Under the pieces are notes generated by a model. That model was not told the DNA's origin. It ran no database searches and saw only the letters and a list, made by a program, of their open reading frames with translations. A stretch of DNA of 64,000 nucleotides, from NCBI GenBank assembly GCA_958296135.2, contig CATQHZ020000001.1:3840001-3904000 (forward strand), given 5' to 3'. Below, piece by piece: positions 1 to 64,000 of the stretch. Each line of letters begins with the position of its first letter. Positions within the stretch are counted from its first letter, which is position 1. The position numbers and the translations under genes were made by a program. The DNA is from an uncultured Poribacteria bacterium. GTDB lineage: Bacteria > Poribacteria > WGA-4E > WGA-3G.

Positions 1-37
1 TAGGTTTGCATGGTTCAGCATCTCCGTTTGTTGCCGG

Positions 38-190
38 CTACAAATGCTTGGCAACGATAGTCTTCAGAATCTGCACGATGCGTTCGGCCTCAAAGATGCC
101 GTTATATCGCTTTGACAGTTGGACAGCGAACGCCGGTTTCTCAGACGCAATCCCGCTAACAACACCTCGAACAAATGTCCAGTTGTCCGC
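38..190 (-). pseudogene. 3' remnant of a paralog of the PD-(D/E)xK-like protein at 23328-23984
   Basis: DNWTFVRGVVSGIASEKPAFAVQLSKRYNGIFEAERIVQILKTIVAKHL aligns with DTWAFVRGIISDIDTEKPTFTLEFSPDYNGISDAEHIVQLLKFIVAKQI at the end of 23328-23984; N-terminal three quarters missing. Confidence 0.75.
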
Positions 191-254
191 TAGTTTGACA
201 TTCTGGCGATGCCTTGCAGGGGTGAAGAATGTCCTCCCCGCCGAACATCGCCGA

Positions 255-1703
255 TTACAAGATGTTCCTCTCTCCGACAGGTATCTTGGGTAACCGGCCC
301 TCAAAGTGCTCCTGAATGAGGTAGAATTGGAGACGCGGATAGGCCATGTCCCACACCGGATGCTGCCACATCCCTGCCAAGAGGGCTTCGCGCCGCATGC
401 CGGGTGTCGGCGGCTTCGTCACAACGAATATTCCCAACTCGGCATCGGCGTTCACCATCGCAGTGCGAAACGCGCGCACCTGGTCCAACGTGAAATTGCC
501 ACCCTTGACTTGTGCCACCATCTTCCCATAGGCACGCCGGCCTTTCACCTTGCCTATCGGAAAGCGATAGGTGCCGTCAATGCCACCATCTGCCACTTTT
601 TTCGCGTTCGATTTGAATTGGAGAACGTGCGTGACGCACCATTCCTCAAACTCACGCGGGTTCTCGCGCGCCAGTTGGAGCGCAGTGTCCACATTCTCCG
701 GCGTGCCGGTGAGGACAATGCTGTCGGTGAGCTGCGGAAAAAACTTCTCCACTTGGAGTTTGACGGCACCCGTCGCAAGATACGTCAGATCGATGCCGAG
801 CCATCGGCGGTTGAGGGCCTCAGCTGCGATGAGCGTGGTGCCGCAGCCGCAGAAGGGATCGAGCACCAAGTCGCCTTCGTTCGTGGCGGCTTGGATAATC
901 CGTTTATAGAGCGCAATCGGCTTCTGCGTCGGATAACCAACCCGCTCTTTCGCCTGCGAGTTGAGATAGGAAATTTCCCACACATCCCGCATCGCCTTCT
1001 GCCGACTCGTATCACTCGTGTAGTCCTGCACGATACTGCCACTCGACTCTATCGTTGTCCTTCGTTTCCCTTTGTGCTTGGACTTAGGGCTATAAGGCTC
1101 TGTCAAAGCGTTAAACTGCACAGACGCTCTATCCTTGGCATAAAAGAGGATGATGTCGTGCATCCTTTGAAATCGACTTGTTGCCCCTGTCCATCGTTGA
1201 TAGGACCAGACGATTTCGTTCATGAAGTTCTCCGGTCCAAAAACTGCATCCATCAGGAGTTTCAGGTAGTGACTCGCTGTCGGATCGCAGTGGAGATAGA
1301 CAGACCCGGTTGGTTTGAGGATACGCCGCATCTCCACGAGACGGATAGCCATCATCGTCAGATACGCCAACATCGGCGTGTCCTTCAAAAACAGCGACAT
1401 TCCTTCTATCACCTCCCCGATTTTGCCACCCACATCGCAGATGAGTACCTCGCATGTCTGCGCCGCAGCGGGGCCCCATGTCCACGTATCAGTGAAGGCT
1501 TTGACAAGGGTATCGGGTTCATTGCCATGTTCATCACGATAGGGCACGAAATAGTCGCGCTTGGAATTGAACGGCGGATCCGTCGCTATGAGATCGAACG
1601 TATCATCGGGACATTTGCGCATCTCCTCCAGGTTATCCCCCCGGATGAGCATGCGCCCCTTGTTTAAAATGTCTATGAAAGCAGCATCTATACTATAGTG
1701 CAT
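255..1703 (-). CDS. Beta-class N6-adenine/N4-cytosine DNA methyltransferase fused to C-terminal Mrr-like restriction endonuclease domain (copy B)
   Basis: Motif IV DPPF precedes YPTQKP and motif I DPFCGCG (beta order); C-terminal EFEEW...ADGGIDG...QVK resembles the Mrr catalytic motif. Confidence 0.9.
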   Translation of the reverse strand: MHYSIDAAFIDILNKGRMLIRGDNLEEMRKCPDDTFDLIATDPPFNSKRDYFVPYRDEHGNEPDTLVKAFTDTWTWGPAAAQTCEVLICDVGGKIGEVIEGMSLFLKDTPMLAYLTMMAIRLVEMRRILKPTGSVYLHCDPTASHYLKLLMDAVFGPENFMNEIVWSYQRWTGATSRFQRMHDIILFYAKDRASVQFNALTEPYSPKSKHKGKRRTTIESSGSIVQDYTSDTSRQKAMRDVWEISYLNSQAKERVGYPTQKPIALYKRIIQAATNEGDLVLDPFCGCGTTLIAAEALNRRWLGIDLTYLATGAVKLQVEKFFPQLTDSIVLTGTPENVDTALQLARENPREFEEWCVTHVLQFKSNAKKVADGGIDGTYRFPIGKVKGRRAYGKMVAQVKGGNFTLDQVRAFRTAMVNADAELGIFVVTKPPTPGMRREALLAGMWQHPVWDMAYPRLQFYLIQEHFEGRLPKIPVGERNIL

Positions 1704-1796
1704 TGGGTAGCCCTCCGCTCAAAAATGCAGTTGATGAACAGAACGGCGCGCGTGGTAAGCGACAGGTTTGCATCGTTCAGAACCTCCTCTTTCGGT

Positions 1797-3248
1797 TTAC
1801 AAGATGTTCCTCTCTCCGACAGGTATCTTGGGTAACCGGCCCTCAAAGTGCTCCTGAATGAGGTAGAATTGAAGGCGCGGGTATTCCATGTCCCACACCG
1901 GATGCTGCCACATCCCTGCCAAGAGGGCTTCGCGCCGCATGCCGGGTGTCGGCGGCTTCGTCACAACGAATATCCCGAGTTCTGCATCGGCGTTCACCAT
2001 CGCAGTGCGAAACGCGCGCACCTGGTCCAACGTGAAATTGCCACCCTTGACTTGCGCCACCATCTTCCCATAGGCACGCCGGCCTTTCACCTTGCCTATC
2101 GGAAAGCGATAGGTGCCGTCAATGCCACCATCTGCCACTTTTTTCGCGTTCGATTTGAATTGGAGGACATGCGTGACGCACCATTCCTCAAACTCACGCG
2201 GGTTCTCGCGCGCCAGTTGGAGCGCAGTGTCCACATTCTCCGGCGTGCCGGTGAGGACAATGCTGTCGGTGAGCTGCGGAAAAAACTTCTCCACTTGGAG
2301 TTTGACGGCACCCGTCGCAAGATACGTCAGATCGATGCCGAGCCATCGGCGGTTGAGGGCCTCAGCTGCGATGAGCGTGGTGCCGCAGCCGCAGAAGGGA
2401 TCGAGCACCAAGTCGCCTTCGTTCGTGGCGGCTTGGATAATCCGTTTATAGAGCGCAATCGGCTTCTGCGTCGGATAACCAACCCGCTCTTTCGCTGTCG
2501 GCGGAATGAAATTGATGTCCTCCCATACGTCGTGCATCAACACACCTTCCCGCTGCGTTTCCCGCTTGATATAGCTGCCATCCTCGCCTCTCAACCGGAT
2601 GACCTTGCCATCAACAACACCGCGAACCGTATCTTCAATATACTTCTCGTTGGCATAAGCCTGTAGCGGTTTCGTAAAGAGATACCGGTCCGTTTTTGAA
2701 TACCAAAAGACGATGTCGTGCATCTTCTGAAACTGCTTGGAGGCAGCTGTCCACCTGCGATAATGCCACACAATCTCATTTCTGAAATTCGTCTGGCCGA
2801 AAACAGCGTCCATGATGAGTTTCAGGTAGTGACTTGCTGTCGGATCGCAGTGGAGATAGACAGACCCGGTTGGTTTGAGGATACGCCGCATCTCCACGAG
2901 ACGGATAGCCATCATCGTCAGATACGCCAACATCGGCGTGTCCTTCAAAAACAGCGACATTCCTTCTATCACCTCCCCGATTTTGCCACCCACATCGCAG
3001 ATCAGCACCTCGCATGTCTGCGCCGCGGCGGGGCCCCATGTCCACGTATCGGTGAAGGCCTTGACGAGGGTATCGGGTTCATTGCCGTGTTCATCACGAT
3101 AGGGCACGAAATAGTCGCGCTTGGAATTGAACGGCGGATCCGTCGCTATGAGATCGAACGTCTCATCGGGACATTTGCGCATCTCCTCCAGGTTATCCCC
3201 CCGGATAAGCGCGCGCCCGCTGTTGAAGAGGTTGTGTGTGGACTGCAT
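1797..3248 (-). CDS. Beta-class DNA methyltransferase fused to Mrr-like endonuclease domain (copy A)
   Basis: Same motifs as copy B; likely ATG at 3248 (MQSTHNLF) directly after the upstream stop at 3250; nearly identical to copy B outside 2496-2816. Confidence 0.9.
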   Translation of the reverse strand: MQSTHNLFNSGRALIRGDNLEEMRKCPDETFDLIATDPPFNSKRDYFVPYRDEHGNEPDTLVKAFTDTWTWGPAAAQTCEVLICDVGGKIGEVIEGMSLFLKDTPMLAYLTMMAIRLVEMRRILKPTGSVYLHCDPTASHYLKLIMDAVFGQTNFRNEIVWHYRRWTAASKQFQKMHDIVFWYSKTDRYLFTKPLQAYANEKYIEDTVRGVVDGKVIRLRGEDGSYIKRETQREGVLMHDVWEDINFIPPTAKERVGYPTQKPIALYKRIIQAATNEGDLVLDPFCGCGTTLIAAEALNRRWLGIDLTYLATGAVKLQVEKFFPQLTDSIVLTGTPENVDTALQLARENPREFEEWCVTHVLQFKSNAKKVADGGIDGTYRFPIGKVKGRRAYGKMVAQVKGGNFTLDQVRAFRTAMVNADAELGIFVVTKPPTPGMRREALLAGMWQHPVWDMEYPRLQFYLIQEHFEGRLPKIPVGERNIL

Positions 3249-3249
3249 T

Positions 3250-5079
3250 TTAAAAGAATCCATTGATGAACAGAACAGCACGCGTCGTATTTGCTTCCTG
3301 AAATCCGGTCGCATACAAGACGTTCGTTTCGTCAAGATAGGTATAGTTATTCGCCCCGAAAAAGTGCGTGATTTCAAAATTTAAGCGGAACGTTCGGCCG
3401 AAATCGTAGTGGATGCCGCCGCCCCAATCAGATAAGTTCGCGCCGAAGTCAAAGACACGGAAGTTTTGACTGTCAAGTGCGGCGTTTCTAAAATCGAGCC
3501 GTACCGTGCTAAAATATGCAAACGCACGTGCTTCTCGGTAACGATAAACATTATGATTCCGAACCCAAATTAAGTCAAGTTGCATTCGGTTATCCCATGA
3601 TGCCTCGGTGGCCCTATCGTCCTGATTGAAGGTGCCGCGGAAGTCCTCAAAATCTTGCGAGCGGTAGTAGTTGGTATCGCTCATCCGGATGTAGGCAAGC
3701 CGATTCGAGAGCGCGAGCCGAAGGTTTTCGTTCAAATCGTAAGCCACGGTAAGTTTCGCATTCGCCATATCGCGGATAATCTCCTGGTCAAAATCGGCCC
3801 TGGTATACAAATCCGCATCCAGATCATCCTGATTGTCTATCTCCACATCCTGCAAGTCGCGAGTGTAACGCAGTTTCAGTTCCGTTTGGAACATCGCGGG
3901 CATCAGCGTCGTCCGCCGCGCATATTTTTTGAAGGTGCGTTCGTCACGATTAAAATAATAGATATTCCCTTTCTTGTCAATTCCTTTCAGTAGGAGTGCC
4001 GCATCCGCTTCCCGTTCTCGCTGGAAGGGGACGAGTAGTTTTTGGGTGAAGTCTCCCGCCGTCGTGAACCTTTGCACGCGTCGGAGGCGATACCGAAAGG
4101 TGCGTCCCTCTGTGGGTAGGAGCATCTTCCCGGCTGTGACACCGGCGTTTAGGAATCGCCTCGGGTCGTCAAGTCGCTGCGGGAGCGTGGAGACGAAATC
4201 CTTTTGATACTTCGCCTTGTCCGCGACGAGGAGCGTTCCGTCTGTCAACGCCGCGATGCGGAATGGCGCGATAAATTGTCCATCCGCGTCGCCATAGTCG
4301 CCAAAAGCGCGCGCAAACGTGCCATCGGCCCCATATTTCAAAACGCGATGTCCCTTTTCATCAACAATATAGAGGTTGCCAGCCGCGTCTACCGTCATAT
4401 CCGCGGGCTGAATCACTTGTCCCGCGCCGGGTTGCGCGATGGCATAGCGGGCAATCGGTTGGCCATCGCTATTCAGTTTGTAAACTACGCCCTTATCACA
4501 AACGTAGAGATTTCCTTCGGCATCCACGCTCAATAAAAAGGAACGCTTCGTGTCGCCGTTTGGGATGATAATAGCGTAGTTGCCCTCGGCATCAAGTCCG
4601 GGGGCAGCGGCTTCAAGGCTTTTCAGTTTCTGGTTCAGAACTTCAAGTGGATAACTGGCGAGAAACGCGCCTTGTGCATCAAATTTGTGGATACCGGGCC
4701 CGTAGTTAAAAATTCTCGGGTTCTCCGTATTCGAGATGTGCATCAACATCCAATCCATGACGTAGATGGCACCATCCACACCGACAGCGATGGCAGTAGG
4801 ATTGATGAAGCGAAACACCCCCGGGTCTTCCATCTGGATGTCAAAGATAAAAGTACCGGTGCTACTGAATTTCTGGATTCTGAAGTTATCAGTATCCGTA
4901 ACGTAGATGGCCCCATCGGGACTGAACGCTATGGACACGGTTTTTGCGAGTTGCCCTTCCTGTTCGCCTTTTCCGCCGAATTCACCGACGAATTCAAACG
5001 TTTGCGCGGCACTCACCCGCAAGGGGATGAGACAGAGTAGGAAAAGCGTTAAGTTTTTTAGTATTGCCTTACGGAGCAT
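3250..5079 (-). CDS. Secreted NHL-repeat beta-propeller protein with probable C-terminal outer-membrane beta-barrel
   Basis: Signal peptide MLRKAILKNLTLFLLCLIPLRVSA; NHL repeats (DGAIYVTDTDNFRIQKF, AGNLYIVDEKGHRVLKY); amphipathic strands in the C-terminal third ending in Phe. Confidence 0.75.
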   Translation of the reverse strand: MLRKAILKNLTLFLLCLIPLRVSAAQTFEFVGEFGGKGEQEGQLAKTVSIAFSPDGAIYVTDTDNFRIQKFSSTGTFIFDIQMEDPGVFRFINPTAIAVGVDGAIYVMDWMLMHISNTENPRIFNYGPGIHKFDAQGAFLASYPLEVLNQKLKSLEAAAPGLDAEGNYAIIIPNGDTKRSFLLSVDAEGNLYVCDKGVVYKLNSDGQPIARYAIAQPGAGQVIQPADMTVDAAGNLYIVDEKGHRVLKYGADGTFARAFGDYGDADGQFIAPFRIAALTDGTLLVADKAKYQKDFVSTLPQRLDDPRRFLNAGVTAGKMLLPTEGRTFRYRLRRVQRFTTAGDFTQKLLVPFQREREADAALLLKGIDKKGNIYYFNRDERTFKKYARRTTLMPAMFQTELKLRYTRDLQDVEIDNQDDLDADLYTRADFDQEIIRDMANAKLTVAYDLNENLRLALSNRLAYIRMSDTNYYRSQDFEDFRGTFNQDDRATEASWDNRMQLDLIWVRNHNVYRYREARAFAYFSTVRLDFRNAALDSQNFRVFDFGANLSDWGGGIHYDFGRTFRLNFEITHFFGANNYTYLDETNVLYATGFQEANTTRAVLFINGFF

Positions 5080-5194
5080 CGTAGTCCTTTCACCGCCATA
5101 ATGTCGCGGGGCCAATCTCGTCAGAGGGTGTCTATACCGCACTGATAAACCTAGCCACATCTCATTAAATGTGCAAGTATCTGTCCAACGTGGG

Positions 5195-6387
5195 TTAGGC
5201 AGTTGCAAAATGGATGAGGGCTTGGTTCGGTTTGATCTTCCGCCTTCCACGCGTCCAGCCTACTCCCGTAGGTGTTACAGACGCTCCAACGGCGTTTCGG
5301 GTCTCATCCGTGCTGGAAGCGACCTGCTTCAGATTTATCGCGGCGTTCACGTCTCTGTCTGCTTCAAACCCACAGACACCGCAATGATAATGGCGTTCCG
5401 ATAGCGACACCTTCTGCTTAACATAACCGCAAGAACTGCATCGCTTGGTAGACGGCCAGAACCTGTCTGCTTCTACAATGCTAATACCACGTCGCACCGC
5501 CTTATATTTCAGTTTGACGAGAAAACCACCGAGGCTTGCATCGGCAAGTGCCTTGCTAAGCTTGCGGTTTTTCATCAAACCTTTGACGGAGAGGCTTTCT
5601 ATACCGAGAGCAGAGATACCTTGCAGAATGCGATGTGTTGCTTGGTGATGCGCATCGCTACGGATATTCGTGATTCGCATAAGCAAACGTGCTAGCAATG
5701 CCTTCGCCTTCCACCATCCACCTGAGCGGTATTGCTTGCGTGAAAGGCTTTGACTCAGACGTTTCAATTTGCGTTCCTGCGTGCGTAAGGCACGAGGATT
5801 TTCATAAACCGTGCCATCGTCCATCGTGGCGAGGGCAGATATACCGACATCGCAGCCTGCTACGGGCAGGGCTGACGTATCGGGCGGTTCGGGTGCGTCT
5901 ACGTCAAAGAGCATACTGATAAACCACCTGTGAGCTGTCCGTGAAATGACAGCACGCCTGACAGAACCTGTCCAGCGAGACGTATCTTGCCGATTTTCGG
6001 GAGGATGACGTGTGTGCTATCCTCCGATACCTTGACGCTATCCACGCCGTTGTCAATCTGAAACGATGAACGGCTGTTATGCTTCTTCCGCTTCGGGAAG
6101 TTATTCTGTCCCGATTTCCAACGTTGGATAGCGTCATGGAAGTTGTGAATGGCGTTCTTCCCTGCATTTTGTGACAGGTCACAAATGTCGGGGAATACCT
6201 CACGCTTACGTTGATTAAACAGCTTCTTCAAATCGTAAACCGAACGGAATTCGCCTGCTTCGAGACCTGCTTTGAAATCGGAATGTGCTGCATTATAGGC
6301 ATTCCGTGCGAAGTCGCAATGCTGATTGAGCAGCTGCCGCTGCGCCTGAGTCGGTTGAAGTGCTGTCTTGTGGGCTAGAAGTGCCAT
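5195..6387 (-). pseudogene. tnpB: TnpB RNA-guided endonuclease, frameshifted near 5975
   Basis: N-terminal ORF 5899-6387 (AHKTALQPT HTH, FPKRK, LPKIG); C-terminal ORF has RuvC DVG, E (GIESL), CxxC/CxxC zinc finger and DRDVNAA; the linking VISRTAHRWFISM is in the C-terminal frame. Confidence 0.9.
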
Positions 6388-6389
6388 CT

Positions 6390-6840
6390 GTGAGTTCCAG
6401 TTCGATTTGCTTTTGCGGATTCGGCGTAGCGCCAGCCGTTTACGTCTTGCGCGAAGACGTGCTGTTTGTTATTACAAACAGCACTACGCCGAATCCGAAA
6501 GGAGGCGTTGTGTGCCGCCGTGAGTGCCTCGATCGGCTTATGCTGGCGGAAACCACTGACGCGGACATAACACATCGGAGGCGCATCGAGGGATTTCAGA
6601 CCATCAGGGCACCTGTGGCGTCGCAGCGAGTGCCACCTTTCGTTTTCCGTGCAGGTAGCAATTCGCCTGTCTCCTCTGCCGATTTTGACGGAGGTTGTTT
6701 GGTACTAAAAACAACCGAAGATGTGTTTTTTGGAAACCTTCGCAAAAAACACTGCGTCAAAATCGGACCACCTACGCAGCGTCTCTCGTGGTGCCGAGTC
6801 ACTCGGCAGCCTCACCCATCTTAACTCTTATGTTTTCCAT
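6390..6840 (-). pseudogene. tnpA: IS607-family transposase TnpA (MerR HTH + serine recombinase), degraded
   Basis: Manual translation across frames: MENIRVKMGEAAE*LGTT..ETLRRW / EETGELLPARKTKGGTR / DAPPMCYVRVS; in-frame stop, frameshifts, insertion and a large deletion. Confidence 0.8.
6677..6767. mobile_element. 91-bp MITE-like insert with 12-bp inverted repeats inside tnpA
   Basis: CCGATTTTGACG at 6679-6690 and its reverse complement at 6755-6766; removal restores RRW|EET in frame. Confidence 0.7.
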
Positions 6841-6925
6841 ATCTCTACGTTATACCCCATTTTTAGAGACACTGCAAATAAAAAATGCAGTTGATGTAGA
6901 GGATGACGGATTTAACCCGATATGT

Positions 6926-7366
6926 CTAGGTTATTACGCACTGCACCGAGCCCCGTTTAAATTCGGATGCCTTTTTTCGGATGTTATCCAGAATACCGTT
7001 CACAAACTTCGGCGAATCCGGAGTGCTATAGGTTTTGGCAATCTCAACCGCCTCGTTGATGGAGGTGGCCGCGTCGATTTCCTCACAATAGAGGATTTCA
7101 TACGTCGCGCATCGCAGGATAGACAGGTCGACGACAGGCATCCGGTGCAACTTCCAATTTTTCGACGTGGCTTGAATCACCGCATCAATGGCCTCCCTAT
7201 TTGCAACGGTATTTTGAACGAGCATCGTCGCGAACGGCCGAAATTCCGTTGGCGTTCCATGGTTCTGCCAGAACCTGTTGATGACATCTTGCACGGGGGC
7301 ATCTGTCAACTGAATCTGATATAATAGCTGCATCGCGATGATGCGCGATTTTCTCCGAGACGACAT
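6926..7366 (-). CDS. nusB: Transcription antitermination factor NusB
   Basis: RRKSRIIAMQLLYQ, DLSILR, INEAVEIAKTY, FVNGILD motifs. Confidence 0.97.
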   Translation of the reverse strand: MSSRRKSRIIAMQLLYQIQLTDAPVQDVINRFWQNHGTPTEFRPFATMLVQNTVANREAIDAVIQATSKNWKLHRMPVVDLSILRCATYEILYCEEIDAATSINEAVEIAKTYSTPDSPKFVNGILDNIRKKASEFKRGSVQCVIT

Positions 7367-7410
7367 AGCGTATCCTTTAGTGAAAAATTTAGGTTTAACC
7401 CACGTCTGAT

Positions 7411-7439
7411 ATTATACACCATTTCACACGGTGTGTCAA
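7411..7439 (-). promoter_or_regulatory. Sigma70 promoter for nusB
   Basis: TTGACA-17 bp-TATAAT on minus strand. Confidence 0.8.
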
Positions 7440-7523
7440 ACGAAAATGAATCGCGGATTCGCACGGCGAAAAGATTTTCAGAAGTTAAGGAGCAGCACCC
7501 TCTAGCCGTGTCGCGAAAAATTC

Positions 7524-7552
7524 TTGACATTTATGTGAAAATCTCTTAAAAT
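7524..7552 (+). promoter_or_regulatory. Sigma70 promoter for the ggt operon
   Basis: TTGACA-17 bp-TAAAAT upstream of ATG 7588. Confidence 0.7.
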
Positions 7553-7587
7553 TTGACACATTAGCCTTTTAAGAAAGGAAACCCCTT

Positions 7588-9186
7588 ATGGATTGTAACC
7601 AGAGAGACTACGGAACTGTTGCCGGCCCGCACCCGCGCACTGCAAAAGCAGGACTCGAAATGCTTATTGCAGGCGGAAACGCTGTAGATGCCGCCGTCGC
7701 CGCCGCATTCACAGAGGGAGTTGTTGAACCCTCACACAACGGCATCGCGGGTTACGGCGGGTGTATGCTCATTTACCGCAAGAAGACACAAGATGTCCTC
7801 GCTATAGATTACAACACCGCCGCGCCCGCCGCGGCCTCGGCGGACATGTTTACCATCGAAAAAGCAGACGTTCCCGCGGGCTATCGGGTGCCGGGGCGCG
7901 TGAACGTGCACGGCCCGCTGTCCATCGGTGTGCCGGGTGTCGTCGCAGGATTGTGCCTGGCGTTAGAGGAATTCGGCACGATGTCCCTCGCTGATGTTCT
8001 CCGGCCGGCCATCCATTCAGCGCGCTACGGCTACGCGCCTAACAGTGCAAACCGCAGCGGCATCGCAGCGAATGCTGAACGGTGGAAGCAAGAATTCCCA
8101 GAAACGGCGCGCGTCTTCCTTAAAAATGGCAGCCCGCCGAAAAAAGGGGAAACGCTCACGAACCCAGAACTCGCCAGAACCCTAGAAGCTGTCGCTGAAG
8201 GCGGTGGCCCCGCGTTTTACGAAGGAAAAATAGCGGAGACACTAGCGAACCACATTCAGGAACTGGGGGGATGCTTAACCGCCGAAGATCTGAAGAACTA
8301 TCGTCCCTTTATTACGGAACCGTATGAAATCTTCTATCGGGGCTATTCGGTGTATACGGCTCCCCTCGGCGCGGGCGGGCTAACGACATTGCAGATGCTC
8401 CGCTTAGTTGAGGAATATGATATGGCGGCGATGGCTGTAGCCGAACGGTTCCATCTCTTCGCCGAGGCCATGAAGGTGTGCTGGCCCGAACGCCTCCGCC
8501 GGTTCGGAGACCCGAGTTTCGTTGAGATAGACATAGCCGAAGAACTATCGGATAACTTCACTGCAACACGCCGCAAAAAACTGAAGGCAGGGCTGGCATC
8601 GCCGCAGCCCGGCGAAGTTGTCTACCACGAACCAATGAATTGCACAAGCCATATCTCCACCGCGGATGCAGATGGAAATATGGTGTCGTTGACACAGACG
8701 CACGGCGGCGGATTCGGTTCAATGGTCACGGTGCCCAGCACCGGATTGCTCTTCGGGCACGGGGTAGGCCGTTTTGACCCGAGGCCAGGGCTTGCCAACT
8801 CTATCGGCCCCGGGAAACGTCCGTTGCACAATATGGCACCGTTCCTCGCTTTGCGCGACGGCCTGCCGTTTGCCACCTACGGCATCCCCGGCGGCCGCAC
8901 TATTCCAAACAACCAACTTAACATCAGCGTCAGCCTGATGGATTTGCAAGTACCAATTCAGGACGCGTTAGACGCACCCCGGATTCACACCGATGGGGCC
9001 GAACCAATTCAGGTGGAGACGCGTGCTGGCGAAGAGACGCGTGCTGCCCTGCAGAAACTCGGCCACGCAGTTACGGAAAGCAGCGGCATCGGCGGGCCCG
9101 GGCACGGCATCGTCTTGTGGGCTGACGGCAAGCACCACGCCGGCGGCACAGATCCGCGCGGCGAAGGCAAAGTCCTTGCGCGCTAA
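7588..9186 (+). CDS. ggt: Gamma-glutamyltransferase family protein
   Basis: GGNAVDAAVAAAF, GVPG, catalytic TSHIS, PGKRPLH, DPR motifs. Confidence 0.92.
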   Translation: MDCNQRDYGTVAGPHPRTAKAGLEMLIAGGNAVDAAVAAAFTEGVVEPSHNGIAGYGGCMLIYRKKTQDVLAIDYNTAAPAAASADMFTIEKADVPAGYRVPGRVNVHGPLSIGVPGVVAGLCLALEEFGTMSLADVLRPAIHSARYGYAPNSANRSGIAANAERWKQEFPETARVFLKNGSPPKKGETLTNPELARTLEAVAEGGGPAFYEGKIAETLANHIQELGGCLTAEDLKNYRPFITEPYEIFYRGYSVYTAPLGAGGLTTLQMLRLVEEYDMAAMAVAERFHLFAEAMKVCWPERLRRFGDPSFVEIDIAEELSDNFTATRRKKLKAGLASPQPGEVVYHEPMNCTSHISTADADGNMVSLTQTHGGGFGSMVTVPSTGLLFGHGVGRFDPRPGLANSIGPGKRPLHNMAPFLALRDGLPFATYGIPGGRTIPNNQLNISVSLMDLQVPIQDALDAPRIHTDGAEPIQVETRAGEETRAALQKLGHAVTESSGIGGPGHGIVLWADGKHHAGGTDPRGEGKVLAR

Positions 9187-9240
9187 GCAAGCCATGACTT
9201 TGATATCTTTTTTATCAACAACACAAGGAATCTTGACACT

Positions 9241-9570
9241 ATGTCACAATTTGTCAAAGCCGCAACAACCGAGCAAATCTTGCCCGGGAAATGTATCGGC
9301 GTGAAAGTTGAAGGCGTTTTTATCGGTATCTACAACGTCAAGGGCGAGTATTACGCCATGAACAACATCTGTCCGCACCTCGGCGGCGTTTTGAGTTACG
9401 GTTTTCTAGACGACAGCTGTATCACGTGTCCGCTGCACATGTGGGAATTTGATGTCACCACAGGAAAGTGCGTCTGGCCGGGCGAGGAAAGCCTACCCAC
9501 CTATCCTGTCAAAGTGGAGGGTGACAACATCCTCGTCAACGTGGACGCGCCAAACGTCCCCAGTCCGTAG
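9241..9570 (+). CDS. Rieske [2Fe-2S] ferredoxin
   Basis: CPHLGG...CPLH Rieske motif, 109 aa. Confidence 0.92.
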   Translation: MSQFVKAATTEQILPGKCIGVKVEGVFIGIYNVKGEYYAMNNICPHLGGVLSYGFLDDSCITCPLHMWEFDVTTGKCVWPGEESLPTYPVKVEGDNILVNVDAPNVPSP

Positions 9571-9610
9571 ACTCAAGGGCGCGTTCTTCGCAGGCAGACC
9601 TGGTTTGGAG

Positions 9611-9677
9611 CGCGAGGGCCTGTCCCTCGCCTTCATCAATCGTGCCTCTTCTCATAGCGCGAGAGCCTGTCCCTCGC
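9611..9677. repeat. REP-like hairpin pair
   Basis: CGCGAGGGCCTGTCCCTCGC-type palindromes, same family as in the 46.8-47.8 kb array. Confidence 0.7.
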
Positions 9678-9704
9678 AAGTCTTCAACGAATAGGAGAAA
9701 CATA

Positions 9705-10652
9705 ATGGCATACTTGCTCACCGGTGGCATGGGATGCATCGGTAGTTACGTTATTCGCGACCTGCTCGCCGCCGGTGAAAAGGTAGTAGTTTACGATTTC
9801 GCTTACGACTTAACCATCCCGAAGATGGTGCTGAAGCCCGAGCAACTAGAAGCGTTTACCTTCGTGCAGGGCGACATCACCGATCTGCCGCACGTTCTGC
9901 GCACCATCCAAGAATACCAGATCGACCGGGTTATCCATCTCGCTTCGTGGCAGGTGCCGGCATGCAATGCGAATCCGCCGCAGGCGTTGAAAGTTGTCTG
10001 CGAAGGCACCATCAACATGTTAGAAGCCGCCCGAATTCTCAATCTCACGCGTGTTGTTTGGGCGAGCAGTGTCGCGGTGTTCGGTGCGCCGGCGGATTAC
10101 AATCACGAGCAGATTCTCAACGACGCGCCGCACTATCCTAAATTTATCTACGGCGCATGCAAATCCCTCAATGAGCGATATGCCGCGCACTATTTTGATG
10201 CGTATAGCGTGGACTCGATTGGACTCCGGTTTACCGCTGTCTACGGGGTAGGCCGCACGCGCGGGATGAGCTCGTTCACAACGCAGTTGATTGAGGCGGT
10301 GGCGTTAGGACAACCGCACGCCTGTCCCTTCGGCGACGATGCAGTCGATTGGCAATATGTGGAAGATGTCTCGCGCTCCATCGTCCTCGCCTGTACCTGT
10401 CCGACAACGAAGACGCGCGTCTTCAACGTGAAGGGCGGCATTCGGCCCGTCACAGAGGGAGTAGCGTATCTGAAAAGTTTGGCACCAGAGGCACAAATTA
10501 CGCTGGAGCCGGGTGTATTCGGCATCTCGTGGGATTACGACGCAACGCCTATCGCGGAAGAGATGGGTTTCACGCCTGCCTACACGATGGAGCAGGGGAT
10601 TCTGAAGACGTTCAATCTGTTCCGTGCACGCGCGGGGTTGGAAACGTTGTAA
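9705..10652 (+). CDS. NAD-dependent epimerase/dehydratase
   Basis: RBS AGGAG before ATG 9705; TGGMGCIG, HLA, YGACK motifs. Confidence 0.9.
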   Translation: MAYLLTGGMGCIGSYVIRDLLAAGEKVVVYDFAYDLTIPKMVLKPEQLEAFTFVQGDITDLPHVLRTIQEYQIDRVIHLASWQVPACNANPPQALKVVCEGTINMLEAARILNLTRVVWASSVAVFGAPADYNHEQILNDAPHYPKFIYGACKSLNERYAAHYFDAYSVDSIGLRFTAVYGVGRTRGMSSFTTQLIEAVALGQPHACPFGDDAVDWQYVEDVSRSIVLACTCPTTKTRVFNVKGGIRPVTEGVAYLKSLAPEAQITLEPGVFGISWDYDATPIAEEMGFTPAYTMEQGILKTFNLFRARAGLETL

Positions 10653-10846
10653 GGACGGTTCTATATCCGCCTTTGGTGTCTGCTTGCCGCCTATAGCTCG
10701 GGCTCGCAACCCACCGATGTTAGGGACATCGGGAGCCCGAACTGTCGGTGCCCATTGGGAGTGAGGACAAGAACCGGCGAACTGGTTTCCCTACGAACGC
10801 ACATGAAAATGTGAAAACTGAATCGTACTGTTTCCGCCGCCTGTCC

Positions 10847-11485
10847 CTATAGCAACGTCGTCTTCGCGAAAATGAATGCCAAGACACAGACAATCGCTGT
10901 CAAGGTGCGTTTTTCACTTCTCATCGCACGCGCCCAAGAAAAATCGTGGCACGAAGGATACGGATAGGGACGCGCACGCGGCACAAAACGCGGCACCTTC
11001 GCTTGATACGCCTGATAGACAGAACCGCACGCCTCCAACAGATATCCCTCTTCAACGGCGATGATAGGAAGATACTGCAAGACATAACCAACGACGAGAA
11101 CCGGGATAAGCCAATCGACATTTGAAACAAGGCAAACGCCGAAACTGAGCAGGAAATTGCCTAGATAGAGCGGATTCCGGACGTAACCGTAAGGCCCAGT
11201 CGTCACAAGAGCTCGCGCGGCACCGAGTGTGCGCGCCCGCGTCGAAGCACCTGCATAACCGACTGCCCATATCCGTAAACCTTCGCCCAGAATCATCAAG
11301 AGGATGCCGAGAGTTGTCCGCTGCCACGTCGGTTGCGCAAAATAGAGCAGCGTGAGGATGAACGGTACCGGCGTGAAACTGCGGATTTTAAAGAAGAAGT
11401 TACCGAGAGCTTGCGTTGTCTTCACTCTGTCATCCGTGCGCGCTATTTCACTATCACCATCCGGCGCGGTGCATCGTTTTTCCAT
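10847..11485 (-). CDS. Isoprenylcysteine carboxyl methyltransferase / PEMT family membrane methyltransferase
   Basis: LVTTGPYGYVRNPLYLGN, EE..L, VPRF motifs; hydrophobic. Confidence 0.85.
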   Translation of the reverse strand: MEKRCTAPDGDSEIARTDDRVKTTQALGNFFFKIRSFTPVPFILTLLYFAQPTWQRTTLGILLMILGEGLRIWAVGYAGASTRARTLGAARALVTTGPYGYVRNPLYLGNFLLSFGVCLVSNVDWLIPVLVVGYVLQYLPIIAVEEGYLLEACGSVYQAYQAKVPRFVPRARPYPYPSCHDFSWARAMRSEKRTLTAIVCVLAFIFAKTTLL

Positions 11486-11595
11486 AGGACCCCGGTAAAA
11501 CCGTCAACCCCGGCCCACAAGGGATAGACTGCATCGGTACGTTTGTTCTCAAAACGCGCTTCATACGCATCCGTTTAATCCTATAAATCCTGATG

Positions 11596-12663
11596 CTACT
11601 TCGGTGTGCGCCAAATCAGGATACTCCCAACAGTCGCATACAGGATATTCGCACCCCAACACGCCACAAACGGATGAAGTTTGCCGTTGACGCTGAGCCC
11701 CTCTAACGTCGCGAAGGAGAGGGCCCAATAGAGAAACGACAAGAAAAAAGCGACAACCAAACCCGCGAAGAAGCCCGTTCTGCCAAAACGGATGGCAATC
11801 GGCGCGCCAAGCATGACGACGACAACCGCAGCGAACGGATACGCCGTTTTGTGATATAACTTCACCTGCTCCCGCCGCGAAATCTGGCCGGCAGCTTGTT
11901 TATAGGCAATCTGCTCCCGGAGCTCAGCGATGGTCATCGCCCTCGGGTCTTTGTTACTACCGATAAACCGCTCGGGTTCCTCGTGGCGTTCAAGTTGTAG
12001 TGCCGTGAACGTCTCATACGCAACCTCTCTCCCGGCATCAAACTCGCGGACATAGCCATCGGCTAATTCCCACTGCGCCGGACTCAGTGTCCACATCGCC
12101 GACTTTGCAAAAGTGACGCGGGAGAGCTGTTCGTTCTCGTCGTACTCATAAATCGTTAACTGATGGATGCTACGGGATGCCAGATCGATGCGCCGTGAGA
12201 AGAAAGTGCGGCCATCCTTCCCTTTGAAAAGGATATTTCTGCCGCGGCGAGGCGGCACCTTATTTTGCAAAAGGTGCGCATGATGGAAAGCCGGCGATGC
12301 AACTCTATCGTAAAAAATCGCGAAGAGCACGCAGATAAGCAACGTGACAACGATGATAGGCGCAAGCAATCGGTAAATGCTCAAGCCGCCTGCCTTCATC
12401 GCTGTCCACTCATTGCTCCGAACCATCCTGCCAAGCACGAAAAAGACAGCGATGAATCCCGTGATAGGCACCATCTCCATAATCCGTCGTGGGGCTTGGT
12501 AAAGCACAATCTTGATAGCGGTGATATAGGCAATATCGTCCTCAAATTTTTTGATGTCGTAGTCCAACAAGCGGACGAGGACAATTAACGCGCTGAGGAA
12601 CAAGAGTGCCACCATGAAGGCTTTGAGGTATTCCCGAAGCAGATACCGGTCTAGAATCGTCAT
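11596..12663 (-). CDS. lptG: LPS export permease LptG
   Basis: MTILDRYLLRE start, NEWTAMKAGGLS, six TM segments, follows lptF. Confidence 0.85.
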   Translation of the reverse strand: MTILDRYLLREYLKAFMVALLFLSALIVLVRLLDYDIKKFEDDIAYITAIKIVLYQAPRRIMEMVPITGFIAVFFVLGRMVRSNEWTAMKAGGLSIYRLLAPIIVVTLLICVLFAIFYDRVASPAFHHAHLLQNKVPPRRGRNILFKGKDGRTFFSRRIDLASRSIHQLTIYEYDENEQLSRVTFAKSAMWTLSPAQWELADGYVREFDAGREVAYETFTALQLERHEEPERFIGSNKDPRAMTIAELREQIAYKQAAGQISRREQVKLYHKTAYPFAAVVVVMLGAPIAIRFGRTGFFAGLVVAFFLSFLYWALSFATLEGLSVNGKLHPFVACWGANILYATVGSILIWRTPK

Positions 12664-12664
12664 C

Positions 12665-12756
12665 TTTCGTATTGGCGCGGGCGTTTTTTTCGTATTAGCG
12701 CAAGGCGTTTTTTTCGTATTGGCGCGGGCGTTTTTTTCGTATTGGCGCAAGGCGTT
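12665..12756. repeat. Tandem repeat, four units of 23/24 bp
   Basis: CGTATTGGCGCGGGCGTTTTTTT alternating with CGTATTRGCGCAAGGCGTTTTTTT. Confidence 0.9.
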
Positions 12757-12842
12757 CGTTCACGTCTCCTGTGCAATCACGTCTCCGCACGTAGAGACGC
12801 ATGCGCCGTTGTTGCATGCTGCGTTCTTGGAGCTAAGTTTTT

Positions 12843-14084
12843 TTATGAGTCGGGCGAATTGCCGGTCTGCACCGACGTGCTTTCGTGACTCGGATGAAAT
12901 GCGTGGTTCAGGACGAATTTGCTATCTCTCTCGCGCCATGCGTGGAGTTTCCCTTCGCCGATGATGCTGATGTTCATGACGATGCCGAGCACACCGATAA
13001 CGATATTTGGTAGCCACATAGCGAGGACCGGGGACAGAATACCGTTTAACCCCGCGCTCTGTCCGACTTGGAGCAACAGGTAATAGGCGGCACAAAGCAC
13101 CAATCCGATGCCAAACCCAATCATCTTGCCACTCCGCTTCACCATCATACCGAGCGGGACACCAATTAATCCGAACGCGAGGCAAGCAAACGGGATGGCT
13201 AACTTTTTGTGATACTCGACTTCGGCATTGCGGAGCCGCTTGAGGGTATACGCCGGGTTCTCGCTGGTTTCCAGGGACTTTTGCAGCGTGCCGACAAACG
13301 CTCGCAGTTGGGCGAAACTCATCGTCCTCGGAGTCTGGTTCTGAAATTCGCCGCGTTCCAGGTCTGCCTTTAACTGTAGTGAGAGTTCTTGCTTCTGAAA
13401 CTGCGTCACACGGAAACTGTCCGACTTGTCAGCGGCAGGTTCGTAAGTGTGGCCATCGTAAAGCGTCAACATCGCTCGCCCACTTTGGAAACCGAGTTCA
13501 GCCTCTTGGGCATGGCTAAAGCGCGGTCTGCCGTTCCAGATGCTATCCCAAATTTTGACGTTCTGCATGCGGCCGCTGTCAGCATCCGTGGATTCATACA
13601 TCCAGAGCTTGCCTTCGCTCTCCAATTCCTTCATGACGGTAGCCTCCTCCAGCACGACAGCAGGGTTGTGCCTGCGGATGTCCCGCGTGAGGGTGGCGTA
13701 AGCGCGGTTCGCTTGCGGCATCGCGTAGTCTATCAAGCCCAGATCCATGATGCTTAGAACGCTTGTCAAAACTAACAACGGTGTCATCACCTGATAGAAG
13801 GCGACACCGTGCGCCTTCATCGCAACGATTTCGTTATCGGTAGAAAGCCGCCCAAGCGCAAGCAAAATGCCCACGAGGCTCGCCATCGGAATCGTTAGCA
13901 CCAACGTCGCTGGCATGACGTAGATGAGCAGTTCAATAAGGTAAAGCGGATTTACCCCTTTCTGCACGAAGAGTTGCGTCAACCGAAAAAGGTCATTGAA
14001 GATGAGGATAAAGGTTAAACAGGTGAGCGCTATGATAAAAGGTGGAAAAAACTCTCTGAGTATATACCGTGCTAAGATTTTCAT
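12843..14084 (-). CDS. lptF: LPS export permease LptF
   Basis: MKILARYILRE, RLSTDNEIVAMKAHG, PFACL, WLPN motifs. Confidence 0.88.
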   Translation of the reverse strand: MKILARYILREFFPPFIIALTCLTFILIFNDLFRLTQLFVQKGVNPLYLIELLIYVMPATLVLTIPMASLVGILLALGRLSTDNEIVAMKAHGVAFYQVMTPLLVLTSVLSIMDLGLIDYAMPQANRAYATLTRDIRRHNPAVVLEEATVMKELESEGKLWMYESTDADSGRMQNVKIWDSIWNGRPRFSHAQEAELGFQSGRAMLTLYDGHTYEPAADKSDSFRVTQFQKQELSLQLKADLERGEFQNQTPRTMSFAQLRAFVGTLQKSLETSENPAYTLKRLRNAEVEYHKKLAIPFACLAFGLIGVPLGMMVKRSGKMIGFGIGLVLCAAYYLLLQVGQSAGLNGILSPVLAMWLPNIVIGVLGIVMNISIIGEGKLHAWRERDSKFVLNHAFHPSHESTSVQTGNSPDS

Positions 14085-14276
14085 ATCGTTTGTCGCTGCG
14101 CAGATGTCTCCTCGGTAGGAGCAATTCCCGAATCGCTCGCGCCGCTCCTATCAGTTTTTTGTCGTTCGCCAGATGTTGTTTGGCCGCGGTTCACTTTGCC
14201 ATTTTGTTGCATTATCAGGAGAGAATCTTCATAAAATAATTTGCCATTTTCTTGTGAGCGTGTTATCATCAGAGAC

Positions 14277-14762
14277 ATGAACCTTACGCTAGCATCCATT
14301 CAACTGACAGGGGCTGACTTATCGGAGTTCGCCGCGCGCCATGCTTCCGCACAAGAACTCTACTCTCCGACCGCCCCCAAGCCGCCCATCGCCGAATTTG
14401 GTTGCCGCGATAGATGGTGGTTAAACCACACGGCAGCGCAGCAAGTGGCTCTCCATTACTGGTTTTTTGACTCGCCGGCTGCGGCGCGCACTGCTGCGGC
14501 CGAAAGCAGGGCGCGGCTTACCGCACGTTCTATCCCCCTATCGGAATCGCGCTCAGGAGATAGTTCCTACTATCAACCGCCACCGAATGCAGAACATGGC
14601 CTCGGTGACATCGTATGGCAGGCCGGCGCGAATTTCCTGTTCGCCCGGTACACTGTCGTCGTGTTGGTAGCACAAGTTGGCCGCGAGGTGCCGGTAGAAA
14701 CAACTCTCTGCATTGCCCGCAAAATCTTTGAGAAGATTGAGCAAGCAGTCTCGTGCCCATAG
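14277..14762 (+). CDS. Hypothetical protein
   Basis: Isolated ORF filling the gap between lptF and the aldolase; no recognised motif. Confidence 0.5.
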   Translation: MNLTLASIQLTGADLSEFAARHASAQELYSPTAPKPPIAEFGCRDRWWLNHTAAQQVALHYWFFDSPAAARTAAAESRARLTARSIPLSESRSGDSSYYQPPPNAEHGLGDIVWQAGANFLFARYTVVVLVAQVGREVPVETTLCIARKIFEKIEQAVSCP

Positions 14763-14781
14763 GCATGGCGGCCGCCCACCC

Positions 14782-14882
14782 TAGGCCCTCGCCCCACGGG
14801 AAATGCTACAAAATCTTTGTAGCATGGCGAGGGAAACCCTCGGCGATTCGTGATCGCCGGGCCCTCGCCCCACGGGAAATGC
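14782..14882. repeat. REP-like composite repeat
   Basis: GGCCCTCGCCCCACGGGAAATGC twice, around a GCGAGGGAAACCCTCGGCGATTCG..CGCCGGGCCC unit also seen near 53040 and 60391. Confidence 0.7.
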
Positions 14883-14889
14883 CGGTGTG

Positions 14890-15957
14890 CTAATAGTCCT
14901 GATACCATGTTGCGGACTGCTTGGCAATTTGCACATTGTCCGCACCACCGAATTGACGATGGTTGAACCACGGGAGCGCGTTTTCCGCTGCCGCGTTCGC
15001 GTTCGTGAAATTCGTCGTCGCCTCGGTTGCAAGGAAGCGGTTAACGGCAGCGGTGTCCGGATAATATTGCACAGCATCTTTCCAGATGGCTCTGCCGCAG
15101 AGGAAACCGCTCGCACCTGCCTCAGTGGCAAGGTGCACATTCTCAATGAATTCCTCAATATCCACACCCGCGCTCAAAATCACCCACGGCAACGTTGAGG
15201 CCGCGTCTAACCGCTGGCAGATATCCTTCACTTCCGCGAGCGTGTATGCCGAGTCACCGGCATAAAAACTCCTATCTTGATAATCGGCCGTATATTTCAG
15301 GTCGGCGGGGAACTCTAACTTCAGAATGTCAACCTTATAGCGTGGAGCCGTGAACTCCTCGACGCTGCGGATAACCAGGGCCGGTTTCTGCTTCGCGAAT
15401 GCTACGCTTTTGGTAGTGCCTTCCAGCGCGTAACTGACGAGCTCTAACAGAAACGGCAGCTCGTGCTTTTCACACTCGTCACCAACGTGTTGCACAAACG
15501 CTTGCTGATGCTTGAGCGTCGCCTCGGAGGCATCGGGGTGGTAGTAGGCGAGAAGTTTAATCGCATCGGCACCAGCACGCTGCGCCTTTGCGATAGTCCA
15601 ATGTTCGATGGGATTGGAGAGCCGTTCGTTCTCGCTAACGCCCTCACTGACATAGCCCGATTCTTCATAAGCTAACAGCAGTGCGACATCCCGCGGAAGC
15701 TCTGCAATGGAGTACGGATACCCGTAAATCGGATCGGTGAGGACAGCGGTGGCGTTCGGTGCAAGCGAACGGGTTATCAACGTTTTGAGCGCGGCGACAT
15801 CCGCGTATTGGACATCCGTTTTCTCCTTGTTGAGGACATCCGCGAGCGCCTGCACCATGGAACCACGCTGGTCGATCGCCATCATCTTAAACCGGCCATT
15901 AGCGTCGGCGAGTTTCATGATGCCGCGCAATTTTCCAGAGGAAATATCGTTCATCAA
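14890..15957 (-). CDS. lacD: Tagatose-1,6-bisphosphate aldolase (LacD family)
   Basis: AIDQRGS, DILKLEFP, LSAGV, GFLCGRAIW motifs. Confidence 0.9.
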   Translation of the reverse strand: MMNDISSGKLRGIMKLADANGRFKMMAIDQRGSMVQALADVLNKEKTDVQYADVAALKTLITRSLAPNATAVLTDPIYGYPYSIAELPRDVALLLAYEESGYVSEGVSENERLSNPIEHWTIAKAQRAGADAIKLLAYYHPDASEATLKHQQAFVQHVGDECEKHELPFLLELVSYALEGTTKSVAFAKQKPALVIRSVEEFTAPRYKVDILKLEFPADLKYTADYQDRSFYAGDSAYTLAEVKDICQRLDAASTLPWVILSAGVDIEEFIENVHLATEAGASGFLCGRAIWKDAVQYYPDTAAVNRFLATEATTNFTNANAAAENALPWFNHRQFGGADNVQIAKQSATWYQDY

Positions 15958-16047
15958 AATCTCCTTTTCATAAGGGGGTTGCGCGCCGCCAAAGCGCGCC
16001 TACCAGCCTTGTTAGTTTAAGAGCGGATTTCTCTATCCACCCGAAAC

Positions 16048-17121
16048 TTAATATTCACGTTCAACGAAAAAATCAATTAGCGATAGAAACAGCCGCTTTG
16101 CCATGCCATCAGGGAGATGGGCAAAATTGTGCGTAAACTGTCCAGCCGCCTCTTGCAAGAGAGCCTTGGAGCGGCGTTGTGCGTACGCAATGGAGTCGTA
16201 TTTTCGCATTAACTGTAGCACGCTTTCGATATCCGCTTCCGTTTTCTCATCGCGCGGGCGCGCCATGATGTCAATGACGCGCTGCGCTTCCGTTGGTGTA
16301 CACGCATTGAAGAGGTGGATAAGCACCAGGGTACGCTTTCCTTCGCTGATGTCGCCAGCGATTTCTTTCCCGTATCGGCCGACATCGCCGATGAGATTAA
16401 GGACATCGTCCTGAATTTGGAACGCAACGCCCAAGTCTTCGCCAAGTTGAACGAAAGCATCAACTTCCGCGTCACTTGCTCCACCGATAATTGCGCCGAC
16501 ACGGCACGGCGTGATGCAGGTATACCACGCCGTTTTCTGGATACACATCGTCAGGTAATCCTCTTCGTCAAGATTCCATCGGTTGCTGCCTACCCAGCTG
16601 AGTTCAATGTGTTGTCCCTCAACGACTTGGTTGCTCAGTTGGATGAATTCGGAGAGAATGCGGAAGGCCAGTTCGTGCCCGAGAATCTCTGTGTTGCGGA
16701 GGAGCATCTCCCACATTTTACAGTGGAGCGCATCGCCAACGTTGATAGCCATCGGGACCCCGTGCTTTTGATGAAGGCACGGCTCGCCGCGCCGAAGTTC
16801 AGAACCATCTTCAATGTCATCGTGAATGAGAAGCCAATTTTGGAGGAGCTCCAAGGCAGCAGCCGTATTAACAGCGCGTTTCGATTCACCACCGAAGGCC
16901 TCGCAGATAAGCAGACAGAGCGCCGGCCGTAACCCCTTCGCCGCTCGACGCGGATAGTCCAACATCATCTGATACAATTGATGCACGTCCTCGTGCGCGT
17001 CTGTCGTCGGCAGAAAGTCAAAGATGCAAGTATCCACCTCGCGCTTGACATCGCTGAGGTACTCGGTGACGTTCGCTGTCATTCGCGAAGCGTTCAATTG
17101 GCATTTTGGGTTCAAGGACAT
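16048..17121 (-). CDS. Polyprenyl synthetase (GGPP/FPP synthase family)
   Basis: KGLRP, LIHDDIEDGSELRRG, FQIQDDVL motifs. Confidence 0.93.
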   Translation of the reverse strand: MSLNPKCQLNASRMTANVTEYLSDVKREVDTCIFDFLPTTDAHEDVHQLYQMMLDYPRRAAKGLRPALCLLICEAFGGESKRAVNTAAALELLQNWLLIHDDIEDGSELRRGEPCLHQKHGVPMAINVGDALHCKMWEMLLRNTEILGHELAFRILSEFIQLSNQVVEGQHIELSWVGSNRWNLDEEDYLTMCIQKTAWYTCITPCRVGAIIGGASDAEVDAFVQLGEDLGVAFQIQDDVLNLIGDVGRYGKEIAGDISEGKRTLVLIHLFNACTPTEAQRVIDIMARPRDEKTEADIESVLQLMRKYDSIAYAQRRSKALLQEAAGQFTHNFAHLPDGMAKRLFLSLIDFFVEREY

Positions 17122-17316
17122 TTGTTTCCGTCATCCGTCACCGACGTTAGTCGATGACTACGTTTTTATGGAATTGTTTAATTATACCACATCGCGCAGT
17201 AAAAATCAAATTTTAATTGTTCTCGCGTAGGGGCGCCCCGTTTGCCAGACTGTAAGGGCGGATGTCTCTATCCGCCCGTTTGCATCGCGGATTCGGACAG
17301 AACTAGAAATCTGTCC

Positions 17317-17544
17317 TTACGACACGTTCGCAACATCCACATCCAACGCGATGAACCGGTAACCAAGCGGTTTTATCCGTTCCACCAAGGCCTCGCGCAA
17401 CGCAATTGCGCGTGCAAATTGCGATTCTGATACCTGTACCCGCAAAACCGGGGAATGATCGAAGAGGGACGCGCCTTCAATCTGGAACTCGGCGAGGACT
17501 TCATGGATAGGCGCGAGTGCGGATGGGTTCTGTTGATTCTCCAT
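17317..17544 (-). CDS. Small protein resembling the C-terminal domain of LarE
   Basis: 75 aa; VLRVQV...REALVERIKPLGYRFIALDV; starts right after the SDR stop. Confidence 0.6.
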   Translation of the reverse strand: MENQQNPSALAPIHEVLAEFQIEGASLFDHSPVLRVQVSESQFARAIALREALVERIKPLGYRFIALDVDVANVS

Positions 17545-17545
17545 G

Positions 17546-18352
17546 TTACGAACGCCGCCTCCAGTCGCTACCCGCCATGAACCCGCCATCAACGAATACC
17601 ATCTGTCCAGTAACAAAGTCGGAGGCGTTGGAGGCAAAGAATATCGTCAACCCCGCTAAATCTTCCGGTTCGCCCCATCGATAGGCAGGGGTGCGATTGA
17701 GAATCCATTCATTTCGGTTGTCTTCGCGCGCGGGCGCAGTCATCTCGGTGCGGATGAAGCCGGGGGCGATGCCGTTCACCTGAATGTTATGCTCTGCCCA
17801 CTCCACGGCCAGAAGTTTCGTCAATTGCAAGAGGCCCCCCTTTGCAGCGGTGTAGGCGACGCTCGTCGGCAGTCCTATCGCGGAGGTGAGCGACAGGGTG
17901 TTAATCACCTTGCCAGCCTTCTGTTGCCGCATCACTCTCCCGCAGGCTTGCGCCAGAAAGAACGCGCCTTTCAAGTTGACATCCGTGACGAAGTCCCAAG
18001 CAGCCTCGGTGAATGCCAATGCCTCATCCCGAATGTTGACACCGGCGTTGTTGACAAGCACGTCAAGGCTGCCGAACCGCTCCACAGTTCGCGAAACGAG
18101 CGCCTCAATTTCGCTGAGATTGCTCACATCAGCCTGAAGGGGCAGAACGTTCTGTCCTGTCTCCTTAGCAATCTGTTCGGCGACTGGTTCCAGCGTCTCC
18201 ATTTTTCTCCCGACGATGACGAGTGATGAGCCGGCCCCCGCGAGTCCTTCGGCCATCGCTTGTCCGATGCCGCGGCTCGCCCCGGTGACGAGGCTCACTT
18301 TACCATCCAACCGAAAGTGTTGGATGATGCTTGTTGCGGATGTTTGATTCAT
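17546..18352 (-). CDS. SDR oxidoreductase (KduD/gluconate 5-dehydrogenase-like)
   Basis: TGASRGIG, NNAG, YTAAK, VDGG motifs. Confidence 0.92.
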   Translation of the reverse strand: MNQTSATSIIQHFRLDGKVSLVTGASRGIGQAMAEGLAGAGSSLVIVGRKMETLEPVAEQIAKETGQNVLPLQADVSNLSEIEALVSRTVERFGSLDVLVNNAGVNIRDEALAFTEAAWDFVTDVNLKGAFFLAQACGRVMRQQKAGKVINTLSLTSAIGLPTSVAYTAAKGGLLQLTKLLAVEWAEHNIQVNGIAPGFIRTEMTAPAREDNRNEWILNRTPAYRWGEPEDLAGLTIFFASNASDFVTGQMVFVDGGFMAGSDWRRRS

Positions 18353-18461
18353 ATTTTTCTCTTTTAGGACGGTGGCGAGGGACAGGTTTCCCTACGCCCC
18401 GCGGGTTATGTTGGAATAGACAATCGCGAGGGACAGGTTTCCCCACGCACCACGATTAACC

Positions 18462-19667
18462 TTACGGCAGCACTCCCTCAGGGTTTGCGTATTCTACCAA
18501 CAGCTCGCTATCAATAACCTTTAGTTTGCCGTTGTGCTGCTCGGCAAGGGAGACGAGCAACTCCGCGCCGGGGGAATGTTTCACATCGATTTCAAGCGCG
18601 ACGACATAGATACGCGTGTTGTTCAGGTTCTTTTGCCGAATTACCTCAAGAATCTTCTGGGTATTCGTCTCAATCGGATACTCCCGAATCGCGACAGGCA
18701 GCCCGTCTGTCACCAAAACAACGACAGAGGCATCTAGACTGAGAGAGGCATCGAGTGCTGCAAGAATGTTAGTTCCCGCATTGCCCTCAATGCGCTGCGG
18801 TGTAAAACTCTCCAGATACTTCAACGTCCGCTTTATGTTTTTGGCGTTTGCCGGGAGCATGTTCTTGTGCATGGCTTTCGCTGTGGTAGAAAACGCTACC
18901 ACGTTGAGTCTATCATCGCTGCCAAGATTCATGACAGAATCCTTGATGGATTTGACAGCCAATTCCAATTTTTTTAGCCCGGCAGCTTGCATGCTCGCGG
19001 AAATGTCAAGGCAGTAGACAACATTTTGGGGGCCTTCAAACTCGTTCAGGAAATCGATGATACCGAGCCGGTCCCTGGAGCCATCGTTTCCACCGCCACC
19101 GAGGAGGCCGCCCTCGTCACCGGCCTGTCCATCGCCGCGGAATCTCCCCATGCCATCGCCGCGGGCTCGGACTCTGCCGGTAACAATACCGCGGCCATCG
19201 GTGCGCCCGGGTTGCCGAATCAGCCGGCTCAGGTTTGAGGCCTCAGCATCGCGCAGTTGCGCGTCTGTCATCACATCAGGGACGATTTCACTCAAGGCGG
19301 CGTTGTTGATTTCCACATCTTCAAGCACCACGCGCGGGCTGAATTTGATGACTTCGTCCTGTTTGTTCCGAGCAGCCTCGATTTTCTTTTCCATCGCATT
19401 CCTCGCGAGTTGCTGGCTCGGGTCATACAATTTTTTGGACAGCGGCGGTTTCGGTCTCTTTCGCCGCTTCTTCGGCGCGTCCGCATCGTTAATGAAGTCA
19501 ACGGCGAACGCGTCCGCCTGTTCCTCTCCCGACCGGTTCATCGGGAGGAAGAGGTAGACGATAACTACCACTATATGTAAAATGAGGGAGAGCAAGATGA
19601 CAGACCGGATGCGGTTTTTCCGGCGCTCGGCATCAATGCGCCAGTCTGTCAGTTGGTTCATTAACAT
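18462..19667 (-). CDS. Membrane-anchored VWA domain protein
   Basis: N-terminal TM (SLILHIVVV), Gly-rich linker, MIDAS DISAS...T...TDG. Confidence 0.85.
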   Translation of the reverse strand: MLMNQLTDWRIDAERRKNRIRSVILLSLILHIVVVIVYLFLPMNRSGEEQADAFAVDFINDADAPKKRRKRPKPPLSKKLYDPSQQLARNAMEKKIEAARNKQDEVIKFSPRVVLEDVEINNAALSEIVPDVMTDAQLRDAEASNLSRLIRQPGRTDGRGIVTGRVRARGDGMGRFRGDGQAGDEGGLLGGGGNDGSRDRLGIIDFLNEFEGPQNVVYCLDISASMQAAGLKKLELAVKSIKDSVMNLGSDDRLNVVAFSTTAKAMHKNMLPANAKNIKRTLKYLESFTPQRIEGNAGTNILAALDASLSLDASVVVLVTDGLPVAIREYPIETNTQKILEVIRQKNLNNTRIYVVALEIDVKHSPGAELLVSLAEQHNGKLKVIDSELLVEYANPEGVLP

Positions 19668-19829
19668 TGTTCAGCTCCTATCAACGTCCCGTCTACGGCG
19701 ACTGCGAATCGCCTATGCGTGACACGTAGCACCTCTCGTAGCCACGAGGTTGCATACGGTTAGGTTGTGGTTGGCGTGGCCCTCAAGGCACACGCCCGCG
19801 CCCTAGGGTTACGTTCCGTGGGCGTTTCG

Positions 19830-20231
19830 CTACAGTTTGGCAATGAGTTGATTCAGCAACTCTTTGAGCTCGTCATATCTGCCTTTCAACCCATAAAACG
19901 CCTGCTTGAGTTCATCAATCTCGTCGGCCTGTCGGGCAACCTCTTTTCGGAGAAACTTATTTTCCTCTTTGAGTTCCTCATTCTCCGTCCGAAGGGTAGC
20001 GTAACGCCGGTCGGACGCGCTCTGGAATGCCTTAAACTCCTCTTTGAGGGCGTTGTGTTCCTCTCGAAGGGCGTTGTGTTCCTCTCGAAAAGCGTTGTAT
20101 GCCGCTTTGTGGGCTTCTTTCTGGGCTTCCAGCCGTTTGTCCGCCCATCTTTTCATTATCCAAAGCCCGATAAGACTGATGCTCAACACGCCGATGTCTA
20201 TGCCAGTCAGCGTTATCCAACTAAAACTCAT
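19830..20231 (-). CDS. Membrane-anchored coiled-coil protein
   Basis: N-terminal hydrophobic helix; heptads EEHNALR/EEHNALK encoded by a 21-bp repeat. Confidence 0.65.
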   Translation of the reverse strand: MSFSWITLTGIDIGVLSISLIGLWIMKRWADKRLEAQKEAHKAAYNAFREEHNALREEHNALKEEFKAFQSASDRRYATLRTENEELKEENKFLRKEVARQADEIDELKQAFYGLKGRYDELKELLNQLIAKL

Positions 20232-20297
20232 TTCAGTCTGCCTCTCTTTTTTATCAAACCGACACACGTCATCATTCGCCGCAGCGCTGCGCCGGTG

Positions 20298-20813
20298 CTA
20301 TATTGAAGTCTCCGAAGACAACTTTTCAAACGCCTCAATCCACGTTTTGCCTTCGGGTGTAAGTTCATAGTAGGTGTGGTTACGGTGCTTAATCCACTTC
20401 CCTTTGACGATATTTTTGCGGTAGTGAATGATGCGTCCTTCCACCCGCTTCAATCCCCCGAGTGCTCTTAACTTCCGGTGCCGACGATGCATCTCCTCTA
20501 GCGGAATTTGCAACGCCTCGGCAACAACGATGGAATAGTCCATGCCGAACTCTTGATGGTGCTTGAGAACAAAATAGTCAGTCTCATCAAGTTCGGCGAA
20601 TGCGGGGGCGAGTGATGCCTCTGGCGGAGTTTCGGCTGCCTGAATCTCCTGCCACGATACCTTCAGTAACCGCTCCGTTCGCAAACCTTGCACCGCGCCG
20701 CACTCGGAGTGATGGACGGTAATGGTTCCATCCTCTTTGAAATAGCCGATAACCGGGGCCTTCGGTTGCGGCGCGCAACATTTGGCGATTTTATAGGTGA
20801 GTTCAGTTCGCAT
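20298..20813 (-). CDS. RelA/SpoT zinc-finger (RIS)-like domain fused to DUF2250-like winged helix
   Basis: AKCCAPQP..VIGY....ITVHHSEC, then DYS...KHRNHTYYELTPEG. Confidence 0.7.
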   Translation of the reverse strand: MRTELTYKIAKCCAPQPKAPVIGYFKEDGTITVHHSECGAVQGLRTERLLKVSWQEIQAAETPPEASLAPAFAELDETDYFVLKHHQEFGMDYSIVVAEALQIPLEEMHRRHRKLRALGGLKRVEGRIIHYRKNIVKGKWIKHRNHTYYELTPEGKTWIEAFEKLSSETSI

Positions 20814-20846
20814 TTTTCTATAAGGTTGCCAGAGTGCATACTATTT

Positions 20847-21821
20847 TTAAAACCAGATTGCATCCCTACAAGCGGCGCGCTTTGGAAGCACGCGACGTAC
20901 CATCGGTTTGCGTTGCCGCAAGGCCTGCAACATGTTCTCGGCAATAGCGTGAACAACCGGAATCGCGACACTATTACCAATCTGCTTCCTCAGCTGCATC
21001 AAGCCACCCACGATGTGAAAATCTTCCGGGAAACCTTGCAAACGCAACAATTCCCGACCCGAGGGCCGCCGAACCCCGTTCACCAAAAGATAGTTATAGG
21101 ATGCTCCCGCCCTTAACGCACACGAGAAGGGGAGCACCGAAATGTTGCCGCCCTTGTTTTCATGCCAAATTGATGGATAAAACGGCTCACCCTTGCACTT
21201 CTCACGCCGAGAACTGCGGATATGTTCGGATGCAAAGAGACTCGGCGCAACGCGCGCATCGGACTCAAGGATTGCTGACAGCGGTTTGTAAGTCCCCGGG
21301 CCTCGCGGAAAATCAAACGCAATCGGCGCCCGGAAGCCGACGATAAAAATCCGCTCTCGTTTCTGCGGCAACCCGAAATCGAGGGCATTCAACACCGCGT
21401 GATAGGTGGTATAGCCCAATTGCGACAGGTGTTCCTGTATGATGGCGAACGTTCGCCCCTTGTCGTGAGTGCGCAATTGCTTCACGTTTTCAAGAAGGAA
21501 GGCATTCGGTTGCTTCCGTTTTAAGATACGCGCGATGTCAAAAAACAGCGTGCCGCGGGTGTCTTCAAACCCCTGTTTATCGCCGAGGATGCTGAACGGT
21601 TGACACGGAAATCCCGCCAATAAAATGTCGTGTGCAGGGATATCAGCCGCGTCAATTTGGGTAATATCGCCGGCAGGTGTTTCGCCGAAGTGCTGCGCGT
21701 AGGTTTTCTGCGCGGGTTCATCCCATTCAGAACTAAACACGCAGGTGCCGCCTAACTTATCAAAGGGGATACGCATCCCGCCAATTCCTGCAAAGAGATC
21801 GATGAAGGTGAAGTCGTTCAT
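20847..21821 (-). CDS. dcm: DNA (cytosine-5)-methyltransferase
   Basis: FAGIGG, GFPCQ, ENVK, QKRER, RLQGFP, GNSV motifs. Confidence 0.95.
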   Translation of the reverse strand: MNDFTFIDLFAGIGGMRIPFDKLGGTCVFSSEWDEPAQKTYAQHFGETPAGDITQIDAADIPAHDILLAGFPCQPFSILGDKQGFEDTRGTLFFDIARILKRKQPNAFLLENVKQLRTHDKGRTFAIIQEHLSQLGYTTYHAVLNALDFGLPQKRERIFIVGFRAPIAFDFPRGPGTYKPLSAILESDARVAPSLFASEHIRSSRREKCKGEPFYPSIWHENKGGNISVLPFSCALRAGASYNYLLVNGVRRPSGRELLRLQGFPEDFHIVGGLMQLRKQIGNSVAIPVVHAIAENMLQALRQRKPMVRRVLPKRAACRDAIWF

Positions 21822-21923
21822 ACTGTCACAAGCACCTTGTAGCGTCATGGAATTTTACCACAATGTTGGGGAGTCTGTCAAGAAAAAACGCGTGCCTCAT
21901 GGCTCATACACTTTTCAGGTGTT

Positions 21924-23204
21924 TCAATTTCGCCCTAACGCCCGATACCCGATGTCGCTGCGGACATGTGCATCGGCGAAATTGATGGCGGAAACGCCAC
22001 GGTAGGCTTGCTGAATCGCTGATTCCAGGCCCTCTGCAACCGCGGTGACTCCGAGCACGCGCCCTCCATCGGTTAGCACCTGTCCATTATCACGTTTTGT
22101 GCCGGCGTGAAAAACGGTGACTCCCTCAATCGCCGCCGCTTCTAGCAAACCGTGAATCACCTCCCCGGTCTCGTAAAGGTCTGGATACCCGCCGGAAGCC
22201 ATGACAACGCACGCTGCTGCGCCCGCGTGCCATTCGGGCTCAGCGTAACGGTTGAGCGTCCCATCAATACACGCAATAAGCATCGGAACTAAGTCACTTT
22301 TGAGGCGTGGCAAGAGAACCTGTGCCTCCGGATCTCCAAAGCGGCAGTTGAATTCCAACACCTTCGGACCGGCATCGGTTATCATCAAACCGACATATAA
22401 CACACCTTTAAAGGGACATCCGATAGCCGCCATGCCGTTAATCGTAGGATAAACGACGCGCTCCATCACGTAGGCGTGCAATTCGGGTGTAATCACCGGC
22501 GCGGGCGAATACGCGCCCATCCCGCCAGTATTCTTGCCGGTGTCCCCATCGTGGGACATCTTGTGGTCCTGCGAACTGACGAAAGGGACACATGTATGCC
22601 CATCGGTAAGAACGGTAAAAGATGCCTCTTCGCCGATGAGTTCCTCCTCAATGACGACGCTGTCGCCTGCCGCCCCGAACGCCTTGTCCACTAAAATGGT
22701 TTTCACCGCCTGCGTCGCTTCGGCGACGGTGCGCCCCGGAATAACGCCTTTGCCAGCGGCGAGGCCGTTCGCCTTGACAAAAACGGGGACATTGCGCGCT
22801 TTGATGTCCGCTATCGCTTGCGCTGCATCCACATACGTGCGGTACGCCGCCGTGGGAATGCCGTTTTTTATCAGCAACTGTTTGGCGAAATCTTTGCTTG
22901 CTTCAAGCTGCGCGGCGCGCTTATCCGGGCCGAACGCTTTCAGCCCGCGGGCGCGAAAGGCATCGACGATGCCAGCTGCTAAAGGCACCTCCGGCCCAAC
23001 GACGGTGAGAGCGATGCGTGCGGATTCTGCCCACGTTACGAGCTCGGCAAACTTGTTGTCCAACGGCAGCGCAAGGCACTCCGCTATCTCGGCGATGCCA
23101 GCATTGCCGGGGACACAATAAATTTTCTCGACGAGTGGGCTCTGCGCGATTTTCCAGACCAGCGTATGTTCCCGTCCTCCCTGTCCGATAACCAAAATGT
23201 TCAT
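21924..23204 (-). CDS. purD: Phosphoribosylamine--glycine ligase
   Basis: GQGGREH, GLAAGKGV, QDHK, NTGGMGAYSP, RFGDPE, GGRVL motifs. Confidence 0.98.
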   Translation of the reverse strand: MNILVIGQGGREHTLVWKIAQSPLVEKIYCVPGNAGIAEIAECLALPLDNKFAELVTWAESARIALTVVGPEVPLAAGIVDAFRARGLKAFGPDKRAAQLEASKDFAKQLLIKNGIPTAAYRTYVDAAQAIADIKARNVPVFVKANGLAAGKGVIPGRTVAEATQAVKTILVDKAFGAAGDSVVIEEELIGEEASFTVLTDGHTCVPFVSSQDHKMSHDGDTGKNTGGMGAYSPAPVITPELHAYVMERVVYPTINGMAAIGCPFKGVLYVGLMITDAGPKVLEFNCRFGDPEAQVLLPRLKSDLVPMLIACIDGTLNRYAEPEWHAGAAACVVMASGGYPDLYETGEVIHGLLEAAAIEGVTVFHAGTKRDNGQVLTDGGRVLGVTAVAEGLESAIQQAYRGVSAINFADAHVRSDIGYRALGRN

Positions 23205-23327
23205 GTTTTTTATCCTAAGAAAATCCTTTTTAAGAATATGATACCATGATGTTTTGAGAAAAATCAAGGAAATTAATTTGAAAAATCGTTGTAGGTATGT
23301 TAAACTGAATGCAGGAGGTTTTGAACA

Positions 23328-23984
23328 ATGTGCACGTATACATTCTCGCAATTATCGGAAGAGACGCTGAAAAGCCTCGTGACATTGGAGGGGAAATACG
23401 TTGCTGCAGCAGAATGGGATAAAATGCGGATAGCCCTCACCGATAACGAACTCAAACGGCTTGAAACTCTCACATCGACATTGCGCGGGCGCCATCTATT
23501 CGTCATGAACGAATCGACCTTGTGGGCGCGTGCAATTTATCCGATGCTAGTGCTCGCTGAACAGGGGTATGTCCAAGCGTGGAGCGGTGTGCCACTAAAA
23601 GCCGCCTATGCCGCGTTTGGACTTGAAGGTGAGGCTGATGGCGCGCTCGCGCCCTCCCTCGGCGGAAGAATTCAACCGCCTTATCTCATTGTGCATGAAG
23701 CGAAACGCGGGCTGAACGCGCCAGACCCGCTGTATCAACTCACCGGCGAAATGCTCGCCGCCGCATGGCTCAATTGGAAGCAAGACTCCAACCCCGAACA
23801 AGAAATCTTCGGATGCTACACCGTCACTGACACTTGGGCATTCGTCCGCGGGATTATCAGCGACATTGACACCGAAAAACCGACGTTCACTCTTGAATTT
23901 TCACCAGACTACAACGGCATCTCGGACGCGGAACACATCGTCCAACTGCTGAAATTTATCGTCGCAAAGCAAATCGCAGTATAA
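23328..23984 (+). CDS. Hypothetical protein, probable PD-(D/E)xK restriction-endonuclease-like fold
   Basis: RBS GGAGG; GEADG...HEAKR pattern; QLTGEMLAA helix. Confidence 0.7.
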   Translation: MCTYTFSQLSEETLKSLVTLEGKYVAAAEWDKMRIALTDNELKRLETLTSTLRGRHLFVMNESTLWARAIYPMLVLAEQGYVQAWSGVPLKAAYAAFGLEGEADGALAPSLGGRIQPPYLIVHEAKRGLNAPDPLYQLTGEMLAAAWLNWKQDSNPEQEIFGCYTVTDTWAFVRGIISDIDTEKPTFTLEFSPDYNGISDAEHIVQLLKFIVAKQIAV

Positions 23985-23996
23985 CAGGAGAAACTC

Positions 23997-26057
23997 ATGA
24001 TTACCACCCTCGCTGGACATCACCATGAACTCACCGCTGTTTTTGCCGATGCACGGCAACGCGTCACTGACGCACGCGGCGGAACTCCCCGCGACTTGAA
24101 CACGCCCTACATTTTTCCGAACTACACGAAAACTGAATGGGAAACACGGGCAGAAGCCTTACGGCAACAGATTCGCGTCGCAACAGGCTTAATCCCGACA
24201 TCGGAACCAACACCCCTGAACGCCAACGTTTTCGGAAAAGTTGAACGCGAAGATTACACCGTGGAAAAGGTCTGGTTTGAACCGTTGCCCGGTTTCTTCA
24301 CGACTGGCAACCTCTATCGGCCCAAAGGCAAACCGGGGCCGTTTCCCGGCATTATCAGTCCGCACGGGCATTGGGCGCGCGGACGCATTGAGGACATCAA
24401 GCGCGGTTCGATTCCGGCGCGCTGTATCAACTTCGCAAAACAGGGATACGTTGTCTTCGCCTACGATATGCTCGGTTACAACGACAGCGGCAAGCAGATC
24501 GAACACCGCTACGGTGGGGCCCGGGAAAGTTTGTGGGGGTTAAGCGCGATGGGGCTGCAACTCTTAAACGGCATCCGCGCCATCGATTTCTTACAAAGTC
24601 TCCCGAATGTAGACAATGAACGTATCGGATGCACAGGCGCATCGGGCGGCGGAACGCAAACCTTTATCTTAACAGCCGTTGATGAACGCATCAAGGTATC
24701 CGCACCAGTCAACATGATTTCTGGGACGATGCAGGGCGGCTGCCTCTGTGAAAACGCCCCGAATCTGCGGCTGGATGTCAGCAACATTGAGATAGGCGCG
24801 TTGATGGCACCGCGCCCACTCCTGATTGTATCGGCGACGGGAGACTGGACGGTAAGCACACCGACGGTTGAATACCCCGCCATCCAAAGCATCTATGCGC
24901 ACTTTAACGCCGAAGAACGGGTGCATCACGTGCAGGTAGACGCGGAGCATAACTATAACCGCGAAAGCCGTGAGGCGGTGTACGCCTGGTTCGCAAAGTG
25001 GCTACTCAATGCGGATAAACCGGAAACAGTCAAAGAGGTGGCGTATCAGGTGGAACCTGACGACGCGTTGCTGGTTTTCTCCGAGTGCGAGATGCCAGCA
25101 CACGCGCTGAAACAGGAAGAATTTCTGCCAACATGGGTGAATCGCGCGAAGAAAGCACTCGAAAACCGCAAACCGAAGAATCCAGCCGAACTTGAGACGT
25201 TCCGCGCTGAGATGGGAAGCGTCCTACAACACGCGCTCGGCCTCCAGCTCCCGCAAAGCGAGGATATCACGTTCGGGGAACCTGAGGGCGCGTTCCCGAC
25301 AACCTATCGCCGGCACTATTCTGTCCAACACCTCGTCATCGGCAGAAAGGGGGTAGGCGATGCCATTCCCGCTATTTTGGTTAACCCGAACCCGCCGGTA
25401 GAATGCTGTCCCTTAACCCTCGTCGTTCACGCCGAAGGTAAGGCGCAGTTTGTAGACGAGACGGTGGAAATCGCGGCCCGCTCGCTGTTAGCAGGTTCGC
25501 GTACCACCTCTGACTCGAGTATCCTCACCGAGCTGCTCACTTTGAACCACAAACTGCTCCTCATTGATGTCTTCGGAACAGGAGAACACAACGACTATCA
25601 GCGAGCGGAGGATACCACTTACTTCACCACCTACAATCGGACAACGGCGGCGTTGCGCATCCAAGACATTGTGACAGCACTCCGCTGTTTTGCAAACCGA
25701 GATGAGGTTTCAGAGGTGAATCTCATCGGGTTCGGCGAAGCTGGGTTGTGGGCAATGCTCGCTGCCGGCTTCACCGATGTCGCAAACGTTGTCGTGGACA
25801 CAGCACAATTTGATAACAACATGGACGTTGTCTGTTTAGAGTCCTTGCCGATACCGAGTCTCCGTCAAGCTGGGGATTTTCGGACAGCAGGAACGCTCAT
25901 CGCACCACGTCCCCTGACGCTCTATAACACCGGGGAGGTATTTGATACGAGGTGGATTACGGATGTTTATCGGAACCTCGGCGCATCGCATCAGCTGCAT
26001 GTGGAAAAAGAAATGTTGTCTGAGCGGGAAGTCTTCGCGAGATTGATAGGAGAATAG
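23997..26057 (+). CDS. Acetylxylan esterase-like alpha/beta hydrolase
   Basis: PHGH, GASGGG nucleophile elbow, GGCLCE, HNYN; second degenerate hydrolase domain. Confidence 0.85.
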   Translation: MITTLAGHHHELTAVFADARQRVTDARGGTPRDLNTPYIFPNYTKTEWETRAEALRQQIRVATGLIPTSEPTPLNANVFGKVEREDYTVEKVWFEPLPGFFTTGNLYRPKGKPGPFPGIISPHGHWARGRIEDIKRGSIPARCINFAKQGYVVFAYDMLGYNDSGKQIEHRYGGARESLWGLSAMGLQLLNGIRAIDFLQSLPNVDNERIGCTGASGGGTQTFILTAVDERIKVSAPVNMISGTMQGGCLCENAPNLRLDVSNIEIGALMAPRPLLIVSATGDWTVSTPTVEYPAIQSIYAHFNAEERVHHVQVDAEHNYNRESREAVYAWFAKWLLNADKPETVKEVAYQVEPDDALLVFSECEMPAHALKQEEFLPTWVNRAKKALENRKPKNPAELETFRAEMGSVLQHALGLQLPQSEDITFGEPEGAFPTTYRRHYSVQHLVIGRKGVGDAIPAILVNPNPPVECCPLTLVVHAEGKAQFVDETVEIAARSLLAGSRTTSDSSILTELLTLNHKLLLIDVFGTGEHNDYQRAEDTTYFTTYNRTTAALRIQDIVTALRCFANRDEVSEVNLIGFGEAGLWAMLAAGFTDVANVVVDTAQFDNNMDVVCLESLPIPSLRQAGDFRTAGTLIAPRPLTLYNTGEVFDTRWITDVYRNLGASHQLHVEKEMLSEREVFARLIGE

Positions 26058-26139
26058 ATGGGGGTAAGTGCGGATATGAAAATATCCGCACTTACCGTCG
26101 AAGGGGCGCGCTTGCAACGCGCGCCTCCCAGAAATTAGC

Positions 26140-27519
26140 CTACGCTTGTAGGTTGTAACCACGCTCGTTGTGCTGAGAGAGGTCCAACCCCATGCGTTCA
26201 TCATCTGTCTCCACGCGTAAACCGATGGTGGCATCCAAGATTTTGAGCGTGATGAACGAAATCACCCCACTCCACACCACCGTGATGACGATGCTGATGA
26301 ACTGCGCCCACACTTGCGCCCCGATGTTCATGCCTTCTGCCAACCCAACGCCACCGAGTGATTTCGCGGCGAAAACGCCTGTCAGGAGAGCACCCACAAT
26401 GCCGCCGATACCGTGCACGCCGAAAGCGTCCAACGAATCGTCGTAACCGAGTTGTCTTTTTAGACTGGTGGCACCCCAGAAACAGACGATACCGGAGACG
26501 AACCCTATCACCAGCGCGCCCATCGGCCCGACAGAACCAGAGGCAGGCGTAATGGCGACTAACCCCGCGACAGCCCCGGTCGCGATGCCCAGAGTGCCAG
26601 GTCTGCCGTGCCGCACCCACTCCACAAACATCCAGGTAATCGCAGCGGTTGCAGTGGATATCTGCGTGACGAGCATCGCCATGCCAGCAGAACCGTCTGC
26701 TGCGACAGCACTTCCAGCATTGAAACCGAACCAGCCTACCCAGAGCATTGATGCACCGATGACGGTGAGCGGCAAACTGTGCGGCTGCATCGCTGTCATC
26801 GGGTAACCGAGTCGTTTTCCGACTAAGATTGCAGCGATTAAAGCGGCAACGCCAGCATTAATATGCACGACAGTCCCACCAGCGAAATCGATAACTCCGA
26901 GCGTGTGAAACAGGGCTCCCTCGCCAGCCCAGGCCATGTGGCAGATAGGCGTGTAGGCAACTACCGCCCAGACTGCCGAGAAAATGAGCATCGCTGAGAA
27001 TTTTATCCGCTCAGCGAAAGCACCAACAATAAGCGCAGGCGTGATAATCGCAAACGTCAATTGGAAGGTGATAAAGACGGTTTCAGGGATAGTCCCACTG
27101 AGACTCTCCACACCGACACCCCGCAAAAACATCGTTCCAAGCCCACCGATAAAGGAATTGAGGTTGGTTTCCCCTGCGGCCATACCAGCGGTATTGAAAG
27201 CCAAACTATAGCCACAGATAACCCATAAAACGGTGATGAGCCCTGTCAACGCGAAGCACTGCATGAGCACCGATAGCACGTTTTGGACGCGCACTAACCC
27301 GCCATAGAAGAGCGCGAGCCCGGGGATAGTCATAAATAGGACGAGGGCCGTGGCCGTGATAAGCCAAGCGGTGTCCCCGGAATCGAGGGCATTCGATTCT
27401 TGTGCCAGTGCAAAACCTGGCACGCCGCAAATCAATAACACGACAAGTATGGGCAGGACGCGCCCCCTCAAAAGCGTGCTATGTTTCTTGATACATCGTG
27501 ATGAACAGCGTTGTTGCAT
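26140..27519 (-). CDS. amtB: Ammonium transporter AmtB
   Basis: PGLALFYGG, DFAGGTVVH, GWFGFN, DAFGVHG motifs. Confidence 0.97.
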   Translation of the reverse strand: MQQRCSSRCIKKHSTLLRGRVLPILVVLLICGVPGFALAQESNALDSGDTAWLITATALVLFMTIPGLALFYGGLVRVQNVLSVLMQCFALTGLITVLWVICGYSLAFNTAGMAAGETNLNSFIGGLGTMFLRGVGVESLSGTIPETVFITFQLTFAIITPALIVGAFAERIKFSAMLIFSAVWAVVAYTPICHMAWAGEGALFHTLGVIDFAGGTVVHINAGVAALIAAILVGKRLGYPMTAMQPHSLPLTVIGASMLWVGWFGFNAGSAVAADGSAGMAMLVTQISTATAAITWMFVEWVRHGRPGTLGIATGAVAGLVAITPASGSVGPMGALVIGFVSGIVCFWGATSLKRQLGYDDSLDAFGVHGIGGIVGALLTGVFAAKSLGGVGLAEGMNIGAQVWAQFISIVITVVWSGVISFITLKILDATIGLRVETDDERMGLDLSQHNERGYNLQA

Positions 27520-27637
27520 CCGAATCCTCCGTAAGCATTAATTGCTTTGTTGTTTTTAGCAGGCGGACAGCTTTGTCCGCCCATTCTCTGTGTGTAGGGA
27601 CGAATATGCGAAGTCCGTCCAATTATTGCTAGGGACT

Positions 27638-27666
27638 ATTATAGCAAAAATCAAAAATTGTGTCAA
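27638..27666 (-). promoter_or_regulatory. Sigma70 promoter for amtB
   Basis: TTGACA-17 bp-TATAAT on minus strand. Confidence 0.8.
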
Positions 27667-27887
27667 CTATTTTTTTCCAACAGTGCTATTGAGTTTTCTG
27701 TTTTTGTAGGACGAAGCCTTGTTATTGGGGTGAGCGAGCGCGGGGGCCTGTCCCCCGCGCTACGGGCAAACGGAGGCGTAACGAAAAAGAGCGGGGAGCA
27801 GCTGCTCCCCACTCTTCAGTTCGCGCAGCACAATGATGGATGTCCATGTCCACCCAGGCACGGCGCGTGAGACAGATTTCGGAAAGT

Positions 27888-29255
27888 TTAACGGAGTGCA
27901 GAGACGTTGAAGTCCGGATAGGCATTTGCACCGTGCTCTTCAAAGTCAAGTCCGCGCATCTCTTCTTCCTCGCTGACGCGCAAGCCAGTGGCAGCTTTGA
28001 TGCCGTAGAACAGCGCGAAGCCGGTAATTAGACACCATCCGAGAACGGCGATGACTCCGACAAACTGTACCCAGAGGAAGCCAAAGGCGGCCCCTTTATC
28101 GGCGGCGAAGAAAACACCGTCTGTTTTGTGGAAGAATCCGAGGAGGAGCGTGCCTAACGCACCACACACGCCATGCACGGAGATGGCACCAACCGGGTCA
28201 TCGATGTGGAGGCGTTCAAGCAATAGCACGCTCAGCACCACGACGATACCGCCGAGTAAACCGATAATTACGGCAGAGGCCGGGGTAACGAACGCACAAG
28301 GTGCCGTAATTGCTACGAGTCCGGCGAGCGCGCCGTTGAGGGCCATACCTGCATCCGGTTTACCAAGGATAATCCACGCGGTAATCATTGAGGCAATAGC
28401 CCCCGCTGCAGCGGCGATGTTCGTGGTTACCGCGATGAGGGAAATGTCCGCTGCGTCTGCACCCATCTGGCTGCCGGGGTTAAAACCGAACCACCCAAGC
28501 CACAGAATAAAGACACCGAGCGCGGCAAGCGGAAGATTGTGCCCGGCAATCGGCCGAGGGTTACCCTCGCCATCGTATTTGCCGATGCGGGGCCCTAAGA
28601 CGATAGCACCCGTCAATGCCAACCATCCCCCTGTCGAATGGACAACCGTTGAACCGGCGAAGTCAAGCATCCCCAAGCTTGATAACCACCCGCCGCCCCA
28701 AATCCAGTGCCCGACGATGGGATAGATAATGCCGGTGATGAAAAGGCTATAAATCAAGTAACTTTTGAACTGCGTGCGTTCCGCCATCGCGCCGGATACG
28801 ATGGTAGCTGCCGTCGCAGCGAAAACGAGCTGGAAGAGCCACGCCGCATACGTCGGAACCGAACTCCACTCCAGTGAACCGAACGCGTTAGAATCTGCCG
28901 GGACGAACCAGCCGCTTGTGCCCATAAAGGCGTTCCCCGCACCAAACATAAGCGCAAACCCAATCGCCCAGTAGGCGATGGAGCCCATGGAGAAGTCCAT
29001 GAGGTTCTTCATGAGGATGTTCACGGCGTTCTTGGCGCGAGTAAACCCGGATTCAACCATGGCGAAACCCGCCTGCATAAAGAAGACGAGGAATGCAGCA
29101 ACCAGCACCCATAGCGTATCCGCCATATACTTCGCATCTGAGACTTTCTCGCCTTCAACAGCCCCATTGAGGGCGAAGGCGTTCGCGCTCAGAAGACAGA
29201 CGAGAGCCAGCATTATAACGATGCCCTGATAGAAACTTCGAGGAATCTTTTTCAT
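27888..29255 (-). CDS. amt: Ammonium transporter (Amt1-type)
   Basis: FFMQAGFAMVE, SGAMAER, DFAGSTVVH, GAISVHG motifs; RBS AAGGAG before 29255. Confidence 0.96.
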   Translation of the reverse strand: MKKIPRSFYQGIVIMLALVCLLSANAFALNGAVEGEKVSDAKYMADTLWVLVAAFLVFFMQAGFAMVESGFTRAKNAVNILMKNLMDFSMGSIAYWAIGFALMFGAGNAFMGTSGWFVPADSNAFGSLEWSSVPTYAAWLFQLVFAATAATIVSGAMAERTQFKSYLIYSLFITGIIYPIVGHWIWGGGWLSSLGMLDFAGSTVVHSTGGWLALTGAIVLGPRIGKYDGEGNPRPIAGHNLPLAALGVFILWLGWFGFNPGSQMGADAADISLIAVTTNIAAAAGAIASMITAWIILGKPDAGMALNGALAGLVAITAPCAFVTPASAVIIGLLGGIVVVLSVLLLERLHIDDPVGAISVHGVCGALGTLLLGFFHKTDGVFFAADKGAAFGFLWVQFVGVIAVLGWCLITGFALFYGIKAATGLRVSEEEEMRGLDFEEHGANAYPDFNVSALR

Positions 29256-29406
29256 GTCAAATATCTCCTTTGTCTTGAAAGCGTGCTCTCGACGTTGAGA
29301 GCCGCTTCTCACACCAAATTAACCTCAGCAAGACAAATCAACCTAAGTCGTGCCCTTGCCTCAACAGCGAATCGAACTGGATTCGCTGTTATTTCTACAA
29401 GGCTTG

Positions 29407-30126
29407 CTACCACGAGCGGACGAACGTCATGCGCCCAGTCAGCCCGGTATCCTCGTCCTCTTTTTGGGTTTCAAACCCAACGAAAAGCCCCAAGGTGTTG
29501 TTTTCGCCGTAGCCGAGGTTAAGGCGGCCGCCAGCGACAAGGCTACCGAGCCCGCCGTCATCGCCTAAATCAAGCGTTACTTCAACTTGCGGGCCGACAG
29601 CGACGGTGTCGTTAATAGCATAAAGAATGAAATCGCGCGTATACAGCGCATCTCCCGCATCCTCATCAAACGGAGAATTGAAGAATCCTTGAATCCACGA
29701 TTCAAAATAGATGGAACCGGCGGTGAGATACGTAAACAGCTGCGGAGCAATCAGCGAAGAAGGCCCATTCGGCGCAGTATAATCAAAACCGATGCCTACC
29801 ATCGGGAGGAAACTCAGCGACAGCGCATCGCTGTCAACAACAGGAATACCGAGGCCGATGTCGAATTCACCGAAGGTATCCACGACGTAAATATCGCTAT
29901 CCAGCGAGATACTGCCGAGGGAGTGACTGGCACCAAACCAGTACTGCGTACCCAAGCCGTCCGTATCTATTCGGAACCACCCAGAGGTACTGGATTCTTC
30001 CGCTTCTTCCATCTCCATTTCTTCCCCCATTTCGTGCTCTTCCGCGTAGACTGAGGGGACGCTAGCAACTGCCAACATGCACGCGATTGCCAACAATCGG
30101 GTTAACCAAAACGCTTTACTTCTCAT
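29407..30126 (-). CDS. Putative small outer-membrane beta-barrel protein
   Basis: Signal peptide, acidic linker, alternating-hydrophobic strands, C-terminal TFVRSW; paralog of 33523-34257. Confidence 0.7.
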   Translation of the reverse strand: MRSKAFWLTRLLAIACMLAVASVPSVYAEEHEMGEEMEMEEAEESSTSGWFRIDTDGLGTQYWFGASHSLGSISLDSDIYVVDTFGEFDIGLGIPVVDSDALSLSFLPMVGIGFDYTAPNGPSSLIAPQLFTYLTAGSIYFESWIQGFFNSPFDEDAGDALYTRDFILYAINDTVAVGPQVEVTLDLGDDGGLGSLVAGGRLNLGYGENNTLGLFVGFETQKEDEDTGLTGRMTFVRSW

Positions 30127-30308
30127 GAAAGAAAATCTCCTTTTAGCAGGGCGGAGGGACTATCCCATGCCCAACAATTTTGTAAAAAAGCGCGCCGATG
30201 CGCGTCACATACCAAATTCACCGCTACCGGATTTGTCTTGATACCGGCATCAATTTGTGATATATTTCAATATGAGCGGCACTAATATAGCACCTATCTT
30301 TCACTTAA

Positions 30309-30324
30309 AGCAAAATGCGTGCCA
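30309..30324 (-). promoter_or_regulatory. Sigma54 (-24/-12) promoter for barrel-amt genes
   Basis: TGGCACGCATTTTGCT matches TGGCACG-N4-TTGCW exactly. Confidence 0.85.
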
Positions 30325-30444
30325 ATTGTCGCTGAAAGCCTATCTCCGCCGATGAAGAAGGGACATGGAGGCGTGCGGCTCTCGGGTTGCTCGCTGAGTG
30401 CCCTCCCTATTTTTCTGCGCTTAGGAGACAAACTGATAATAAAA

Positions 30445-31899
30445 ATGCTGAAATTTTCATCAAAACATTGCCAAAAAGATTTGCAATCGGTAGCCGCGCT
30501 GTGGAAATGCACGCCGCTGTTGAGCACCGTTGTTATCATTGGCGCGATGCTCCGATTCTGGAAACTAGGTGAGTGGAGTTTCTGGAAGGACGAAGTCTTC
30601 ATGGTGCTAGACGCGCAACAGCTCACCCTAGACAACTCGCCTATTAACCCGATTCCGTATCTGGCGGTGAAGTTATCCATCATCCTCGCAGGCGATAGCG
30701 AATGGGGAAGTCGCCTCATGCCATGCATCGTAGGCATTCTCTCTATTCCTATCATCTTTGGTTTGGGAAGGACGCTCTTCAATTGGCGGGTAGGGCTTCT
30801 CGCAGCGGCGTTCGTATCGTTCTCTAGTTGGCATCTGTTTTGGGCACAGAACGCGCGTTGTTCCTACATCTGGACATTTCTTTTCGCGGCGTTAACGGCG
30901 TGGCTCTTCTATCTGTCGGTAAAACGCAATTCCATGCTGTTGACATTCGGCGCGCTTTTCACCTGTATCTGTCTGATTTTATCGCATCTCCTCGCGGTGT
31001 TTATGGTGCCGGCGCTAGCGGTGTACGCGGTATTTTGTCTGTTGGATTTGCAATCTGGCGCGCCCTCCCGGTCGCGATTAGAAAATCGCGACTACCGAAA
31101 GATGTGGCTAAATTTGCTCATCTTTTTCGGGCCGTTCGCCGCACCGATGCTAGCACTCGTGCACCCGAAAATTCACGGATACCTCTTCTCCGGATGGGGG
31201 CTCAACGAATGGAGTCGCAGCCCCCTCTACATTGTGCTGACGCTCGTCCAAGGGGTGAGTATCCCAATAGCCGTTACCGCTTTCTTCGGGGGCATCGCCT
31301 CCCCATCTAAGCGTCCCACTCGGTTTCTCATCTGTTACGCCGGTGTCCCGCTGCTGCTCTTTCTGATTGCATCGCAGTTCCAAAACGTCGCAGGCTACTA
31401 TCTATTCTGGACAACGCCGGCGTACTTCATCCTCGCCGCAGTCGCATGTGAACGGCTATACGCGAAGTTAGGACGCACGCTCTTCGGCGCGCTCGTACCC
31501 TGCATCCTCCTCCTAAACATGGCAGCACAAGACTATCTCTATTTTAACGTCGAAAACGGCGGGCGGCCGAAATGGCGCGAGACTTTTGATGTCATCCGAA
31601 CATATAAGAAACCTAACGATAAAGTGGTACTCTCAGAACCGGAGATGGGGAAATATTACCTCCCAGAATTGGAAACGATTTACATCGGGAGTTTGATAGA
31701 AAACGCGGCAGGATTTGAGAAGCAGTGGATATCGCAGAAGCACCGGTTGTGGTTCGTCGTCGATGTGGGGAGTTTTAACGTGTTCGATGCAAATAAGAAG
31801 GTACGTGAATGGATTCGCCAGCGCGGACGCATGGTTCGCACGTTACCGACATTTTCTCGGGCGAAAGAGCGCACGATCTACCTCTATTTGCTGGAGTGA
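30445..31899 (+). CDS. GT-C fold membrane glycosyltransferase (family 39 / ArnT-PMT-like)
   Basis: LRFWKLGEWSFWKDE, AQNAR motifs, many TM helices; start uncertain. Confidence 0.85.
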   Translation: MLKFSSKHCQKDLQSVAALWKCTPLLSTVVIIGAMLRFWKLGEWSFWKDEVFMVLDAQQLTLDNSPINPIPYLAVKLSIILAGDSEWGSRLMPCIVGILSIPIIFGLGRTLFNWRVGLLAAAFVSFSSWHLFWAQNARCSYIWTFLFAALTAWLFYLSVKRNSMLLTFGALFTCICLILSHLLAVFMVPALAVYAVFCLLDLQSGAPSRSRLENRDYRKMWLNLLIFFGPFAAPMLALVHPKIHGYLFSGWGLNEWSRSPLYIVLTLVQGVSIPIAVTAFFGGIASPSKRPTRFLICYAGVPLLLFLIASQFQNVAGYYLFWTTPAYFILAAVACERLYAKLGRTLFGALVPCILLLNMAAQDYLYFNVENGGRPKWRETFDVIRTYKKPNDKVVLSEPEMGKYYLPELETIYIGSLIENAAGFEKQWISQKHRLWFVVDVGSFNVFDANKKVREWIRQRGRMVRTLPTFSRAKERTIYLYLLE

Positions 31900-32096
31900 C
31901 ACCAAATTGTGTCGATTCGTCTCGCATCTGTAGGTGGCACTCGCCCGGTTTTGCCCTGTTTGAGAACGCTTGGAGACAGCTGTCCTTACCCTTCCTGCGA
32001 GAACGGAAGCGGCCTGTTTTTTCTCATTTTAATTTCACAAATGCCTTCCTATCGGATACCATTAACAGTAAAACTTCGCATGCGATGAGGTGTAAC

Positions 32097-33365
32097 ATGA
32101 AATTCACCGATGCAGTTGCCTCGGGCATTCTTCATCTTCAGCAAAACCGTTTTCGCGCGGGCTTGTCTATTCTCGGCATTTTCATCGGCATCGCGGGGGT
32201 GCTTTGCATGATAGCCATCGGCGATGGCGCGAAAAAAATCATCGTCAAAGATATCGAAAAACTTGGAGGGGCGAATCAGTTCACACTCTGGACGCGCACC
32301 TCCACTTTCAAACGCGGACGGCTCCGCCGCACCACGGAACGATACACCTTTGAGGACGCTGAGGCACTTGAGGCAGAATGCCCCGATGTCCTCTATGTCT
32401 TGCCCTATCATGAATCGTTCGACAACCCTGTTAGCACCCGAACTGGAAATCAAGCCGTGGCATATTTACAAGGGACTACTGAAAACTATGCACTCGGCAT
32501 GAACTGGGAACTACAAGTTGGCAGATTTCTCACCGAAAATGATGTAGAGACAGCCACCCAGGTCTGCGTCTTGGGTTCCGGCATCGCGAGGGAGTTGTTT
32601 GGATACGCGTCTCCGTTAGGGCAAGAAGTAAAGATCCGGTATTATTATCATCACCGGCAAAAGCCCGTCCGGATGCGCGTTGTCGGTGTGATGAAACCGA
32701 AAGGCCGTAGCCTCACCTGGGAGTATTCCTTGGATGATGCCGTCTGTATCCCATTGACAACCTGTCAACAACGGCTAACAGGCACGCGTTACGTTGAAAA
32801 CTTGATTGTCTTTTTTCAAAAGGGCACCGATTTTAACAGTGTCATCGATTCTGCTAAGGATGCCCTGCGTAAAAGACACCGGGGGCAAGATGACTTTATC
32901 GGGTACTACGTGCCGCAACTGACGTACCATCGGCTGGCGCACATCCAAAAGGTGATAAAGATCGCCCTGGGCAGCATTGCCGGCTTCTCGCTGTTTGTCG
33001 GGGGCATCGGTATCATGAATATCTGTCTCGTCTCTGTTGGTGAGAAGACGCGGGAGATAGGGCTGCGAAAATCGGTGGGCGCAAAACGGAAGGACATTTT
33101 CTGGCAATTCTTAACCGAATCGGTTTGCCTCTGCGTTTGTGGCGCGCTCCTTGGCGTTGGGGGTGGATGGCTCGCGGCACATGGCATGGCCTATCTCGCT
33201 GTCCGGATCGCGCCGGTAGTACCGGTGTGGCCGGTGGTTTTGTCAGGACCCTGGATCGTCATTGCAATAGGTTTTTCATTCTTACTAGGAATTGGTTTTG
33301 GTCTGTATCCGGCAGTTCGGGCTGCACGGATGTCGCCGATAGATGCCCTCCGGACAGATACCTAA
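32097..33365 (+). CDS. MacB/FtsX-family ABC transporter permease
   Basis: LSILGIFIGI, VGGIGIMN, EKTREIGLRKSVGA, PIDALR motifs. Confidence 0.93.
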   Translation: MKFTDAVASGILHLQQNRFRAGLSILGIFIGIAGVLCMIAIGDGAKKIIVKDIEKLGGANQFTLWTRTSTFKRGRLRRTTERYTFEDAEALEAECPDVLYVLPYHESFDNPVSTRTGNQAVAYLQGTTENYALGMNWELQVGRFLTENDVETATQVCVLGSGIARELFGYASPLGQEVKIRYYYHHRQKPVRMRVVGVMKPKGRSLTWEYSLDDAVCIPLTTCQQRLTGTRYVENLIVFFQKGTDFNSVIDSAKDALRKRHRGQDDFIGYYVPQLTYHRLAHIQKVIKIALGSIAGFSLFVGGIGIMNICLVSVGEKTREIGLRKSVGAKRKDIFWQFLTESVCLCVCGALLGVGGGWLAAHGMAYLAVRIAPVVPVWPVVLSGPWIVIAIGFSFLLGIGFGLYPAVRAARMSPIDALRTDT

Positions 33366-33460
33366 TACCGAATTAAGTTGGTTTTTCGTCAACGAGACAG
33401 TTGAACCTCATTTGGTACTACGGCATTGAAACGGTTCAAACGAATTCGGTATACGTGGAC

Positions 33461-33498
33461 AAAAAAAAGAAAAAGGCGAGGGCAATAGCCCTCGCCTT
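33461..33498 (-). terminator. Rho-independent terminator
   Basis: AAGGCGAGGGC-loop-GCCCTCGCCTT stem followed by long T run on minus strand, after stop at 33523. Confidence 0.85.
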
Positions 33499-33522
33499 AT
33501 GCATTGTGGCAATCCAACGTGA

Positions 33523-34257
33523 CTACCAAGTGCGCGTGAAACTTAACCTGCCCGTAAGCCCAGTGTCATCTTCGCCCTTTTCCAAGTCATAGCCGACGAG
33601 GACACCGAGGGTGTTATTTTCACCGTAAGCGATGTTGATGCGCCCCCCGATAATCGTACTGAAAGGGGTAACGCCATCAACAAGCCCGAGAACCGTTTCA
33701 AACTGCGGGCCCAGGTCAACGGTATCGTTAATCTTGTAGGTAAGCCGATTCCGAGTATAAACCGTGTTCGTCGCGTCGTCTGAGAAAGACGGGAGAAAGA
33801 ACGTCCCGATCGTCCACGATTGAAAATAAAACTTACCTGCAGGTAAGAAGACAAACATCTGCGGAAAGAGTGTCGCGGGGCCGTTCGCGCCAGCATAGTC
33901 AAACCCAACACCGAGCGTCGGCAAAAGGGTAAGACTCATGCTGTCGCCTTTCACAACCGGGAGGACAACGCCGAAGTCATACTCGCCTCTCGTGCCGCCA
34001 ATATAAATAGTAGAAGCCAGCGGGATACCGCCGACGACATGCGTAGCACCGATGAGGAAGTTCGTCCCTAGCGAATCGGTATCCACGCGGAACCAGCCGG
34101 GAATGCTGGCCTTTTCTTCCGCCGCTGCACCCTCTTCATGCTCAGCGTGGCTCTCTTCAGCCTCATGGCTGTCCGCAAAAGCCGTCGAAAATCCAGCAAC
34201 GGACACAACACAAATGATCACCAAAAGATAGGTTAACCAATGCGCGTTGATTTTCAT
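33523..34257 (-). CDS. Putative small outer-membrane beta-barrel protein, paralog of 29407-30126
   Basis: Shared GWFR.DTD.LGT, YGENNTLG, EDDTGLTGR..F.R.W; signal peptide and His/Glu-rich linker. Confidence 0.7.
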   Translation of the reverse strand: MKINAHWLTYLLVIICVVSVAGFSTAFADSHEAEESHAEHEEGAAAEEKASIPGWFRVDTDSLGTNFLIGATHVVGGIPLASTIYIGGTRGEYDFGVVLPVVKGDSMSLTLLPTLGVGFDYAGANGPATLFPQMFVFLPAGKFYFQSWTIGTFFLPSFSDDATNTVYTRNRLTYKINDTVDLGPQFETVLGLVDGVTPFSTIIGGRINIAYGENNTLGVLVGYDLEKGEDDTGLTGRLSFTRTW

Positions 34258-34424
34258 ACAAATCTCCTTATTTTTACCAAGGTTTACGCAAAAATTCACA
34301 GGCACCGGGCAACGCGGCCTCAAACCGCGCCTCTGCCGGGGTGTTACGCGTAAGTCCTATTAACATGTTACGCAAGTTAAAAACGATTTTTCTCGGTTAA
34401 TGATAACAAGAATCGCGCGAAAAT

Positions 34425-35114
34425 TCAAGAGGCTTTTTGAACCTCGGCCATCAGCCGTTCCAATTTCCGCTTATCTTTGATACCTTTCGATGCCTCTACA
34501 CCTGAGCAGAGGTCGATGCCGTGCGGCCGGAGCGTCTCAATCGCCGCTTTGACGTTCTCCGGACGAATGCCGCCAGCGAAGAAAACAGGCAGCGGGCTCT
34601 CCGCAATGAGCTCGCCTGCAACGTGCCAGTCACAGGTTTTGCCAGTGCCACCGTATCGCGGTTTCTCACCGCGCATCTCAACGGTGTCAAAGAGGAGAAA
34701 ATCGGCACCCGCATCGCAATAGGCAGCCATCTCCGCGCGAACGGCGCGAACATCTACGTTCTCTCGGCTTCCCGCGGGGAGATAGACAGATTTCCAGAGC
34801 TGGCACTGAACCCTCCGTCTCAGCGTTTCAACTTGTTGTGGCGGTTCCCGCGCGAGGAGTTGCACTGCAAACGGGTTAATCCGCGATACCGCATCGCAGA
34901 TGTCCGCAGTGGTGCGATTGAAGAGCAAAAGCACCGTCGGAATCGGACTGCCTTTGGCGATTTCCACCGCCTTGGCAGTAGAGAGAGAGCGTTCTGATGC
35001 AGCAACGTCAACGAGCACACCGGCGTAATCCGCACCAGCATCGGCGGCGAGTCGTGCGTCATGAACGGAGGTGATACCGCAGATTTTGACGCTGCAACGT
35101 GTATTTTTGGACAT
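34425..35114 (-). CDS. trpF: Phosphoribosylanthranilate isomerase
   Basis: VKICGIT, GGTG, AGGIRPENV, DLCSGVE motifs. Confidence 0.9.
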   Translation of the reverse strand: MSKNTRCSVKICGITSVHDARLAADAGADYAGVLVDVAASERSLSTAKAVEIAKGSPIPTVLLLFNRTTADICDAVSRINPFAVQLLAREPPQQVETLRRRVQCQLWKSVYLPAGSRENVDVRAVRAEMAAYCDAGADFLLFDTVEMRGEKPRYGGTGKTCDWHVAGELIAESPLPVFFAGGIRPENVKAAIETLRPHGIDLCSGVEASKGIKDKRKLERLMAEVQKAS

Positions 35115-35154
35115 ATCGTAAAATCCTAATCCTATTGGAACCGGAAGGACCCGC

Positions 35155-35514
35155 CTACTCGCAGAAGATTGTCTGCCGGTCGGCATCCGAATAGCAGATA
35201 ATCATCGTGACAGGCTGCCAGCCGGTGTTGACAGCGTTGTGTTTGACGTTCCGCGGAATACGCAACATCATCCCCGGTTTGAGCGGGATAACTTCATCGC
35301 CCAACTTGTGGGCGCACTCCCCAGAGAGGACATAGATGAGCTCCTCACAGTTCGGGTGGTAGTGCGTCGGATTACATTCACATGCGTTAATGTAAACAAT
35401 ACCGAAGGTCATCTCTGCGGCCGGATCGATCTGGTTATTGCAGAGCCACTTGATAGCACCCCACGGAAATTCAAGGGCCCCGGCTTCGTTACTATTCGTT
35501 AAAGTTATTTCCAT
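35155..35514 (-). CDS. Cupin domain protein
   Basis: HYHPNCEE...H cupin metal motif. Confidence 0.9.
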   Translation of the reverse strand: MEITLTNSNEAGALEFPWGAIKWLCNNQIDPAAEMTFGIVYINACECNPTHYHPNCEELIYVLSGECAHKLGDEVIPLKPGMMLRIPRNVKHNAVNTGWQPVTMIICYSDADRQTIFCE

Positions 35515-35544
35515 ATTCGACTCCTTTGGTAGACAGTAGCAAAA

Positions 35545-36414
35545 TCAGATTGAGAAACAGGTTAATCGACTCTCGGCATACGCTTGCAAGCCGCATGGCG
35601 GTTCTTCATGCAGATAACCGACAGGCGCGCAGAGAGCCCTGACACTGCCAATATCCATGTCAATCTGCCGGTGCGTATGCCCAAAGAGGACATGCGTGAC
35701 AAGCGGCTCCTGCAAGCAGATCGCGCCGAACCGCACGCTCCCCATGAAGGCGCGGAAAAAGTCCCACGGTAATTCCCCGTGGTATCGGATGCACTCCCGA
35801 AACGGAACGTGATGCGTGACGACAATGATACGCGACACCTCTTCACGGAGAACAGTGAACTGTTTGCAGAGTTTCGCAACCAATCGGCGCGTCACGGCAA
35901 GATCGGTGTCTCCCCACTTCGCGTATCGCTTATCATTCCAGACGACACCCATCAGTTGTTTTTGGGCATACTGCGCATCGGAAAACTCATAACCTTCCGG
36001 CGCAAAGGAATAATCATACCAACCGATGGTGCCACAGAAACCGACTTTGGCATCGGAAGGACAGATGTCTCTAGCCACCCGTTGTTTGACAAACGGTGCC
36101 TCCATGAGCGGATGAAACCCGCACTCATAACAGAGTGCTGAGATAATCTGGCATTTCTGTTCACTCGTGACATTCGGCGTCTCAATAGCCCAGATGTCAT
36201 GATTGCCGGGAACGAACACCTTGTCACACGCCAACTCTGCCTCGTGAAAGGCGTTGAGGGTTTCTGAGAGGGCCGTTAAATGGCGCGCCAGGTCGCCGGC
36301 AAGGACGAACACGTCAAGTTCAGCAGCTTTCACTGCGCAAATCAGATGCGGCACGAGCGCCTTATTCTGCGGCGTAACATCCGTGTGCAAATCTGAAATG
36401 AGTCCAATTTTCAT
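35545..36414 (-). CDS. Metallophosphoesterase
   Basis: SDLH, AGD, GNHD, HH, GHTH motifs. Confidence 0.92.
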   Translation of the reverse strand: MKIGLISDLHTDVTPQNKALVPHLICAVKAAELDVFVLAGDLARHLTALSETLNAFHEAELACDKVFVPGNHDIWAIETPNVTSEQKCQIISALCYECGFHPLMEAPFVKQRVARDICPSDAKVGFCGTIGWYDYSFAPEGYEFSDAQYAQKQLMGVVWNDKRYAKWGDTDLAVTRRLVAKLCKQFTVLREEVSRIIVVTHHVPFRECIRYHGELPWDFFRAFMGSVRFGAICLQEPLVTHVLFGHTHRQIDMDIGSVRALCAPVGYLHEEPPCGLQAYAESRLTCFSI

Positions 36415-36504
36415 GCCGCCTCTCAACACCGAGTTCTTTTCTCTAATCTACATAAGCACCCGATAGAGCCAAGTGGCGCCTGAACCAAAGAGGTTCACCG
36501 GGTA

Positions 36505-37944
36505 TTACCTCGGCTCAGACGCTAAATTCTTGAAGACCTCGGCCAAAAAGATGCGAATGCCGGTGTCGTCTTCTTGGAACCGGGTGCGCTGGCGTTCTAG
36601 TGCCTCAAGTGCCGGTGCATCGCCGATTTTTGCGAGGGCATCGACGAGTGTGAGCTGGATTGCCGGTTCCTCGGCGGATTCTAGCGCGTTAATGAGCAGA
36701 TTCCGCGCCTTGGTACCGCCGATACCGCCGAGCGCGGAAACAGCGATATCCTTCGTGCTTGTATCCGCACCTTCAAAAGCAGCGATGAGTGCGTCAACGG
36801 CCGGGTCGCCAATCTGACTGAGGGCCAACCCCGCTTGAAAACGGATACCGGGAAGCTCCCCCGGATTTTTGAGCACCACGACAAGCGCGTCAATTGCCGA
36901 TGCCGGTCTCAGAATGCCTAGCATTGAGAGGCAGGCACGCCGAATTTCCTGTTCCGGTTCCACCGCACGTTGGATATACCGCTGCGCAAGTGTCACTAAC
37001 TGCCCCTCGTTGATTTTCTGATGCAGTGCCGCGGCACGGTGACGGAATTGTGTACCGAAGGGAGCCTTCAACGTCGCCGTATTTTCGGCAAGATCGACGG
37101 TGAGCAATCCCAGAATCGCGGCAGATTCTAACTGCTGTGCCTGCAGACTATCAGCCGGAAGCTCATCTACGTTCGCGGCCTGGAATTGCTGGAAGAGCTC
37201 ATTGAGCGCGCTCAATTCTACGAGCCGTTCTAAACTGCTCACCGCCGCTTTGCGAAGTGAAAGCTCGGAACTGTTTGTGAAGATATCCATGAGCGGCTCA
37301 ACGGCGCGCGTATCGCCGAGCTCACCAAGCGCGGTGACAGAAGCGATTTTTACACCGATGAGCTCCGAAGTTCGGAAAGTCACCTGCTGTTTTGAAAATT
37401 CGCCGAGCGTCTTCTTGTAGTCGCCAAGGCTGTGGATTTTCCGCTCATCGACGACTTTTTCGACAATATCGCCCACCTCAATATCCAAGTTTGCAGCGGG
37501 AGTACCGGGTTGGATTTCCTTGACGCGGACGGTGCTGCCACCCTCAACCTTCAACCCAATCTTATCGCCAAGCCGACGAATAGCGATGCGAAACGGCGGT
37601 TTGTCTTTGATATAAAGAACTAGGTTATTATCCTCATCAATCGCCTTTTTCATCGCGCTGTTGAAATCCCCAGCGTTTTGGATCGGATATTCCGCAATGA
37701 TATAGGAGATGAGCTCGCCTACCTCCACATCCGCTTTGTCCGCTGGGCCGTTTGGTGTCATGGCCAAGACGACAACACCACTAGTAGACCAGCGGTTCTC
37801 GAGGTCGCTGTCAAGTTGCTGCACCTCCATCTGCATGCGTTCGTCGTAGTAACGGCTGTCACATCCGAGCCCGAAGACGAGCGCGAGAAAGAAGAGCGGC
37901 AAGATAAATGCGTTTGGATTTCGGTCCGCAAATGTTTTAAGCAT
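36505..37944 (-). CDS. Lipoprotein with PDZ and HEAT repeat domains
   Basis: Lipobox LGC; GPADKADVEVGE and GTPAANLDIEVGD PDZ motifs; ALGELGD/ALSQIGD HEAT repeats. Confidence 0.8.
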   Translation of the reverse strand: MLKTFADRNPNAFILPLFFLALVFGLGCDSRYYDERMQMEVQQLDSDLENRWSTSGVVVLAMTPNGPADKADVEVGELISYIIAEYPIQNAGDFNSAMKKAIDEDNNLVLYIKDKPPFRIAIRRLGDKIGLKVEGGSTVRVKEIQPGTPAANLDIEVGDIVEKVVDERKIHSLGDYKKTLGEFSKQQVTFRTSELIGVKIASVTALGELGDTRAVEPLMDIFTNSSELSLRKAAVSSLERLVELSALNELFQQFQAANVDELPADSLQAQQLESAAILGLLTVDLAENTATLKAPFGTQFRHRAAALHQKINEGQLVTLAQRYIQRAVEPEQEIRRACLSMLGILRPASAIDALVVVLKNPGELPGIRFQAGLALSQIGDPAVDALIAAFEGADTSTKDIAVSALGGIGGTKARNLLINALESAEEPAIQLTLVDALAKIGDAPALEALERQRTRFQEDDTGIRIFLAEVFKNLASEPR

Positions 37945-37995
37945 AGAAACTCCTTTCGGACGGTATCAAGACCGGGAGGGCCTGCCTACAAGTCG

Positions 37996-38907
37996 TTAAT
38001 TCGCGAACGGGATAACGACTTCCCGGCTGCTCTGTGCCTTCAGCGCGTCTAAGAGCGGCACCACCGCTTTCTCATCGCCGAGAGAGGACAAAGCGCGGAT
38101 GGCATCAACGCGTAACGACGAACCTTTGTTCTGCACAATTTTGACGAGTTCTGGCACGGCAGCCCCACCGATTTTGCCGAGGGCCTCCACAGCGAGCTGG
38201 CGAACCTCGGGCTTCTCCCGGTCCCGTTTCCATTTGGCAGAACCTGAGTCAATCAGCGCGGCGAGAGACGGAATCGCTTGTTCGCTGCCCACTTCGCCGA
38301 GTGCTTTGACCGCGTTCAGGCGCGTTTCCATTCTGCCGTGGTCCAGCAGTTTGACTAATATCGGAACGAGCGTCCCCGGGTCTTCCTTGCCGAGATGTCC
38401 TAGCACCCAGTGTGCATCGTGCCGGTCGCGATTGTCTTTAGACTTCATCGCTTTTTCGAGTTGGCTCAAGAGTCGGCTCCGGTCGCCTTTTCGGTATACC
38501 TGCTGTAGCGCAACAAGGGCGGCGTTCTGAACATCAGGTTCATCGTCGCGGAGCGTCTCAAAGATAAGCGTCTCAAGGTATTTACGCTGTTCGGTTTGAT
38601 AAGCGCGGAACATGTGATTGCCACGTTCAGCAATAGCGGCTTTCTCCCACTCCGGGGTCCCAGGTTCGTAAAACTCCTGTGAGTCGTAAAAGCCGAGCAG
38701 ATAGTGCGCTTCAGCGATATCCGGCTGTTGCTGGATGGCCAGTTTAAATTCGCGCACGGCGCGCTCCTCTTTTCGCCGTTTGTCGGACTTAATCAACTCC
38801 TTCCCTTTGGACAGGTTTTCGTTCTGAGTGCCGCACGCGACGATGAAAACGGCAAGCCCGAGGGCAAGGCAGAAGGAGCGTAGTGAACTTATCGCGCAAT
38901 TTCTCAT
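37996..38907 (-). CDS. Lipoprotein with TPR-like and HEAT repeats
   Basis: Lipobox VACG; AEAHYLLG; ALGEVG/ALGKIG repeats. Confidence 0.8.
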   Translation of the reverse strand: MRNCAISSLRSFCLALGLAVFIVACGTQNENLSKGKELIKSDKRRKEERAVREFKLAIQQQPDIAEAHYLLGFYDSQEFYEPGTPEWEKAAIAERGNHMFRAYQTEQRKYLETLIFETLRDDEPDVQNAALVALQQVYRKGDRSRLLSQLEKAMKSKDNRDRHDAHWVLGHLGKEDPGTLVPILVKLLDHGRMETRLNAVKALGEVGSEQAIPSLAALIDSGSAKWKRDREKPEVRQLAVEALGKIGGAAVPELVKIVQNKGSSLRVDAIRALSSLGDEKAVVPLLDALKAQSSREVVIPFAN

Positions 38908-38985
38908 GATAGGTTCTCCATGACATTCGCCAATAAAGGCGGGCTGTAAGGGCGGATGTCCCTATCCACCCTTACACGTTCGCTT

Positions 38986-39507
38986 TTACTGGTCGAGGAG
39001 CTCCTGCTGCTCACCATCAGCGGGTGTATCAGCAGAACTCTCCGGGGCAGGTTCTTCCTCGGCACCGAGCTCCTTTTGGAGGATGACGACCGGTTTTTCA
39101 GAGAACCCCCAGTCCTTATACCGTTGGATAACGGGGCCATCTGTCGGCGCGATTTCGATCTCAAGCGTTTTAACGCCGTTCTCCGCCGCGGTCGCCTCGG
39201 CAGCCTTGATGAGGTAATCTGCCACACCGAGCAGCCGGAACGGACCGGACACGGTGAGGGCACCGACTTGCCCGAGCTCGGCGTTACCGGGGTGCTTTTC
39301 CACCTTGATTTGCCCGATGGCGTAACCGCTGGCTTCTGCGACGAGCCGGAAGGTTTGGCTCCCATCCGTGAGCTCTGCCCTGAGTTCCTCCGTTACCTGC
39401 TTTTTGGTTTTATCCGCGAAGCAATATGTGTGTAAATGTTCAGCATCGTTTTCTTCCGCTGCCCGCACTTGTAGCGTGCCAGTCAGGTCAAAGTTTTGAT
39501 TTGCCAT
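38986..39507 (-). CDS. GNAT family N-acetyltransferase
   Basis: VSGPFRLLGVA acetyl-CoA motif, Y..WGF. Confidence 0.8.
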   Translation of the reverse strand: MANQNFDLTGTLQVRAAEENDAEHLHTYCFADKTKKQVTEELRAELTDGSQTFRLVAEASGYAIGQIKVEKHPGNAELGQVGALTVSGPFRLLGVADYLIKAAEATAAENGVKTLEIEIAPTDGPVIQRYKDWGFSEKPVVILQKELGAEEEPAPESSADTPADGEQQELLDQ

Positions 39508-39691
39508 TGTGATTTCTCCTATTAGGCCTTACGCAACCGCGCCCCGCCGACAGGGCATGGCGCGTACGCGCAAGTCTTAAGCATATAAAATGCACGGCGA
39601 GGGACCGGTTTCCCTCAACTACCCACTATTTTAACATAATTTCGCCCTAAATTACAAGAGAAAAACGTGGGCTGTCAGAAACATTCAGTTT

Positions 39692-39727
39692 TCAAATGCA
39701 CTGTCAAATGCACTGTCAAATGCACTG
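39692..39727. repeat. 12-bp tandem repeat x3
   Basis: TCAAATGCACTG three times, intergenic. Confidence 0.85.
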
Positions 39728-39838
39728 TAAGGACAGCCTGCTATATCTGTCCGTGTGCGGGGAGTGTCGGGTGGGAGGCGGAGATAGAAATCCGCCCTGA
39801 CAATTAACCGACAACGAAATGCAGCTGCAGGCGGCGCG

Positions 39839-42274
39839 TTAATTCCCCTCCGAAGAATCGTCAATTTCAGCCGCCGTATCTGTCTCAGGCGCCATATCTG
39901 TCTCAGGCGCCGGCGCGTCTTCTTGCCCGATGCGCAACTGCCGTTCAGCATCGATAACATCCCGATTAATTTTTCCGATGCACCGATTCAGTTTCTCAAT
40001 AAGGACATTATGTCCCATCATCGCGCGGCGCATCTGCCGAAGCTGATCGATGACGAGTCTGAAGGTGCGGACAAAGTCGCCTGCGTCTAAGTCAGCGTAG
40101 CTTTCCAACTGATCAAACTCACAGCCGCGGCTCCACGCCAGCATCGCCGTGCAGAGGCGAAGTTCTAGCATCGGGGTAATCTCGGAGACCTTGTGCCGCA
40201 ATTCCAACCGCTGGAGGCGTGAGAGCTCACCGCTTACTGCGTCCAATGCGCCTAGCAACCGCGCATTCTTGAGCGGTTTATAGTATCCATCTTTACGCGG
40301 TTCAGAGACTATTGCCACCATGAGGCAGTTGATTTCGTCCTCGGTGAGCCGTTCAAAAAAGCCGCTGAACAGCAACTGCGTGAGTTGGAGTTCATACCCG
40401 TAGATGTGTGAGGCGGTGCTGCCGCGCGGGAGCACCGTTTGCCCCTCAATATAACCGAGGGCCTTCAGCACCTTGAGGCGCGCCGCTATCTGGAGGCGCG
40501 GGTAATTCTCGATGACATTCGTCTGCTGTTTGAGTTTCTGAATGCGCTGTTCCCCTCGGCGGATCTTTTTATAGCGCGCGGTGCATTGGCCCAACTGGTG
40601 GCATCCGTCGCACAAACTCTCCGTGCTCCCCCCTTGAACCTTCTTAATCTGCTTGTGAATTGGGGCCAGCCGCTTGATGCGTTGCTTCCGCTGCTTTTTC
40701 CCGCGCGTCTCCGCTTTGATTTTCGCCATGTCTACTTGGAACCGCTGGAGCGCCTTGGCGATATTCCGCTTGACGCGATAATGCATCTCGAGCTGCTCAA
40801 CGCCATCAACGCCATCGTGGATACATGCCGGGCGCGGCAGAGCCTTGCATTTGCCATCAAGCGTCTCAATCTGCGTGTTGAGCTCAGCAATGCGGGTGTA
40901 GTTTTGATGGTTGCTCAGACTCATCGTGTAGACATCGTAAATGTCGTCGCCATATTTCTCATAAAGATTGAGAATACTGGAATAAGAGAGGTTAAACTGA
41001 CTCTCTATCGGTTCAATCTTGTTGGCGATGACTTTGCGGATTTCGTCCGCATCGGCGTAGAACGGCTGAATTTGCGCATAGACGTAGCCGATAGTGTCAA
41101 TGCCGCGTCTTCCCGCACGCCCCGCCATCTGATGATACTCGCGGGACTTGAGATACCGGAACCCGATGCCATCAAATTTTTCAAGGCTATCAAAAACGAC
41201 GGTGCATGCTGGCATGTTGATGCCGACAGCGAACGTCTCTGTCGTGAAGAGGAGCCGAATTAAGCCCGAGGTGAAGAGGCGTTCGACTACCTCCTTGAGC
41301 GTAGGCAGCATCCCAGCATGGTGATAAGCGATGCCTCGGCTCACCAACCGGCGGAACTCGGCGATGTCCTTCTCCTCAACGATGTCAAATTGGATGCAGA
41401 GCGCGTCAAATCTCGCTAAAATCTCGGTTTTCTGCCACGGCTTCAGCAACGTCGGGTGCCTACCGTCCGCGTAATGGGAGGCGTTGGCTTCACAGCCCTT
41501 GCGGCTAAAACAGAAATAGAGGCACGGCAGCCGATTTTCGCGGTGGAGGTAAGGGAGCAGCTGCGTCTCTACCATATCGGAAGGAAGCACACGTTTTCCG
41601 GTATCCTTCTTGTCGCGCCACTCTTTTGCACGCCGCGCCTGCACCGCTTTCTGCTGGATGCCGGCGATATGTTTTAGCGTGCCGATGCCGTAATCGGTGA
41701 AATAGACGTAATGCTCTAGCGGGACGGGACGTTTCAGTTCCTCCACTACCTCAATCTCAATCTCCCGCACACTTTGCATCCACTCGGCGAAGTGCGCGAT
41801 ATTCGGAATCGTGGCACTCAGGCAGACAAATTTGATATGTTGCGGCCCGAAAATGAGGCTCTCCTCCCAAACAGTGCCGCGCGCGATGTCGTTAATATAG
41901 TGGATCTCGTCAAAAATAACGTAGGAGACATCGTCAAGCCGCTCAATGTTATCGAAAATCGTATTACGGAAGATCTCGGTAGTCATCAGCAGCACTTGTG
42001 CGTAAGGATTCAGCACCACATCGCCCGTAACGATGCCGATTTTCTCACCATACTCGGCATAAAAATCGCGGTACTTCTGATTGCTGAGTGCCTTAATCGG
42101 TGCGGTGTAGATAACCCGACGGTTCTCTTGGATACACTTTTCGACAGCATATTCGGCGATTACCGTCTTCCCGGCGCCCGTTGGCGCGGTGACAATCACC
42201 GAGTTATCCCGATTAATCGCCGCAATCGCATCCTCCTGAAACCGATCCAGTTGCAACCCTTTGTATTCCATCAA
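39839..42274 (-). CDS. Ski2/HelY-like DEAD/DEAH-box RNA helicase
   Basis: APTGAGKT, PIKALSNQK, DEIH, SAT, QMAGRAGRRG; DSHCT-like C-terminus. Confidence 0.93.
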   Translation of the reverse strand: MMEYKGLQLDRFQEDAIAAINRDNSVIVTAPTGAGKTVIAEYAVEKCIQENRRVIYTAPIKALSNQKYRDFYAEYGEKIGIVTGDVVLNPYAQVLLMTTEIFRNTIFDNIERLDDVSYVIFDEIHYINDIARGTVWEESLIFGPQHIKFVCLSATIPNIAHFAEWMQSVREIEIEVVEELKRPVPLEHYVYFTDYGIGTLKHIAGIQQKAVQARRAKEWRDKKDTGKRVLPSDMVETQLLPYLHRENRLPCLYFCFSRKGCEANASHYADGRHPTLLKPWQKTEILARFDALCIQFDIVEEKDIAEFRRLVSRGIAYHHAGMLPTLKEVVERLFTSGLIRLLFTTETFAVGINMPACTVVFDSLEKFDGIGFRYLKSREYHQMAGRAGRRGIDTIGYVYAQIQPFYADADEIRKVIANKIEPIESQFNLSYSSILNLYEKYGDDIYDVYTMSLSNHQNYTRIAELNTQIETLDGKCKALPRPACIHDGVDGVEQLEMHYRVKRNIAKALQRFQVDMAKIKAETRGKKQRKQRIKRLAPIHKQIKKVQGGSTESLCDGCHQLGQCTARYKKIRRGEQRIQKLKQQTNVIENYPRLQIAARLKVLKALGYIEGQTVLPRGSTASHIYGYELQLTQLLFSGFFERLTEDEINCLMVAIVSEPRKDGYYKPLKNARLLGALDAVSGELSRLQRLELRHKVSEITPMLELRLCTAMLAWSRGCEFDQLESYADLDAGDFVRTFRLVIDQLRQMRRAMMGHNVLIEKLNRCIGKINRDVIDAERQLRIGQEDAPAPETDMAPETDTAAEIDDSSEGN

Positions 42275-42577
42275 GACCTCCTTTGCGTAATCTGTTAAAG
42301 CATAGTGTAACCTATTTTCGCTTTTTTGTCAAGAAAAAATTGAATTATTACTAGGTTTATTTCGCTCCCTTGAACCGTAGGGCGAGGGTCTGTCCCTATC
42401 CATGCAGCGAACGTCTCAAAAAGCGTCCGTGGCCTCTGGGTTGCGGACGTTTTTCGTTGCGGTTGGGGGCCCGCGGGGAACAAGCCCCCGCGCTACGGTG
42501 AAAAACGAAATCGTATTGGAAAATTTCGCGCAAATCTGATACAATAGACACATCAAGTCCATAGGAGGAACACGGAG

Positions 42578-43429
42578 ATGAACCAACACAACTTCACCCT
42601 CACTGACTCGGAAATTAACTTTTTCAAGACATTCGGGTATCTCGGCTTCCCACAGCTGATGGCAGACCGGATTTCGGCGATTCAGGACGCATTTGAAGAA
42701 GTCTGGGAAGAGCACGGCGGCGGACATAACGGGCAACCGCACGAAGGCATGGCGCGCTCCTGCATCGTGCCGTTCATCGATCAGCACGAAGAACTCTGCT
42801 CGCTCCTCGATGACCCGAGGATTCTCGCGATTGCTAAGACACTGCTCGGCGACGATTTCAATTACATGGGCAGCGACGGCAACTTCTACGTCGGCGATAC
42901 CGGCTGGCACTCAGATGGCGGACATAAACTGGAAGACCCGAGGCATATCAAGATTGCCTTCTACCTCGACCCGCTGACACGGGACACCGGCGCGCTGCGC
43001 GTCATTCCCGGCAGCCACCTCTTCGGCGATAATTACGCGGATGGACTCTCCAAGCAAATCGGGAAGAGCCAAGAGTTATGGGAATTGCACGGGAAGGATG
43101 TGCCGGCCGTCGCCCTAGAGACAACACCGGGCGATCTGGTGCTGTTTAACCACAACACGAAGCATGCCGCGTTCGGCGGCGGCAAACGGCGGCGCATGTT
43201 TACCATCAATCTCTGCCAACGGTACCCGGCGGAGAAACTGGACGCGCTGCAGGCATACATCAGTGGGGCGGCGCGATTCTGGATCGATCGGAAATACAGC
43301 GAGAAAATGGTGAGAACGGCAACACCAGAACGGAAGATTCACCTCGAACAGGTGAGGGCGAACGATGGGCATCTGGCGGACTTGTCGCGTCAGGCGCGGG
43401 GACGAATGAGCGAACCGTCGCGCGGCTAA
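42578..43429 (+). CDS. Phytanoyl-CoA dioxygenase (PhyH) family protein
   Basis: WHSD, GALRVIPGSH, distal H and R motifs. Confidence 0.9.
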   Translation: MNQHNFTLTDSEINFFKTFGYLGFPQLMADRISAIQDAFEEVWEEHGGGHNGQPHEGMARSCIVPFIDQHEELCSLLDDPRILAIAKTLLGDDFNYMGSDGNFYVGDTGWHSDGGHKLEDPRHIKIAFYLDPLTRDTGALRVIPGSHLFGDNYADGLSKQIGKSQELWELHGKDVPAVALETTPGDLVLFNHNTKHAAFGGGKRRRMFTINLCQRYPAEKLDALQAYISGAARFWIDRKYSEKMVRTATPERKIHLEQVRANDGHLADLSRQARGRMSEPSRG

Positions 43430-43489
43430 TACCCAGGAGTACGCCGAACGAATTCCGTAGGCGCGGTTTGAAACCGCGCCTACCGGTGT

Positions 43490-44326
43490 TTATGGCGCAG
43501 CAGCTTCTCGCCACGCCTGCCGAACGAACGCAATCGACTGCGCAAACCCTTCCTCGCCTGAGCGGCTCGCCTCTTCAATGCTGAGCCAGCCGTCATAGTT
43601 TGCTGCTCTCATGCGGGCGAAGACTTGGGGGATTGGGGCGGCACCGGTGCCGACGCGCACCGGCTCAAACACCCCAACTTCGCGAAGATCGAAGATATGA
43701 AGCACGACAACCCTGTCAATAACTTCATCTAGCAGCGCGAGGACATCTTCGCCGAGAACAAGCGGATTGGCAGTATCAAAGCAGACACCGAGAGGCGTAT
43801 CGGCGAGGGCCTCCAGGATTTCTAGGAAAATTTCTGTCGGCTGAGAGAAGTCCCAATAGTCCCACGGCGCACCTTTGGTGTGGTTCTCATAAGCGAGAGT
43901 GATGCCGCGCGTGTCCGCCTCATCAAGGGCGCGGCGGAATCCTTCGGTTATCCACTGCACGCCTTCATCGCGCTGGAGGCCGGGGTGGTTTTGTCCCGCC
44001 GTAATGCGGACGAATCTCGCCCCTAACACGTCCGCCAATTCAATGTCCGCCTTGAGTTGCGTCAGTTCAACTTCGCGTCGCGTTGCATCCGGGTGCGTAA
44101 AATCGGAATAGCACGCGAGCATGCAGGGCGCAATACGGTATTTTTCAAAGGCAAGCGCGGCACGCATGATGTTCAAAGTGTCCGCGTTGCGCCGTGGGAA
44201 AAACTTGATGCTAAAATCCACCGCATCAAGCCCCAGTTTCGCGCCCAAACCAATCCAGTCGGCAACGGTGCTTCTCTCGCTGAAGATGTCATCGTAAAGT
44301 GAAACAGGGAGACAGCTCAGTCTCAT
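43490..44326 (-). CDS. Sugar phosphate isomerase/epimerase (xylose isomerase-like TIM barrel)
   Basis: YENH, FDTAN, H..D, YDGWLSIE motifs. Confidence 0.9.
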   Translation of the reverse strand: MRLSCLPVSLYDDIFSERSTVADWIGLGAKLGLDAVDFSIKFFPRRNADTLNIMRAALAFEKYRIAPCMLACYSDFTHPDATRREVELTQLKADIELADVLGARFVRITAGQNHPGLQRDEGVQWITEGFRRALDEADTRGITLAYENHTKGAPWDYWDFSQPTEIFLEILEALADTPLGVCFDTANPLVLGEDVLALLDEVIDRVVVLHIFDLREVGVFEPVRVGTGAAPIPQVFARMRAANYDGWLSIEEASRSGEEGFAQSIAFVRQAWREAAAP

Positions 44327-45117
44327 TTGTCATCTTCCTCCGGGACAGGTAAAATAGTAACCTTCAAGCCGGGGACAGAACCGCCTGCCTCTTGCACGAT
44401 GTCAATCCCTTTTTGGGCATCCTGTTGTGCGAGCTCTTCGTGCCCGAGGGCCCGGTTCGCTTGGGCGCGGAGGATGTAGCCTCTAGCATCATCGGGCTTG
44501 AGTTTGACGAGTGCTTCGGCATCCTTGAGCGTTGCAGCGGGCATGCCGAGATTGAACTTCGCAGCGGCACGCGACGCGAGCGCATCGATGAGCCCAGGGT
44601 GAAACCGGAGTGCCTTGTCGAAGTCCCGAATGGACTCCCGATATTGCTGAAGATCATATTTTGAATTACCGCGCGCGTGGTAGCCTTCGGCGAAGCGCGG
44701 GTCGATTCGGAGTGACTCGTCAAAGTCCTTAATGGCTGCAGCGTGCCGATTCAGCTGCCTTTTCGCCATGCCACGGGAGTAGTATGCCTCCATGTTATCG
44801 GGGTTGTGTCGGACATCAATGTCATAATCCTTGATGGCCTCCTCGTAGTTGCCCATTTCATAGTTCGCTTGCGCACGAAAATGGTAGGCATCCCGTTCCT
44901 CGGAGTTGAGTTCAATAGACTTATCGTAATCCTTGATGGCCTCTTCATACTGGCCGAGGGAATATTTTGCGATGCCGCGTAGATTGTATGCCTGATTCAG
45001 GTCTGGCGCGCCGAGCTCAATGGCAAGGTCAAAATCGTAGATAGCGTGCTGATAGTGGCCCCTCATATTCTTAGCGAGGCCCTGCTTGATGTAGTAATCG
45101 CCGCTGTGTCGTGCCAT
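44323..45117 (-). CDS. Tetratricopeptide repeat protein
   Basis: Repeated AY..RG.AK..LG.YEEAIKDYD units. Confidence 0.93.
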   Translation of the reverse strand: MARHSGDYYIKQGLAKNMRGHYQHAIYDFDLAIELGAPDLNQAYNLRGIAKYSLGQYEEAIKDYDKSIELNSEERDAYHFRAQANYEMGNYEEAIKDYDIDVRHNPDNMEAYYSRGMAKRQLNRHAAAIKDFDESLRIDPRFAEGYHARGNSKYDLQQYRESIRDFDKALRFHPGLIDALASRAAAKFNLGMPAATLKDAEALVKLKPDDARGYILRAQANRALGHEELAQQDAQKGIDIVQEAGGSVPGLKVTILPVPEEDDK

Positions 45118-45243
45118 GATGTTCTCCTAAGGCTCTGCCTTTAAAGATGTCGGCTTATTGTAGCATCTTTCCGCAAAATGTGCAAGTTTTTTTGTTAGGT
45201 GCGATGGAGCGATTCAGCTCCCCCCGGTAGGAGAGACCTCCTG

Positions 45244-45346
45244 GTCTCGATAGCTGTAAGCGCGCACTCCCGCGTCTCGATGCCCCGATAGGCGTGCCCT
45301 CCCGCGTCTCGATAGCTGTAAGCGCGCACTCCCGCGTCTCAATGCC
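45244..45346. repeat. Imperfect tandem repeat of 30-32 bp units
   Basis: GTCTCGATAGCTGTAAGCGCGCACTCCCGC twice, with a variant unit between. Confidence 0.8.
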
Positions 45347-45420
45347 AATAAAAAACTTTTTCCTTGCACAAAACAGACATTTCAGGTTATACTAATTAAC
45401 GGGGGTCCTATGTTGCTTGG

Positions 45421-45555
45421 GTGATTCAAAATTATGGGAAAACCAGTTGGTTTCTCATTATAGCTGGAGTGCTGGGAGCACTTCTGGCCACATTTATACT
45501 TATTCGGATCAATCGTGTTGCCTATCGAAAGATTCATGAATTGGAGGATTTGTAA
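45421..45555 (+). CDS. Small single-TM protein, possibly 5'-truncated
   Basis: GTG start gives 44 aa (M)IQNYGKTSWFLIIAGVLGALLATFILIRINRVAYRKIHELEDL; TAATG overlap with next ORF. Confidence 0.5.
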   Translation: MIQNYGKTSWFLIIAGVLGALLATFILIRINRVAYRKIHELEDL

Positions 45556-45647
45556 TGGAATGGGTTGCCCTTTTCACGCTAGTAATGTTTCTCACAGGGC
45601 TCGGTGTCATCGTCCGAGATGTCATCAAAGAGGCCAATAAAGATTGA
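45555..45647 (+). CDS. 30-aa hydrophobic peptide, copy 1
   Basis: RBS GGAGG; MEWVALFTLVMFLTGLGVIVRDVIKEANKD. Confidence 0.7.
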   Translation: MEWVALFTLVMFLTGLGVIVRDVIKEANKD

Positions 45648-45742
45648 AAGCCACATAGGAAACGCGGAAACTAGTCAGGTTCGCCCAGGGTTTCCGCGTC
45701 CATCAAGGCAATCGTTTGCCACTCCCTATCGGAGGATTTGTG

Positions 45743-45835
45743 ATGGAATGGGTTGCAATTCTCACGGTGGTGATTTTTTTCACAGGGCTCGGCATTGTCA
45801 TCCGGGATGTGATAAAAGAGGCCAATAAAGATTGA
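45743..45835 (+). CDS. 30-aa hydrophobic peptide, copy 2
   Basis: RBS GGAGG; MEWVAILTVVIFFTGLGIVIRDVIKEANKD; only conservative changes versus copy 1. Confidence 0.7.
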   Translation: MEWVAILTVVIFFTGLGIVIRDVIKEANKD

Positions 45836-45890
45836 AAGCCACATAGGAAACGCGGAAACCGTTTTCCGCGTTCTAAGGAGGAAATTTGTT

Positions 45891-46736
45891 ATGCGTATTC
45901 AGTCAAATCAACGCAGGTTTGCAGCACTTCGTTTGCAACTGCATCTCGCAAAATTAGGAATTATCGTAGGAATGCTTATGTGGACAACCGGTTGCAAGAA
46001 GACTATCGAGGGGCCACCCCATGTCCAAAAGGTGGAATGGGGCTACGAAGCAGAAAATGGCCCCGACGTTTGGGGACAACTCAGCCCAGAATATAGCCTG
46101 TGTGCGGTAGGACGGCACCAATCTCCGATCGACTTGGTGAACCCGATGCCGGCAGAACTCCCGGCTATCGCCTTCAACTACCAACCGACACCCCTAGACA
46201 TTCGTCATACCGGGCATACAATTGAGGTGGGATACCCTGTAGGAAAACCCGCTGATTCCGACACAGGAAACTGGCTTGAGGTTGATGGAACGCGGTATCA
46301 ACTCCTGCAATTCCACTTTCACACGCCGAGTGAACACACGGTGGCAGGCGAACTGTTTAATATGGAAATGCACCTCGTTCACAAAAGTGAAGACGACACA
46401 CTGGCTGTCATCGGAGTGCTCATTGAGAAGGGCAGCGAAAACGCCGCTTTTAACCCGATTTGGGCGCATCTGCCAACCGCCCCAGGCGAAGCGAAACGCA
46501 TTGAGAACGTCACCTTCAACGTTGAGGATTTGTTGCCGAACACGCGGCACACCTACCGTTACGAAGGTTCGTTGACGACACCTCCCTGCTCCGAAGGAGT
46601 CAAATGGTTTGTCGTGACAACACCGATTGAGATGTCGGAAGAGCAAATTTCTGCGTTCGCAGCGATTATCCATCGCAACAATCGCCCGGTGCAACCCTTG
46701 AATGGGCGCGAACTGCTCGTAGATGTGATAGAATAA
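45891..46736 (+). CDS. Alpha-class carbonic anhydrase
   Basis: QSPID, QFHFHTPSEH, EMHLVH, GSLTTPPCSEGV motifs. Confidence 0.97.
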   Translation: MRIQSNQRRFAALRLQLHLAKLGIIVGMLMWTTGCKKTIEGPPHVQKVEWGYEAENGPDVWGQLSPEYSLCAVGRHQSPIDLVNPMPAELPAIAFNYQPTPLDIRHTGHTIEVGYPVGKPADSDTGNWLEVDGTRYQLLQFHFHTPSEHTVAGELFNMEMHLVHKSEDDTLAVIGVLIEKGSENAAFNPIWAHLPTAPGEAKRIENVTFNVEDLLPNTRHTYRYEGSLTTPPCSEGVKWFVVTTPIEMSEEQISAFAAIIHRNNRPVQPLNGRELLVDVIE

Positions 46737-46794
46737 GGAACCACTCCCGAAAATAAAAAGCCGCTTCGACCGGATTCTTATGGTAAAAATGCTT

Positions 46795-47825
46795 CTTAGT
46801 CCGTAGGGCGCGGTCCTGTGCTGCGCCGTGCTGCGGTGAAAATGCCCCTTAGTCCGTAGGGCGCGGTCCTATGCCGCGCCGTGCATCGGTGAAAAAGCCC
46901 CTTAGTCCGTAGGGCGCGGTCTTGTGCCGCGCCGTGCTTGGGTAAAATGCCCTTAGTCCGTAGGGCGCGGTCCTGTGCCGCGCCATGCATCGGTGAAAAT
47001 GCCCCTTAGTCCGTAGGGCGCGGTCCTGTGCCGCGCCATGCATCGGTGAAAATGCCCCTTAGTCCGTAGGGCGCGGTCCTGTGCCGCGCCATGCTGCGGT
47101 CTAGCGAGAGGGTTCGCGAGGAACAGGTTTTCCCGCGCGCGAGGGTGAAAGGGGGCCTTTCTTATCGGTCGAGAGATCGCGAGGGACAGGCCCTCGCGCT
47201 ACGGTTAAAAGGGGCCGTCGGTGAAGAGGCCCCTTAGTCCGTAGGGCGCGGTCCTGTGCCGCGCCATGCATCGGTCTATCAAGGAGGATCGCGAGGAACA
47301 GGCCCTCGCGCTACGGTGAAAGGGGCCGTTTCGCGGCGAACAGGCCCTCGCGCTACGGTGAAAATGCCCTTAGTCCGTAGGGCGCGGTCCTGTGCCGCGT
47401 CATGCTGCGGTCTATCAAGGAGGATCGCGAGAAACAGGTTTTCCCGCGCGCGAGGGTGAAAGGGGGCCTTTCTTATCGGTCGAGAGATCGCGAGGGACAG
47501 GCCCTCGCGCTACGGTTGAAGGGGCCTGTTTCGCGCGACGATTAAAAGCCCCTTAGTCCGTAGGGCGCGGTCCTGTGCCGCGCCATGCATCGGTCTATTG
47601 AGGAGGATCGCGAGGGACAGGCCGCCGCGCGACGGTGAAAGGGGGGTTCGTGTGGTTCGGACGATCGCGAGGGACAGGCCCTCGCGCTACGGTGAAAGGG
47701 GCCGTTTCGCGGCGAACAGGCCCTCGCGCTACGGTGAAGAGGTGCCTTAGTCCGTAGGGCGCGGTCCTGTGCTGCGCCATGCATCGGTGAAAAGGGGCCT
47801 CTTTCGCGCGAGGGTGAAAAGGGCC
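46795..47825. repeat. REP/BIME-like repeat array (about 10 copies of main unit plus second hairpin type)
   Basis: CTTAGTCCGTAGGGCGCGGTCCTGTGCCGCGCCATGC, first six with ~53-bp period, then mixed with CGCGAGGGACAGGCCCTCGCGCTACGG. Confidence 0.92.
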
Positions 47826-47855
47826 GCTCTGGACCTGGATGCTGTAACCTAAACC

Positions 47856-47935
47856 TTGACAAAAACGTTAAGAAATGATAGCATCTAAAAAAATCACATT
47901 TTTAAGTTGACAAACACGCAAAAATGTGGTATACT
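47856..47935 (+). promoter_or_regulatory. Two tandem sigma70 promoters
   Basis: TTGACA-17-TAGCAT (47856) and TTGACA-17-TATACT (47907). Confidence 0.75.
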
Positions 47936-47994
47936 ATTTATGTCATCAATTTGGTTGGGCATGACATTCAACGTCACGAAAAAGGAGCACGAAC

Positions 47995-48701
47995 GTGAAC
48001 ACTCTATTCCGCGCGGATTATCCGATTCGCCTGCAGATATCTGTGAAAGCGACGCAGCAGCCGCCCTGGCTGCGCGCCGTATCCACGTTTGCGTTTGCGC
48101 GTCCCGTTGATGATGCCCTAGACCAGATTACCCCCCCCTCACTTTACGCCAGTTAACCCTTGATAGACTCGGCAGGAAGGGGCTCCGGGGGGATATCCTT
48201 GCTCGCAATTCCAACATAAAAAACCGCGCGCGGTGCATGCGCGCGACTCACATTGCTCCGTGGCAACCGCTCACGTTCGCGTGGACGCGGCTGCCACGGG
48301 GCTTTTCGCGTTGCACCGACGGCTGCAACGTCGAAGTCCACCAGCGTTGTTCTGGGGAAATTTCTGTCCCCACTAGGGATATAAAGGGGCAGGATAACCG
48401 TGGGCCTCCGCCCACGGTTACCCTGTTTTCTCCGAGACTGCGCTACCTGCTGCGCTCCACTGCAATCGGTGGGGCGGAGACGGTATTATCGGGACCAGAG
48501 GTCCCTCCTACTCTTCATGTTTCCGCCGCAATCGGTGCGGCTGAAACCCCCTATTCATTTTATTTCATTTTTCCAAGAGGAGAATTTTCCTATGAAAAGG
48601 CATTCCATCTTTTTCTTATGTTTGCTGCTCGTCGTCGGGATAGTTTCGATGCTCGGCATACCGACAGATGCCTACGCAGCAATAGTCATAGACACGATTG
48701 A
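47995..48701 (+). other. Leader ORF split by a C8 tract (possible phase-variable or arrest-peptide leader)
   Basis: RBS AAGGAG + GTG 47995, stop at 48156; one extra C at 48131-48138 would join it to the open frame ending 48701, which contains RGPP. Confidence 0.4.
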
Positions 48702-51700
48702 GGTTTGGGTGAATCCGGATATGGTGGCCACAACCTCAGAAGATAACACGCCTAACACAATTAGCACGGACTTGGGCTATGGCGCGAATCCGGCTTCAGG
48801 GCAGATAGTCGGCGCAGCCAACGCAGCTCGGCTGCCTAAGTTTGTTGCAAGCACCGGTTTTGCAAACGGTACGCTGAGCGGCGGGACAAAAGTGACCGCG
48901 GCCAACGCAAGTTCAACCACAGCGGTGTTTGGGGACACAATTGCGATTGTGATTAACATGAGCGAATCTAGTAGCAACCTAGACTGGCACTTCGGAAGTA
49001 TACTGATACCGGGTTATGATGGATGGGCAGGAGGAACCCGAACCTTGTATGCTAGCCGCGCTCTTGCAGCACCAAGCGCACCCCTGTATAACCTGAATCT
49101 ATCAGATGCCTCACTAGTTTATGCCTTTACGGTGAGGGCGGATGACTACGACACTGATGGCGGTTGGTTTACGTTTGCTAACGGTGCCTCGCCCTTTAGA
49201 GTAGACGCAAACACCGCACCTCCAGACGGGGGGTTTGACCCAGCCGCCATCCACTACCCCATAGTGGATGGCGGTGCCCCGAATCTGGCAGCGGCAGCCG
49301 AATTCCCGGTGAAGTTCGTTGGTGCCCCGACCCATACCGGACCGTCCCGCTATTACCAGGTGCGCCAAGAGTGTCTCCAATATCACGGTCTCTTCGGCGA
49401 CGCTTACACGACTGCATGCACTTTGGTGCACACGCATGGTTGGGCCCTTGCCGACGAGGTGAATTTGGACAATAGCCCGCAAGCCGCCTTTTACGGCCTA
49501 GGCGACACCATTGCAATTCAGGTGACGTTTAGTAAATCCGTCATCGCCGACGCTGGTGTGACGCTGAAGGTGCAACCCCCGTTCGGCGGATCGGAAACGT
49601 TGTTTGAACTCACCGATGCGGATAGGACTGACGGAGATAAAACGCTCACCTTCCGATACACCGTGAAAGCGGGAGATCGGAAGTTCAGTAGCATCGATAT
49701 CGAGGACCAAAATCTGAGGCATAATACCCGTGCTAGTCGGAATTCTGAAGATTTTATTTTAAACCCGAAGCACATAAGGGGCCAGGGTGGCATCTCTTTT
49801 GATTCGGATTTGAGGTTTACTCACGATTTTGAAACGCCGCTTCGGGCGTTTCTGATCAACGAGCCTATGCTCAGCAGTTGGGAGGATGCGAGTTATAAAT
49901 ATGGGGATTCCGACGCATATGCCGATGAATACGCCCTGGCGGTCATCAAGCACCTTGTGGATGCTGTCCCGCCGACGGTGTGGATTGCCGGCTTGATAAA
50001 GAATGGGGAGACGCACACCGAGGATAGGCGCAACGCGATCGTCAACCTGGATCCCAGTGCATCTGGGTTCCCTGTGACAGATTTCGCGGCAGAGATTACG
50101 GAGTCGGTGTCGCAGTCTGGCGCGTTTGACGTTGAATTCCGCTTTACGAACCATTACAAATCGGATGGTGCCCTCGCCGAGGAAATCGGGACGACGTTTG
50201 GCGCGGAGGACATCGTCCTCACCGATGCAGCTGGGAATTCGCTGGACTGGACGGTTGCTGCCCCGGTTTACATTGGGCTTGACCATCGTGCAGCACAGAA
50301 TTATGGTGACACGACGCCTCCCGATGGGCATGCGCCCGGTGATGCGAAGGGTTCAGCGTCGTTCCTCGTCTACAAAGCGACGATTACGCCGCCGTTCGGT
50401 TTCGTCGGCGATGTCACTATCGCATTGCCGGCGGGTGCCACGATGGACATTGCGGGCAACGCCAGTCTGGCATCGAATACGTTGACGGTGCCGGTGGACA
50501 ATCCGTTGCGCGTGGTGGAACCGCCGGAGATTGTCGAGCCCCCCGCGGGTGTCTATACCGCCGGGGATAAGATTGAAGTGTCGGTGACGTATGCCCAGGA
50601 GAATCTGCGGTATGAAGGGGCGAACCCGCCGTATCTGGTGGTGTATCTGGGTGAACAGGTGTTAGCCAATGCGCGGCATGCTGTTTGGACAGCGGCGGCA
50701 GCCACAAATTCAACAACAGTGACATTCGCGTATACGGTGGCAGCCACGGACACGGTGACGGATGCAGTGCGTGCTCCCTCTGTCGAGATACTGGTGCCGG
50801 AAGAAACGACGTTGCTGTCTGGGCCCCTAGGTGCGCCGGATGGGCAGCAGGTTGGGACAGCGGCACCAGCTGTTGCGTCTGGTGCTGCGCCGGCCTCGGT
50901 GCCGGTGTTAGCCCCGGTGGAAAATACGTCTGGGCGGGAGGTTGCGCCTGTCGTCCGGAAGACACCGGTTATACCGGTTGTGCCGTTTTTCCCCGAGGCG
51001 GCTTCGCCGAAGGCTGCTGCGTCTGCTGTGCCACGTTCGCCCATTGTTTTCAACGAGTTGGGCAATGGCAGCGGTGCTGCAAACGACTGGCTGGAGCTCC
51101 GCAATGTCACGGGTTCGGAGGTATCCCTGAAAGACTATGAGCTTTCGGTTGTGGCCGATGGGCAAAAGGAAGATACATCGCTCGTCGTTTTCGCGGATGT
51201 GAGCGTGCCGGCCCATGGGCTCTTACTCATCACGAACAGTGCGCCGGATAAAACGCCGCTGGCAGGTGGTGAGCAGAGAGGGTTGTCGCATGCGTTTTTG
51301 GTGGATGCGGGGCTCTCGCTGCCGGATGATGGGAAGTTCCTGTTGATTCTGCGGAACGCGAAGGAGAAACTCGGTATGAACGAGGCATTTGTCGATGTCG
51401 CCGGTGGCGGTGGCAGTGACACGGATGCGTTCGTTCGCGAGCAGACAGGGGACTATGATACATACGTGTGGCCGTTGCAAGTGCTACAAGCTCCCGGTGG
51501 TGATACCGAAGGGGCCCTCGGCTCCGGTAAGGTGTGGCAGCGTGCCAAGGCTGATATTGTGGGTTACCACAAAGATGCCTGGGCAGAAGCCGCCTTCACC
51601 GGTATCGGCTATGACAGGAATGTTTCCCAGTCGGCGGCGACGGGTGGCACACCGGGGTATCCGAATGGTGCCGTGAAAACGGCAGCAGCTACGCCGAAAG

Positions 51701-52695
51701 GCAGTATCACCATCAGCGAAGTGATGTTCGATTCGGGTGGTGGGACACTGCCGCAGTGGATAGAGCTGTATAATAAATCCAAAACGGAGGCACTCAATCT
51801 GAACCGGTGGCAATTGGAGTTCCAGAATGTGGATTCCGAGGAGCTCGTCGGTAGGCCGATTGTGGCGTTGACGTTGCAAGAGAAGGTGATTCAACCGAAT
51901 CAGACGCTGCTCATCGTCGCGGGGCCGGCGCGTGCGTCATCAAGCACGGCGTTTCCTGCGGAGCGCGTTTACAACCTGTTGGATTTGCATCAGCGGAACC
52001 TGCGCATTAAGACTGCGCGGGATACGTTCCTGAGCGCGGAAGGCTTCTACCTGAAACTTACCGATAGCAACGGTAACCTCGTAGACGAGGTTGGCAACAC
52101 TGATGGCAATCGTCGGACGAAAGATGCACCGGCGTGGGCGTTACCGGTGAGTGGCGAGGAAGGTGTTCGGAGTTCGCTGATTCGGCGTTACGACAAAGGC
52201 GTGGCACTGAAAGGGAAGGAGCGCGCGAGTTGGGCTCTGGCATCGAACGTCAAGCGACTCGCCGTGTCAGACCTCCACTATGGGCATGCTGAGGACATCG
52301 GCACGCCGGGGTATCGCGCTGGCGGTGCCTTGCCGGTGGAGTTGTCAAGTTTCACCGTGGCGCGCACGGAGGCAGGTGCGGTTGTCGTGACATGGACGAC
52401 GGAGTCCGAAGTTGACAATGCTGGCTTCAACCTGCGCCGCAGCGAGAAACGCGACAGCGGTTTCACGCTGCTGAATGCTGCGCTGATTGCGGGTGCTGGC
52501 ACGACAGGTGAGCGTCAGACGTATACGTTTACGGACACGTCTGCGAAGCCGGGTGTTGAGTATTACTATCAGATCGAGGAGGTCGCGTTTGATGGGCGGC
52601 CGGTGACGTTGGCGACGCGGATGTTGCGGGGGCCAGTCTCTGCGGCAAATCGGATGCTGACGACGTTCGGTGCTGTGAAGCAGCAGGCGAAATAG
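48592..52695 (+). CDS. Large secreted/surface protein with Ig-like and lamin-tail domains
   Basis: Signal peptide MKRHSIFFLCLLLVVGIV; DIAGN Ig-like motif; two LTD-like units (IVFNEL..DWLELRN, ITISEVMF..QWIELYN); LPVELSSF C-terminal domain. Confidence 0.85.
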   Translation: MKRHSIFFLCLLLVVGIVSMLGIPTDAYAAIVIDTIEVWVNPDMVATTSEDNTPNTISTDLGYGANPASGQIVGAANAARLPKFVASTGFANGTLSGGTKVTAANASSTTAVFGDTIAIVINMSESSSNLDWHFGSILIPGYDGWAGGTRTLYASRALAAPSAPLYNLNLSDASLVYAFTVRADDYDTDGGWFTFANGASPFRVDANTAPPDGGFDPAAIHYPIVDGGAPNLAAAAEFPVKFVGAPTHTGPSRYYQVRQECLQYHGLFGDAYTTACTLVHTHGWALADEVNLDNSPQAAFYGLGDTIAIQVTFSKSVIADAGVTLKVQPPFGGSETLFELTDADRTDGDKTLTFRYTVKAGDRKFSSIDIEDQNLRHNTRASRNSEDFILNPKHIRGQGGISFDSDLRFTHDFETPLRAFLINEPMLSSWEDASYKYGDSDAYADEYALAVIKHLVDAVPPTVWIAGLIKNGETHTEDRRNAIVNLDPSASGFPVTDFAAEITESVSQSGAFDVEFRFTNHYKSDGALAEEIGTTFGAEDIVLTDAAGNSLDWTVAAPVYIGLDHRAAQNYGDTTPPDGHAPGDAKGSASFLVYKATITPPFGFVGDVTIALPAGATMDIAGNASLASNTLTVPVDNPLRVVEPPEIVEPPAGVYTAGDKIEVSVTYAQENLRYEGANPPYLVVYLGEQVLANARHAVWTAAAATNSTTVTFAYTVAATDTVTDAVRAPSVEILVPEETTLLSGPLGAPDGQQVGTAAPAVASGAAPASVPVLAPVENTSGREVAPVVRKTPVIPVVPFFPEAASPKAAASAVPRSPIVFNELGNGSGAANDWLELRNVTGSEVSLKDYELSVVADGQKEDTSLVVFADVSVPAHGLLLITNSAPDKTPLAGGEQRGLSHAFLVDAGLSLPDDGKFLLILRNAKEKLGMNEAFVDVAGGGGSDTDAFVREQTGDYDTYVWPLQVLQAPGGDTEGALGSGKVWQRAKADIVGYHKDAWAEAAFTGIGYDRNVSQSAATGGTPGYPNGAVKTAAATPKGSITISEVMFDSGGGTLPQWIELYNKSKTEALNLNRWQLEFQNVDSEELVGRPIVALTLQEKVIQPNQTLLIVAGPARASSSTAFPAERVYNLLDLHQRNLRIKTARDTFLSAEGFYLKLTDSNGNLVDEVGNTDGNRRTKDAPAWALPVSGEEGVRSSLIRRYDKGVALKGKERASWALASNVKRLAVSDLHYGHAEDIGTPGYRAGGALPVELSSFTVARTEAGAVVVTWTTESEVDNAGFNLRRSEKRDSGFTLLNAALIAGAGTTGERQTYTFTDTSAKPGVEYYYQIEEVAFDGRPVTLATRMLRGPVSAANRMLTTFGAVKQQAK

Positions 52696-52779
52696 ATGGA
52701 GGGCGGGGCTGTGCCTCGCCATGTAGAAAACGGCCGTGGCCCCTTGGGGCTGCGGCTGTTTTTTTCGTGCGTGATGGTA

Positions 52780-53390
52780 AAAAGGCCCTTAGTCCGTAGG
52801 GCGCGGTCCTGTGCCGCGCCATGCTGCGGTAAAAAGGGCCCCTTCTACCGTCGGGCGAGGGCCGTCACGGTCACGCCTACAGAAAACGTGCGTGTGTCGC
52901 TTCGCGAAAGCACGCTACCTTTAACTTTGTCATCTCTGCAGCCTCGCTGCAGAGATGTCCACTGTCCCTCGCCGTGCCTCGCGCGAACGATCTCTGGCGC
53001 GAGGTAAAAAGGGGCCTTTCTTGTCGCGTGGACGATCGCGAGGGGAACCCTCGGCGATTAGTGATCGCCGGGCCCTCGCGCTACGGTGAAAGGGGCCTCT
53101 TTCGCGCGTCGGTGAAAAGGCCCCTTGTCCCGTAGGGCGCGGTCCTGTGCCGCGCCATGCATCGGTGAAAAGGCCCTTAGTCCGTAGGGCGCGGTCCTGT
53201 GCCGCGCCAGGCATCGGTCTATCGAGAGAGATCGCGAGGGACAGGCCCTCGCGCTACGGTGAAAGGGGGGCTGTTTGGGAGGTCAGGCCCTCGCGGCGGA
53301 CAGGCCCCCGCGCTACAGTGAAAAGGGGCCTTCGGTTAAAAGGCTCCTTAGTCCGTAGGGCGCGGTCCTGTGCCGCGCTATGCTTCGGTC
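52780..53390. repeat. REP/BIME-like repeat array
   Basis: Four copies of the GTAGGGCGCGGTCCTGTGCCGCGC unit plus second hairpin type; same orientation as 46795-47825. Confidence 0.9.
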
Positions 53391-53433
53391 TGTAGAGAAG
53401 ATGAAGGAAATTTGTCATTTTTTCAAATTTTTC

Positions 53434-53535
53434 TTGACAAACGCGAGAAATGTGGGTATAATTAAGGGCATAAATGTCACTAATTACCATTTTTCGCGTT
53501 TTTTTCTTGACAAACGCGGGAAATGTGGGTATAAT
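53434..53535 (+). promoter_or_regulatory. Duplicated sigma70 promoter
   Basis: TTGACAAACGCGRGAAATGTGGGTATAAT at 53434 and 53507. Confidence 0.85.
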
Positions 53536-53538
53536 TAA

Positions 53539-53727
53539 GATAATGAGATTCGTTATCACGAAATTACGCGCGACTGCAGCGTGCCGCTTACAGAAAATGT
53601 GATGAACGCGGAAATCGTGAACATTATTAAGATAATGAGATTCATTATCAGTTTTATAACGGCACATCAGGAAGGTTTTCCATACCCGCCTGCCTAACGA
53701 AATTTTGTGATAATGAATATCAATATC
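53539..53727. promoter_or_regulatory. Three Fur boxes
   Basis: GATAATGAGATTCGTTATC (53539), GATAATGAGATTCATTATC (53631), GATAATGAATATCAATATC (53709) versus consensus GATAATGATAATCATTATC. Confidence 0.88.
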
Positions 53728-53741
53728 AAAATAGAGTCAAT

Positions 53742-54968
53742 ATGAAAAAACAACTGGCTTTCCTCACCGTTTGGGGAATGTTTATTTGCATAGGCGCGAC
53801 CGCCGCGGGCGAAGCTAATCCGTTCTCGGTTTCCGGGTACGGCGTGATTCACTATTCTCACTTCAATTGGGAACTTGACCCGGGCCGGCGCGCCGCCATT
53901 GACGTGGAACGCCTCGTCATCGCACCGAAATACCGACTCAACGACACCATCCGCCTCGAAGCGGAACTGGAATTTGAGCACGGCGGCACCGGCAGCACGA
54001 TGGAATTCGACAAATTCGAGGAATTCGGCGAATTTGAGACAGAGATAGAGAAGGGCGGCGAAGTCATCGTCGAGAAAATGGCAGCCGTGTTCTCTCTAAA
54101 GCCAGCACTCAACTTTCGCATCGGACATATTATCGTTCCGGTCGGACTGGTGGCAAAGCGGCACCGGCCGCAGCACTACTTTACCACGACGCGGCCGGAG
54201 GCAGAAACGCATCTCATACCGACTATTTGGCACGAGACCGGGGTTGAACTCTTCGGCACACTCGGCGCGTTCAACTATCAAGCGCAAATCGTCAACGGAT
54301 TAGATTCAACCGGGTTTAGTTCGCGCCACTGGATAGTGCCAGGGCATCAACTGCGGTTTGAGACAATCAACGCCGAGGCACCCGCATTTGTGGGACGACT
54401 CGATTACGCGATGCGTGAAGGAGCAACTATCGGCATCGCCGGCTATTATGGAGACACTGCCGCCAATCGTCCGAAACCCGATGTCGACTTCACTGCAAAC
54501 GTCGGAATTGTCAGCCTGCACGGGTTTTATGAAGTGAACGCCGTGAAGGTGCGCGGTCTGGTGCTTTGGGGAACGCTCGAAAACGCAGACAGGCTCTCCA
54601 AAGTCAACCGCACGCTCTCCAATAACCTCAATGTAAAGCGGACACCTATCGGCAGCACCGCCTTCGGGTGGTATCTTGAAGCAGGTTACGATGTGTTGTC
54701 GCTTTTTAGGGCCGCGCGCGCAAAAAGTGCGACACCTCGTGCAACATTAGATGCATTCGCCCGTTACGATTATTACGATACAATGGCCAGCGTCGAAGGC
54801 GTTATCTTTGACAACCCGCGGTGGGAACGCACCACGTGGACATTCGGCGTGAACTACCACGCACATCCGCAGCTCGTTTTCAAAGCACACTACTCCCTTC
54901 GGCGACTCGCCACAAAGGATAAAAATCGGGAGAATACCTTTTCACTCGGTTTTGGTTTTCAATATTAA
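53742..54968 (+). CDS. Outer-membrane porin-like protein (imelysin-associated)
   Basis: Signal peptide, ELEFEHGG, IPTIWHETG, C-terminal FGFQY beta-signal. Confidence 0.8.
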   Translation: MKKQLAFLTVWGMFICIGATAAGEANPFSVSGYGVIHYSHFNWELDPGRRAAIDVERLVIAPKYRLNDTIRLEAELEFEHGGTGSTMEFDKFEEFGEFETEIEKGGEVIVEKMAAVFSLKPALNFRIGHIIVPVGLVAKRHRPQHYFTTTRPEAETHLIPTIWHETGVELFGTLGAFNYQAQIVNGLDSTGFSSRHWIVPGHQLRFETINAEAPAFVGRLDYAMREGATIGIAGYYGDTAANRPKPDVDFTANVGIVSLHGFYEVNAVKVRGLVLWGTLENADRLSKVNRTLSNNLNVKRTPIGSTAFGWYLEAGYDVLSLFRAARAKSATPRATLDAFARYDYYDTMASVEGVIFDNPRWERTTWTFGVNYHAHPQLVFKAHYSLRRLATKDKNRENTFSLGFGFQY

Positions 54969-55048
54969 TTCATGTTTCATCAGACGTAGCGCGAGGGAAA
55001 ACCTGTCCCTCGAAATCATCAAAAATACGGAGGAACTAACGCCTGTCA

Positions 55049-56167
55049 ATGACAGGCAAGATAAACGTTATGAAATGCTATAAACTCTGGCACTTGTTCT
55101 CTTGCATGCTACTCGCATTCGCTATAGTTGGCGGATGTGGGAGCGACGACGAAGACGAACAGGATACTGAAGCCAATGTCAGCACGGCAGCCTTTGAAAC
55201 AGGCACGATGCTCAATGACTTCGCCAACACCGTCGTGTTAGCTACCTATACCGAGTTAGACAACAAGGCAGATGAACTGCTGACGGCTGTCAAAGCGTTG
55301 GCGGCGGATACCTCGCAGGCGAACCTCGAAAAAGCGCAAGCAGCATGGAAGGCGACGCGAACGCCCTGGGAACAGAGCGAGTCGTTCCTATTCGGGCCCG
55401 TTGATACCCAAGGACTGGACCCGGCACTTGACAGTTGGCCCGTAGATCACGTGAATCTCCAATCCGTTTTGGACAGCAACGACACGCTCACGGTGGACTT
55501 TGTCAGCGGTTTGGAAGACACACAGAAAGGGTTCCACACGATTGAGTTCCTGCTGTTCCGCGAGGGAAACCAGCGCAAGGCATCGGACATCACCAAGCGC
55601 GAATTGGAATACCTCGTCTCAACGACACAGAATCTCAAAACGAGCACTTCGCAATTGCGCCTCGCGTGGGCACCAGAAGGCGAGAATTTCGGCAGTGCCG
55701 TCGCGCAAGCAGGGGCCGGCAGCGCGATTTACCCATCGCAGAATGCCGCCGTGCAGGAGATGGTGAACGGCATGATAACCATCGCCGATGAAGTCGCCAA
55801 CGGCAAAATCTCCGACCCTTACAACGAATCGAACACTACGCTCGTCGAATCGCAGTTTAGTTTCAATTCCATCTCGGATTTCCAAGACAATATCCGGGGG
55901 ATTCAGAATGTCTACATGGGGAAATTCGTGGCAGATGGACAGGGACTCAACGAATTTGTGAATAGCAAAGATGCAACGTTGGACGCACGCTTCCAAGCGG
56001 AGGTGCAAGCGGCCATTGATACTATCGGTGCCATTCCAACTCCGTTCCGCGATGCAATTACTGCCAATCGTGCCGATGTCCAAGCCGCGATTGACGCTGT
56101 TAGCAAGGTGCAGCAAACGCTAGAACAAGATATCCTCCCGCTTGTCCAAGCGAGTGAGTTTAACTAA
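55049..56167 (+). CDS. Imelysin/IrpA-family iron-regulated lipoprotein
   Basis: Lipobox GGC; GFHTIE (GxHxxE) motif; WEQSESFLFGP, LDSWP. Confidence 0.9.
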   Translation: MTGKINVMKCYKLWHLFSCMLLAFAIVGGCGSDDEDEQDTEANVSTAAFETGTMLNDFANTVVLATYTELDNKADELLTAVKALAADTSQANLEKAQAAWKATRTPWEQSESFLFGPVDTQGLDPALDSWPVDHVNLQSVLDSNDTLTVDFVSGLEDTQKGFHTIEFLLFREGNQRKASDITKRELEYLVSTTQNLKTSTSQLRLAWAPEGENFGSAVAQAGAGSAIYPSQNAAVQEMVNGMITIADEVANGKISDPYNESNTTLVESQFSFNSISDFQDNIRGIQNVYMGKFVADGQGLNEFVNSKDATLDARFQAEVQAAIDTIGAIPTPFRDAITANRADVQAAIDAVSKVQQTLEQDILPLVQASEFN

Positions 56168-56233
56168 TCCTTGAAACCGGTAGGGCGAGGGAAACCTGTC
56201 CCTCGCCATGCCACAGACTAGCAAGGCAACGTC

Positions 56234-57643
56234 ATGAAACATCATATTTGGCTATCCTTAACTCTCTTCGGATTACTGCTGCAGGGTGCTTGCGACTCCA
56301 CATCACCCATCGCCGTGGACTCCATGCAGACGTTTTCTACCGGCGCACTTTCCGGGGGCGAAACCACTGTCTTTGACGAATCCAGCCATGCCTTCTCGGT
56401 GCCCGCGCCCAATCTGAGCGCGGAAGCACTGGCAAAACATCTGGAAGGCGACGTTGAATTTGAGGCAGTGTTTGTGACAGCACCTGCAGTGGTGAATCCT
56501 GGGCTCGGACCTGTCTATAACAACGTCTCGTGCATCAACTGCCATGCACGCGATGGCCGGGGCAGACCGCCGCGTACCAACGAGGAACTGGTAGCACTGC
56601 TCTTTCGGCTGAGTCTGCCGCAGACTGACTCCGTGCAAGAAGGAAAACCGCCGATGCCAGTGCCGGGCTTCGGCACACAACTGAACAATCGCGCCATTGT
56701 CGGCACGCCGCCGGAAGGCACCGTCCAGATAGACTGGACTGAAAAACCGTTGACGACAGAAAATGGCACGCGTGTGCATCTGCGCCATCCGAACTACACG
56801 CTTACGGAAACCTATCGTCCGCTGCCAGCTGACGTTGAAGTGTCGCCGCGTGTCGCGCCAGCAGTCTTTGGCCTCGGGTTGCTAGAAGCCATCCCGGCAG
56901 AAGCCATCCTCGCCTATGCAGACGAAGCCGATAGCAACGGTGACGGCATCTCCGGCAAGCCGAATTATGTATGGGATGTGGTGCAACAGCGGAACACCCT
57001 CGGGCGATTCGGGTGGAAGGCGAACCAGCCGACGCTCCTGCAGCAGGTAGCCTCGGCGTATCACGACGACATGGGTATCACCACCGCGCTGTTCCTGCTA
57101 GAAAATTCGGTAGGGCAATACCCCGATAGGAATGAGAGCCCAAGCGCGACAGCAACGCCAGAGGTAAGCGACGATATCCTAGAAGTCGTGACATTCTACG
57201 TTCAAACGTTGGCGGTGCCAGCGCGGCGGAATGTGGATAACTCACAAGTCCAACAAGGGGAACGACTTTTTGCGCAAGCGCAGTGTGCAAGCTGCCACGT
57301 CCCGACATTCAGGACAGGCGTTTTACGCGGTGTACCATCAGTTAGCAATCAGACAATCCATCCCTATACGGATTTGCTGTTACACGATATGGGCCCCGGT
57401 TTGGCAGACAACCGTCCCGATTTTCACGCAAGCGGGACAGAATGGCGAACGCCGCCGCTGTGGGGTATCGGCCTGGTGCAGCGGGTGAACGGCCACACGA
57501 ACTTCCTCCACGATGGCAGAGCGCGCAACTTAATGGAAGCGATCTTCTGGCACGGTGGAGAAGCAGAGGCATCGCGGCGCGCCGTTGAACGGATGTCGCA
57601 GGCAGAACGCGACGCGCTGATTATGTTTTTGGAATCATTGTAA
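56234..57643 (+). CDS. Di-heme oxidoreductase family protein (DUF1111/IrpB-like)
   Basis: CINCH and CASCH heme motifs, GRFGWKA, WRTPPLWG, LHDGRAR. Confidence 0.92.
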   Translation: MKHHIWLSLTLFGLLLQGACDSTSPIAVDSMQTFSTGALSGGETTVFDESSHAFSVPAPNLSAEALAKHLEGDVEFEAVFVTAPAVVNPGLGPVYNNVSCINCHARDGRGRPPRTNEELVALLFRLSLPQTDSVQEGKPPMPVPGFGTQLNNRAIVGTPPEGTVQIDWTEKPLTTENGTRVHLRHPNYTLTETYRPLPADVEVSPRVAPAVFGLGLLEAIPAEAILAYADEADSNGDGISGKPNYVWDVVQQRNTLGRFGWKANQPTLLQQVASAYHDDMGITTALFLLENSVGQYPDRNESPSATATPEVSDDILEVVTFYVQTLAVPARRNVDNSQVQQGERLFAQAQCASCHVPTFRTGVLRGVPSVSNQTIHPYTDLLLHDMGPGLADNRPDFHASGTEWRTPPLWGIGLVQRVNGHTNFLHDGRARNLMEAIFWHGGEAEASRRAVERMSQAERDALIMFLESL

Positions 57644-57813
57644 GGGATACTGGCTCTGGCACTTGAGAGCCCCAGGCTTGTTTGTTAGGACAGAATTTAC
57701 GTTGCAATCGCCATTCACGATTTGAATCGCGCCTCAATGTATGCATACCGGTTGCTCATGTTAAAAAACGGCGTTTCAGTCGCGTGCGGCCCCCGAAAAA
57801 TGCCAAAAAAAAC

Positions 57814-57842
57814 TTGACATCCCGCCTCACTTGTGGTATACT
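57814..57842 (+). promoter_or_regulatory. Sigma70 promoter
   Basis: TTGACA-17-TATACT upstream of RBS AGGAGG. Confidence 0.75.
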
Positions 57843-57872
57843 ATTAACAATCTAAGCAGAAGGAGGCATATC

Positions 57873-58334
57873 ATGACAGAAGAAAAAAGAGAGACGATTG
57901 TCAAAGAGTTGACTATCGCTTATTGGGCGGAGATGGAAACCACGATTAACTACCTGGCGATTTCTGTCGATTTGGATGGCATTCGCGCCGAAGAGATTAA
58001 GAAGTCTCTCGCAGCGGATATCCAAGCGGAGCTCACGCATGCACAAGAACTCGCGCAACGCATCAAAGAAATCGGCGGCCGCATCCAGGGCTCTCTCGCC
58101 TTTAAACCGGAACAGGCCTCGCTCCAACCGCCTGCAGATACAACAGATGTCGTGGCGGCCATCCACGGGGTTATTGAGGCAGAAAACGGCGCGATCGAAC
58201 AGTATAACAAAATTATTCGGTTGTGCGACGGAATCGACTACGTCACGCAAGATCTCTGCATCAAACTCCTCGCGGATGAGGAAAAGCACCGGCGCGAATT
58301 TGTCGGATTTCTCAAGGAATATGAGAAAGACTGA
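57873..58334 (+). CDS. Ferritin-like / bacterioferritin-type diiron protein
   Basis: E...ELTH...E...DEEKH four-helix diiron pattern. Confidence 0.88.
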   Translation: MTEEKRETIVKELTIAYWAEMETTINYLAISVDLDGIRAEEIKKSLAADIQAELTHAQELAQRIKEIGGRIQGSLAFKPEQASLQPPADTTDVVAAIHGVIEAENGAIEQYNKIIRLCDGIDYVTQDLCIKLLADEEKHRREFVGFLKEYEKD

Positions 58335-58436
58335 TTCGGCTGTCCCATTGAGCATGGCGGGGGCCTGTCCCCCGCGCTCGCTCTCAGGAAACGATGAACA
58401 ACGGGTAGCGATGCCCGTTGTTCGCTTTTAACGCCG

Positions 58437-58943
58437 CTATTTCTTTGTCAAAACAGTCTCCGCGCCATCATCGTTGGTTAAGGTGAGGATGTCTCCTTCC
58501 AAACCCCACGTTCCATTCCAATCTTCTAATTCGGCATCTTCCTCGGTCTGCGCGGCGAGCCCTTTAGCAAGACTGTCAAGTTCTTCTCTGGCAACATCAA
58601 TGGATGCTAATGGGAAAGCAAACTCAACAGTTGCATCTGCAGACTCGTGAACCAGCGTCAAAGTTGAACCAGACACGGCATAAGTCCCTTGTATCGCCAG
58701 ATCGACATTGAAAGTTAGCCCATCCTCTTGCCCTTCCACGCGGGCTTTCCAGAGCAATGAACTATCGGCAGCAAAGACAACTTCAATCCATTGGGTTGTT
58801 TCGTCATCGGGCACAACGGTTCCCCAAGTTCCAACCAGGTCTTCTGCAGATGGTTCATCGGCATCGCCGCCGCAACCGCTGAGCACGACTACCAGCGTGA
58901 GACCGGAAAGCAGCATCGCGATAACAACATTCTTCCCAATCAC
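58437..58943 (-). CDS. Acidic lipoprotein, lipocalin-like
   Basis: Lipobox LSGC, LVGTW, GTY/GTW strands; GTG start after GGAGG. Confidence 0.7.
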   Translation of the reverse strand: MIGKNVVIAMLLSGLTLVVVLSGCGGDADEPSAEDLVGTWGTVVPDDETTQWIEVVFAADSSLLWKARVEGQEDGLTFNVDLAIQGTYAVSGSTLTLVHESADATVEFAFPLASIDVAREELDSLAKGLAAQTEEDAELEDWNGTWGLEGDILTLTNDDGAETVLTKK

Positions 58944-59009
58944 TTCTCCACCTCCCATAAAAGGCATTTGAAATGTTTGTTGATTTGATAGCGTGCTACC
59001 TTCGGTTAA

Positions 59010-59207
59010 TTAATTCCGCGGGAGCGGGATTTCATCACCATACTGTTTTGCAGTCTCTATCCAGCAGACAACCGCGTCCCGCCCATTCTCAAGCACCTCC
59101 TCAGGCGTTTCTCCATCAGAGATACATCCTGGAAGATCGGGAAATTCGATTAAATAGCCGCCGCCTTCCTCAGCAGGCAAGACACTCGTAATAAATGGGT
59201 ACCCATT
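59010..59207 (-). pseudogene. hicB: HicB-family antitoxin lacking an in-frame start
   Basis: EEGGGYLIEFPDLPGCISDGETPEE..IP.P motif; nearest ATG (59206) is out of frame; no hicA. Confidence 0.75.
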
Positions 59208-60369
59208 ACTCCGTCCGCAACCTCGGATCCAAGGCATCACGGACAGCATCGCCGAATAGATTCGCCGGCAACACCAACCCGAACATAAACGTGAACGCCG
59301 CCGCCAGATTCCACCATACAATCGGGTCGCGGGCGAGCTCCAAACGTGCTGTGTTAATCATGTTGCCCCAACTCCCAGTCGTCGGCTCCACGCCGATCTG
59401 AAGATAACTCAGCAGTGCCTCTGTCAGCACCAAACCGCTAAATCGCAAAATGGAGGAGATTAGCACGATGTGCATCAGGTTGGGAATGAGATGCTTCAGG
59501 ATAATCGTGGCACGGTTGACACCGAACGCCTCGGCGGCTTGGACATATTCTAATTCGCGGAGCTTCAACGTTTCGCCGCGCAAGATGCGGCACAAACCTG
59601 TCCAACTGCTAATGCCCATGATGAGGCAGAGGTTGAAGAGCCCCTGTCCGAATAGAAGCATGAAGGCGACGATGAGCAGGATACTGGGAATAGAAGCGAG
59701 CGTGGAGTAGAGGTATTGCACGCCATCGTCAACCCAACCGCCGAAGTAACCGGCAACAACGCCGAATAAAATCGCAAACGGCACGGCGAGCAGCGTCGTA
59801 AATCCGCCGATAATTAGCCCCGTGCGGATGCCTTTCAGCGCGCGATAGAGGACATCACTCCCAACTTTATCCGTGCCCAGCCAGTGGCTCCGTGGATAGT
59901 TTAGCGGCGGGTATTCCCGTCTGCCGGTTTCCGGTGAGGTGCTTTTGGCATACAGATGCGTAGCGAAGGGCGCAGAATAGGTCTTCTCTGTCCTCTCCCG
60001 AAGCGGCGTGCAGAGTCTGTCCAAAATGCTCAGTCCTCTCGGTTTGTAAACCACTTTGCCGCTTTCGTTCCAGATCAGCGTGTTGTCTTTGCCTACCACC
60101 GGGTCGCGCCAACTGATGCTATCCAGCACGCCGATCAGCACATAGAGCGTGAGAATGCCGAGACAGACGAGCGCGAGCCGGTTGTGGCGGAGCTGTCGGG
60201 CAGCATTTCGCCAATACTCGCGGCGGGCGGCGTATCGGATAAGCCATCCGCCAGCGACAAGGCACGCAATGACGACAAGATTCTGATACGCATCAGAGCC
60301 CCATATCCAGCTGAGCCGGTCGCCGATACCGATGTCTTCTGTATCTATTCCAAAAAGAAAAATAGGCAT
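59206..60369 (-). CDS. Peptide ABC transporter permease (DppC/OppC family)
   Basis: HWLGTDKVGSD, YVQAAEAFG (EAA), SWGNMI, GDAVRDALDP. Confidence 0.93.
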   Translation of the reverse strand: MPIFLFGIDTEDIGIGDRLSWIWGSDAYQNLVVIACLVAGGWLIRYAARREYWRNAARQLRHNRLALVCLGILTLYVLIGVLDSISWRDPVVGKDNTLIWNESGKVVYKPRGLSILDRLCTPLRERTEKTYSAPFATHLYAKSTSPETGRREYPPLNYPRSHWLGTDKVGSDVLYRALKGIRTGLIIGGFTTLLAVPFAILFGVVAGYFGGWVDDGVQYLYSTLASIPSILLIVAFMLLFGQGLFNLCLIMGISSWTGLCRILRGETLKLRELEYVQAAEAFGVNRATIILKHLIPNLMHIVLISSILRFSGLVLTEALLSYLQIGVEPTTGSWGNMINTARLELARDPIVWWNLAAAFTFMFGLVLPANLFGDAVRDALDPRLRTE

Positions 60370-60452
60370 TTATTCGATAGTTGAAAAATGGCGAGGGGAA
60401 CCCTCGGCGATTCGCGTTCGCCGGGCCCGCGCCCTACGGAGCTACGATGGGC

Positions 60453-61502
60453 CTATTCTGTCTGATAAACCGCCTCGCGCGAGTGGAACCCATCTTTGAT
60501 GACAACCTCATCGAGATTCGCTTTGTCCACCTGAACAGGGGTGAGCAAAATCGATGGCACGTCAACTTTACCGTTGTTGACAGTCTGCGTGGCTTCCGCA
60601 ATCTGTTCTCCCTTTGCGAGGGCGACAGCGGCTTGCGCCGCTTTCGTCGCGATGAGGTGAATCGGCTTGTAGACCGTCATTGTTTGCGTGCCTTTGAGAA
60701 TCCGTTGGCATGCGGATAACTCTGCATCTTGCCCCGATACCAGCACCTTCCCGGCGAGGTTTTGTCCCTCCAATGCTTGAATAACGCCGCCTGCTGTGCC
60801 ATCGTTGGAGGCGACAACGGCATCGATGCGATTGTTCGTCTGCGTCAGCACCTGCTCCGCCTTCTTCAGTGCATCGCGCGGGTCCCAGTTGAACGCCCAG
60901 TGCTTCCCTTCCGCAACCAACCGAATGTCGCCTGCGTCAATCGCCTCTTGCAAGGCACGGAGCTGCCCCTTCCGGAGGAGCTGCGCGTTGTTATCAGTCG
61001 GCGCGCCGCCGAGCAGGAAATAATCCCCCTTGGGTTTTTGGCGCAGCAAGTATTCCGCCTGCAAATAGCCTACCTGCTCGTTGTCAAAGGAAATGTAGAG
61101 GTCTGGTTCACTCTCGCGGATAAGCCTGTCGTAAGCGAGCACCTTGATGCCTTCAGCATGGGCCGCTTGGACAATCTGCGCAGCAGCAACGCTATCCTTC
61201 GGAATAACGACGAGAACATCCACGCCTTGCGTGATCAGGTTCTCAGCCTGCGCGTTCTGTCGCCGTTCGTCGCCATCGGCGGATTGCACGATAACTTCCG
61301 CGCCGAGTTTCTCCGCTTCAGCCTTGAAAATATCCCGGTCCTTCTGCCAGCGTTCAACCCGTAGCGAGTCCATGGAGAGCCCGATTTTAATTTTCTTGGG
61401 TGCAGAAGGATCGGCACACCCGCAAAACAGGGCGAGGCATCCTACCAATAAGATGACGAGTGCGCGCTTGCAAAACGCGCTTATGGGTAATGTGCGGTTC
61501 AT
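60453..61502 (-). CDS. xylF: D-xylose-type sugar ABC transporter substrate-binding protein
   Basis: ERWQKDRD, AYDRLI, SFDNE, PTDNNA, SGQDA, TVYKPI motifs. Confidence 0.85.
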   Translation of the reverse strand: MNRTLPISAFCKRALVILLVGCLALFCGCADPSAPKKIKIGLSMDSLRVERWQKDRDIFKAEAEKLGAEVIVQSADGDERRQNAQAENLITQGVDVLVVIPKDSVAAAQIVQAAHAEGIKVLAYDRLIRESEPDLYISFDNEQVGYLQAEYLLRQKPKGDYFLLGGAPTDNNAQLLRKGQLRALQEAIDAGDIRLVAEGKHWAFNWDPRDALKKAEQVLTQTNNRIDAVVASNDGTAGGVIQALEGQNLAGKVLVSGQDAELSACQRILKGTQTMTVYKPIHLIATKAAQAAVALAKGEQIAEATQTVNNGKVDVPSILLTPVQVDKANLDEVVIKDGFHSREAVYQTE

Positions 61503-61512
61503 ATTGCCCTCC

Positions 61513-62832
61513 TTATTGCGATTTGGGCGGGGCCTCTGTCTCTTCCTCGGCGGTTATCTCCTGCACGACATCGCCGATATTCAACGAATCCGTCCCCTCA
61601 ACGAGACGGAAAACCGACATCTTATCGCTCTGAATCTCAACGACGGTGATGATGGCGATTTTGCGGCGCGTGTACGTCAGGATTTCACCCGTGTCTATAT
61701 CGCGGACCGGTTTGCCTTTGGAATAGACAGCAAACTGCTGATTGATGGCCATGCGCTTAGCCGGACCGATTTTGACATAAATGTGGCCCAAGTCCTCGTT
61801 ATCAACGTATTGGATTTTCCCTTTGAGGGAGCCAACTGCTGCCGTTTCTGCGGGTTGCGTATCCTCCTCGGCGGTTGCGGGCCGCGTCTCCCACGGCGTG
61901 ATGAAGTTCGGGCCCACGTTATCGCGGAGCGCGACGACTACCTTGATCAACGCTTCGTTCGTCACCATGCCGAGGAGCGTTTTGTTGTATTCTGGACTTG
62001 CGAACTCAATTTTGTTGAGTGCTATCGGGTTCACAATCGGGTTGGGATTTTTTTGCTCCGTGGCCCGCGTCTGTCCAAAGGATAGATTGGTTCCCTGCTC
62101 CGTCACACTAGCTTCCAAGGCGGCAGCTCTGGTTCCCGCAAGCGAATGGTCTAGGCTCGCGACGATAGGGAGTTCTGTCACCATGATTTTTTGGGTTTTA
62201 TCGTAAAACTTAATGGGTTCGCCGTGAGCATCGTAACCCTTGAGATGCAGCTTCACCGTAGCACGATGGAGATACCCCATCACCTGAATGCCTGTCATAA
62301 AACTCGTGTTGGCTTGGCTCGTTTGCCGCCCGCCTTCTCTCAGCGTGCGTGAAGCGTTGGCTCTCAAACGTTCCTGATTAAAATGTCGAATCTCCCCGGT
62401 AACGAGGACATCGGCGTTGAGCAGTCCGGCAAACTTCGCGCGCTGTACGGTATCTAATTTTTTCAGCATGTCGCGCGAGAGCGTCATCTGTGCCATAGCA
62501 TCCAGCAGTTCATTCCAACTCACCGGTTGATAGACGTTCGTTTCGGCGAGTTTCCGGTTGAGCATCGTCACGAACCCTATCTTCAGATTCCACGGTTCAT
62601 AGATGTTCTCGATGCGTCTCTTCTTGCCGAAGATTTTCCCGATGAAGCCTGGAATGCACCCACAACCGGTGGCAGAAGCAAATTGGGTCCGGTCCGCAAA
62701 ATAGAGGACAGCGATGCGTTTCCCTGCAGGATGCGCTTCCTCCTCCGAAGTCGCACCGCTACTGGCGATAACGCCTACCATAAGGCACAAACTGAGCACG
62801 CCTAACAGTGAGAATGCGAAAAAGCGTTTCAT
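61513..62832 (-). CDS. Secreted protein with CsgG-like and FlgT C-terminal-like domains
   Basis: Signal peptide; RIAVLYFAD...LLNADVLVTGEI; DIDTGEIL...NIGDVV. Confidence 0.6.
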   Translation of the reverse strand: MKRFFAFSLLGVLSLCLMVGVIASSGATSEEEAHPAGKRIAVLYFADRTQFASATGCGCIPGFIGKIFGKKRRIENIYEPWNLKIGFVTMLNRKLAETNVYQPVSWNELLDAMAQMTLSRDMLKKLDTVQRAKFAGLLNADVLVTGEIRHFNQERLRANASRTLREGGRQTSQANTSFMTGIQVMGYLHRATVKLHLKGYDAHGEPIKFYDKTQKIMVTELPIVASLDHSLAGTRAAALEASVTEQGTNLSFGQTRATEQKNPNPIVNPIALNKIEFASPEYNKTLLGMVTNEALIKVVVALRDNVGPNFITPWETRPATAEEDTQPAETAAVGSLKGKIQYVDNEDLGHIYVKIGPAKRMAINQQFAVYSKGKPVRDIDTGEILTYTRRKIAIITVVEIQSDKMSVFRLVEGTDSLNIGDVVQEITAEEETEAPPKSQ

Positions 62833-63064
62833 GTCAGCCTCCTATAAACATTTCGTTTTAACTATCTACTTAGTTAGTCTACTACAAGGTGGGTTTTAAT
62901 TCAATAAAATTCGATTTTGTCAGATTTTTTCATAAAAAAACTTGACAAATGCTATCAAAATATGCTAAACTTATGTTGAAAAGTCGAAGAGTGGCTATTT
63001 TGAAAACGGGCGGCACTTCAGATTTGTAAGTTTCGCCCTCACGAAATTTCACAAGGATAAACTG

Positions 63065-64000
63065 ATGAATACATATCATGTTGAGCGTATTGATGCGCTT
63101 GAAGTTCGGGTTGAACGGGTAGAAGGCTTTTTGGAGCAGATTGTTGCGAACGTCGCTGTGCTCGCAGAAAGCCACGTGAAAATCGATCAGAAGGTTCAGG
63201 TGCTTGTGCAGCAGGTTGGACAACTCGCCCAAGTTGTTGACACCCTTTCCAAGAGCCAAGCGCGAACCGCTGAAGAACTACGTGAGATGCGTATCGCCAC
63301 CGAGCGTGAAATATCGCAACTTCGCGAAAGCCAAGCGCGAACCGACGCACGCTTTGAGGCACTCGCCCAGCGCGAGGTAGCGCGCGACAAACGCAACGAG
63401 CAGCGCGATGCAGCATTCAACCGGAAATTGGACGCTCTCGCCGAAAACCAAGCGCGAACCGATGAACAACTCCGGGAGATGTGTGTCACCGTGGCGCAGG
63501 AGATGGCGAACCTCCATGAAAATCAAGCACGAATCGATGCGCTCTTTGAAGCAGCCGCCCAACGAGATGCAGAACGCACCGAACAAAATGCCGAACGCGA
63601 CGCGGCATTCAACCGGAAATTGGACGCAAGCGATGAAGCCCGAGCCCAAGCCGATGAAGAATACCGCAAAAGCCGAACCAATGCCGAAAGGGAGATGGCT
63701 AAACTCCGCGAAAGCCAAGCACGAACCGACGCACTCTTTGAAGCAGCCGCACAGCGAGATGCAGAACGAGACAAACGCGAAGCAGAACGAGCCGAACAGC
63801 AAGCCGCACGCGACATAGCACTTGACCGGCGACTTGAAAAAATCGCCGCAGACCGAGAGAAAGCCAATCAGGAATACGCTGAGATGCGAGCCAACGCCGA
63901 ACGAGAAATGGCTAAACTTCGCGAAAGCCAAGCACGAACCGACGCACTCTTTGAAGCAGCCGCACAGCGAGATGCAGAACGAGACAAACGCGAAGCAGAA
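63065..64000 (+). CDS. Repetitive coiled-coil protein, runs off the window end
   Basis: AAGGA RBS + ATG 63065 (MNTYHVERIDALE); frame open to 64000 with repeated LRESQARTDALFEAAAQRDAER; absent from the ORF track because it lacks a stop. Confidence 0.8.
   Translation, partial: MNTYHVERIDALEVRVERVEGFLEQIVANVAVLAESHVKIDQKVQVLVQQVGQLAQVVDTLSKSQARTAEELREMRIATEREISQLRESQARTDARFEALAQREVARDKRNEQRDAAFNRKLDALAENQARTDEQLREMCVTVAQEMANLHENQARIDALFEAAAQRDAERTEQNAERDAAFNRKLDASDEARAQADEEYRKSRTNAEREMAKLRESQARTDALFEAAAQRDAERDKREAERAEQQAARDIALDRRLEKIAADREKANQEYAEMRANAEREMAKLRESQARTDALFEAAAQRDAERDKREAE

Follow-up and report, generated by a model that had tools for sequence, protein, structure and literature searches.

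Tandem beta-class DNA methyltransferase genes with different target-recognition cassettes and Mrr-type nuclease-like domains in an uncultured Poribacteria bacterium

Textbook cases of target-recognition (TRD) cassette exchange come from a few pathogens and involve systems of Type I, Type III and Type IIG. TRD movement in H. pylori and the mod alleles of H. influenzae reportedly represent exchangeable Type III TRD alleles. Enzymes of the MmeI family (Type IIG/IIL) are said to serve both activities with one recognition module and to change specificity in one step. TRDs of Type III mod genes pass from gene to gene and from strain to strain through homologous recombination within conserved flanks, according to the available part of PMC3467074. 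The typical Type IIC/IIG layout, as given in the accessible portion of PMC4081073, is an N-terminal PD-(D/E)XK domain, a gamma-class (NPPY/F/W) methylase and a C-terminal or separate specificity module; the same portion describes BtgZI as an active Type IIC enzyme (GCGATG 10/14) with an N-terminal methylase and a C-terminal PD-QxK domain. The Mrr motif set comprises (F)E, D-x-G-h-D with an Mrr-specific extra Asp, and Q-x-K; cleavage by LlaGI requires the equivalent D, D and K (PMC2790908).

The locus described here lies in an uncultured Poribacteria bacterium, a sponge symbiont. The window is the whole stretch analysed, 64,000 nt of contig CATQHZ020000001.1. Two methyltransferase genes, B and A, stand head to tail on its minus strand. 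The pair is a clear new example of the known bacterial variation of specificity in DNA marking and cutting. A first-pass annotation had read it as a specificity-diversifying locus with swapped TRDs, and this interpretation as a whole is supported by dS, by allelic TRDs, by recombinant relatives and by read depth. The two genes and their parts are as follows.

255..1703, minus strand: gene A, beta-class DNA methyltransferase with putative C-terminal Mrr-type nuclease domain, 482 aa (ORF and Pfam)
1797..3248, minus strand: gene B, paralogue of A, 483 aa from the ATG at 3248 (ORF and Pfam)
954..1256, minus strand: TRD-A cassette, aa 150-250 of A, 303 bp, GC 0.49
2496..2816, minus strand: TRD-B cassette, aa 145-251 of B, 321 bp, GC 0.49
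258..701, minus strand: Mrr-type PD-QxK nuclease-like domain of A, aa 335-482
1800..2243, minus strand: Mrr-type nuclease-like domain of B, aa 336-483; A454E is the sole residue change relative to A

Methylase and putative nuclease domains share one polypeptide in A and B alike (Pfam). Gene A has leader type 1 and TRD-A, and matches N6_N4_Mtase at residues 37-306 (E 2.8e-47, 161.9 bits, cut-off 26.7). Gene B has leader type 2 and TRD-B, and matches it at residues 32-307 (E 2e-46, 159.3 bits, cut-off 26.7). The C-terminal Mrr-like part named in the first-pass annotation is recovered as Mrr_cat at 346-440 in A (26.2 bits) and at 347-441 in B (26.6 bits), against a cut-off of 21. The reading frame of B extends open to a TTG at 3377; the ATG start is taken from the G007 orthologue, where MQSIHN directly follows the stop of the NHL-repeat gene, and lies 1 nt past the stop of the upstream NHL-repeat gene. 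Beta-class order was tested as motif IV (D/S)PP(Y/F), then TRD, then AdoMet motif I FxGxG. Gene A carries DPPF (aa 42-45), the TRD and DPFCGCG (aa 282-288) in that order, and both motifs are invariant in 49/49 aligned relatives. By motif order and family (PF01555), A and B classify as beta-class N6/N4 DNA methyltransferases. Asp in place of Ser at motif IV points to N6-adenine methylation, which is probably the modification made by A and B.

A and B resemble BtgZI, as far as its available description goes, in being one polypeptide with an N-terminal methyltransferase and a C-terminal PD-(D/E)XK variant bearing Q for E. The BtgZI methylase is alpha-class in that description, whereas that of A and B is beta-class; the comparison is one of descriptions, and BtgZI alone has demonstrated activity. 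The typical Type IIC/IIG layout is not that of A and B, which are beta-class with an internal TRD and a C-terminal nuclease-like domain; only the atypical BtgZI is similar. With Type III mod, to the extent covered by the available source, they share the beta class, a central TRD between conserved blocks and disagreeing histories of TRD and scaffold. Unlike Type III, with its separate res gene, the nuclease-like domain is fused here and the alleles are stacked head to tail with a junction scar. The MmeI family is like the proposed A/B enzymes a single-chain restriction-modification (R-M) system with one recognition module, but has an N-terminal PD-ExK domain, a gamma-class methylase and a C-terminal TRD. 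The nuclease motifs (F)E, D-x-G-h-D and Q-x-K are common to A/B, LlaGI/LlaBIII (Type ISP) and E. coli Mrr (PMC2790908). LlaGI differs in its N-terminal Mrr domain, helicase motor and gamma-class methylase, and E. coli Mrr, in the accessible part of PMC12707154, is a winged-helix reader of modified DNA without a methylase. The best solved-structure matches to the methylase part are solitary beta-class methylases (8urk/9c3s, M.RsrI, CcrM, M.MboIIA; PDB sequence search, E 1.5e-23 to 9e-12). None of these matches extends beyond residue ~331, and for the Mrr-type tail the PDB offers no match by sequence.

New here is TRD exchange in an uncultured sponge symbiont and in an architecture whose enzymology is unstudied, with a beta-class methylase followed by an Mrr-type domain at the C terminus. 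The available parts of PMC12707154, PMC8546597 and 10.1101/2023.12.13.571470 make no mention of a beta-class methylase/Mrr fusion, and a literature search for activity of any family member returned none. HVO_A0006 (PMC4389544) was considered and set aside as not relevant, being a Type IIG N-terminal fragment.

A and B share 405/482 identities (BLASTP). The first-pass annotation had described two same-strand, near-identical genes with about three residue changes; with the leader (~15 aa) and the middle set aside, codon-by-codon comparison finds exactly D34E, L150I (at the border) and A454E. The N flank has 9 synonymous differences and the C flank 10; flank differences total 19 synonymous versus 2 nonsynonymous. 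The flanks are direct repeats at spacings of 1542 and 1560 nt (repeat search), with GC 0.55-0.58. Codon-level alignment returns the same limits for the divergent segment as had been noted by eye, 954-1256 and 2496-2816. Within it, amino acid identity is 38% over ~100 aa and DNA identity is 33-65% in 75-nt windows. Of the two sharp borders claimed earlier, one holds: at the 3' border (AKERVGYPTQKP) the change is abrupt and A/B identity is perfect over the next 324 nt, but at the 5' border identity fades gradually across ~40 codons, with the conserved motifs NEIVW and MHDI still present.

Between A and B, the N flank has a dS of 0.11, the C-terminal part of the methylase 0 and the Mrr part 0.12, and synonymous sites are saturated in the TRD. 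Between species, dS is 0.38-0.98 in the flanks and lower, 0.23-0.34, in the TRD. The contrast of A-B flanks (0-0.12) with between-species flanks agrees with the homogenised scaffold proposed earlier. dN/dS is 0.03-0.17 across every part and 0.07-0.17 in the Mrr domain. A and B are under purifying selection, the Mrr domain included.

Each TRD occurs by itself in a relative. At the syntenic locus, G001 has a single gene with TRD-B (93% aa identical) and G007 a single gene with TRD-A (97% aa identical), as expected if the middle is a replaceable cassette. Leader and TRD are found in all four combinations: 1A (gene A), 2B (gene B), 1B (the G001 gene) and 2A (the G007 gene). This shows recombination. 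A second syntenic locus reads [98][116] in G001, [116][98] in G007 and only [116] in G000, with gene order swapped and copy number changed between genomes. Its flanks are 93/97% identical within G001 and 91/90% within G007; flanks of genes with a common TRD are 86-90% identical across genomes. The four combinations and the swapped order and changed copy number fit the earlier suggestion that copies can exchange or collapse. A triple tandem of such genes is also present. The census of TRD alleles covered 120 proteins, the genomes of the genus and family, and 79 genome loci. Many near-identical scaffolds carry unrelated TRDs across the family: in 61% of 155 protein pairs with 90-95% identical flanks, the TRDs are <50% identical, as the idea of many alleles on one scaffold predicts. 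Among metagenome contigs, no close relative of A exceeds 65% identity and no full-length match exceeds 46%.

The junctions and neighbours of the pair are as follows.

1758..1796, minus strand: junction J1, first part; ribosome-binding site and first ~6 codons of a PD-DExK gene
1719..1757, minus strand: junction J1, second part; G001-like relic of the 3' end (~39 nt) of an NHL-repeat gene (TTRAVLFINCIF*)
191..254, minus strand: junction J2; filler of 64 nt following the A stop codon
41..193, minus strand: truncated PD-DExK gene, residues ~166-216 only
3250..5250, minus strand: upstream NHL-repeat gene, donor of the J1 relic (ORF and Pfam)

The first part of J1 equals the native sequence 3' of the methylase in relatives (aligned after the G001 and G007 stop codons). 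A GGAGGG ribosome-binding site lies at 1704-1718, between the J1 relic and the start of A. Direct repeat D4 pairs 1731-1757 with 3263-3289 at 89% identity. J1 is a head-to-tail scar in which the first codons of the downstream gene meet the terminal ~39 nt of the upstream one. The J2 filler has no blastn-short match in relatives or elsewhere in the genome; an origin from G007 downstream sequence, weakly suggested in alignment, was rejected as unsupported by blastn-short. Relatives keep the full PD-DExK gene on the J2 side, and ~0.5 kb is gone in this genome. The 216-aa downstream PD-DExK genes belong to no Pfam family and have one PADLOC match ('PD_DExK, CRISPR-associated'). As a restriction partner they were rejected: 9 tblastn hits fall at 5 genome places, and only this locus is <3 kb from a methylase paralogue. 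No helicase (res) gene stands beside A/B, the neighbours being the NHL-repeat gene upstream and small PD-DExK genes downstream; a Type III system, in which res accompanies mod, is not indicated. No recombinase adjoins the pair; among mobile genes, a split TnpB (5195-6387) lies closest. Between the TRDs the only inverted repeats are 17-nt arms within the conserved flanks, and the copies are direct repeats; an invertible shufflon of the Type I hsdS type is likewise not suggested.

The B-A tandem is real. A contig of 210-211 nt over 1617-1826 crosses J1 in runs X6 and X8 at depths of 109 and 19, and run X9 has a depth of 31 at position 1741, inside J1; flanking single-copy depth is 104 in X6, 21 in X8 and 28-43 in X9. 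TRD-A and TRD-B contigs are each at 1x and a shared 610-nt contig is at ~2x. The three runs share a single sample, from which the assembly was probably made; run X1, from another study, yields just ~20-30 nt pieces of conserved sequence. Two strain alleles of a single-copy gene placed in series by the assembler, a possibility raised in the first-pass annotation, might be suspected from the single copies with either TRD in relatives and from the merging of strains in metagenome-derived genomes. This is hardly credible, since single-copy depth continues across J1 in all three runs, each TRD is at 1x rather than 0.5x with shared flanks at ~2x, and the composite of PD-DExK start and NHL tail in J1 belongs to no single-copy allele. 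Very improbable, too, is a redundant duplicate in decay whose middle segment diverged in place. A does have more private flank substitutions (B matches both relatives at 17 sites, A at 5). Both ORFs are intact, however, flank changes are mostly synonymous as given above, and saturation of synonymous sites in the TRD contrasts with near-identity of the flanks. Each TRD has an orthologue of 93-97% identity in another species; neither therefore arose by divergence in place. A search for donors of the small clusters of A-private substitutions (A nt 1255-1280, 1352-1380 and 170-215) gave no second exact copy in the genome or in L039/L040.

The order of events is proposed from sequence comparison. 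Two TRD alleles, single at this locus in two genomes of the same genus, would have been joined head to tail by the illegitimate junction J1, with J2 as an accompanying indel scar. The near-identity of the flanks would then follow from a join that is recent relative to genus divergence, from gene conversion up to the heterology border, or from both. Homology of the flanks would permit collapse to one copy or exchange of TRDs. Perfect A/B identity beside the TRDs with differences farther out is unlike the prediction of a simple recent import. An old tandem that predates the three species, with flanks kept alike by gene conversion and one copy lost in each of G001 and G007, would account for low A-B flank dS against 0.38-0.98 in orthologous flanks, and for second-locus flanks that are closer within a genome than between genomes at a common TRD (86-90%); an N-flank deletion in 2B-J-1A would also yield exactly the 2A gene of G007. 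This history is nevertheless rather unlikely. The 1B gene of G001 lies between an upstream NHL gene without interruption and a downstream PD-DExK gene that is intact, J1 is built from the ends of a G001-like arrangement, and the unjoined state is therefore older than the junction. Moreover, 1B is unobtainable by simple deletion from 2B-J-1A, and both relatives are single-copy here. Under the preferred joining of two alleles, the locus is a junction-level record of their stacking into one genome and opens two-specificity tandems, collapse and order swaps to direct tests.

The Mrr motifs of A are F352-E353 (I), D372-G-G-I-D376 (II) and Q398-V-K400 (III). None of them varies in 49/49 aligned relatives, and across 143 sequences, among them paralogues of ~40% identity, conservation is at least 90-98%; in phage or plasmid homologues, S replaces Q398 in 2/3. 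A and B thus carry the PD-QxK motif set of the Mrr family (PF04471). The Pfam family NA-iREase1 (inactive REase fold) scores 24.8 bits, below its own cut-off of 27, compared with 26.2 for Mrr_cat. The AlphaFold model from 49 sequences is poor (mean pLDDT 58.6), though residues about 390-470 reach 70-91; the single-sequence model has a pLDDT of 33.9. Fold search with residues 346-482 of the poor model gives PD-(D/E)XK nucleases at Z 4.6-8.3, a range common for the tool: 7eu0_E (8.3), 1xmx (6.5), 8bao (5.9), 1y88 (5.8), 4xqk (5.7; LlaBIII nuclease domain) and 4oc8 (5.5).

This genome has 61 family ORFs and 23 full-length paralogues. The family counts at least 8000 proteins among the matches listed, and the tail domain is present in 989 representative clusters; among the best 150 C-terminal-domain representatives, both methylase motifs occur in 40/48 of those of at least 440 aa. 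Full-length homologues (at least 80% coverage) occur in 28 phage records. Neighbours of homologues include a prophage integrase, a prophage repressor and plasmid toxin-antitoxin genes on both sides; such prophage and plasmid toxin-antitoxin surroundings are common for defence genes.

The main reading, given a probability of about 0.5, is that A and B are functional paralogues from a widespread family and work as Type IIC, BtgZI-like single-chain R-M enzymes in a heteroallelic tandem. The central TRD of each protein would set the target sequence, and one TRD would steer methylase and nuclease alike, so that own DNA is methylated and unmarked DNA is cut. TRDs could for this reason be exchanged freely without killing the cell. 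TRD-A and TRD-B are predicted to target different sequences, and the tandem would give the cell two specificities at once; nuclease activity of the Mrr domain is predicted from the motifs. This R-M reading is the best one given intact and selected Mrr motifs, the BtgZI precedent and mobile-element neighbours. Against it count the phage records, as a methylase in a phage is usually read as a plain self-protecting enzyme, and the 23 full-length paralogues, which would imply very many simultaneous restriction activities. The near-equal NA-iREase1 score, the poor AlphaFold model, middling fold Z and the change of Q398 to S also count against it. The same paralogue numbers (61 and 23), phage records and similar Pfam scores speak for orphan methyltransferases, in which the Mrr-like tail would be a DNA-binding or other non-restricting module and the locus would diversify the methylome. 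Annotators label homologues merely 'DNA methyltransferase', a separate nuclease partner is neither needed nor seen, and TRD swapping is just as harmless to a solitary methylase. Such orphans are possible, and epigenetic regulation or protection from the restriction of others, instead of defence, is a role proposed for them with equal reserve. The three Mrr motifs, extra Asp included, argue otherwise: they are invariant in 49/49, kept in distant paralogues and would not be needed for DNA binding. So do the dN/dS of the Mrr domain (0.07-0.17) and the ability of the BtgZI domain order to cut DNA, as stated in the available part of PMC4081073. Should the tail cut DNA, a sizeable group of compact restriction enzymes whose recognition modules can be swapped would have been overlooked; should it not, some other reason must be sought for a methylase to conserve a complete nuclease active site so strictly.

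A wider reading is speculative and considered improbable. A and B would belong to a new R-M class, the 23 full-length genes forming a genome-wide network with TRDs reshuffled and stacked in tandem, poly-G switching in one subfamily and A-B hybrid enzymes. Beta-class methylases commonly act as dimers, and with this and identical scaffolds A-B hybrids of a third, composite specificity would be conceivable, much as half-sites combine in Type I HsdS.

Predicted promoters (6 sites versus 3.8 +/- 2.3) and terminators (4 sites versus 6.3 +/- 2.1) are no more numerous in 1-5600 than in shuffles. Repeat search at A/B found the flank repeats alone and no simple-sequence repeat, and a genome-wide scan places 20 G/C runs of at least 8 nt within or close to methylase-family ORFs, all of them outside A and B; A and B do not have the simple-sequence repeat, in or just upstream of the gene, of a phasevarion. 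Six other paralogues bear G9 or G10 tracts.

The window, C1:3840001-3904000 of the source genome (G000; 5.19 Mb, 4 contigs), encodes two tandem fusions, A and B, of a methyltransferase with a C-terminal Mrr-type nuclease-like domain. Each has a divergent middle segment, the putative target-recognition domain (TRD), between conserved flanks.

255..1703, minus strand: gene A, ORF of 482 aa
954-1256, minus strand: middle segment TRD-A, aa 150-250 of A
1797..3248, minus strand: gene B from its ATG, ORF of 483 aa
2496-2816, minus strand: middle segment TRD-B, aa 145-251 of B

The reading frame of B is open as far as a TTG at 3377, overlapping the 3' end of the upstream NHL-repeat gene. The proteins share 405 of 482 residues (BLASTP). 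Codon-by-codon comparison places the differences in the leader (first 18 aa in A, first 13 aa in B) and the middle segment, with very few elsewhere, and bears out the first-pass annotation, which had claimed a swapped middle between near-identical flanks at 954-1256 and 2496-2816. The N flank (aa 19-149) has 9 synonymous differences and 1 nonsynonymous difference, none of them in codons 88-142. In the C flank (aa 251-482), 10 differences are synonymous and one, A454E, changes an amino acid. The flanks were recovered in a repeat search as direct repeats at spacings of 1542 and 1560 nt. TRD-A and TRD-B are 38% identical as proteins. Sharp borders, also claimed, are present on the 3' side of the segment, where the initial 324 nt are identical, and absent on the 5' side, where identity fades over ~40 codons. 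Translation signals are unlike between the two leader types. B (type 2) starts 1 nt past the NHL stop and is without a Shine-Dalgarno sequence (window 3246-3252), which suggests that its translation is coupled to that of the NHL gene; in A (type 1), a GGAGGG precedes the start by 8 nt (window 1704-1718).

Pfam N6_N4_Mtase is matched at E 2.8e-47 (A) and 1.8e-46 (B), Mrr_cat at 26.2 and 26.6 bits (cut-off 21), NA-iREase1 at 24.8 and 25.1, slightly under its own cut-off of 27. PADLOC gives generic Type II / Type III methylase models and nothing else; NCBIfam gives adenine-methylase models, every one far under its cut-off. PDB sequence matches are confined to the methylase part, 8urk/9c3s (1.5e-23) ranking before M.RsrI, CcrM, a Mod subunit and M.MboIIA. 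The variable segment, the predicted TRD, has motif IV on its N-terminal side (DPPF, aa 42-45) and motif I on its C-terminal side (DPFCGCG, aa 282-288), which is the motif order of the beta class. All motifs by which Smith, Josephsen and Szczelkun define the Mrr family (PMC2790908) are found in the C-terminal 148 aa.

Mrr-family motifs in the C-terminal part
Motif I: F352-E353
Motif II: D372-G-G-I-D376
Motif III: Q398-V-K400

Motif II contains the additional Asp, four residues upstream, that the same paper gives as the mark of Mrr-type enzymes; the equivalent residues of LlaGI, D74, D78 and K94, are there essential for cleavage (PMC2790908). All residues of motifs I-III are invariant in 49 of 49 aligned relatives, and are at least 90-98% conserved across 143 sequences, including G000 paralogues at ~40% identity. 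In a protein atlas the tail adjoins clusters of stand-alone Mrr_cat proteins (score 0.95). AlphaFold gave a poor model (mean pLDDT 58.6; 70-91 at residues ~390-470). A fold search with residues 346-482 against representatives returned PD-(D/E)XK folds at Z values of a size common in such searches, and these are only consistent with such a fold for the tail of A.

Fold matches of residues 346-482
7eu0_E: Z 8.3
1xmx: Z 6.5
Can2 (8bao): Z 5.9
1y88: Z 5.8
LlaBIII nuclease domain (4xqk): Z 5.7
AspBHI (4oc8): Z 5.5
Avs4 (8dgf): Z 4.6

The tandem is present in the reads. Four runs contain 0.88-0.89 of the sampled words; three (X6, X8, X9) were compared, all of one sample, probably that from which the genome was assembled. 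A contig of 210-211 nt over 1617-1826 in X6 and X8 leads from the private leader of A through the junction to the 3' end of B; in X6 it agrees with the window throughout, and in X8 it has one inserted nucleotide. Junction depth is 109 (X6), 19 (X8) and 31 (X9, at position 1741), and single-copy neighbours have 104, 21 and 28-43. The contig of TRD-A (924-1305) is at 101, 22 and 31, that of TRD-B (2466-2865) at 110, 23 and 36, and the shared 610-nt flank contig at 190, 36 and 54, approximately double. Two single-copy strain alleles mis-assembled in series would give TRDs at half depth and no junction contig; this explanation is rejected because the TRDs are at single-copy depth and the junction contig exists.

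Near-full-length DNA matches of ~88% are limited to two genomes of the same genus, G001 and G007, among 61 genomes of the family searched (G000 included). Both are syntenic on either side: upstream lies the NHL-repeat gene, downstream lie PD-DExK genes and a second NHL gene. Each has a single methylase gene: that of G007 carries TRD-A (97% aa identity), that of G001 TRD-B (93%). These single-gene relatives support the interpretation of the middle segment as a replaceable TRD cassette. Flank identity of the two single genes to A and B is only 88-94%. Per 75-nt window, DNA identity is 93-100% between the flanks of A and B and 71-96% from these flanks to either relative; TRDs are 87-97% identical to the orthologous allele. 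The type 1 leader (MH..DAAFI..LNKG, with a GGAGG ribosome-binding site) accompanies TRD-A in G000 and TRD-B in G001; the type 2 leader (MQS.HN, 1 nt past the NHL stop) accompanies TRD-B in G000 and TRD-A in G007. Since all four combinations are found, recombination between leader and TRD is required. dN/dS (Nei-Gojobori) is 0.03-0.17 in every part, the Mrr domain included. Between A and B, dS is 0.11 in the N flank, 0 in the C-terminal methylase part and 0.12 in the Mrr part. As TRD dS between orthologous alleles is just 0.23-0.34, below the interspecies flank dS of 0.38-0.98, the species seem to have shared the TRDs more recently than the scaffolds carrying them. TRD GC is 0.49, below the 0.55-0.58 of the flanks.

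The B-A junction (J1) consists of two parts. The ~39 nt past the B stop align with the sequence after the methylase stop in G001 and G007 and contain the ribosome-binding site and first ~6 codons of the PD-DExK gene. There the sequence changes abruptly to the 3'-terminal ~39 nt of the NHL gene (TTRAVLFINCIF*), nearest the G001 version, and then runs on into the type 1 ribosome-binding site and the A start. Judged by this composition, J1 is a head-to-tail scar joining both ends of a G001-like unit. The unjoined arrangement demonstrably predates the junction, and this counts against an ancient tandem of which the relatives merely lost a copy. Downstream of A (J2), the 64 nt past the stop match nothing in the relatives or in the rest of G000; PD-DExK homology restarts at ~residue 166, and ~0.5 kb kept in both relatives is absent here. 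A single insertion-deletion could make both junctions: an incoming fragment (NHL tail, gene 1A, 64 nt) would replace PD-DExK codons ~6-165 beside the resident 2B gene. Alternatively, a tandem duplication may have been followed by allele replacement and deletion. The perfect identity beside the TRDs, with differences farther out, would be better explained by later gene conversion halting at heterology.

Window 41-193 together with L043:10669-12011 (G000:C1:3838669-3840011) encodes a 216-aa protein family with a PD-(D/E)XK signature, EADG...HEAKRG, without a Pfam family and with one PADLOC match ('PD_DExK', E 4e-11). The copies here are in tandem, one intact, one frameshifted and one truncated; three consecutive genes are at C1:4274934-4277233. 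Linkage of this family to other G000 methylase paralogues was not found. An IS605-type OrfB/TnpB gene at window 5195-6387 (minus strand) is split into two ORFs (HTH_OrfB_IS605; OrfB_IS605 and Cas12f1-like TNB domain). Window 5061-6971 is without counterpart at the syntenic locus of G001 and G007 and is therefore an insertion private to G000.

The flank/TRD pattern is general in the lineage. With A as phmmer query, 61 related ORFs of 200 aa or longer are found in G000, 23 of them full-length (residue <=40 to >=460). At E <= 1e-40, across 61 genomes of the phylum, G000 has at least 26 matches, just three of the 60 others exceed 9 (27, 18, 13), and 41 of 61 have any. Among 143 family members (10,153 pairs), TRDs are below 50% identity in 61% of the 155 pairs with flanks 90-95% identical and in 19% of the 81 pairs with flanks at least 95% identical; the converse, TRD identity of 80% or more on flanks of 72% or less, is seen in 19 pairs. 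Relatives hold many TRD alleles on alike scaffolds, the pattern for which the first-pass annotation proposed to look. TRD lengths form classes between 79 and 176 aa. Elsewhere, few loci are tandems, a second same-strand copy lying within 4 kb in 6 of 159. Neither neighbour gene of the A/B locus was found in 21 other Poribacteria loci; synteny is confined to relatives in the genus. A second syntenic locus varies likewise.

Second syntenic locus
G001:C1:466000-480000 (L041): two genes, TRDs of 98 then 116 aa
G007:C97:10000-23000 (L042): two genes, TRDs of 116 then 98 aa
G000:C1:2557589-2559080: one gene, TRD of 116 aa

Its TRDs are 94-97% identical across genomes, and its flanks are more alike within a genome (93/97% and 91/90%) than between same-TRD genes across genomes (86-90%). 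Another subfamily has three abutting same-strand methylase-Mrr genes at G000:C1:3699348-3704360, with N flanks 92-99% identical at the DNA level, TRD regions 20-53% identical and a mosaic C part.

Among named records, Candidatus Poribacteria MAGs come closest; remoter matches are MAGs labelled as many other bacterial and archaeal groups, and runs with a small share of words are labelled as sponge or marine metagenomes. A search with the tail domain alone gave 989 representative clusters, 168 of them at E <= 1e-10. Of the 150 best, 128 have motif II and 48 reach a length of 440 aa or more; both methylase motifs occur in 40 of these 48. Full-length homologues at 36-41% identity are in 28 phage and 7 plasmid records, annotated as DNA methyltransferase and nothing more. 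Three were examined (L123, L124, L125): two in phages, one by a serine integrase and one by a CI-like repressor, and one in a plasmid, flanked by zeta-toxin and Fic/VbhA toxin-antitoxin genes. All retain D372, G374, I375, D376 and K400; Q398 is S in two of three and E353 is Q in one.

The preferred reading, at a probability of about one half, is that A and B are single-chain restriction-modification enzymes, because of the invariant catalytic residues, the purifying selection, the defence-like contexts and the precedent of BtgZI. BtgZI is an active Type IIC enzyme in which the methylase is N-terminal and a PD-(D/E)XK variant, with Q for E, is C-terminal. It shares domain order and active-site variant with A and B; its methylase is alpha-class, unlike theirs (Pingoud-Wilson-Wende, PMC4081073). 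That A and B are orphan methylases is somewhat less probable and is favoured by the phage homologues, by the sheer paralogue number and by literature searches that found no activity described for the family. Free TRD exchange is compatible with both restriction-modification and orphan methylation. Such exchange is described for Type III mod genes (PMC3467074). It is also known in H. pylori for genes of Type I and Type IIG systems. The first-pass interpretation is supported, and the locus is a variant of known specificity diversification with an unusually good junction-level record. In the open literature, no publication on the methylase-Mrr fusion family and nothing on its phase variation in sponge symbionts was found.

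Outside the window, five diverged paralogues (73-85% nt identity) each break into two frames at one shared codon, where a G9 run lies; a sixth copy has G10 in the same context and is an intact single ORF of 487 aa.

Paralogues with G9 or G10, contig C1 of G000
195266-196704
669958-671432
1452202-1453679
2953544-2955039
4145401-4146865
600268-601731

The exact poly-G context was not found in G001, G007 and two further comparison genomes (G003, G009). The split genes are either slipped-strand phase-variable methylases or the product of systematic homopolymer under-calling in the assembly. Methylase-family ORFs make up 2.7% of the G000 genome, and 20 of its 86 G/C runs of 8 nt or longer are inside them or no more than 400 nt away.
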